DNA of 32,000 bases, from the NCBI GenBank assembly GCA_030606485.1, contig JAUWGH010000002.1, positions 30,001 through 62,000 of the forward strand, read 5' to 3'. The DNA comes from Promethearchaeota archaeon. Its GTDB lineage: Archaea; Asgardarchaeota; Lokiarchaeia; Sigyniarchaeales; SOKP01. The position numbers and the translations under genes are program-made. The first letter of the stretch is position 1; every line of letters starts with the position of its first letter. The notes under the pieces were generated by a model. It did not search any database. It had not been told where the DNA came from and saw nothing but the letters and a program-made list of their open reading frames with translations. Shown here one piece after another: positions 1-32,000 of this stretch.

Positions 1-1
1 G

Positions 2-190
2 CAAACAGGTTGGAAAATGAATAAGGGTATTTTACGGTATTCGAAAGTTATTATTTCCAAAATTCCTAAAGAACCTGAACCTGAACAAGATATAGATAAA
101 AAAGAGAAAGAGGAGAAAAAAGAACAAAATCTGGTTAGTCAAAATGAGGATAATAATGAAAAAATTAATAGTAATAAAAATACTAACTAA
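2..190 (+). CDS. grpE: Nucleotide exchange factor GrpE, 3' end (partial), with acidic/Asn-rich tail
   Basis: Frame 2 is open from the window edge to TAA 188-190 and reads QTGWKMNKGILRYSKVIISK. This matches the GrpE C-terminal consensus Q-x-G-Y-x-L-N-x-R-V-L-R-x-A-x-V-x-V-S-K. It is not in the ORF track. Confidence 0.7.
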   Translation, partial: QTGWKMNKGILRYSKVIISKIPKEPEPEQDIDKKEKEEKKEQNLVSQNEDNNEKINSNKNTN

Positions 191-229
191 GGTAATATAT
201 TTAATTTAATAATATTTGAGGAATAAAAT

Positions 230-478
230 TTGAGCGATGAGCCACAGTTTCCCCCGATTCCAAGTTTAGGAGATGCATTAATTCGGAAAAAAAAGATGGT
301 AGAGAATAAATACTCCATTATAAAATGTAAATCATGTAAAGTAAAAAATGAAAGATTATTTCAAGAGGGAGATTATGTTTTTAAGAAATTCACTGATGAA
401 ATATGCTCTTCTTGCAAAGTAAAAACTCTCTATATTTGTGAAATATTCTCAGAATGGAAAATACCTAAGAAAGAATGA
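230..478 (+). CDS. Small double-CxxC zinc-ribbon protein
   Basis: TTG start. CKSC and CSSC motifs flank RLFQEGDYVFK; 82 aa. Confidence 0.7.
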   Translation: MSDEPQFPPIPSLGDALIRKKKMVENKYSIIKCKSCKVKNERLFQEGDYVFKKFTDEICSSCKVKTLYICEIFSEWKIPKKE

Positions 479-515
479 ATTTGGAATAAAAATATTTAAA
501 TTAAATTAATTCTTT

Positions 516-917
516 TTATCGCTTTAAATTTGACTTAATAAATTCAACAATTTTTTGTAGCGGAGTTCCTGGACCAAAAAAGCCAGTAAGCCCATTTTCT
601 TGAAGAAATGGGATATCTTTTTTTGGTATTATACCTCCAACGACAACTAAAACATCATCAATATTATTTTCTTTTAATAATTTCATAATCATTGGACAGA
701 GAGTATTATGCGCTCCAGATAAAAGGCTTAGAGCTAAAACATCGGGATCTTCTTGCATTACAGCGTTTACAATGTCTTCTGGCGTTTGATGTAAGCCTGT
801 ATAAATCACTTCCATTCCTGCATCTCGTAACGCACGCGCTACAACTTTTATACCTCTATCATGCCCATCCAGACCAGGTTTTGTAGCAATAATCTTAATT
901 CTTCTGTTTTCACTCAT
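516..917 (-). CDS. Cobalamin-binding small subunit of an acyl-CoA mutase (MCM/ICM family)
   Basis: DxHxxG motif (DGHDRG) plus SLLSGAH and VGGIIP; 133 aa; directly downstream of the large subunit. Confidence 0.95.
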   Translation of the reverse strand: MSENRRIKIIATKPGLDGHDRGIKVVARALRDAGMEVIYTGLHQTPEDIVNAVMQEDPDVLALSLLSGAHNTLCPMIMKLLKENNIDDVLVVVGGIIPKKDIPFLQENGLTGFFGPGTPLQKIVEFIKSNLKR

Positions 918-949
918 TTTTTTATCATTTCTAATAATTTTTTCTCCTA

Positions 950-2620
950 TTATATTATTTGTTGCTCTTTATAGACTCCAAAAACTTCTTTTAGTGCTCC
1001 AATAATTTCTCCAACAGATGTATATTCTTTAACTGCATCTAAAATGTATGGAATCAAATTTTCTGTTCCTTTTGCTGCTTCTTTCAATTTTACTAATAAC
1101 ATATTTACTCTCTCGTTATCTCTGGTTTTCTTGATTTCATTTAACCTATTAATTTGGTGTTCAGAAACAGCTTCTTCAATGTCTAATAAGTCAGGTAATT
1201 CAAATATTTCTGATTGGAATTTATTAACCCCAATAATAAATCTTTTATTAGTATCAATTTCCCTCTGGTATTTATAGGCTGCATTTGCAATTTCTGTCTG
1301 AAAGAAGTTTTTATGGATTGCGGGAATTACACCTCCCAATTTTTCAATCCTTTTAAAATATTCTTCAGCTTGTTGTTCCATTTTATCAGTAAGCCATTCA
1401 ATATAATAAGAGCCAGATAAAGGATCAACCGTATCTGCAACCCCAGATTCATAAGCAATTATTTGCTGAGTTCTTAAAGCAATTTTAGCAGCTTTCTCTG
1501 TAGGTAAACACAGGGCCTCATCAAATGAGTTTGTGTGAAGTGATTGTGTTCCTCCCAAAACTGCAGCTAACCCTTGTAAAGTAACTCTAACTATATTATT
1601 TTCTGGTTCCTGAGCGGTTAAAGAAACTCCTGCAGTCTGAGTATGAAATCTTAATCTAATGGACTCTTTTTTCTTAGCATTGTACTTATCACGCATGTGT
1701 TTTGCCCATATCCGACGTGCTGCTCTATATTTACAAACCTCCTCAAAAAAGTTATTATGACTATTAAAGAAAAAAGATAATCTCGGGGCAAAGTCGTCTA
1801 TATTTAACCCCCTTTCTATTGCTGCTTCTACATATGCAAATCCATCTGCAAGGGTAAATGCTAATTCCTGAACTGCTGTAGAACCAGCTTCTCTAATATG
1901 ATACCCACTAATACTTATAGTATACCATTGTGGCACATATTTTGTGCAATATTCGATCGTATCGATAATAAGTCTCATTGATGGTTCTGGAGGAAAAATC
2001 CACGATTTTTGTGCAATATATTCCTTTAAAATATCATTTTGAATTGTTCCTCTTAATTTCTCGGGAGGGATACCCTGCTTCTCTGCAACAGCAATATACA
2101 TAGAAAGTAAAATTGATGCTGGGGCATTTATAGTCATTGATGTAGATATCTTTGATAAATCTATACCATCAAAAAGGATTTCCATGTCTTTAAGGGTATC
2201 GATTGCAACACCTTCTTTTCCAACTTCTCCTAATGCCCTCTTATCGCTTGCTTCATACCCATATATCGTATGTAAACTAAACGCTACACTTAAACCCGTT
2301 TGACCATGGCCTATTAAGAATTTATAGCGTTTGTTTGTTTGTTCTGCGGTTCCCATCCCAGCAAATTGACGCATCGTCCAAAATTGACCCCTATACATTG
2401 ATGGATATGCCCCTCTTGTAAAAGGAAATTGCCCAGGGAAGCCCAATTCTTCTATATATTCTCTTCCTTTTAAATCTAAAGGAGTATAAAGTCCTTTTAT
2501 CTCAATATCAGATAAATTTTTAAACTGTGTCTGTCGCATTTCTTTACCTTTAATGGATTTTTCTAATACATTTTCTTCCCATTTCGTTAATTCTTTAAAA
2601 AAATCATCAAGTTCGGTCAA
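950..2620 (-). CDS. B12-dependent acyl-CoA mutase large subunit, isobutyryl-CoA-mutase-like
   Basis: Motifs PGQFPFTRG, WTMRQFAG, QNDILKEYIAQK, SISGYHIREAG, QSLHTNSFDEAL. F86 and Q204 sit at the positions of MCM Y89 and R207. Confidence 0.9.
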   Translation of the reverse strand: MTELDDFFKELTKWEENVLEKSIKGKEMRQTQFKNLSDIEIKGLYTPLDLKGREYIEELGFPGQFPFTRGAYPSMYRGQFWTMRQFAGMGTAEQTNKRYKFLIGHGQTGLSVAFSLHTIYGYEASDKRALGEVGKEGVAIDTLKDMEILFDGIDLSKISTSMTINAPASILLSMYIAVAEKQGIPPEKLRGTIQNDILKEYIAQKSWIFPPEPSMRLIIDTIEYCTKYVPQWYTISISGYHIREAGSTAVQELAFTLADGFAYVEAAIERGLNIDDFAPRLSFFFNSHNNFFEEVCKYRAARRIWAKHMRDKYNAKKKESIRLRFHTQTAGVSLTAQEPENNIVRVTLQGLAAVLGGTQSLHTNSFDEALCLPTEKAAKIALRTQQIIAYESGVADTVDPLSGSYYIEWLTDKMEQQAEEYFKRIEKLGGVIPAIHKNFFQTEIANAAYKYQREIDTNKRFIIGVNKFQSEIFELPDLLDIEEAVSEHQINRLNEIKKTRDNERVNMLLVKLKEAAKGTENLIPYILDAVKEYTSVGEIIGALKEVFGVYKEQQII

Positions 2621-2750
2621 AATAATTAACTCTATATTAATATATTTAAATAAATTATAATCTGACTTATTTAATTATAATTAATTAATTCTTTATAAAA
2701 ATTCTTTACTTTAAATTAATTCTTATTAAATCAAAAATATTTTAACTCCG

Positions 2751-3896
2751 TTAATTTCCACTAATTAAGCGATATGCTTCTGTAATTGCACTACAGGCTC
2801 CACATCTTACGCAACCAGCCTTATTTTTTAATGGATTTACATTAAATTTTTTCATTAATTTAGCTGTGTGTTTAAAAATATTTAATACCATTAGAGGGTT
2901 ACAAATGGGCACTTTAAATTTGGATTGTGGAATCGGTCTAACAGGTGTTATGAATGGAATTACCCCCAATCTTACGATTCTTTCAAGTTTATTCGAGAAT
3001 TCTTCTGTGGATTCTCCAAAACCTATTAAAATGAAAGAATTTACTTGATTTTTTCCAAAAATTTCAAGTGCATGAATCCAATTCTTTTCATATACATCAT
3101 AACTAGTTCTTGATTTACCTGGGCAAATAACTTTTCTAATAGAATCATCAAGTATTTCAATATGAATTCCTATTGTATCAGCTCCAGCTTCTTTCAACAT
3201 ACTTATATACTCAAGATTCTCCACAGCTTCTATTTGGACATGAATAGGAATATCTGGAAACTCTTTTTTACTCTCTTCTAGTATATTTATATATTTTAAT
3301 ACACCTTTATCGATTGATGATGTGGTTCCTGTGGTTAATAGTAAATGTTTGAACCCTTCTCCATTTTTAGCTGCATTTATTACTTCAATTAGTTGTTTTG
3401 AAGTTTTTTCTTCTATAGTATCACCTCTTGCTAAACTTAATTCGATACCACAAAACTGACATTTACTTCCATTTTCCCAATAACAGCATCTCTGATAAAT
3501 AGTTGTAGCTAGACAATCAAGCCCATGTATTAAAGCAATTTTTTCCATGGGAATGTCATCTGTTGTAGTCATATTATAATAATTTGGATAAGTAACTAAT
3601 TTTAAATTAGCGAAAACTGAATTTTTTGATTTATCAGATATTTCAAAATAACCATCCTTCTCATTTTTCAACACAAAATTAGTTTCTTTATTATTATGCC
3701 ATAATGGAACATTTACAATAGTTTTATTATCATCAAATGTAAAATATCGCCCCCCTAAAGGACCCGCTCCTCCTTTTCTTCCTTCTTTAAATGGAATTCC
3801 TCTGGATTTATATGTATCTATAAATCTCTCATCAAGATTTACTCCTTTACAGAGAAGTTCCGTTTTAATCTCTAATATCCTTTTTAATTTCAGCAT
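2751..3896 (-). CDS. Radical SAM protein, MSMEG_0568-like family
   Basis: GRKGGAGP, HGLDCLATT, non-canonical C-x7/8-C-x2-C (CCYWENGSKCQFC), LLTTGT, and C-terminal GCVRCGACS. Confidence 0.7.
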   Translation of the reverse strand: MLKLKRILEIKTELLCKGVNLDERFIDTYKSRGIPFKEGRKGGAGPLGGRYFTFDDNKTIVNVPLWHNNKETNFVLKNEKDGYFEISDKSKNSVFANLKLVTYPNYYNMTTTDDIPMEKIALIHGLDCLATTIYQRCCYWENGSKCQFCGIELSLARGDTIEEKTSKQLIEVINAAKNGEGFKHLLLTTGTTSSIDKGVLKYINILEESKKEFPDIPIHVQIEAVENLEYISMLKEAGADTIGIHIEILDDSIRKVICPGKSRTSYDVYEKNWIHALEIFGKNQVNSFILIGFGESTEEFSNKLERIVRLGVIPFITPVRPIPQSKFKVPICNPLMVLNIFKHTAKLMKKFNVNPLKNKAGCVRCGACSAITEAYRLISGN

Positions 3897-4068
3897 ATTA
3901 TTTTATAAAATTTTTTAAATTAATTTATGAATATTTAAGAGAATCATTCATTTTTTAAGAAATTTTATTGAAATTTAAATCACATTCCTTTAAACCATAA
4001 GATAATAAAGAATATAAGTTATGAAAGGTTTTTAATCTCAATTTGGTAATATTAGAAAGTGATTTTTA

Positions 4069-4722
4069 ATGGCTTCAAAGAGACCATGGCATTGCTATTC
4101 AAAAATTAAAGGACCTGCCTTCCAGCGGAAGAGAAGTAGGTCTCATCGACGAGAATATGCTCGAGGCGGAGCGGATTCAAAACTAAGATTTTTTCAAGGT
4201 GGATTAAATCTTAAAGAGAAGAAAAGAGAAGAATATGATCTTGTTGTTGGACTAAAGGCGGAAAAAAATGTGCAAATTAGTCATTACGCCTTAGAAGCGT
4301 TAAGAATCACAATTAATAGTATGCTTCAGAAAAAAATAGGACGTCAAAATTACCATTTAACAATTCGAGTAAAACCTTTCCAAGTTATCAGAGAAAACAG
4401 ACAACTCAACTTCGCGGGAGCTGACAGGATCCAGAGCGGGATGCGTAATAGCTTCGGAAAATCGATAGGAAAGGCTGCACGGGTAAGGGCGGGGAAGATC
4501 ATATGCGAGGTGTGTTGTAATTTTAAAGATTTACCTTTGGTAAAAGATCGATTAAGAATTGCAAACATCAAGATGCCCTGCAAGTGCCGGACCGTAGTGC
4601 TACATTACGCTGATGATACTATTTTGAAGAGAACGGGATTATCTTTTTACGATGAGAAGAAGAGAAAAATAATTAGTCCATTTGAACTGGAAGAAAGGAC
4701 CTTATTGAAAGTAAAAACCTAA
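4069..4722 (+). CDS. rpl10e: 50S ribosomal protein L10e (uL16)
   Basis: KRPWHCYSKIKGP, ALEALRI, IRVKPFQVIRENRQLNFAGADRIQSGMRNSFGK and IKMPCKCR match the archaeal/eukaryotic uL16 core. Confidence 0.95.
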   Translation: MASKRPWHCYSKIKGPAFQRKRSRSHRREYARGGADSKLRFFQGGLNLKEKKREEYDLVVGLKAEKNVQISHYALEALRITINSMLQKKIGRQNYHLTIRVKPFQVIRENRQLNFAGADRIQSGMRNSFGKSIGKAARVRAGKIICEVCCNFKDLPLVKDRLRIANIKMPCKCRTVVLHYADDTILKRTGLSFYDEKKRKIISPFELEERTLLKVKT

Positions 4723-4830
4723 AAAAGTTATTAACCTTCTTTTTTTAACTTCACATTCCAGACAGAATGATTAGCGAGAAAAATAATTAAAATCCAATAA
4801 ATAAAAAATGATTTTGCAAAATAGCAAAAA

Positions 4831-5757
4831 TTACCTGAAATTAAACAATTTTCTCGTTTTATCAACTGTACTGGAATCAAATTTCTTAAATAAGGCATAA
4901 GCAGCAATTGGCACGACACATCCACAATTGTCACATAAAAGTGGTGAATTTCCCATGACACAAAACTTTTGTTTTCCATCTGGATAGAAACTTTTTACTT
5001 GACCAGTTTTAAATATGCAATGTGGCACAAATTCTTTTGACAGGTATACTTCTAACATTTTTTTGGAATAACAAATAAAATTTCCGTATTCACGCATTAC
5101 TTTTAAAATGTCTTTTATTGTCTTTTTTAATATATTACCTTTTAATAAAAGTGGGCTGTCAGGATAGTCGGTATAGAATAGAAAGATTAATCCAGAAGCA
5201 CCATTATCGTGAGCAATCTTAACAATATCTTCAATTTCCTTATAATTTAATGTCATGATGGTTGATATAACGACTGGATTGTTCTCCCGAATATTTTGTA
5301 TGACTTTATCAAAAACCCTTGCACCTCTTATCTTATCATGAGTTTCCTTGGTACCATCTATACTTACCCAGTATTTCGGTTGTTTATATCCATTAAATCG
5401 AGGTAATTTTATAACTCCATTTGATACAACCTGAACTGAGGGAAAAATTTTAATCGCTTCTTTTATAACATCCATTCTTAAAGTAGGTTCTCCACCGGTT
5501 AAAACAGCTATTTTTGTTCCTAAATTTCTATGGTATTTAAAAACCTTAATCCATTCTTCGTCCGATAATTCCGTTCTTTTATTTTTTAATTCCGTTGTTG
5601 ATGAGAAAAAATAACAATGCTTACATTTTAAGTTACATTGCCAAGTTAAATCATAATTCACATATAACGGAACATTTCTTACTATTGACTGTAAAAATGA
5701 TGGACCCATGGAAACAAAACTTATTATATTTTTCACGGTAAGTAGTCCCATAATCAA
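4831..5757 (-). CDS. Radical SAM protein with C-terminal Cys-rich (SPASM/twitch-like) extension
   Basis: CNLKCKHC (CxxxCxxC), LTGGEPTLR, VSIDGTKETHDKIRG, C-terminal C...C...CDNCGC. The start could be TTG 5757 or ATG 5751. Confidence 0.85.
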   Translation of the reverse strand: MIMGLLTVKNIISFVSMGPSFLQSIVRNVPLYVNYDLTWQCNLKCKHCYFFSSTTELKNKRTELSDEEWIKVFKYHRNLGTKIAVLTGGEPTLRMDVIKEAIKIFPSVQVVSNGVIKLPRFNGYKQPKYWVSIDGTKETHDKIRGARVFDKVIQNIRENNPVVISTIMTLNYKEIEDIVKIAHDNGASGLIFLFYTDYPDSPLLLKGNILKKTIKDILKVMREYGNFICYSKKMLEVYLSKEFVPHCIFKTGQVKSFYPDGKQKFCVMGNSPLLCDNCGCVVPIAAYALFKKFDSSTVDKTRKLFNFR

Positions 5758-5981
5758 TATAAGATTCGTTGTTTTAAAAATAAGTTTTAAAATATAATCA
5801 ATTATTGCTTATTTTTTGTTCCCATAATTTGTTTTGATTTTATTAATTAATTTCTCAGCATGAACTTTCACGTATTGCTTATCTTAAATTTTTCTACTCA
5901 ATCTCATTCTTGAACAAATGTAAGCGATTAATATTTTTAAAAAAAGAAAAATAGTAAATATAAAATAGTGAAATAAAACTA

Positions 5982-6521
5982 TTATTCATTTAATTCAATG
6001 ATTGCATGTCCTGGGGCTGCAACTCTTTCTCTATAAGTTAAAGTTCCCTCGTCAACTTCTTTAGTTTTAACCAGACCTCTAGCAATATCTTTTTCTGAAA
6101 TGTATCCTCTTTCCCCAGCCTCAAATTTTTTTATAACATTTTTATCTTTTTTAATTTCTACAGGTGTTATTGTTGTTTGTTTAATATCTAAAAAAACCCT
6201 TTTATCCTCAATTTTTGTCACAGTTCCTTCTGTAATGAGAGTATCACCACAACGAACCATTCCTCTCATTTCAATCCCAAGTTCGATTATTTTTCCATCT
6301 TCTCCAACAAAGTCCTCCAACATTTTTATTATAAACCCAGAACTAAATAATCCATGAGCAATCACTCCTTTTAATCCAGCTCTTTCCGCAATAGCATCTG
6401 TTGTATGAATCGGATTTGTATCTCCTGAGGCTTTTGCATATCTTCTTAATAATTCTCTGTTTATTTGATCAAACTCAGAGCGAATAACTTGACCAACCTT
6501 TATATCTGAAATTTTTGGCAT
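5982..6521 (-). CDS. MaoC-family (R)-hydratase/dehydratase, HadB-like
   Basis: Intact hydratase-2 motif YAKASGDTNPIH followed by IAHG. Confidence 0.9.
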   Translation of the reverse strand: MPKISDIKVGQVIRSEFDQINRELLRRYAKASGDTNPIHTTDAIAERAGLKGVIAHGLFSSGFIIKMLEDFVGEDGKIIELGIEMRGMVRCGDTLITEGTVTKIEDKRVFLDIKQTTITPVEIKKDKNVIKKFEAGERGYISEKDIARGLVKTKEVDEGTLTYRERVAAPGHAIIELNE

Positions 6522-6523
6522 TT

Positions 6524-7024
6524 TTAATAACCTCCTGCCGCAATTGCTGCGCCAGCTGAAATTTTACATACTAATTCATCATTTTGATTTTTAACAGTTA
6601 CATACAATTCACAAAACAATCTCATTGATTTTTCATGGAGCCATACCTTTCCAAATTTTGCTTTTGCAAAAAGAATATCACCTGGTTTAATTGCTACACA
6701 ATTTTCCCAATTATATTTATTGGAGGTATGAAGTAATTTAGTTGGGACTAAAGCTAAATCTCTCTCTACACCATCTTGTACTAATTTAACGCTCGGAAAG
6801 AGAGTATAAAAAGCTTTAACTGTATAAGAATTAGCAAAAGCATGACATGCGATAATACCTTCTTCCTCAGATCCTATATATTTTTTATCTGTAATTCCAA
6901 TACATTTCGCAAACTCAACCATTTTTCTGTATTTACATCTAATTTTTGCTTCGCCGGGAATTTCTACATTTGGAAGATTTTCAATTAAAAACTTAGCATT
7001 TTTCTTTATTTCTGCTTCATCCAT
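6524..7024 (-). CDS. MaoC/FAS1 dehydratase N-terminal-like hot-dog protein, HadA-like
   Basis: KMVEFAKCIGITDKKY and LLHTSNKYNWENCVAIKPGDIL pattern; no D-x4-H catalytic motif; 2 nt from the MaoC gene. Confidence 0.7.
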   Translation of the reverse strand: MDEAEIKKNAKFLIENLPNVEIPGEAKIRCKYRKMVEFAKCIGITDKKYIGSEEEGIIACHAFANSYTVKAFYTLFPSVKLVQDGVERDLALVPTKLLHTSNKYNWENCVAIKPGDILFAKAKFGKVWLHEKSMRLFCELYVTVKNQNDELVCKISAGAAIAAGGY

Positions 7025-7143
7025 CTTTTATTCACTTAAAAATTGAAATAATCTCTTATTCTAAGTATTTATTTAATTTTAATTTCTTTTGAATTTTAAT
7101 TAATCATTTAATTTAATATTATTTAGTTTGGGTGAATTTATGA

Positions 7144-8013
7144 TTAATCTTTATTGATATCAGCAATTTCGGGTTTTTCTTTAAAAATGTTCATTAAAAT
7201 TACACCGATTATTATAACAAAGGTGGATATTAACTGTAAAGGTGTAATCATAGTACCTTCAATGATTAAAAGCTCTAGAAATACTGGAAGTAAGATATAA
7301 AGAGAATTATATGAAGGTACCAATTTAGATGCCTTTGCTTTTTTAGCAAAACCCCATTGTGTGATTAGGAATGCAAAAAACCCTGATAAAAATGATAATA
7401 AAAAGATAGGATTTAAAAATATATGTAAAGTAAATCCTTCTATCATTCCAAGATGTTTTAGAGTATTATCTATTCCGCCACAAGCCCCAGCAACTAAACC
7501 AAAAATTAGAGAGACAGCTATTGTTGTTTTTGCAGAAATAAATAAAAACACTATAAATATACCCGAAAAAATAATCATAACAATGATAAAATTTACCCAA
7601 TTAATATTGCTTTGATTTAATCCTATATCTTGGTAATAGATTTCTAATTCAAATAATGTATAACCAACAACTATAGTTCCAATTATAATTAAAACTACTC
7701 CAATATATTCAATTTTCTTAATTTTTTCTTTTAATATATATTTTGAAAAAATCATTAATATTATTACACCAATACCAAAAACTGAACTAAAAACAGTTGC
7801 AGTTGAGAATGCATTCCCTAATATTTGGTAAATAAATAGTGTATAGTTTAAAATTATCCCAATAACATAAATTAAAGGTTTTTTCCCTTTCTCTTTTAAT
7901 GATTTATCTCTAGAGAAAATATCAATGCCATATCTTTCCATTCCTTTCGCAAGATGTAGCTGGATCGTATTAAATAATCCAAACAATATTCCCAAGAAAA
8001 TATTTCCAGCCAA
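7144..8013 (-). CDS. DMT-superfamily membrane transporter (EamA/NIPA-like)
   Basis: About 9 hydrophobic segments. LKEKIKKIEYIGVVLIIIG and QLISTFVIIIGVILM are typical DMT repeat ends. Confidence 0.65.
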   Translation of the reverse strand: MAGNIFLGILFGLFNTIQLHLAKGMERYGIDIFSRDKSLKEKGKKPLIYVIGIILNYTLFIYQILGNAFSTATVFSSVFGIGVIILMIFSKYILKEKIKKIEYIGVVLIIIGTIVVGYTLFELEIYYQDIGLNQSNINWVNFIIVMIIFSGIFIVFLFISAKTTIAVSLIFGLVAGACGGIDNTLKHLGMIEGFTLHIFLNPIFLLSFLSGFFAFLITQWGFAKKAKASKLVPSYNSLYILLPVFLELLIIEGTMITPLQLISTFVIIIGVILMNIFKEKPEIADINKD

Positions 8014-8126
8014 GTTTAAATTACCTTAATTTAATTATAATTATAAGGTTAATATTTTATTAATGATTAATTCTACTTAAAAATAAATAAAACTAAATAT
8101 TTGAATTTCTGATTGATTTTAATAAT

Positions 8127-9482
8127 TTGGGAGATATGAATTTAGAACCTTTTTTTAATCCGAAATCTTTAGTAATAATTGGCGCTTCAAGAAAAGAATT
8201 TACATTTAACCAAACTGTTTTAAGGAACTTATTAGATATCAGATTTAGGGGAAATATTTACATAATTAATCCAAATACAGATGAGCTTTTGGGTATCCGA
8301 TCTTATAATGATCTCTCATCACTGCCTGAAGTTCCAGAATTAGCAATAATTATGCTAAGAAATAATTTAAAAGATTTATTCGAAGAATTGGGAAAATTTG
8401 GTATAAAAAATGTAATGATTGAATCAGAATTAGGAGAAAAAAGCATAAATGGGAAGGTAATTCAAGAATTGGGAGAAACTTGTTACAAATATGATATTAG
8501 ATATATGGGTCCCTCTATGATTGGTGTCATGAATTATATTGATAATTTTACAACTTCGATTATTCCAGTTAGACGTCATATTCTTCAAAAAAATCGTGGA
8601 TTAAAATATGGAGTTAGCATAATTATCGAATCAGGAGGGCTCGCAGGGGGATTAGGGTGGTGGAGTCCATCTCAAAATTTACCTATTTCAAAAGTAATAC
8701 ATCTTGGTGAAGGATATAAAATTGACATTGCAGATACGCTATTTTATCTAGAAAAAGATGAGACAACAAGAGTTATTGCTCTTTTTTTAAGACAAATCGA
8801 TCAAACATTAATTGATGCAGTATCAAATATTGCACCAATTAAACCAATTCTATTTTTTTATGTTGGAAAAGATACTGTTGCTGAAGAATCATTGAAAACA
8901 GCTGGGGGTCTTGCAGTTCAAAATTATATTGAACTTTTTGAATTCTCAAAATTATTTCTCTGGCTTCCAAAACCAGGTGGAAATAAATTAGGAATTATAG
9001 GACCATCTTCCGGCGCAATTTTATTAATCGTTAAAGAAATGAGAAAACAAGGTCTCAGTTTGGCAAAACCTTCGCAAATGAGTCAAGATTTAATATCAAT
9101 GAAAATTGGTGGATCGACTTGTGAATATGGCAATCCAGTGGATTATTGGCCCCCAAAGAAGTTCATAGGAACTGAGATTTGTACAATTTATTATTTAGGA
9201 AGTGAAATTTTATTAAATGATGATAATGTTGATGGTTTAATTTTAGCTCTAGAATTTTTTCAAGAAATTGAATTCGATTTCTATATTTTTTCCAAAATAA
9301 AAGAAAAATTCCCGAATAAACCAATAATCACTTTGTTGATCCAAGCGGAACAAGAAGGTGCAAAACGAGTTGTTGACATTACGACTGAATTAAAGATCCC
9401 TGTTTTTGAAAATGAAGTTGAACGAGCAGTTCGGGGCTATGCAATGCTGTTAAAATATTATAAAGATATAAAAAAAGAATAA
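8127..9482 (+). CDS. Acetate-CoA ligase (ADP-forming) alpha-like CoA-binding protein, lacking the phospho-His loop
   Basis: FFNPKSLVIIGAS, MGPSMIGV, ESGGL, GPSSGA, NPVD. The SHTG segment is absent after KPILFFYVGK. Confidence 0.8.
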   Translation: MGDMNLEPFFNPKSLVIIGASRKEFTFNQTVLRNLLDIRFRGNIYIINPNTDELLGIRSYNDLSSLPEVPELAIIMLRNNLKDLFEELGKFGIKNVMIESELGEKSINGKVIQELGETCYKYDIRYMGPSMIGVMNYIDNFTTSIIPVRRHILQKNRGLKYGVSIIIESGGLAGGLGWWSPSQNLPISKVIHLGEGYKIDIADTLFYLEKDETTRVIALFLRQIDQTLIDAVSNIAPIKPILFFYVGKDTVAEESLKTAGGLAVQNYIELFEFSKLFLWLPKPGGNKLGIIGPSSGAILLIVKEMRKQGLSLAKPSQMSQDLISMKIGGSTCEYGNPVDYWPPKKFIGTEICTIYYLGSEILLNDDNVDGLILALEFFQEIEFDFYIFSKIKEKFPNKPIITLLIQAEQEGAKRVVDITTELKIPVFENEVERAVRGYAMLLKYYKDIKKE

Positions 9483-9509
9483 TTTTTTATTAAAAAATTA
9501 AAAAAAAAA

Positions 9510-10760
9510 TTAACTAAAAATATTTTTCCATTTATCTGGAATCTTTACTCTTTCTTCCATAAGTGAAAGAACAAACACCTTTTCGCCACATTTACACTTT
9601 TCAGACTCAAATAGATAAAATTCAAATTTTTCCTCTGATTCAGTTTCAATCCAAGAACATTTTTGCACAATTGAAAACTCGGCAATTTCTCCACAAATAC
9701 AATGTATTGCTGTTTCAGGTGTATAATTTGGCATTATTAAACTAAAATCTTTGGTCTTCTCAAACTTGCAGGAATTTAATAGAGTATTAATGTCATCTTT
9801 TAACTCTTCTTTTAATTCAACTTCGAATTTTTCAATTTCTCCATTTAAAACTTTAATATTTTTTAAAATTAAAAAATTATCAACTTCTTCTGTTATCTTT
9901 TTAGGACCAATAGGTTCCATATATTTTTCTTTAATTATCTCTGGAATAGGAAATGGTTCTACTCCTGGGGGATATTCAAATGTGAAAAAATATTGTGTTA
10001 TTCCACCTCTTAATACCTGTTCATTGATCAATTTTAAATTCTTGTAATCGCTAGAACTTAATGAGAATTTGATTAATTCTAAAGGTATTTTCTTGTCAAG
10101 TAGAATATTATGGATATTATCTAATGTAATTTGAACAAATTCTTTTAATAAAAGTATTTTTTCTCTATTTTCTTGATAAAATATTTTTTTATTTTCCTCC
10201 TTAAAATCATTCCATTTTTGAACTATCCGAGAGCGTAAAAATTGTGGGAGAAAACATAGAAAACAAAGGGGAATCATAAGATAAAAAGTAAAATCAGGAG
10301 GTATGATATAAATAAGAATTACTAAAATACAAAGCGGTAACATACCGATTAAACCATTTTTTCTTAATTTTGAATTCAATGAGGTTGTTATGTCGTTTTC
10401 TTGAGCGATTTCTTCTGCTTTAGATTTTAAGTCTGAAATAGTAGGTTCTATTTGTTGTTGTTCAAAAGTTTCTTGCATAAAAGCTGCAGTAGTTTCATCT
10501 AATTCATTCATATTCTTCTTTAACATATCCATATATTTTTCTAAAATGCGATCTCGATAAATATAATCGAATATATCTTCAGAAATTGAATCTATAAATT
10601 TTGAAATAAAGAGTTGTTTTTCTATTTTAACTATAGTCTCTTGATCTAAACCTAAGGCTTCCTGAATTAATTGTCCTTGAGTTTTTTTAACAGGCTCCTC
10701 TTCATTTTCTGCTTCTTGTTCGGAGTTTTCAGAAGTATTAGTATCTTTTTCTCTTTTCAT
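9510..10760 (-). CDS. Hypothetical membrane-anchored protein: acidic N-terminus, 2 TM helices, Cys-rich C-terminal domain
   Basis: Long ORF. ATG 10760 (MKREK) is preferred over TTG 10820. Two adjacent hydrophobic helices, plus CICG and CKCG motifs. Confidence 0.7.
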   Translation of the reverse strand: MKREKDTNTSENSEQEAENEEEPVKKTQGQLIQEALGLDQETIVKIEKQLFISKFIDSISEDIFDYIYRDRILEKYMDMLKKNMNELDETTAAFMQETFEQQQIEPTISDLKSKAEEIAQENDITTSLNSKLRKNGLIGMLPLCILVILIYIIPPDFTFYLMIPLCFLCFLPQFLRSRIVQKWNDFKEENKKIFYQENREKILLLKEFVQITLDNIHNILLDKKIPLELIKFSLSSSDYKNLKLINEQVLRGGITQYFFTFEYPPGVEPFPIPEIIKEKYMEPIGPKKITEEVDNFLILKNIKVLNGEIEKFEVELKEELKDDINTLLNSCKFEKTKDFSLIMPNYTPETAIHCICGEIAEFSIVQKCSWIETESEEKFEFYLFESEKCKCGEKVFVLSLMEERVKIPDKWKNIFS

Positions 10761-10869
10761 AATTAATTCAATAAAGCATAGAGACTTTATATAATTTATT
10801 CTATTGAGAATTAATCTCAAATGAAGAATTGATAAAAAGAGTGCTTAAATAAATTTAAATTATATTTAT

Positions 10870-11094
10870 TTAAGGCACAGACTCTACATATTTAACTTCA
10901 GGAATTACTTGTTTTAATGCTCTTTCAATCCCAAGTTTGAGAGTCATTTGCGAGTAAGCACATCCACGACAATGGCCTTGTAATCTTACTTTTACAACCC
11001 CATCATCCGTCACTTCAACAAGTTCAACATCGCCACCATCCATTTGCAACTGCGGCCTTATTTTTTCAATTATTTCATTTACTTTTTCTTTCAT
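10870..11094 (-). CDS. nifU: NifU/Nfu-type Fe-S cluster carrier
   Basis: IRPQLQMDGGDVELV...LQGHCRGC...TLKLGIE; GAGGT Shine-Dalgarno-like site upstream. Confidence 0.9.
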   Translation of the reverse strand: MKEKVNEIIEKIRPQLQMDGGDVELVEVTDDGVVKVRLQGHCRGCAYSQMTLKLGIERALKQVIPEVKYVESVP

Positions 11095-11347
11095 TTCAAA
11101 TTACCTCAGTTTTTTATAATAATTGATGTATTCAATTTAATAGCTATGGAATTAGCTTATTATCTGTTCTTATTATAAAATATAAGATATGTATTGTAAA
11201 TAAGTTTAAAGAATTTTATCAGTTAAAACTTTACCTTATAAAAAATAAAGTGAAAAAACTATTTTCCAAAACTTTCGTTTTGAAATAACCTTTTTCATAA
11301 ATATTGTTTAAATTTGGTGAAGAAGAAAAGCAGAAAAACATCTAATT

Positions 11348-12064
11348 TTACAAAGTTCGTCCAATTCCGTAATATATTAGTAATCCCGATGTAAACAATA
11401 CAATTATTACGAGAACACTATATATAGACTTGAATATTGGTTCTTGCCAAGTATTAAATAGTATGGCTCCATATAATGTAGATATCATTCCAGTGATACC
11501 AATAAGAAACATTTTCAATTTCTTTTTTAAATTTTGATCAATAAATTTACGGGATAATCGTATTGAATAAAAGATTGAAGGAACAACGATAAAAAAGGTA
11601 AAAAAAATATAGGCTAAAATAAAAAAAACCCAACTATAAACAGGTGTCCAATTTTCAGTGAGGGTTATTCCTCCTGGAAAAAGATGTATTGAAACACATC
11701 CTAAAGCATAAAAGAAAACAATAAGAAAATATTTCTTGTTAGTAAAATCCACTTTAAGAATAATATTTATAAAAGCAATAATAAAAATGAAAGAAAAGAT
11801 GGTTAAAAATGAAGCTAAATAATACAACAAATAAAGAACGATCTCTACTTCGGCAAAAGTCACTAAAAAATATATAATATTTATTGTCAAACCAGCACCC
11901 AGTATTATATAAAATGAACTCAAAGTTATTGATGCACGATCTCTTTTTCTTTTTAATACTTTGTATGCAATTATTAGCAAAAATAATACAAGAAATGGAT
12001 TCACGATAAGAATAAATAATGTCCGTATCCATTCTGTTCCTTGAAAAATCAAGATTCCCTCCAA
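11348..12064 (-). CDS. Stand-alone predicted 7-TM membrane protein
   Basis: Seven hydrophobic segments by inspection, a basic loop (RLSRKFIDQNLKKKLK) between TM5 and TM6, and no soluble output domain. Confidence 0.7.
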   Translation of the reverse strand: MEGILIFQGTEWIRTLFILIVNPFLVLFLLIIAYKVLKRKRDRASITLSSFYIILGAGLTINIIYFLVTFAEVEIVLYLLYYLASFLTIFSFIFIIAFINIILKVDFTNKKYFLIVFFYALGCVSIHLFPGGITLTENWTPVYSWVFFILAYIFFTFFIVVPSIFYSIRLSRKFIDQNLKKKLKMFLIGITGMISTLYGAILFNTWQEPIFKSIYSVLVIIVLFTSGLLIYYGIGRTL

Positions 12065-12176
12065 CGTAAATAATAATAATTTTTTTAAAAATTTTTTACC
12101 CTAAAATATCAATAATATAAATAGATATATATATTTAAACAATTAGGTGATGATTTATTCTAATTAATCTCTCTAA

Positions 12177-13031
12177 TTAACCAACTCTAAAATTAATTGG
12201 TTTCATTTGAATGTAATCATAACCTATAATATTTGGTGCTAAAATCTTTTGTTTAATTTTTAGTAATCCAGAGAAGATAACTTCAAAAGAAAGATAGGAT
12301 GCAATCATCCTTACCCATGGTGCAAATGATATAAGGGGAAGCTTTCCGGAGAGAAGTCCTTCAACCGTACCCTTTTCTCGATCATATGTTTTTAATATGC
12401 TTGGGAATTGTTGCATCATTTTAAGTATCCGTTTTTTCATATTCAAAAGAAGTTCTTTAGACTCTTTGATCTCATTTATGGTCATTTCATTGGTATAAAA
12501 TCCATAACACGTTTCATAATCAATGCTTTTAGTAGTAAACCACCACGCCCAAAGATAAGGAATTCCCCAAGATTCCAACAGAGGAATGTTCCTCTTTAAA
12601 CATTCACGGGCGATTAAAATTGATGCAACTGGATCGTCAAGAGTTAAAACGGATGTTGCTGTGTTTCTCAATAATTTAGAAATGTTTTTTTCACTAACTT
12701 CATAATATTTATAAACAGTTATATCTGAATCCTTTTTTCTGAGAAGCTTTTCGATTATATCAACTTTATATTTGCCTATATCCTCTCTAGTACATATTTG
12801 TCTATTAAGATTCGATTCCTTAAATGTTTGATTATCACATATTGTAAGATATTCGATCCCAGACATAGCAAGTTGCTCTGCCACTGATCCTCCTAGTCCA
12901 CCCAAGCCAAAAATAGTGATGGATGAACTTCGTAATTTTTCTTGTTCTAAAATTTTTATAGGTCCAATATTTCTTTTAATTCGATTCCAATAAGAATCTG
13001 ACCAATTTTGTGGTCTTCTTTTTTCAAACAT
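12177..13031 (-). CDS. ThiF/MoeB/E1-like adenylyltransferase
   Basis: GLGGLGG nucleotide-binding loop, SNLNRQ, IGKYKV; no CxxC zinc pairs. Confidence 0.85.
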   Translation of the reverse strand: MFEKRRPQNWSDSYWNRIKRNIGPIKILEQEKLRSSSITIFGLGGLGGSVAEQLAMSGIEYLTICDNQTFKESNLNRQICTREDIGKYKVDIIEKLLRKKDSDITVYKYYEVSEKNISKLLRNTATSVLTLDDPVASILIARECLKRNIPLLESWGIPYLWAWWFTTKSIDYETCYGFYTNEMTINEIKESKELLLNMKKRILKMMQQFPSILKTYDREKGTVEGLLSGKLPLISFAPWVRMIASYLSFEVIFSGLLKIKQKILAPNIIGYDYIQMKPINFRVG

Positions 13032-13102
13032 AATTAATCTCTAAAATTAATCTATAATAATTTATAAATCAAAATGTTTGGTGAGATGTGTTATGATAAC
13101 AC

Positions 13103-14132
13103 TTAGAGTGTGAATTCTAAAATTAAATGTGTTCGAGGATTGGATAAATCTAGTTTGAATTTAGCAATTTGAGCGGTTACTTTTTGGCTACTTTCAATGG
13201 GAGTTGATGAATATCGTATATGTCTTTTATATGCTAGATCAAACATATTTTTACTTAATAATAGCCCAACACCTTTTTTACGATGCTCTTTATCTACTGC
13301 AATAGTAAACGGAGCGAAGGAGTCATAATTTCCTTGTTCATTTCTTCTGAATGGATTGGGAGTACTAGCCATACAACCAACTATCTCACCAGTTTTTTTA
13401 TATCTCACAAAAAGGAACATAAAAAGAGCTCCATATTCTTTCACAAATAGTACATAATTATGAAAGAGACTCCCGCTGTCTGGAGTTAATATTGATTCAG
13501 GTGCCAAATTTCTAGCATTTATTTCTAAAAAGATCCTTTTGAGGCTCATTAATTCGTCCCAATCTTTGGGATGGAACAGCTCATATTCACTAAAGTCAAA
13601 TTTATCCATTTCTTTTTCAGGAATCCTTTTGAAATATCCTTCCCACGATACCTCTTTAATCTTAACAAAAAAGCCATTTTTTATGAACAAATCCTGATAA
13701 ATAGGTGGATTCACAGGTTTACCAATAAAAAGGTCTGTTTTACTCCCTTCTTCCATAAAACCCCATCCATAGATAATCGTTGGAATATTAATTGGACCTC
13801 GAATTGATTTAAAATTATTATCTTTAGCATAGTTAATTAATGCCCTAATTAAAAATTCAATCTTTTCTTCATTATCATCTATAACACCAAAGAACCCAAA
13901 ATATAATGTCTCTCTATCACGGTAAAAAATTAGTACATGTCCTGCAATATGCCCTCTATCGATTATTTCAGTAAATAGTATAGATTTTGCATGAAAATGA
14001 TTGAGATCAAACAAGATATATTTACTAAATTCTGGCCATATAGGAATAGTGGTTCCTAATTGGAGATTTTTTAAAATTTCGTGAATATCACTAACAAAAT
14101 GTATATCTAATTTAATTTTTTTTTTTAATCAT
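13103..14132 (-). CDS. GNAT-like N-acetyltransferase (YghO-like), with a 1-nt frameshift in an A11 tract near the start
   Basis: FGFFG, IRGPIN, NPPIYQDLF and AVDKEHRKKGVG motifs. The track ORF starts at 14014, but its frame stays open up to the T11 run at 14116-14126. Deleting one base joins it to ATG 14132 (MIKKKIKLDIH..., 342 aa). Confidence 0.7.
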
Positions 14133-14152
14133 TTTAATTAACAATTATTGAT

Positions 14153-15370
14153 TCATATATTGAAAATATCCCAATTAGGATAAATTGTTTTAAGAAATTC
14201 CTCAGTTTCGCTAAGTAATTTTATATTCTTACTAATCTCATTCTTACAATATACAAAAACGATTATGTCTTCAAGAACCCTTTTTTGTTTATTATATCTC
14301 CAACTTGGAATATATCCTGTTGGTTTCAAACCTGCATTGAGGAAAATTATTTGATGGGTTGGTATATATGCCGATACAAAACATTCAAAATAACGAATAT
14401 TTGATTTCAATATCAATTCTTTTACTTGCTCTACAAAAACAAATAATTCTTCAATATTATCAACTTTATATGTTGTTTGTTCAATAGTTTGAATGAGTGA
14501 GTGATGGATAAATCTAATATTTGATTCACTATTTTTAATTGAAATCGTTATTAGTTCATTCCCAAACCTATCTTTTTCGATCCTCCTTATTAATTGATTT
14601 TTAATTTCACTAACTTTTGATTCATTGAATTTTAACTCAGGATTTTTAACGATAGGAATATCCAGATTATATTTTTTAAAAGCATAATAATAACATTTTA
14701 ACACTTGATGGGTAATCTTAGGTGTTTCTTTACTCCGATATTTCTGTAATGCTTCTTTATCATACATAATATAAATAAATTCAGATTCCTCACGATTAAA
14801 GAAAATATCTTTATTGGGTAAGAATGCAATTGGATCCAATCCTAAAAATCTTCCCATATATTGGGATTTTGTATGAGCTGAACGGACTTCACAATACCAT
14901 AATAGAACCTTATTTTTATAGAGTTTTAGAATTGAATACAAACACGCATTCGAGAGTTTTACAAGATCGGTTAGCCCTTGATGTGTTTTTTTGATAGCAA
15001 AACCATGAAATGTTCCACTTTTATTCTCAATATCTACATGAAAGGCGGTACAACCAATAACTTCATCTGCATTGATCTTAAACACTACCCAATGAAATTC
15101 CGGATCTTTTATCATTTTTTGAACTTCTATTTCATCTTCCAGTTCTTTGTAAGGGTAAGAACCGCGATACACCTCCTTAAAAATCTGTGCTATTTCTTTA
15201 GCTTCACTTGGCTTTGCTAGTTGAATGCTCGGTTTAATTTTACGACTTGATTTAGTACTAAAAGAAATTCCTTTATGAAGATTAAGGTCTCTAAATTTTG
15301 GAAAAGAATTAAGAAAATCTTCAATAGTTCTTACGGGTTTTTTAGTAATAATTTCTTTTTTTAACATCAT
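14153..15370 (-). CDS. Tandem GNAT-fold protein
   Basis: IQLAKPSEAKEIAQIFKEVY...EVIGC...FAIKKTHQG (GNAT motif A region); second half ends with IFLNAGLKPTGYIP. Confidence 0.65.
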   Translation of the reverse strand: MMLKKEIITKKPVRTIEDFLNSFPKFRDLNLHKGISFSTKSSRKIKPSIQLAKPSEAKEIAQIFKEVYRGSYPYKELEDEIEVQKMIKDPEFHWVVFKINADEVIGCTAFHVDIENKSGTFHGFAIKKTHQGLTDLVKLSNACLYSILKLYKNKVLLWYCEVRSAHTKSQYMGRFLGLDPIAFLPNKDIFFNREESEFIYIMYDKEALQKYRSKETPKITHQVLKCYYYAFKKYNLDIPIVKNPELKFNESKVSEIKNQLIRRIEKDRFGNELITISIKNSESNIRFIHHSLIQTIEQTTYKVDNIEELFVFVEQVKELILKSNIRYFECFVSAYIPTHQIIFLNAGLKPTGYIPSWRYNKQKRVLEDIIVFVYCKNEISKNIKLLSETEEFLKTIYPNWDIFNI

Positions 15371-15425
15371 TTACAAACACCTACTCTATATGTCTGTATA
15401 GAATTAATTTTATATTTCGAAAAGA

Positions 15426-15818
15426 TTAAAAAAATGGACCATATTTGATGTAAGTTTCTATTAATGTATGGCGCAAAAACTGTATTCTAGAATTATCTGG
15501 ATTCAATCGTCCTGCCTTTTCAATAGTTTTTTTTGCCGTATCGATATTTCCTTGATCAACTAAAGTAATCGTGAGTAATCCCCACGCCTCTTCCTTTGAT
15601 ACGTTAAGTTCAGTTGCTGAAGTAAAGCATTCTATAGCTTCTTCTTTTTTTCCTAAACGGCGTTTTGCTATACCAAGTAGAAGCCAAGCCTCATCATTTG
15701 CGGGATCTTTTTTTACTATTTTATCTAGGTACTTTTCTGCTTTAACATTTTTTTTTTCGTCTAAATATTCCGTTGCCTTACTGATCTGCTTTTCTAAGAA
15801 TGATTTATCTAGTTGCAT
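15426..15818 (-). CDS. TPR-repeat protein
   Basis: DPANDEAWLLLGIA...EEAIECF and EAWGLL...AGRLNPDN. Confidence 0.85.
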   Translation of the reverse strand: MQLDKSFLEKQISKATEYLDEKKNVKAEKYLDKIVKKDPANDEAWLLLGIAKRRLGKKEEAIECFTSATELNVSKEEAWGLLTITLVDQGNIDTAKKTIEKAGRLNPDNSRIQFLRHTLIETYIKYGPFF

Positions 15819-16087
15819 GTTTCTGTCAATTCTATAAAATTTTACTTGTTAATTTTAATCTTATATCGATTGTATATTTATATATATCTATTATTGGATA
15901 ACTAATTCTAATTAAATGATTTTTTTTATAAGGATTTTGTAATTAATAACAAAAGAAAATAAATTTTTATATTCAATTTTAAGAATTTTTATCAAAAATT
16001 TCTTTATTCAATTCAGAAATAATTTTAAATGCCTTTCTAAATATAAAGTGTTTTTTAATAAATTAGTCCTTAAATAATAAAATTTGA

Positions 16088-16348
16088 CTAAAATAATTGA
16101 GGGTGCTTTTTTTCGATATTATTTAATGTAAAAACTAAATCAGTAAGTAATTTTTCATTAGGATGTTTATTTATTGTTTCACTTAAAATATCTAAAATTT
16201 GATGAGCAATCGTGTTATCTTGTTCAGAAAGATTAGATTTATTATTGAATAATAAATCGAATTCCTCTTCAAACCAAATCAATTCTATTCGAAACTCTCT
16301 TTTTGAGATTTTGTAATAATCAAATTCTAAAATCCTACATCCCCTCAA
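16088..16348 (-). CDS. Small hypothetical helical protein
   Basis: 86-aa ORF with amphipathic-helix composition in an otherwise stop-rich region; start uncertain. Confidence 0.55.
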   Translation of the reverse strand: MRGCRILEFDYYKISKREFRIELIWFEEEFDLLFNNKSNLSEQDNTIAHQILDILSETINKHPNEKLLTDLVFTLNNIEKKHPQLF

Positions 16349-16569
16349 CTGCTAATAACGACAATAATAAAAAAATTACTGAACTAATATAAAATAAAAA
16401 AATTAATGCTTAAATACTTATTTTTAGCAACGGATTTTCACGAAAGTATTGGGAAAAAAAGGATTTTTGAAGAAAATATTTTTTAATTAAAATAAATACC
16501 AATAGATTGGATTAAATAATTTGAAATTTATCATATTTTAAATCATATTTTTAATAATTATAAGATTAT

Positions 16570-16953
16570 TTAAAACGGAAAATTTGGGCGAATTTTAATT
16601 TCATCTTTCCCATGAATAATTTCTTTTAAATCATTCGCTATTGTTTTTATATCATAATTACCTTCTACTTTTACATTATATATCTCTAAATATTTTTCAT
16701 CATCATTTTTATTTTTATGAATTTCGTAAATAGAAATGGAGTAGGTCTTTATTTTATGTGAATTAGAAACTATAATACGCCGAGGATATTTTCTTTTTGA
16801 ATATGGGCTTTTTTCTCTTAATGTTATTTTAAAATTATTTTCGTTATTCTTGATATCCTCTAAAAATATATTATTACATTTATCAATTATGTTTAAAAGT
16901 GTTTTAATTTTATTGCGAGTCATTTCTGATTTTTTTTTAGAAATATCTTTCAT
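16570..16953 (-). CDS. Hypothetical basic protein
   Basis: 127-aa ATG ORF with genome-typical codon use; no motif recognised. Confidence 0.6.
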   Translation of the reverse strand: MKDISKKKSEMTRNKIKTLLNIIDKCNNIFLEDIKNNENNFKITLREKSPYSKRKYPRRIIVSNSHKIKTYSISIYEIHKNKNDDEKYLEIYNVKVEGNYDIKTIANDLKEIIHGKDEIKIRPNFPF

Positions 16954-17170
16954 TTTGCGTGAAAATGCTTTCTTTTAAAAACTCTAACCCTAAATTTATT
17001 TATAAATCTCCTCAAAAACCCCTTTGAAAAAATTTATACTCTCTCATAGATAATAGTTTTTGCATTTAAAAACCTATTTTTACGGATATTGCTCATAATA
17101 ATAATAAAATTAAAAAGAGAAATTTTAAAAGGAAATTTTTTTTTATTTTACGATGAATTTATATGATTTT

Positions 17171-19240
17171 TTATATTCTTGGAATGGAGAAATAAAAAGA
17201 ACTTCCTTTATTTTTTCCCTCCGATTCAACCCAAATCTTTCCACCGTGCAATTCTATAATTTTTTTTGAAATATATAATCCAAGCCCAGTACCCTCTATA
17301 TCTATATCCCATCCTTTACCATATCTTTCAATTTTACCAAATTGTTTAAACAATTGGCTTTTTTCTTTTTCAGTAAGTCCAATTCCATTATCTTTTATAG
17401 AAATTATGTAGAAGTCATCTTTTATTTTAGATTGAATAACAATATTTCCCTCTGGAGGAGTATATTTCAAAGCATTTGTTAATAAATTTGAAACTACATC
17501 ATGAATCATTTCTTTATCGAAATCTGTTTTTAAAGAATCGTGAATTTTAAATAATATTGATTGTTTCCTTAATTCTGCTAATCCTTGCAACTCTTTTATA
17601 CACTCATTAATCAAGGATGTCAAATCTCCCTTAGAAATTTTTAATTCTATTTTATCTTTATCCAATTTTGAACTTTGTAAAAGCATATTAATAATATTTT
17701 CAAGACGTTGACTCCCTTTCATAATTTCTTTTAAAATCGAAATAATATTGTCATCTAATTCAGATTTATAACGTGCTAACAATAGTTCAGTAAATCCTTT
17801 TATTGAAACAAGAGGGGTCTTTAATTCATGTGAAGTTCTAGATAACAACTCTGTTTTTACTTTATTAATTTCATTTAACATTATATTTTGTGCTTCTAAA
17901 TCTTGTTGAATTTGCCAGCGTTTTTGTTCAATTTCAATCGCATCTCCAATTAAATATAAAACCATACTGTCTCGGTTAGTTATAATTGGGTTATGTTTAT
18001 AAAAGACACATAAAGCATTGTTAAATTCGTTTTGAGATTGAATCAATTTTCCATAACATGCTTTTATCTTATTATCAATGATAAATTGATCGGTCTTAGC
18101 ATATTTAGTTTCATTTAAATCAAAAAAGGTTTGAGGTAAATCATGTTCTGCTAAAAATAATTGATTAACAAAAATATTCTCCAAAAAATATTCAGAATTG
18201 TAATTAAATACCTGATTATCGGATGTGATTATTTGATACTGTTCTTTTTCATTAATTGAACTCTTATGAATATATAAAACAATATCGCCGTTTATTAATT
18301 TAAAACAAGAATCTAATAATAATTTTAAATTCTTTTTGACATCAGTTGTAAAATTTAAAAAATTATTATTTAATTCAAATATTAGTTCCTCATAGATTTT
18401 TTTTTCAGTAATATCTTCAAGAGTAACAAGAATTCCTGCTACATTTTCTTCCGAATCGAAGAGAGGTATTCTATTTATATCCAACCATACTATAGTGCCC
18501 TTTTTTAATACCCATGATTCAACTATATGAAATTCAGGTTTTTTTGTTATCATAACCTTGGTTTCATGTTCTTTGAGATGCTTTATCTTTTCTTTATTAT
18601 TTAAAAAATCATTATCTGTTTTACCTATTATTTCCTCAGGATATTCTATGCCTATAAGTTTAGTATAGCTGTGATTACATCCTAAATATGTAGAATTAAT
18701 ATCTTTCCAAAATATATATTGAGGAATGCTTTCCATGACAGTGTGAAGCATCTCATATGATTTTTGTAATGCCACTTCATATTTTTTGGGGTTAAATAGT
18801 TTCCAAAAACGAATTTCTGGCAGAGTTATAGTTAATTTTTTAAATCTATCCTCATTTTCTCTTAACTTTTCCTCAAGTTTCTTACGGCTTGAAATATTTT
18901 TTAAAATAATTAATATTTTTTTTTTATTGCTATCATCTTTAAATCTTTTTTTTTTAATTTCAAACCAAATATATTTATTATTTTTATGTTTAAGTCTTAT
19001 TTCGTTTAAATAATCTTTAGATTCAGTTTTACTTTTTAATATTTTTTTTACTTTAGGTAAATCATCACGATGTAATAAATTTAAAAATGATTCTCCAATT
19101 AATTCTTTACTTGTATACCCCAATAAATTTAAATAAATATGTTCGTTGACAAATTCAAATTCAAATTTATTATTTGGATCAATAATACCAATCAAAACAT
19201 CAATATTTTCCAAAAATATTTGTGATTTATAATCAATCAA
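17171..19240 (-). CDS. PAS-PAS-(GAF-like) sensor histidine kinase
   Basis: Two PAS/PAC repeats (LLHRDD, YIFWKD...YLGCN), H-box SHELKTPL, N-box NLLTNALKYT, G1 DNGIG, G2 GTGLGL. Confidence 0.92.
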   Translation of the reverse strand: MIDYKSQIFLENIDVLIGIIDPNNKFEFEFVNEHIYLNLLGYTSKELIGESFLNLLHRDDLPKVKKILKSKTESKDYLNEIRLKHKNNKYIWFEIKKKRFKDDSNKKKILIILKNISSRKKLEEKLRENEDRFKKLTITLPEIRFWKLFNPKKYEVALQKSYEMLHTVMESIPQYIFWKDINSTYLGCNHSYTKLIGIEYPEEIIGKTDNDFLNNKEKIKHLKEHETKVMITKKPEFHIVESWVLKKGTIVWLDINRIPLFDSEENVAGILVTLEDITEKKIYEELIFELNNNFLNFTTDVKKNLKLLLDSCFKLINGDIVLYIHKSSINEKEQYQIITSDNQVFNYNSEYFLENIFVNQLFLAEHDLPQTFFDLNETKYAKTDQFIIDNKIKACYGKLIQSQNEFNNALCVFYKHNPIITNRDSMVLYLIGDAIEIEQKRWQIQQDLEAQNIMLNEINKVKTELLSRTSHELKTPLVSIKGFTELLLARYKSELDDNIISILKEIMKGSQRLENIINMLLQSSKLDKDKIELKISKGDLTSLINECIKELQGLAELRKQSILFKIHDSLKTDFDKEMIHDVVSNLLTNALKYTPPEGNIVIQSKIKDDFYIISIKDNGIGLTEKEKSQLFKQFGKIERYGKGWDIDIEGTGLGLYISKKIIELHGGKIWVESEGKNKGSSFYFSIPRI

Positions 19241-19430
19241 TATCTTAATATCAAAATAATTAAAAACTATGATTAAAAGATGCTAAGTATTTAAGATTTT
19301 AAAGAAAATTTTTAAATATATATATATGTTTCTTTTAATACTCTCGAATTAAATAAATACACAGAAAAGATCTCTGAAATTTTTCTTAATATGGATTATA
19401 ATGATAACACCGTTGTAAAGATTATAAAAA

Positions 19431-19838
19431 GTGGATGATATGAATTCAAAAAATGAAAAAGTAAATACAAACAATTTTAAAGAGGAATTATCCATAGCTG
19501 AAAAATTAATCCAGGAAGAGAAGTTTGAACAAGCATTAAATTTACTTGAAAAAATGAAAAATTATGATGATGATGTTTTTGATGATGCCCTTGCTCATAA
19601 TTTTTTTATGCTTTATTCTAATACACAATCCATTGTTCGAGGTAAAAATATCTATCAGAATTTATTATCGCTCTCAAAAATAAAGGAAAAAGCGTCCTAT
19701 AAAGAAATTTTTGAATATTTAAAAGATAAAAATATCAATTTAGATATTGATACAATTAAAAGAGAAATAGAGCTTTTAATTTTGAAGGGTATAGTATCTT
19801 GGAAATCTAATAATAATATAATATTTTTCGTAAAGTAA
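19431..19838 (+). CDS. Hypothetical protein, helical hairpin plus C-terminal winged helix
   Basis: AEKLIQEEKFEQALNLLEK (TPR-like) and IKREIELLILKGIVSW (wHTH-like). Confidence 0.6.
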   Translation: MDDMNSKNEKVNTNNFKEELSIAEKLIQEEKFEQALNLLEKMKNYDDDVFDDALAHNFFMLYSNTQSIVRGKNIYQNLLSLSKIKEKASYKEIFEYLKDKNINLDIDTIKREIELLILKGIVSWKSNNNIIFFVK

Positions 19839-19846
19839 AAATAAAT

Positions 19847-20662
19847 TTAAATTTTTAGTGTAATAGGTTCAATATTTGCCACTTTTCCATAGGTTCCAAT
19901 TATCCACATATAAATACAATATTTTAGATTTTTATAATTAGGTTTAGCAAAATTCATATGCCCAAGATGTCCCGGAAATAATAACCCCTCACCATTATAT
20001 CGCTCTCTAACAATGGATTCACCACTTTTATTTATTAAATACTGTGTTACAGCAGTAGTTTTATCAGGTATGCAAAAAATATAAACTTCTGGAAAACCAT
20101 GGTGTATATGAGGATAAATTTCTAAATCTCCATTTGTAGATTTTTCAATATTAACGCTAGTTACAACCCCTTGCTTTAAAGATATGGATGGAATATCGGT
20201 TAATCCTGACATAAAATAACCATTTTTAAATGCGGTCCAAACGGTTCTGAATGTTCCCATTTTTTTATTGTCGCTTAATTCACCACGGGGTAAAAAGTTA
20301 TTAAATTCAAATCTTTGTAAATCAAATTTACAATCTGGATTTATATCTGTACTAATAATAGGCGTTTTTACGATACAAATTTTATTATTTATTAAATCTA
20401 TTTCTTTGGGAAATATTTGAACAGAAGTATTCGGAGGTAGGAAGAACATATCAAACTGTTTTAATTCATATTTTCTATCTTTTAAAGTTAATTGAGATTT
20501 ACCTTTTAATAACGCGGCATTTGCAACTTGTTTATTTTTAGTCTCAATGATAAAATTTTCATCAAAATAGAAATATTCTACAGATGTATCTCCAAGACTC
20601 TTTTTTAATTTACCAGAAACTGGATCATCAAAAAAAAATTTTTGCATCTCTTTTTTTGTCAA
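19847..20662 (-). CDS. IolB/KduI-family cupin isomerase
   Basis: FDMFFLPP, YPHIHH...PEVY, TQY, GH...AKPNY...YMW follow the IolB metal-ligand pattern. Confidence 0.65.
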   Translation of the reverse strand: MTKKEMQKFFFDDPVSGKLKKSLGDTSVEYFYFDENFIIETKNKQVANAALLKGKSQLTLKDRKYELKQFDMFFLPPNTSVQIFPKEIDLINNKICIVKTPIISTDINPDCKFDLQRFEFNNFLPRGELSDNKKMGTFRTVWTAFKNGYFMSGLTDIPSISLKQGVVTSVNIEKSTNGDLEIYPHIHHGFPEVYIFCIPDKTTAVTQYLINKSGESIVRERYNGEGLLFPGHLGHMNFAKPNYKNLKYCIYMWIIGTYGKVANIEPITLKI

Positions 20663-20690
20663 GATTTTATTTTGTTTTGATATTTTAAAC

Positions 20691-21896
20691 TCACCAAAAA
20701 GAATTTATTTTTTCCTTTTCAGAAATTATTTCTTCTTCTAATTCCCCTTTATATACTCCTTTTTGAATCACATACATCATTATCTCATCAGTTCCCCCCC
20801 CAATTCGCAATAAACGAACATCTCTTAGACATCTTTCTATAGGATATTTATCGGTATATCCGATTCCGCCCAAAATTTGAAGTGCATCATCGCAAATTTC
20901 AAATGCTACTTGGCAACAAAATAGTTTAGTCATTGCCGCTAATGTTCCACTTTCCATCGTATTAATCATGCGGTTTAATAAAGATTTTGCTGCTTCAAAT
21001 TTAGTAGCCATTTTTGCAATTTTAAAGCTAATTCCCTCAAATGCGGAGATAGGTCTTTTGAATTGAACCCTTTCTTGAGAGTATTTTATAGCAATATATA
21101 ATGCTGTCTTTGCGACTCCTAGAGCTTGAACTGACAATGCAACTCGTTCAGGAACAAGTATATTTTGCAAACTAGCAATAGATGATGTCTTGCCGGATGA
21201 GCGTTCAGGTGAATCTTTTTTTAATTCTTTGAAAAATAACGCATTTTCAAATGGGATTCTTATTTGATTAAGTTTTAAATGCCCGAGATGTAGTCCGTGA
21301 AGTCCCATCATTTGATATTCTTCAATAACTTCAAAACCATCCCATGCAGATTCTATTATAAAAGCTCCATTACGAGCATATATAACAAGATAATCTGCAA
21401 TACTACCATTCACAATAAACCGCTTTTCACCTGTTAAGATATATTCATCGGCATTTTCATCTTTCTCAGCAATTGTTTTCATTCGTGATAAATCACTCCC
21501 TGCATCAGGTTCCGTAAAACAAAAAGCTCCAATTTTTTCTCCTTTTACTAAATATTCAACATAATTTCTTAGTTGTTTTGTTTTACCAAACATTCGAATT
21601 AAAAAAGCTGGATAAGATCCTGATAATCTTGCCATATCAACAGATAAACTATAACCAGAAATAGCTTCAGATAATATTAATTCATATTTCGTGGGAAATC
21701 CCAACCCTCCGAATCGTTTGGGAAATGTAACACCACAATATCCTTTTTTACCAAGAGATTTTATAATATCCCACATTTCCTTTTTCCCATTTTCAATGTC
21801 ATCAATAAAAGGAGCGAGCTCATTTTTTAACGTTTCATCAACCTCATTTTTCCACGCCATTTCTTGTTCCGTTAAGTTCAGAAATATACTTCTCAT
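20691..21896 (-). CDS. Acyl-CoA dehydrogenase (IVD/LCAD-type catalytic arrangement)
   Basis: FCFTEPDAGSD, GEKRFI, ERVQFKRPI, GGIGY, IGGGTDEI. Confidence 0.92.
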   Translation of the reverse strand: MRSIFLNLTEQEMAWKNEVDETLKNELAPFIDDIENGKKEMWDIIKSLGKKGYCGVTFPKRFGGLGFPTKYELILSEAISGYSLSVDMARLSGSYPAFLIRMFGKTKQLRNYVEYLVKGEKIGAFCFTEPDAGSDLSRMKTIAEKDENADEYILTGEKRFIVNGSIADYLVIYARNGAFIIESAWDGFEVIEEYQMMGLHGLHLGHLKLNQIRIPFENALFFKELKKDSPERSSGKTSSIASLQNILVPERVALSVQALGVAKTALYIAIKYSQERVQFKRPISAFEGISFKIAKMATKFEAAKSLLNRMINTMESGTLAAMTKLFCCQVAFEICDDALQILGGIGYTDKYPIERCLRDVRLLRIGGGTDEIMMYVIQKGVYKGELEEEIISEKEKINSFW

Positions 21897-22150
21897 CTTA
21901 ATGTATCAATCTATTTTTTTCTTAAGGAATTTGAATTGTTTTTTTCTTTTATATATAATATATTATGCCTTTTTAACATAAATATTTCATCTGATTCTTA
22001 CTTAGAATTAAACCTTACATGATTCTAAATCAAATAACATAAAGATTTCATAAGAATATAAACGAAATTTGTATTTAAAATCAAGGTTTTCTTTTAAAGA
22101 TTAAGATATTCAAAAAATATTTTAAAAATTATATTACGAATTAAATTATT

Positions 22151-23347
22151 TCATAGAATTGTTTGAATTCTAATTTGTTTTTGAGAATTTGTTTCGATAG
22201 TAGAAATTAAAGTATCGATTTCTTGCCTTGTTTTATATTCAATTATTTTTTCTTCTCCTGATAACCATGCATTAAAACCTGTCATATGCTTATAGGTCTC
22301 GAATAGACCTCGTTGAATACCTGAGTTTTCTATTGTAACACCATTAAGAATATCTTTGAGGTTATTTTTTATTCGTAATTTATAAATAAATGTGCTTGAA
22401 GTAGTATCTTTATCAGTATCAATAGAAATTATATTTATACCTTTTTTTATTGCAGGAGGGGCTTCAAATAATTCTAAACCCTCTTCTCTTTCTCTAAATA
22501 AACCAGTTTCGATTATATTTTGTTGTTTTTGAGGTTTAATAATAATTGGGATTTCAAAAGAGATTATATCTCCCCCGACTTCTCTTTTTCTATTTCCTAT
22601 TATTTCTAGAAACCATTTAGAATAATCCCCAAATTTAACTCCCCACTGATCTTTTTCTTGAGGTTCCCAAAGATATTCATGACTTGGTTCAGCGTGATTT
22701 GGAACTTTTATCAATAGAAAACCGTGATCTGTTTTGGATGTTTTTGCTCCACCAGCAATCACTGGTGGTAATTCCTCAGTACTTCCACATTGTTCACCAA
22801 AAGGTTCACAAATACATATTAAATTAGCCTTTTGTTTTAATCTTATTTGAAATAATGCTAAATTGCTTGTTTTATAATCAATCTTTATAGCCTCGCCTGG
22901 TTTAAAAATATCTTTAGAAATTTCAAGATCTATCCCAGACATAATTAATTTAATTGGAGTGGGAATTCTATTTTGATATATACTCTCTTTTGGAAAAATT
23001 TTAATGTGATTTTCTTTAAAAATTTCTATTTCTTTTTGAGAATTAAGAGGACTTTTAATTCTTAAAGTCATTTTAACTAAGTAGTGAATTTTTCTTGCCG
23101 GAATTGTTGGAACTACGTTGGGATTAATAAGTTGTGTTCTTTTTCTTATGTATTCACCAGGTTCAAAAGTACCTTGATTGAATATTTCAGATTTGGTTAT
23201 AATTAAGTCTCTTTTACATGGGTTTTTAGAAATTAATTTTAAACCTCCCCACAAGATCTCAGTTGTTTCTTCAAATGTAGTTTTAGTAATTACATTAAGA
23301 TAATCTCCCAAAATGATACTATCATCATTATCAAGACTTAATTTCAT
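22151..23347 (-). CDS. Arrestin/Vps26/SpoOM-fold protein with extra C-terminal domain
   Basis: N-lobe FEPGEY...VVPTI...IHYLVK and C-lobe LEISKDIFKPGEAIKI follow arrestin-fold patterns. Confidence 0.6.
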   Translation of the reverse strand: MKLSLDNDDSIILGDYLNVITKTTFEETTEILWGGLKLISKNPCKRDLIITKSEIFNQGTFEPGEYIRKRTQLINPNVVPTIPARKIHYLVKMTLRIKSPLNSQKEIEIFKENHIKIFPKESIYQNRIPTPIKLIMSGIDLEISKDIFKPGEAIKIDYKTSNLALFQIRLKQKANLICICEPFGEQCGSTEELPPVIAGGAKTSKTDHGFLLIKVPNHAEPSHEYLWEPQEKDQWGVKFGDYSKWFLEIIGNRKREVGGDIISFEIPIIIKPQKQQNIIETGLFREREEGLELFEAPPAIKKGINIISIDTDKDTTSSTFIYKLRIKNNLKDILNGVTIENSGIQRGLFETYKHMTGFNAWLSGEEKIIEYKTRQEIDTLISTIETNSQKQIRIQTIL

Positions 23348-23374
23348 TTTTATCGTTTGATTGTTTTAAAAATA

Positions 23375-24286
23375 TTATTCAGAATGAATAGAAACAATTA
23401 TGTCAGAAAATAATTTCATATCTTTTAACAATACACGAATCTTCTCAGAAGATTCAGGATCCAATTCCCCTTCCGATTTCATTATTAAAACAGCTAATAT
23501 GTATTTAAAAATATACAGTTGAAGTTCTTTACCTTCTTCTGAATTTCCTTTAAACTCTGCAGAATCAGATAAAAAAACATTCTCTCTAATTACATTACAG
23601 GAACTGATAAAATCTCTTAAATCTGCCCTTAATGATAGTCCACTTGAAACTCCTTGAACATTATGAACTAATACATTTCCTGATATATCGGAAATAATAA
23701 TTCTCGCATTTATCTCCTGTAAGTGCTTTTCCGCTTTTTCTATATGACCCTTTAATTCTGAATAAGATCCCATTAATATATCTCTGAAGATCTTTGTTAA
23801 ACTTTGTTGATCATAGATACTCGTTAGAAACGTTTCTGGCTTATAATCTTTAAATATATCTGAAAAAATCTCTCGAGCTTTTATTATATTCGTATCCAAG
23901 AGTTCCTTTTGATAGTCTTCAGTATCATATTTATGATAAAACAGACAAATTTTTGGTTTCTGATAATTCTCTTTATAAAGTTTTATAATATCTTCAAAAT
24001 ACTTTTTTGATTTATCAAAAGAATTTGGATCGTGCAAATCAACCACGGGAATCAAAACATCTGTACCCATGAATATTTTCGGCTTATCAAGATATTCTTT
24101 GATGTATTGGTCTTGGCCTCCAAAATCAAAAATTGATATTTCTAATCCTAAAAAAGGATGCCTTCTTGTTTCATAGAGTATCGTTGGAGATAATCCTTTT
24201 GTTTCTTCGGGTGTTTTTTCCGCGAATATTACTGAATATAAGGAAGTTTTACCACAACCAGAAAGGCCTATTAAACTAATTTTCAT
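23375..24286 (-). CDS. Rag/Gtr-like small GTPase with C-terminal roadblock/longin-like domain
   Basis: G1 GLSGCGKT, G2 PT, G3 DFGGQ, G4 HKYD, G5 TSIYD (Rag-type H-K-x-D and TSI-Y/W-D). C-terminal IIISDISGNVLV is a roadblock-like start. Confidence 0.85.
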   Translation of the reverse strand: MKISLIGLSGCGKTSLYSVIFAEKTPEETKGLSPTILYETRRHPFLGLEISIFDFGGQDQYIKEYLDKPKIFMGTDVLIPVVDLHDPNSFDKSKKYFEDIIKLYKENYQKPKICLFYHKYDTEDYQKELLDTNIIKAREIFSDIFKDYKPETFLTSIYDQQSLTKIFRDILMGSYSELKGHIEKAEKHLQEINARIIISDISGNVLVHNVQGVSSGLSLRADLRDFISSCNVIRENVFLSDSAEFKGNSEEGKELQLYIFKYILAVLIMKSEGELDPESSEKIRVLLKDMKLFSDIIVSIHSE

Positions 24287-24364
24287 TTTTTTATATCTCG
24301 TTTATTCTTATTTAAATTTTTAATTTGATTTTATAAAAATTTTGTTGAAAAATTGTTTTATCTA

Positions 24365-25858
24365 TTATTTTGATTTTTTTTCTTTTGGTTTCAGAGAGTA
24401 TTTCTTAAAAAAGAGTTTTCTATGTGAATCAGAAATATCTATAATTATTTCTCCAAGAACATGTTTTCCATCTTTAATTTCTAATGGATAATTAATCTGA
24501 ATAGATTCAAAAGGAAAAATTTCTTTTATTGTTGTACTCCAAGGTCGTTTTTCGAATAGTTCTTCCACAATAGCAACCCTAATTTGTAAATTTTCAAGAA
24601 GATATCCAATAACATTTTCTATTGTAATTGTAGTAGCCGTTTGACTTTCATTCAGTTTTTGAGTAACCCTTAATATTTTTCTTGTTCCAAACGGCGTTGC
24701 GACCTCAGCTTCCTCTTTCAATTCTGGTCTTGGTTTAAATGGTTCTTCTCTATCTATGTCTTTAACTATAAAAACCTTCCTTTTAAGAACCGTATATTGA
24801 GATACTTTCTTTAATCTTGCTAGGAACAAGACAGAATTTAAATTTTCCACTGAAAATGGTTCAGAAAGTAAATATCCCTTTTTTATAGCGTCCTCTATAA
24901 TTTCTACTCCTATACCTGATCGTGCTAAAACTGTGTTTTTCATCGGTCCACTTCCAACAGAACCCACCGAGATATCAGCATTTTCAGCAGCTAAATCTGT
25001 GCAAAAATTGCAACTTGATGATTTAAATTTATCTAATTCCTTTATTTTATAGGATTTTACTTCTGTATCTCCTTTATAAAGATAAAATCTTCCTTTATTG
25101 ATATCCATTTTTGTTATTTCCGCTAAATTAATTCCCTCCTTCTCAAAAAATGGTAATAATGCTTCATGTGAAAATGAATCCATACAAAATAATCCAATTT
25201 TAAAAACATGTGCTCTCATAAAATATTTTAACATTCCAAGTGGACTACTTTCCATTTTAAACACAGCATCTATGTTGCAAGGAGTTCCTACAAATGCGAT
25301 AGAGCCCATGTCATTTCTAATCCCGTCCATTAAAGAATCAACTGTTTGTGAATGGCTATAAATAGAACCAGCAGCTTCGATAGCTTCTTCTTTAGTAGTA
25401 ATAAGTTGAGGCAACGGAACCCATGGTTTATTTGGATTTTTTTTAGTAACAACTGCTCCGTCAATCAAATTTTCATCAAATAAATAACACAATAAGCTCG
25501 TAACGGTTCCTCCGTCCTGACCACCAATAACTTCAGGAATTCCACTTTTCGTAACATAACCTGTTTTAAAAAGACCAACAAGTTGTTCGGGATTAGTAAT
25601 AGTCCTCGGACATTGATTATAACAAATTCCACACCCAGAACATTGACCGACTAATCGTGGTTCATCATAAATTGGATCCCATTCAAGAGCACTGCAAATC
25701 GCTGCACAAGTGCCACAATGAGTGCAAACACCTGTTCTTATAACTTCCTTTACTAATTTTCCAAATGAATCTTTTTTCCCTTCTAATTTCCTTCTTATAT
25801 ATTCAAAAGAATGTTCATACTTAGATTCAGATTTTACTTTATTTATTTCTTCACTCAC
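24365..25858 (-). CDS. FrhB/FdhB-family (F420-binding) protein with N-terminal 2x[4Fe-4S] and a C-terminal extension
   Basis: CTHCGTC...CSGCGICYNQCP, QDGGTVT, VGTPC, GLFCMDSF, CNFCTD...DISVG; about 140 extra C-terminal residues. Confidence 0.88.
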   Translation of the reverse strand: MSEEINKVKSESKYEHSFEYIRRKLEGKKDSFGKLVKEVIRTGVCTHCGTCAAICSALEWDPIYDEPRLVGQCSGCGICYNQCPRTITNPEQLVGLFKTGYVTKSGIPEVIGGQDGGTVTSLLCYLFDENLIDGAVVTKKNPNKPWVPLPQLITTKEEAIEAAGSIYSHSQTVDSLMDGIRNDMGSIAFVGTPCNIDAVFKMESSPLGMLKYFMRAHVFKIGLFCMDSFSHEALLPFFEKEGINLAEITKMDINKGRFYLYKGDTEVKSYKIKELDKFKSSSCNFCTDLAAENADISVGSVGSGPMKNTVLARSGIGVEIIEDAIKKGYLLSEPFSVENLNSVLFLARLKKVSQYTVLKRKVFIVKDIDREEPFKPRPELKEEAEVATPFGTRKILRVTQKLNESQTATTITIENVIGYLLENLQIRVAIVEELFEKRPWSTTIKEIFPFESIQINYPLEIKDGKHVLGEIIIDISDSHRKLFFKKYSLKPKEKKSK

Positions 25859-26076
25859 TCTATAAAACCTCTATTTACACAGAGATTTGGTTATAATTAC
25901 TTTATAAAAAACTTAATCCTTAAAAAAAATTATTAAAATTAAATAGTAATTTAATTTTTAAAGAAAGACATCAAGTAAAAACAGATAAGTTATTGATTAT
26001 TTTGTTTATCTTGCTTCAATTTTTTTATCATTTTAGTAGTTAAGAGCCGAACATTTCAATGATAATCTCCTATACA

Positions 26077-26432
26077 TTATAAAAGATGCTTAAGAATTTT
26101 TTCATCACCAATTTCTCCCAAATGTTTTACCGCCTTTTTTTAATATTTGCTCTATTACTTGAATTGAAATAATTACTTAATAGTTCTATTATCTGTCTTT
26201 TGCAAATCTTGTTCTTATTGTTAAATTTCTTTAGGAATGTAATGCATTTTTTTAAATATATTTTTGGATTTGAAAATTCTTTTTTGATTTTTTATTAGTT
26301 TTCGAAATTATTATTAAAGAAGTTATCAATCTCGAAAGTAATCTCATACAAATATTTGGAGAATCGGAAATAATAACCGAAACCATATAACTTAAAATAA
26401 TTTCTTATGGTTTCTCGAAACAAATAATTATT
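26077..26432 (-). pseudogene. Possible degraded HEAT/PBS-repeat gene remnant
   Basis: One minus-strand frame runs about 100 codons, interrupted by TAA-TAA at 26292-26297. Adding one A to the A7 run (T7 at 26135-26141) gives KKKAVKHLGEIGDEKILKHLL, which is HEAT-like. Confidence 0.3.
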
Positions 26433-26636
26433 CTATTTTCCATTTCTGTCAGTATCGAATAATTTATATAATCATTAAGATAAAAGTTATTAAATAAGGT
26501 AATTTCAAAATGTAAAATTATTGAATCTGAAAATTAATATAAAAATTTTTTTTAATTTGGAGCATTTTAAATTTTTTTAATCTAATAGTATAAATTTTTA
26601 AATAAAAATCATAAAACGAGTTGATGTGAAAAAAAA

Positions 26637-28580
26637 TTGAGTAAAGAAATTTTACGCATTGGATATTATGCATGTCAATGAGGCTTGAATATTTCTGCGA
26701 AAGTTGATTGTTCTGAAGTTGTAGAGTATATGAAACAATTTGATAATGTTGAAACAAGTCGCATCTTTAGTTTTTTATGTACTGAACAAGGGCAGAAATT
26801 AATAATGGACGATATCAAAGAAAAAAAGATTAATCGGGTTGTAGCCGCAGCCTGAACTCCTAGAACTCATGAACCGATTTATAGAGAGTCTTTAGAACGG
26901 GCAGGACTTAGTAAATTTTATTTTCAAATGGTAAATATTAGAGAACAATGTTCTTGGATTACAGAAGACGAAGTTTCAGCAACCGATAAAGCAAAAATTT
27001 TAAGCAGAGCAGGTTATGAAAGGGCAAAAAGATTGGAAATAGTACCGACAAAAATTATTCCTATAAAAAAAGTTACTTTAGTAGTTGGTGGAGGAATCGC
27101 TGGATTAAATGCGGCATTAGACCTGGCAAATCAAGGAATAAAGGTATATTTGATAGAAAGTAAAACTACAATTGGGGGCAGAATGGCTCAGTTAGATCGA
27201 ACATTTCCAACTGATGATTGTTCTATATGAATTCTTGGTCCAAAAATGCTTGAAGCTAATCGAAATGAGAATATTGAAATTATTAGTTATAGTGAAGTTG
27301 ATAAAGTTGAAGGATATGTTGGAAATTATGAAGTTACGATAAAGAAAAAACCTAGATATGTTATAGAAGATTTGTGCAATGGTTGTGGAGATTGTACGCC
27401 AGTATGTCCAATTTACATACCGAATTATTGGCAAGAAAATTTAGGTTCAAGAAAATGTATCGATATATGTTTTGGGCAAGCTATTCCTTTTGTTTATGAT
27501 CTTGAAAAAGAATCTTGCGTTGAATGATATGCTTGTGTAGATGCTTGCGAGCCACATGCAATTGATTTGAGTCAAGAACCTGAATATGTCGAAATTGAAG
27601 TGGGTACAATAATAGTTGCAACGGGTTGGGATTTATATAATCCTACAGAATATGGATATGGAGAATATCAAAATGTTATAAACGAAATCCAGCTTGAAAG
27701 GATATTAGCACCAAATGGTCCAACAATGGGCCATGTAAAAAGACCATCAGATGGAAAAACACCTAAAGAAATATTATTTATTCAATGTGTTGGCTCGAGA
27801 GATACAGAAAACGCGTATTGTTCTGGTGTGTGTTGCATGATCGCTTTAAAAAATGCTAAATTACTTAAAGAAGAAATCCCTGATTGCCATATAACCATCT
27901 GCTACATTGATATAAGAGCATTTGAAAAGAACTTTGAAGAATACTATATGAGAACTCTTGATAAAGGTATTGACTTTATTCGAGGTAAAGTTCCAGAACT
28001 AATAGAGGATTCTGAAACCAAAAATCTCAAGGTAAGAGTATATTCTTCATTAACAGATGAGATAATAAAAATTGATGCAGACTTAGTAGTTTTATCAACT
28101 GCGGTATTACCATCTAAAGGAACGAGGCAAATAGCAGATGTTCTTGGAATTGATTATGATACAAATGGATACCTGACTGAACATCATTTTGGCTTAAGCC
28201 CTCAGGAAACTAAATATCTAGGAATTTATATTTGTGGTTTTGCGCAAGGACCAAAAAATATATCATACTCAGTTTCTCAAGCGAGAGCAGCCGCAAGTAA
28301 GGTTGCAGAATTGACATCCAAGGGAGAAGCGGAGCTTGAATTAATATGTGCGATTGTTGATGAAGAAAATTGTATTTCTTGTTATCGCTGCGAAAAAAAT
28401 TGTCCAAAGAATGCTATTATTGTACCTGAAGGAAAAATTGCTGAAGTCGATGAGATCAATTGTGACGGGTGTGGAATCTGTGCAACATGTTGTCCAACTC
28501 AAGCAATACAAATTAGATATTATACAGATGATCAAATATTTAATCAAGTCTTAGCACTAATAAAGGAAGTAAATGTATAA
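26637..28580 (+). CDS. hdrA: Heterodisulfide reductase subunit A, selenoprotein with 4 UGA-Sec codons (647 aa)
   Basis: TTG 26637 and track fragments 26928, 27246 and 27567 all lie in one frame. In-frame TGA at 26679 (CQUG), 26853 (AAUTPRTHE), 27228 (DDCSIUILGPKM) and 27525 (CVEUYACVDAC) each align to conserved HdrA cysteines. GGGIAG, NIREQCSW and QCVGSRD...CSGVCC are intact. Confidence 0.93.
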
Positions 28581-28592
28581 ACCGAAAAATTC

Positions 28593-28598
28593 AGGTGA
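28593..28598 (+). promoter_or_regulatory. Shine-Dalgarno site for vhuD
   Basis: AGGTGA, 5 nt upstream of ATG 28604. Confidence 0.6.
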
Positions 28599-28603
28599 GA
28601 TAT

Positions 28604-29071
28604 ATGAAAATGAATATCATTACGTTTGCTTGTAATAAATGAGGTTATAGTGCTGCAGATTTAGCTGGTGTTTCAAGATTGAAATATACTCCCAATGTAA
28701 AAATTATTCGTCTGCGATGTACAGGTAGAGTCGATATAAAACACCTAATTTATGCAATTAATAATGGTGCCGATGGAGTAATGGTTGTAGGATGACAAGA
28801 AAATCAATGTGAATTTAAAACTGGAAACTTTATTGCCGCAAAGCATGTCGAATTTGTTAAGAGAATTCTAGATAGGCGTGGTCTGGGAGGAGACCGAGTA
28901 AACATGTATAACTGCACTGGAGCTGAAGCTGTAAAATTTGTAAAATCGGTCGAAGATATGGTATATAAAATAGAAAAATTGGGATTGAATCCATTAAAAA
29001 CAGATCAAGCAGTTATTAAGGCAGAAATAAAAGAAGTAGATAAAAAATTAATAACCAAAACCCCCATTTGA
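28604..29071 (+). CDS. vhuD: MvhD/VhuD [2Fe-2S] subunit, selenoprotein with 2 UGA-Sec codons (155 aa)
   Basis: Manual translation MKMNIITFACNKUGYSAADLAG...IRLRCTGRVD...GADGVMVVGUQENQCEF...LGLNPLK. TGA at 28640 and 28793 replace the cysteines of CNWC and GC. It is absent from the ORF track. Confidence 0.92.
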
Positions 29072-29139
29072 ATGATCTTTAAAATGAAAGCTTAAAATTA
29101 AGAAATTTTATTGGGACGTCCCTGCAAGGGATATGGGGG
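29061..29139 (+). promoter_or_regulatory. Candidate SECIS / structured RNA element 3' of vhuD
   Basis: CCCCCAU (29061-67) pairs with AUGGGGG (29133-39). Inside it, AUGA (29084-87)-N12-AA-N13-GA (29115-16) surrounds a UAAAAUU/AAUUUUA stem. Confidence 0.5.
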
Positions 29140-29163
29140 CTTAAAAAAAATTTAATTAGGAAG

Positions 29164-30645
29164 GTGAATCTTATAGAAAATATTGATCTAAAAAATTTAA
29201 TGGAATCTACATATAACGCTATAAGTAATTTTCAAATTCGTGCGTTATATGAAGGAAAAGATGATATTTTAAAATTTGGAAGATTTAGTGAGGAAGATTT
29301 TAATTTTATTTTAGATTCACTTCTCGATGCTGAGACAGAAAGAAATTTAATATTAAAAAAATTAATAGGGTTTCCTCCGCTTACTCTTGAAGAAATAGTG
29401 GAGAAAGTGGAATATGATAAGAAAATTTTAGTACCAACAGTTGAATATTTAACCCAACAAGGTTATGTTGAAAAATTAATTGAAATAAAGACAGAAATTA
29501 AAAAAGTAAAAAATAAAGAGGGAAATTTTATAGATAAAGAAATAAAGATTGAAATTGTTCGATATCAAGCCAAATCCCTTGATAATTCTTTTCGAGAAAA
29601 TTATTTTGAGCCAATTTCTTTAGTATTTGAGAATAATTTTTGTTGTAATTGTGGTTATTGCTCATCAATATGCCCAGTTGGCTCAATAACAGTAACTGCA
29701 GATGATCTTAAAATTGATTCTGAGACTTGCATTAAATGTGGACTTTGTTTTTCTGTTTGCCCGAGGTCATTTCCATCTGAGCATATTTTTACAGTTTTAA
29801 ATAAATTAAATCCTAATTTGAAGAATGGTGCCGCAATTAATTATTATATAAATGCATATACTGCAAGTACAAAAAGTGATGAAATTAAAGAAGTATGCCA
29901 AGATGGTGGTATAGTAACAACATTATTATATTATTTACTGAAAGAAAAAGAAATTGATGCTGCGATAGCAGTAACCCATTCTGAAGATATTTGGAGACCA
30001 AAACCTATTATAATTGAGAATGTTGATGATCTTTATAAAACCGCTGGTACAAAATATGCTAATTCTCCAAGTTTAACAATTTTGAATGAAGCACAAAAAT
30101 TTGATAAAATTGCAGTCGTTGGAACTCCATGTATGATGTTAGCACTCAAAAAAGGAAGTGTTTATCCAATTGGAACATCTTTTTTTAATAATATTAAATA
30201 TACTATTGGTTTATTCTGCATGGAATCATTCAGCTATGATAATGTTATCAATATAAGCACTGAAATTTTTAATAAGAAATTAGAGAACATTTTAAAAATG
30301 GACATTAGTGGAGGAAAATTTATTGTTAAAGATAAAAATGGAGAAGAAGCCAAAGTTCCATTAAAAGAAGTAACTTCCTTAGCAAGAGATGTATGCCATT
30401 ATTGTAGTGATTTAACGTCCGAATTTGCAGATATTTCAGTAGGTTCAATAGGCTCAAGTGCAGGTTGGTCTTCAGTTATTACAAGAACAAAAGTTGGAAA
30501 TGATTTATTTAATAAATTGATAAATGGCAATTTAGTAGAAGTTAAGGATTTAGCTGAAGTAAAACCTGGATTCGGTTTGGTTAAGAAAATTTCAGGAATT
30601 AAAAATTCAAAATGCAAAAAAATTGAATTCAATGTAAAAAAATAA
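29164..30645 (+). CDS. FrhB/FdhB-family protein with N-terminal helical/wHTH domain and 2x[4Fe-4S]
   Basis: GTG start after AGGAAG. CCNCGYCSSICP...CIKCGLCFSVCP, QDGGIVT, VGTPC, GLFCMESF, CHYCSD...DISVG. Confidence 0.88.
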   Translation: MNLIENIDLKNLMESTYNAISNFQIRALYEGKDDILKFGRFSEEDFNFILDSLLDAETERNLILKKLIGFPPLTLEEIVEKVEYDKKILVPTVEYLTQQGYVEKLIEIKTEIKKVKNKEGNFIDKEIKIEIVRYQAKSLDNSFRENYFEPISLVFENNFCCNCGYCSSICPVGSITVTADDLKIDSETCIKCGLCFSVCPRSFPSEHIFTVLNKLNPNLKNGAAINYYINAYTASTKSDEIKEVCQDGGIVTTLLYYLLKEKEIDAAIAVTHSEDIWRPKPIIIENVDDLYKTAGTKYANSPSLTILNEAQKFDKIAVVGTPCMMLALKKGSVYPIGTSFFNNIKYTIGLFCMESFSYDNVINISTEIFNKKLENILKMDISGGKFIVKDKNGEEAKVPLKEVTSLARDVCHYCSDLTSEFADISVGSIGSSAGWSSVITRTKVGNDLFNKLINGNLVEVKDLAEVKPGFGLVKKISGIKNSKCKKIEFNVKK

Positions 30646-30662
30646 TAAAATTTTGTTAAAAA

Positions 30663-31775
30663 ATGAGTCAAGATAAACGAATAAAAAATTTTAAAGATTT
30701 AATTAACGAAGTTCATGATAAAGGTATTTGTCAATTATGTGGTGGATGTGTAAGTTTTTGTAGTTCTGCTGATTATAGGATTATTGATTTTATTAAACCA
30801 GATTTGCCACCACAATTTGTAAATGAAAAAGAATGCTTAGAGTGCGGAATATGTTATCATATTTGTCCACAAACTAAAGTACTAGAAAATAATTTAAATA
30901 TTCAATATAATTATATCAAACCACTTGGCAATTATAAAGAGATATATTCATTTCAAGCATTAGATAAAGATCTCTTAAAAAATGGAACTGATGGTGGAGT
31001 AATATCTGCTATATTATTGTATTTATTGGAACATAATTTAATTGATGGAGCAATCGTTTCAAAAAAGTTGGGACCATTTGCGAGAGATTCAATGGTTGCA
31101 AAATCTAAAAATGATTTAATTTTAGCTGCAGGTTCTCATTTTGATATTTCTTCACAAGTAACAGAAATTGCTAATTTTAGTACCTATAGTCCAACAATTA
31201 TGGCATTAAATAGATATAAATTTAAAAAGCTAGCTGTTATAGGAACTCCTTGTCAAATTTATACGATAAGATGTATGCAAGAAATGGGGGTTACCCCCTC
31301 TCAAAATATAAAATATCTACTTGGATTATTTTGTTATGGAAATTTTACAATGGGTAAAGATAAAAAAGAGAAATTTGAAACTCAATTTAATTTAAAAATT
31401 GAAGAGATTGAGAAATTAAATATTAAGGAAGATATGTTAATAAAATTAAAAGGAAGTGAAGTTATTCAGCATATATCGTTTAGTGAATTATCAGATTATA
31501 TACGTTCCGCTTGTAATGCATGTAATGATTTTACTAATATTTATGCAGATATTTCATTTGGTGGGTTATCATCACCTGAAAAATATACAACAACTATACC
31601 TAGAACCAAACTTGGAATAAATATTGTTAAATCCGCTTTAAATGAGGGATATATAAAAGTTTTATCGGATTTAGAAGGAAAAAGAGATAAAATGTTAGAA
31701 AAATTAATTCAGTTTTCAAAATATAAAGAAGATAGATATAATTTATCGCAAAAAAATTTAGGAGTTAAATTTTAA
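30663..31775 (+). CDS. FrhB/FdhB-family protein with 2x[4Fe-4S]
   Basis: CQLCGGCVSFC...CLECGICYHICP, DGGVIS, IGTPCQ, GLFCYGNF, CNACND...DISFG. Confidence 0.88.
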   Translation: MSQDKRIKNFKDLINEVHDKGICQLCGGCVSFCSSADYRIIDFIKPDLPPQFVNEKECLECGICYHICPQTKVLENNLNIQYNYIKPLGNYKEIYSFQALDKDLLKNGTDGGVISAILLYLLEHNLIDGAIVSKKLGPFARDSMVAKSKNDLILAAGSHFDISSQVTEIANFSTYSPTIMALNRYKFKKLAVIGTPCQIYTIRCMQEMGVTPSQNIKYLLGLFCYGNFTMGKDKKEKFETQFNLKIEEIEKLNIKEDMLIKLKGSEVIQHISFSELSDYIRSACNACNDFTNIYADISFGGLSSPEKYTTTIPRTKLGINIVKSALNEGYIKVLSDLEGKRDKMLEKLIQFSKYKEDRYNLSQKNLGVKF

Positions 31776-31800
31776 AATTACTCAAATTTCTAACAATTCT

Positions 31801-32000
31801 ATGGTTATAAAAGGAAAATTAAGAGAATATCTTAATAATTGCTATCAATGTGCTATGTGTAGTGGCATTTGCCAAATGGGAAGAATACAAAAATACACTC
31901 CTAGTAGGATAATACAACTGATCATTGAAGGTTTTGAAGATCGAATTGTTGAAAGTGGAATGCTTTGGGATTGCTTAACTTGCAATTCTTGCCTTGAAAA
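31801..32000 (+). CDS. hdrC: HdrC-like Fe-S subunit or domain, 5' partial
   Basis: MVIKGKLREYLNNCYQCAMCSGIC...PSRII...LWDCLTCNSCLE; runs off the window, so a longer HdrD/HdrCB fusion cannot be excluded. Confidence 0.7.
   Translation, partial: MVIKGKLREYLNNCYQCAMCSGICQMGRIQKYTPSRIIQLIIEGFEDRIVESGMLWDCLTCNSCLE

Follow-up and report, generated by a model that had tools for sequence, protein, structure and literature searches.

The analysed window (32,000 nucleotides) was found to contain, at 26637-28580 of the forward strand, a single frame of 647 codons that, with TGA read through, ends in TAA. It is interrupted by TGA at codons 15, 73, 198 and 297 and by no other stop, as an earlier note on this DNA had described, and the reverse strand of the same segment shows stops throughout. 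The frame encodes HdrA and is separated by 23 nt from a second gene, vhuD, which is followed by a SECIS element. The features of the locus are as follows.

26637-28580 (+): hdrA coding sequence, TTG start, 647 codons, TAA stop, four in-frame UGA (predicted Sec) codons
26679-26681 (+): UGA codon 15 (Sec15), CxU motif, N-terminal cluster domain; TGA in 30 of 30 orthologues
26853-26855 (+): UGA codon 73 (Sec73), AAAU-TP motif, N-terminal domain; TGA in 30 of 30 orthologues
27228-27230 (+): UGA codon 198 (Sec198), DCSIU, canonical HdrA Sec position; TGA in 30 of 30 orthologues
27525-27527 (+): UGA codon 297 (Sec297), second Cys of the second CxxCxxCxxxC, inserted ferredoxin domain; TGA in 4 of 30 orthologues
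28593-28598 (+): Shine-Dalgarno-like AGGTGA, read from the sequence, 5 nt before the vhuD start codon
28604-29071 (+): vhuD/mvhD (FlpD family) coding sequence; PF02662 E 1e-43, VhuD model NF045873 165 bits
28640-28642 (+): vhuD UGA codon 13, predicted in-frame Sec codon
28793-28795 (+): vhuD UGA codon 64, predicted in-frame Sec codon
29069-29071 (+): terminal UGA of vhuD, taken as stop, adjoining the SECIS core, one nt before AUGA
29054-29155 (+): Loki-type (eukaryote-like) SECIS, the sole one in the window; covariance model R1, 37 bits, E 2e-5
29061-29067/29133-29139 (+): SECIS outer helix, R1 match
29072-29075 (+): SECIS AUGA core, directly 3' of the vhuD stop codon
29077-29084/29106-29113 (+): SECIS upper stem with two U.U pairs, R1 match
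29085-29105 (+): SECIS enlarged apical region, R1 match
29115-29116 (+): SECIS GA, R1 match
29119-29131 (+): SECIS small hairpin with GCA loop, R1 match

Alignment of the read-through translation with HdrA homologues, a check proposed in the earlier note, showed an end-to-end match. In phmmer comparisons with solved HdrA chains, residues 7-641 were aligned with 9sfi_A (E 1.3e-203) and residues 6-643 with 5odc_A (E 2.1e-195). Pfam domains of the Pyr_redox_2/FAD and Fer4 types (three Fer4 stretches) were found, and by homology the domain order is that of solved HdrA, namely an N-terminal domain, a TrxR-like/FAD domain, an inserted ferredoxin and a C-terminal ferredoxin. The motifs reported before (CQUG, AAUTP, DCSIU and CVEUYAC) were exact. 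All four TGAs were shown to align with conserved Cys of 5odc (contexts VCHCG, AACSP, DCSIC and CIECGLC), and the third, codon 198, also with the X (Sec) of 9sfi. Every conserved HdrA Cys column is filled by Cys or by predicted Sec, the latter at 15, 73, 198 and 297; C384/395/399/400 (Cx10CxxxCC) and both ferredoxin CxxCxxCxxxC pairs are intact.

The hdrA-vhuD-SECIS layout, including the terminal UGA of vhuD, was found to be common to all orthologous loci. Downstream of vhuD lie two FrhB-like genes and then a Fer4_8 fragment at the end of the window; HdrB was not identified within the 32,000 nt, and the part of the operon inside the window contains no hydrogenase genes. HdrA's N-terminal domain gave no BLASTP match to VhuD, and hhalign aligned their Cys/Sec columns, but with a probability of 0.5% and E 0.13. 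As a side observation, the Cys/Sec spacing of the two proteins looks alike (C13/U15/C48/U73 in HdrA, C10/U13/C39/U64 in VhuD); no homology is claimed.

Among the orthologues, columns 15, 73 and 198 are invariably TGA (66–70% identity). At codon 15, TGA is also present in every Sec-type paralogue examined, and Cys in the 5odc and 9sfi chains; at codon 73 the paralogues carry Cys or Sec. Sec198 is equivalent to Cys197 in the M. wolfeii numbering of PMC9012536 and to Sec197 of M. maripaludis, and Sec at the HdrA 'canonical position ~200' is described in PMC4989117. At column 297, TGA is confined among the orthologues to the four genomes of the genus, the remaining 26 having TGT/TGC, and it has arisen there independently in one further lineage, L066 (G090). 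Sporadic TGA was also found in relatives at other ferredoxin ligand columns, namely 247, 612 and, on three occasions, 300. At column 48, 18 orthologues have Cys and 12 have Sec. All four TGAs are present in three other assemblies of the genus; since these four recur there and three of them are kept in all 30 orthologues, a chance origin of the TGAs is excluded. The Sec sites were tabulated column by column for 57 sequences, and stop counts refer to the 150 rows listed. Between three and five TGA per HdrA were counted in orthologues and between two and four in the paralogues examined; on the question of the earlier note whether four is unusual, three to five Sec per HdrA are normal in this family. 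All hdrA stops (31 of 31) are TAA or TAG. No conserved spare Cys was found near position 297 among the homologues compared. C274 and C278 were considered as ligands replacing Sec297 and rejected: C274 is common also in homologues with Cys297, C278 is absent from one member of the genus, and L066 lacks both.

Contigs from other sequencing runs were compared with the locus; the organism is present in cold-seep and marine-sediment samples (runs X1-X16). All six TGAs of the operon are contained in the contigs of run X6, which comes from another study, and none of the differences listed falls on these codons. A contig of run X2 is identical across 27228-29160. Contigs from the RNA library of run X17 cover codons 198 and 297 of hdrA and both vhuD TGAs, and one of them spans the hdrA/vhuD junction; the comparison is at contig level and takes in all but ten of the differences; minor variants may be present, and contigs from an RNA library are no proof of transcription. 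Runs X2 and X18 leave stretches uncovered, and these gaps carry no inference.

The Sec machinery that the earlier note had asked for was found in the same genome, a MAG of Promethearchaeota/Lokiarchaeia, with PSTK as a candidate only. A tRNA-Sec with anticodon tca and an intron was located at C2:189902-190018 (47.1 bits; ARAGORN in intron mode and Rfam RF01852); ARAGORN without intron mode missed it. The SepSecS gene adjoins it (487 bits). SelB (264 bits) is also present, as is SelD, which has an in-frame TGA of its own. These four all exceed their cut-offs. The PSTK-like gene is full length and scores 141 bits, below the curated 290-bit cut-off. Elsewhere in the window TGA is an ordinary stop, and three genes would be extended by just 2–19 codons on read-through. 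A second TGA-containing frame (10917-11288) was dismissed as low-complexity sequence, not a selenoprotein.

The SECIS element was recognised by comparison with orthologues alone. Covariance model R1 derives from 25 orthologous elements from outside this genus; with filters off, its next match in the window scored 14 bits. Besides the pair at 26637-29071, the genome has three more Sec-hdrA/vhuD pairs, and R1 found one element 3' of each. In the orthologous elements, AUGA is followed by a stem of 9 bp that carries an A-rich loop of 11 nt, and then by GA; compensatory changes affect 7 of the 11 predicted pairs. Outside the genus, 25 of 27 have the canonical lokiSECIS form (8–9 of 9 stem pairs); the outliers are L047, with a 12-nt loop, and L052, which fits only if a U-G pair is accepted at the uppermost stem position, where A-U is otherwise conserved. 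In this genus all four copies contain a 21-nt apical region (GAAAG..., which may form a mini-stem of 4 bp), and each stem has two U.U mismatches. They thus share with lokiSECIS the AUGA 5' of the stem, the GA 3' of it and the position just past the coding sequence, but not the 9-bp stem with an 11-nt loop that has adenines first and G last. By their predicted fold they are a type-II-like variant, which has no covariation behind it because the four copies are nearly identical. Rfam showed no SECIS or other family in the whole window at gathering thresholds or in 26000-29400 at E<=10, and for the vhuD 3' region single-sequence MFE folding did not surpass that of shuffled sequences (z -0.13 and -0.23). 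Standard SECIS tools are reported to fail on Loki genes (PMC4989117).

Taken together, homology, Sec machinery, conserved TGA columns, SECIS and the purifying selection described below support the earlier claim of a Sec-decoded four-Sec HdrA, and 26637-28580 is very probably an intact gene for an HdrA-type electron-bifurcating flavoprotein of Lokiarchaeia in which the four UGAs are translated as Sec. Most likely, hdrA and vhuD are co-transcribed on one mRNA, where the single eukaryote-like lokiSECIS at the vhuD stop would recode all six UGAs, 0.28 to 2.4 kb upstream, by means of the tRNA-Sec, SelB, SepSecS, PSTK-like kinase and SelD of the genome. The UAA terminator of hdrA would not be recodable by a SECIS, and the terminal UGA of vhuD would act as a stop because it abuts the SECIS core.

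In the protein, the mobile N-terminal [4Fe-4S] domain is predicted to house Sec15 and Sec73; Sec198, as the canonical Cys197/Sec197, would touch the N-terminal cluster or FAD, and Sec297 would be a direct [4Fe-4S] ligand in the inserted ferredoxin domain. Because of these proposed sites, all four Sec would belong to the low-potential branch that links FAD with ferredoxin, and there the potential or the rate of electron transfer would be tuned by selenolate ligation or by selenol chemistry. For Sec15 and Sec73 a ligand role is suggested by analogy, and for U297 the canonical motif points to a ferredoxin-type ligand. The earlier note had taken U15, U73 and U198 as ligands of the N-terminal cluster, which is documented in part. 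For U198 it agrees with a crystal structure in which the partner subunit supplies Cys197 as a ligand to the N-terminal [4Fe-4S] cluster (PMC9012536), but not readily with a 2026 cryo-EM study proposing a Cys-Sec197 selenylsulfide relay (PMC13518236). By the alignment with 5odc, the candidate ligands that the N-terminal domain offers to this cluster (A3/HA3) are Cys11, Cys13, Cys46 and Cys71 in the numbering of that chain.

An alternative, which we regard as possible although clearly the less probable, is that Sec15, Sec73 and Sec198 act, instead of or besides serving as Fe-S ligands, as redox-active selenols, which would connect FAD with the clusters by selenylsulfide or diselenide relays, so that HdrA would gain extra 'catalytic' chalcogen centres. 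This concerns the function and not the identity of the gene. It would be in line with the argument of PMC4989117 that multiple Sec point to multiple catalytic Cys, and with map density between cluster A3 and FAD that fits a Cys-Sec197 selenosulfur bond (PMC13518236). Besides, there are five conserved Cys/Sec (13, 15, 48, 73 and 198), more than the four ligand positions need, which would leave at least one free. The ligation of the N-terminal cluster by Cys197 of the partner subunit in PMC9012536 argues against it, and the positions of Sec297 and of the sporadic Sec in columns 247, 300 and 612 belong to textbook CxxCxxCxxxC motifs, whose sole known role is ligation. For these latter sites direct Se ligation is considered tentatively, at somewhat short of even confidence: in Lokiarchaeia HdrA, Sec would have repeatedly and independently replaced a ferredoxin-motif Cys without a conserved spare (twice at 297, three times at 300, and also at 247 and 612), giving Se-ligated [4Fe-4S] clusters. 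Such repeated replacement in HdrA was not described in the literature surveyed.

It seems improbable that codons 15, 73 and 198 are true Sec codons while TGA 297 is a recent nonsense or leaky codon, which would yield mostly a 296-residue product or mark early decay of the gene. U297 is indeed limited to one genus among the orthologues and one other lineage, the SECIS of the genus is atypical, and decoding would be needed across four successive UGAs. However, this TGA is kept in four species-level genomes, in which codons 298-647 show pN/pS of 0.13–0.22, similar to the segments upstream, and contain no frameshifts or further stops. Judged by these ratios, the codons 3' of every TGA are under purifying selection. 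Moreover, column 297 gained TGA independently in G090, and the neighbouring ligand columns carry TGA in other lineages. A pseudogene, an assembly or sequencing artefact, or TGA as an ordinary amino acid codon (code 4 or 25) might be suggested by a frame broken four times under table 11, but these readings are effectively refuted and extremely unlikely, since each TGA coincides exactly with a conserved Cys column, 30 orthologues and several independent assemblies retain the TGAs, all hdrA segments are under purifying selection, other genes in the window terminate in TGA, and the genome contains a dedicated tRNA-Sec and Sec pathway.

Selenium-containing HdrA of this kind has been described before. 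PMC4989117 (Mariotti et al., 2016) reported that Lokiarchaeum HdrA can contain as many as four Sec, drawn from five positions in all, and that hdrA is always paired with vhuD, the two sharing a single SECIS for a maximum of six UGAs. The present locus is similar to the Lokiarchaeum HdrA.1-4/VhuD.1-4 pairs in having up to four Sec including the ~200 site, a two-Sec vhuD directly 3' on the same strand, a single lokiSECIS after vhuD serving six UGAs over ~2 kb, an hdrA stop of the UAA/UAG type and an intron in tRNA-Sec. The four-Sec gene type was thus already known in 2016, and the locus confirms it and is not a discovery; the statement in the earlier note that the phenomenon was 'not wholly new' was correct as to a prior report but understated it, since exactly this architecture is described there. 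Two differences were found. According to the main text of PMC4989117, just one Sec of Lokiarchaeum HdrA is in a classical cluster motif, namely the last, with a spare Cys adjacent, whereas the fourth Sec of the present gene is in the second motif of the inserted ferredoxin domain without a conserved spare Cys; position 297 would accordingly be a sixth Sec position beyond the five of that text. The apical region of the SECIS is ~21 nt in this genus, in contrast to the 'very precise' 11 nt reported there. Both Sec297 at a canonical ferredoxin ligand without a conserved spare Cys and the enlarged apical region look new, and possibly are. None of the motif strings was found in the supplementary tables of PMC11227280.

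Similarity to methanogen HdrA was also high. HdrA of M. maripaludis (PDB 9sfi; Hdr-Vhu-Fwd super-assembly, PMC13518236) is a full-length homologue (E 1e-203) with Sec at the same DCxxU position and a two-Sec VhuD partner. It contains this single Sec, with Cys at the positions matching 15, 73 and 297; its SECIS is of the archaeal type and it belongs to a methanogen Hdr-hydrogenase complex, whereas the present operon has FrhB-like genes and no hydrogenase. HdrA of Methanothermococcus thermolithotrophicus (PDB 5odc), aligned over residues 6-643, has the same domain order and cluster motifs but is an all-Cys reference, with Cys at all four sites. The top NCBIfam model for the present HdrA was the Methanosarcina-type HdrA2, an HdrA-MvhD fusion (NF040770). 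HdrA matched positions 1-643 of the model (767 bits) and VhuD positions 649-773 (126 bits), both under the 1100-bit cut-off, HdrA and MvhD being separate genes here. The neighbouring FrhB-like genes fit an F420-linked HdrA2-type module. HdrA2 is not known to be a selenoprotein. Multi-Sec HdrA of Asgard archaea, in which one SECIS serves six UGAs on two cistrons, were surveyed in 2024.

Standard annotation would miscall hdrA, as the earlier note anticipated, table 11 translation cutting the frame into four fragments of 56, 100, 93 and 337 aa; vhuD and the three other Sec-hdrA/vhuD pairs would likewise be taken for pseudogenes or overlooked in standard pipelines. The enlarged-apical SECIS variant presumably still supports long-range recoding. 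If Se ligation at the ferredoxin motifs is correct, Se would be present along the whole low-potential branch of this protein, with sites at the N-terminal cluster, at the Cys/Sec198 contact and in the inserted ferredoxin. The natural alternation of Cys and Sec at defined [4Fe-4S] ligand positions of close orthologues provides material for testing the effect of Se on cluster potential and electron-transfer rate in flavin-based electron bifurcation.

The earlier note had described an HdrA with four in-frame UGA codons, and its coordinates, codon numbers and motifs all proved correct. With TGA read through, positions 26637–28580 (+) form one 647-residue frame ending in TAA and interrupted only by TGA codons 15, 73, 198 and 297, and no open frame was found on the reverse strand opposite this region. 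In a phmmer search of PDB sequences, the HdrA chain 9sfi_A matched the product over its full length (E 1.3e-203) and 5odc_A matched with E 2.1e-195, the alignments spanning residues 6–643; Pfam detected FAD/Pyr_redox and Fer4 domains. All four TGAs align to Cys in the all-Cys 5odc chain, and the third (codon 198) aligns to the X denoting Sec in 9sfi. The selenoprotein reading is supported by HdrA homology, Sec machinery, conserved TGA columns, purifying selection and SECIS. Standard annotation had been expected to miscall the gene, and table 11 splits it into four short ORFs; at least four hdrA genes of the source genome, G000, would be miscalled in this way.

The following features were found downstream of hdrA:

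28604–29071 (+), vhuD (FlpD/VhuD), TGA at codons 13 and 64, 23 nt after the hdrA TAA
29054–29155 (+), Loki-type SECIS element (lokiSECIS; covariance model, 37 bits, E 2e-5)
29164–30645 and 30663–31775 (+), two FrhB/FdhB-like genes
thereafter (+), a Fer4_8 ferredoxin-like gene, cut by the window end at 32000

The vhuD start is preceded by an AGGTGA ribosome-binding site, and the gap to hdrA is too short for a SECIS. This is exactly the system described in Lokiarchaeum (Mariotti et al., 2016, PMC4989117), with a multi-Sec HdrA, vhuD close behind and a UAA/UAG stop. Lokiarchaeum HdrA contains up to four Sec over five possible positions, all aligned to conserved Cys and always including the canonical site at about 200; vhuD always follows at a very short distance and the hdrA stop is always UAA or UAG (PMC4989117). 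Here, the stop was TAA or TAG in 31 of 31 hdrA genes. A 2024 survey catalogued 1439 Asgard selenoproteins and reported a SECIS shared by hdrA and frhD, including minor type-II forms (PMC11227280). The window gene is thus a further case of a published type; the earlier note had called the phenomenon not wholly new.

G000 (3.75 Mb, 13 contigs, 29% G+C) had its closest contigs among GTDB genomes (97–98% identity) in MAGs labelled Promethearchaeota/Promethearchaeia, that is, Asgard/Lokiarchaeia. The expected Sec machinery was found in it, PSTK as a candidate:

C2:188523–194265, Sec-decoding cluster SepSecS, tRNA-Sec and SelB (loci L001, L008, L013)
C2:189902–190018, tRNA-Sec, anticodon tca, with intron
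C1:19411–20202, SelD, its own frame containing a TGA, some 10 kb upstream of the window

SepSecS (487 bits) adjoins tRNA-Sec at about 80 nt, and SelB (264 bits) lies about 3 kb further on. The PSTK-like gene is full length, with selen_PSTK as best family at a score below the curated cut-off. A reassigned genetic code was ruled out, since three other window genes gained just 2–19 codons when TGA was read through, showing TGA to be a normal stop in them. ARAGORN called introns in 25 of 38 tRNA genes in G000, some at non-canonical positions, and found only 15 tRNA genes without intron mode; a tRNA-Asn call with an 822-nt intron (C5:99299–100204) is probably spurious or contains an inserted element.

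Among the four members of the source genus, pN/pS was 0.13–0.22 for hdrA codons 298–647, similar to the segments before each TGA; thus, translation must run through all four TGA codons. Sec-column codons were TGA versus TGT/TGC in relatives. In run X6, which belongs to a different study, Logan contigs covered all six operon TGAs, and none of the listed differences fell on one; a contig of run X2 was identical to window 27228–29160. Contigs of RNA-seq library X17, which are no proof of transcription, included hdrA codons 198 and 297, ran across the hdrA/vhuD junction and took in both TGAs of vhuD, likewise with no difference listed there. Read mapping across the TGAs had been proposed; the contigs agree, and as the comparison was made with contigs and left ten differences undisplayed, these independent assemblies are good but not final support for the six TGAs.

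When 121 genomes of the order were searched in six frames, the orthologue group (66–70% identity) had 3–5 in-frame TGAs in almost every genome, and the paralogue group (53–57% identity) had 2–4. An HdrA with four Sec is therefore ordinary in this family, and the suggestion that it might be unusual was not borne out. G000 itself contains four Sec-type hdrA genes (4, 3, 3, and 3 TGAs); besides the window gene these are:

C12:104342–106240, paralogue L026
C10:156619–158547, paralogue L027
C8:215846–217786, paralogue L029

Each of the three has Sec at columns 15, 73 and 198, and their downstream vhuD partners would probably be miscalled as well. For column tabulation, 57 hdrA sequences (30 of them orthologues) were extracted, translated with TGA as U and aligned. 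Columns 15, 73 and 198 were Sec in 30 of 30 orthologues; at column 48, 18 orthologues had Cys and 12 had Sec. Among these 30, only the four genomes of the source genus had Sec at column 297, where the remaining 26 had Cys. Five-Sec orthologues had the fifth Sec at 297 (genome G090), 300 (G109, G033, G111) or 612 (G113), and one four-Sec paralogue (G039) had Sec at 247 (loci L066–L071). In a FastTree tree, branch supports not considered, the source genus branched as sister to the rest of the orthologues, with G090 nested elsewhere, so column 297 turned Sec at least twice; Sec at column 300 occurred in three separate places. When the inserted ferredoxin domain alone was searched in 400 genomes of the phylum, 7 of the 150 matches listed had an in-frame TGA, three of them outside the source genus. 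Judged from these alignments, Cys-to-Sec replacement at classical [4Fe-4S] ligand columns of HdrA is recurrent, and Sec within a classical ferredoxin motif is uncommon yet recurrent.

Within the inserted ferredoxin domain, codon 297 occupies the second Cys position of the second CxxCxxCxxxC motif, and the HdrA alignment showed no conserved spare Cys near it. According to Mariotti et al., Lokiarchaeum Sec sites do not ligate clusters, apart from a single site that belongs to the last [4Fe-4S] motif and has a spare Cys adjacent (PMC4989117). Since position 297 lies in a different motif and lacks a conserved spare Cys, Sec297 seems, going by the text of that paper, to be outside the five positions; it would be a direct Se ligand of a ferredoxin-domain cluster. 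The N-terminal HdrA domain holds a [4Fe-4S] cluster (A3/HA3) with Cys197 of the partner subunit as one ligand (PMC9012536). A cryo-EM study from 2026 on the M. maripaludis complex instead reported map density that indicates a selenosulfur bond between a Cys and Sec197, and proposed a redox relay (PMC13518236). Sec15, Sec73 and Sec198 may be either ligands or a selenol relay. By location, all four Sec map to the low-potential branch, and we infer that selenium tunes its potential or kinetics. The value of the window hdrA lies in its variant SECIS and in Sec at ferredoxin-ligand positions rather than in the presence of four Sec.

The published lokiSECIS form was present right after vhuD in 26 of 27 orthologous loci outside the source genus, or in 25 if L052, which fits only through a U-G pair at the top of the stem, is set aside; the remaining locus, L047, has a 12-nt loop. 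The form comprises AUGA, a 9-bp stem with an 11-nt loop (adenines first, G last), then GA or AA, with a small GNRA-like hairpin 3′ of it and a C-rich/G-rich outer helix around the whole. RNAalifold recovered the stem, and of the 11 pairs it predicted, 7 have compensatory changes. Twenty-five orthologous elements, none of the source genus, were used to build a covariance model, which matched exactly once in the 32-kb window (next best 14 bits, filters off) and once behind every further Sec-hdrA/vhuD pair of G000, three in all, at the same relative position (L026, L027 and L029: 48, 70 and 47 bits). The elements of the source genus keep the outer helix, AUGA, GA and small hairpin, with two U.U stem mismatches and an apical region of about 21 nt versus the canonical 11-nt loop, consisting of GAAAG and then a possible 4-bp mini-stem; the four copies are nearly identical, so covariation lends this variant fold no support. 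The genus with the variant SECIS is the same one that gained Sec297. The terminal UGA of vhuD (29069–29071) abuts AUGA (29072–29075), which, with the TAA/TAG stops of hdrA, fits the minimal UGA-to-SECIS distance rule proposed by Mariotti et al. (PMC4989117).

HdrA2 was the best NCBIfam model for HdrA, and HdrA and VhuD together match Methanosarcina HdrA2, an HdrA-MvhD fusion. No hydrogenase genes were found downstream of vhuD (window 29164–32000). Together with the FrhB-like neighbours, this gene content suggests an F420- or flavin-linked bifurcating complex rather than a methanogenic Hdr. A very AT-rich intergenic stretch of 780 nt (25859–26636), with no ORF or Rfam match, separates the hdrA operon from a divergent frhB-like operon and presumably holds the promoters of both. 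The divergent cluster (22151–25858) faces away from hdrA:

24365–25858 (-), third FrhB-like gene
23375–24286 (-), Gtr1/RagA-family small GTPase (PF04670, E 4.5e-27)
22151–23347 (-), 398-aa protein, no Pfam match

Rag-like GTPases are typical Asgard eukaryotic-signature proteins.

Follow-up and report, generated by a model that had tools for sequence, protein, structure and literature searches.

The hdrA-vhuD locus and its in-frame UGA codons

Two adjacent genes of a Promethearchaeota (Lokiarchaeota) archaeon, hdrA and vhuD, together carry six in-frame UGA codons, which raises the question of which signal directs their reading as selenocysteine (Sec). The genes lie within the window, the whole stretch of 32 kb of DNA that was analysed, which corresponds to bases 30001-62000 of contig 1 in a 3.75-Mb genome of 13 contigs and displays a G+C content of 28.5%. 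On the forward strand, hdrA extends from 26637 to 28580 (647 codons, with TGA read through as Sec), contains four in-frame UGA codons at 26679, 26853, 27228 and 27525, and ends in a TAA stop at 28578-28580; its product comprises the FAD and Fer4 Pfam domain set typical of HdrA. The vhuD gene (mvhD; FlpD family, Pfam PF02662, E-value of 1.2e-43) is located on the same strand from an ATG at 28604 to position 29071, with a ribosome-binding site GGTGA at 28593-28597, two in-frame UGA codons at 28640 and 28793 and a stop UGA at 29069-29071. The two genes are separated by a 23-nt spacer, confirming the distance given in an earlier interpretation made from the letters of this DNA, termed here the sequence-only reading.

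Comparison with paralogues and relatives supports the six codons as Sec positions. In six paralogues from the same genome, Cys or Sec occupies the positions of the four hdrA UGAs, and seven Cys-type paralogues of vhuD have Cys at the positions of its two UGAs. The codons at 27228, 27525, 28640 and 28793 are retained in three same-genus genomes, whose fetched loci cover these four. Both open reading frames are intact in the same-genus genomes, and the hdrA codon changes separating the three from the window display synonymous to non-synonymous ratios of 20:7, 17:12 and 21:12. The six-UGA hdrA-vhuD pair is unique in its genome, as the other three Sec-type pairs comprise five UGAs each. The Sec positions of HdrA are 15, 73, 198 and 297; the fourth is located in the motif VEUYACVDAC, where the three other Sec-type paralogues of the genome have Cys.

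Two frhB-like genes identified by Pfam follow downstream, from 29164. The first, an frhB/fdhB-like gene 3' of vhuD (29164-30645, forward strand; Pfam PF04432/PF04422; ribosome-binding site ~10 nt upstream), contains zero in-frame TGA codons and is outside the recoded hdrA-vhuD unit. Elsewhere in the genome, the Sec machinery is represented by SepSecS, by a selB that exceeds its curated cut-off and by a candidate tRNA-Sec scoring at the threshold of Rfam RF01852. SepSecS, the candidate and selB lie within 6 kb of one another on contig 2 (188523-194265). The candidate tRNA-Sec is 113 nt long, leaving room for an insertion or intron; aragorn at default settings reported 15 tRNAs in the genome, and tRNA-Sec was absent from its output.

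A Lokiarchaeota-type SECIS follows vhuD

Directly after vhuD, a perfect 7-bp GC-rich clamp encloses 65 nt (29068-29132), exactly as the sequence-only reading had described. The 5' strand CCCCCAU (29061-29067), which overlaps the final vhuD codons, pairs with the 3' strand AUGGGGG (29133-29139), and only one other perfect inverted repeat of 7 bp occurs in the 32 kb when at least 5 G/C and a spacer of 20-100 nt are required. The folding energy of the single sequence is not significant (z-score of -1.2, with 28 of 200 shuffles folding equally well), and significance therefore rests on homology.

A covariance model, designated R1, was trained on 22 canonical elements, comprising those of 18 orthologous vhuD loci from other genera and four paralogues from the same genome; the window locus and its same-genus orthologues were excluded from this training set. 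The sample consisted of vhuD downstream regions, for which 60 relatives were searched, and 30 fetched loci plus the own-genome paralogues were used. Searching the window with filters off, R1 revealed a full-length match at 29058-29147 on the forward strand (model positions 1-79 of 79; 45.7 bits, E-value of 6e-10), which bears out the earlier proposal of a eukaryote-like SECIS of the type reported for Lokiarchaeota and answers the check, suggested at the time, with a model made from Asgard elements. The runner-up in the 32 kb reaches 13.6 bits. No better SECIS was thus found in hdrA or further downstream in the window: the only R1 match is located after vhuD, and hdrA has none of its own. Within the family, the window element displays the lowest R1 score (45.7 bits versus 49-90).

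The distribution of R1 matches follows that of the UGA codons. In this genome a match lies directly 3' of every one of the four vhuD copies that contain two in-frame TGA codons, and the seven Cys-type copies have none. The own-genome search, in which 150 of about 7400 candidates were scored, gave at least five matches, namely those after the four Sec-type vhuD genes and one after a vhuU-like Sec gene. Each of the 36 other family genomes searched contains two to eleven full-length matches, and a coordinate cross-check placed a match directly after a two-TGA vhuD at no fewer than 21 loci of other genomes.

Searches for other classes of signal were made around the two genes. An Rfam scan of 25500-32000 with E-values up to 10 returned only chance matches, all of them outside the element and to families other than SECIS, and a pattern scan of 26400-29300 for euryarchaeal GAA_A-type SECIS gave no match. 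A loose type I pattern scan of that same interval did find matches inside hdrA and vhuD; because none of these scores with R1, they were treated as noise of AT-rich DNA. One of them, at 27837, has two mismatches beside the core and an AA end, and was rejected.

These data were also weighed against a non-recoding role, in which the RNA would be a terminator or stabilising hairpin at the 3' end, separating vhuD from the frhB-like gene. In its favour, the GC-rich clamp stands at the end of a gene in AT-rich surroundings, and in many orthologues a five-T run, resembling an archaeal termination signal, comes straight after the clamp helix. In the window, however, the clamp is followed by CUUAAAAAAAA, with no T run, and a terminator would need neither the accessory hairpin nor the conserved AUGA, GA and A-rich loop described below. 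The contrast between Sec-type and Cys-type vhuD copies, together with the presence of the element after the vhuU-like Sec gene and selD, argues further against this role, which we consider highly improbable.

The structured RNA after vhuD is therefore very probably a genuine Lokiarchaeota-type SECIS (lokiSECIS) of the hdrA-vhuD pair. Its location is that which defines the type, since it lies just after, and overlaps, a selenoprotein gene and, for HdrA-VhuD, after VhuD only. As the sole R1 match in the window, with hdrA lacking its own, it is the only candidate signal for the six UGAs. This leaves standing the earlier suggestion of one SECIS acting over ~2.4 kb and two cistrons, the first UGA, at 26679, being located 2393 nt upstream of the core.

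Architecture of the element

The aligned sequences indicate that the element folds as a three-way junction comprising a closing helix (helix I), a SECIS hairpin and a 3' accessory hairpin (helix III). Helix I is the clamp. The 5' half of the non-Watson-Crick quartet is the core AUGA at 29072-29075, which is aligned to a family column that reads AUGA in 63 of 67 elements and GUGA, UUGA or a shifted motif in the remainder. The core begins one nucleotide past the vhuD stop, and the 4-nt junction holds this stop UGA, which is thus located inside the SECIS junction and immediately 5' of the core AUGA. Because the final vhuD codons overlap with helix I, every ribosome that terminates at the vhuD stop has to unfold the junction.

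Helix II comprises nine positions, with its 5' strand at 29076-29084 and its 3' strand, placed by the covariance-model alignment, at 29106-29114; the pairs are U.G, C-G, U.U and U.U, followed by five A-U or U-A pairs. It carries a 21-nt apical loop (29085-29105), which includes a second AUGA and a palindromic ministem (29091-29094/29099-29102) present in both the minimum free energy (MFE) and centroid folds. The 3' half of the quartet is the core GA at 29115-29116, aligned to a conserved GA/AA column, and C29117 after it yields the family consensus GAC. The accessory hairpin, GUCCCU/AGGGAU with a GCA loop (29118-29132; strands 29118-29123 and 29127-29132), begins one nucleotide 3' of the core GA and displays a pair probability of 0.94. 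Its location between the core GA and helix I makes the element a three-way junction.

The sequence-only reading had favoured a different fold, an extended hairpin with its core AUGA at 29084-29087 and the helix UAAAAUU (29093-29099)/AAUUUUA (29104-29110) capped by an AAGA tetraloop (29100-29103). Every complementarity that it listed exists in the sequence, including AUCUUU (29075-29080) with AGGGAU (29127-29132). Two AUGA motifs are likewise present (29072-29075 and 29084-29087), and a loose scan readily finds AUGA...GA arrangements in this AT-rich region. Alignment with 66 related elements, however, assigns the core to the first AUGA and to GA 29115-29116, and the R1 alignment places 29084-29087 within the apical loop. 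The first AUGA is conserved in 63 of 67 aligned elements and in the same-genus genome G001, where the second is AUUA (G29086 replaced by U). The extended hairpin would also break the accessory hairpin, which covaries family-wide, and would leave the helix just above the second-AUGA core unpaired, as the reading itself conceded. Its energy is -12.7 kcal/mol, versus -18.4 kcal/mol for the homology fold and -21.0 kcal/mol for the MFE structure. There is thus very little chance that the extended hairpin is the functional fold. The reading had offered as its alternative a four-way junction with the hairpin GUCCCU-GCA-AGGGAU at 29118-29132. That hairpin is present, and both it and the junction are retained in the three-way architecture adopted here, while the fourth arm is not.

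Covariation supports three helices

Covariation was assessed on model-guided alignments, as a plain MAFFT alignment of all elements misplaces the genus-specific insertion described below. In the 67-sequence alignment, which was fitted to the structure and so favours it, 87.7% of cells are paired, versus 38-52% after a shift of the 3' partners by 1-3 columns. An unfitted MAFFT alignment of 22 sequences gave 84.9% versus 39-52%. Double-sided changes were observed in all 19 pairs (67 sequences). By helix, 81.5% of cells are paired in helix I, with double-sided changes in 5/5 modelled pairs, 93.7% in helix II, with 9/9 pairs compensated, and 82.7% in helix III, with double-sided changes in 5/5 pairs. 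The covariation check proposed for vhuD 3' regions thus supports all three helices. The accessory hairpin hardly varies across the family in its CC/GG pairs and its YGCR loop, and the sole substitution within it between the window and its sister genomes, G29118A, converts a G.U into an A-U and so keeps the pair. Two loci from another family of the order (L030 and L032) carry GC-rich elements with the same three arms and entirely different sequences.

Three further elements of the genome were inspected. One, at 254766-254846 of contig 5 (forward strand), follows a vhuU-like small ORF (motif DCULSCAAH), the stop UGA of which lies within the core AUGA. Another, at 354980 of contig 1 (reverse strand), was found by pattern, is a weak R1 match (25.6 bits) and lies after an ORF of 55 codons that includes a hydrophobic stretch and ends in GGGUC. 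A closing helix and an accessory hairpin are observed in both. The selD SECIS, at about 20420-20470 of contig 1 and ~9.5 kb before the window, displays the same outer plan, with an outer closing helix, an AUGA/GA core, a 7-bp helix topped by a ministem (type II) and, ahead of the closing strand, an accessory hairpin on the 3' side (CACCU-GUG-AGGUG). The third arm is thus not specific to vhuD.

A genus-specific variant of the SECIS hairpin

Comparison of the window element with the rest of the family identifies it as a genus-specific lokiSECIS variant with a type II-like loop. The apical loop comprises 21 nt, versus 11 nt in canonical elements, reflecting an insertion of 10-11 nt that occurs only in the four same-genus sequences and is palindromic, giving rise to the 4-bp ministem. 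Helix II contains a tandem U.U mismatch (29078/29112 and 29079/29111), such that seven of its nine positions pair, and is therefore predicted to be weak. In the homologous register its mean pair probability is 0.20, versus a family median of 0.87, and a competing helix II register, which would sequester the core GA, is predicted to be thermodynamically favoured. The MFE structure nevertheless retains helices I and III.

Across the four species-level genomes the variant differs by 1-2 substitutions or a 1-nt indel, with no disruption of the core, helix I or helix III. At 97.5-98.3% identity across the aligned locus, the same-genus genomes are barely informative about selection acting on the variant loop. 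The weakest-looking element accompanies the genome's only six-UGA pair.

An alternative is a decaying descendant of a lokiSECIS, its function impaired or lost through the loop insertion and the U.U mismatches. The six-UGA pair would then be poorly expressed or on the way to a pseudogene, with the three canonical hdrA-vhuD pairs of the genome as backup. The lowest R1 score of the family and the weakest predicted helix II are consistent with such decay, as is the presence in the genome of three other Sec-type and several Cys-type hdrA-vhuD pairs. Against it, the variant is near-identical in four species-level genomes with an intact core and intact helices I and III, the sole change in helix III preserves its pair, the open reading frames are uninterrupted with the four covered UGAs kept, and the hdrA changes are mostly synonymous. 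Furthermore, an extra short stem has been published for a few VhuD lokiSECIS elements (Mariotti 2016, PMC4989117), and type II forms are common in selD (Huang 2024, PMC11227280). Decay of the element is unlikely.

Proposed mechanism of recoding

We infer that a single SECIS recodes the UGAs of both hdrA and vhuD, up to 2.4 kb upstream. In this model hdrA and vhuD would be translated from one mRNA, and the kink-type AUGA/GA core and the A-rich loop would recruit the Sec-specific elongation factor (EFSec) with Sec-tRNASec, either directly or through an adaptor. The four hdrA and two vhuD UGAs, located 279 to 2393 nt upstream, would then be read as selenocysteine. The terminal UGA of vhuD abuts the core, presumably too close for recoding, and would therefore terminate translation, while hdrA ends in TAA.

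One 590-nt metatranscriptome contig, ~97% identical, spans the hdrA/vhuD boundary (28385-28974), although such libraries can hold DNA. Among the contigs of four RNA-labelled runs compared with 26400-30700, none covers the SECIS. No experiments on Asgard SECIS elements were found in the literature searched; both PMC4989117 and PMC11227280 rest on computation, as do the passages on Asgard SECIS in a 2026 review.

Comparison with known SECIS elements

The closest described relative is the lokiSECIS (Mariotti 2016, PMC4989117), defined by a 9-bp stem with AUGA immediately on its 5' side and GA (AA in some) immediately on its 3' side, and by an apical loop of 11 nt that is A-rich in its first five positions and ends in (A)G. 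In that study every HdrA-VhuD pair displayed a single lokiSECIS after VhuD and none elsewhere, serving up to six UGAs over ~2 kb, and HdrA never ended in UGA. The window element agrees with this description in its position directly after vhuD and overlapping its end, in the AUGA before and GA after a nine-position helix II, and in the use of one element for both genes and up to six UGAs over ~2 kb. The stop codons also correspond, with HdrA ending in UAA and a VhuD stop that may be UGA, and in both cases the tools and models for eukaryotic, bacterial and euryarchaeal SECIS give no match. It differs in its 21-nt loop with a ministem and in the two U.U of helix II. Moreover, the loop starts with UGAAA rather than AAAAA and ends in GAAA, without the terminal AG. 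The closing helix and accessory hairpin observed here are unmentioned in the main text of that paper.

The survey of Asgard SECIS was extended to >400 genomes by Huang 2024 (PMC11227280), in which type I is the major form for hdrA/frhD, and hdrA and frhD/vhuD share one element. The eSECIS-like type II of that work comprises a GA_[G/A]A core, an upper stem of 7-15 bp with at most two mismatches, a bulge of 4-12 nt, a ministem of 2-8 bp and an apical loop of 2-6 nt. The corresponding values in the window element lie within these ranges (core GA/GA, nine-position stem, two mismatches, 4-bp ministem and 4-nt loop), with a bulge of 6 nt on the 5' side (29085-29090) and 3 nt on the 3' side. In contrast with the mostly type I elements reported there for hdrA/frhD, the genus of the window has a type II-like form. 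The family-specific 'lower stem' pairs drawn for frhA match helix I of vhuU-type elements, but the published model consists of a lower stem plus an internal loop, with no third helix.

Eukaryotic type II SECIS elements (Rfam RF00031) differ in having a helix II of about 12-15 positions, versus nine here. The window element also possesses the 3'-side accessory hairpin, leading to a three-way junction, serves two cistrons and gave no Rfam match at E-values up to 10. The VhuD SECIS elements of Methanococcales and Methanopyrus are associated with the same gene, share the 5' AUGA and 3' GAC (GAC/AAC is reported for methanococcal VhuD elements; PMC4989117) and likewise serve two VhuD UGAs with one element. 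They differ in their GAA_A bulge and GC upper stem, neither of which is found here, and in those organisms hdrA has its own SECIS.

SBP2 is not known from Asgard archaea. A three-way junction built on a kink-turn, the k-junction, is said to have been described by Wang et al. in 2014, a paper cited in PMC11227280. The window element bears a resemblance to it, and no more than that, in the tandem G.A/A.G pairs at the junction and in a third helix that leaves the 3'-GA strand; the bulge-strand polarity of a standard k-turn is not obviously met.

Significance of the three-helix shape

The shared SECIS of HdrA and VhuD has already been proposed in print (PMC4989117, PMC11227280), and the window is another example of it. 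The principle of one signal for six UGAs is not new, and the contribution made here is chiefly a correction of the structure. The three-helix shape supported by covariation is apparently absent from the main texts of the literature consulted. A third helix is not mentioned in those of PMC4989117 and PMC11227280, and the passages seen of the 2026 review present type I and type II models only. Use of the full three-helix shape should improve the detection of SECIS elements and selenoproteins in Asgard genomes, and the third helix points to a testable extra contact for a SECIS-binding partner.

More tentatively, and with the balance of probability still against it, Asgard SECIS elements may be obligate three-way junctions in which the accessory hairpin acts as a second recognition site. 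If so, the accessory hairpin could be a docking site for an Asgard SECIS-binding factor or for the C-terminal domain of EFSec. On this view a 10-nt palindromic insertion would, in addition, have recently turned a type I loop of this genus into a type II-like one, in the very element that serves most UGAs. The natural variant, with its long loop, ministem and weakened helix II, could reveal which features of the signal are dispensable, and bears on the origin of type I and type II SECIS forms en route to eukaryotes.

Observations in more distant relatives and other genera

In two more distant relatives (loci L025 of G060 and L031 of G038), a three-arm layout follows a UGA-containing vhuD and the AUGA/GA core is not visible; L025 displays AAAU...AA and L031 a GC-rich stem without AUGA. 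Both may be core variants that would escape the search patterns published so far.

In many orthologues from other genera (L009, L010, L014, L019 and others), a five-T run is located immediately after helix I. Such a run is a typical archaeal termination signal. In the genus of the window CUUAAAAAAAA stands in its place, so that the extent of read-through to the frhB-like gene at 29164 may vary from genus to genus.
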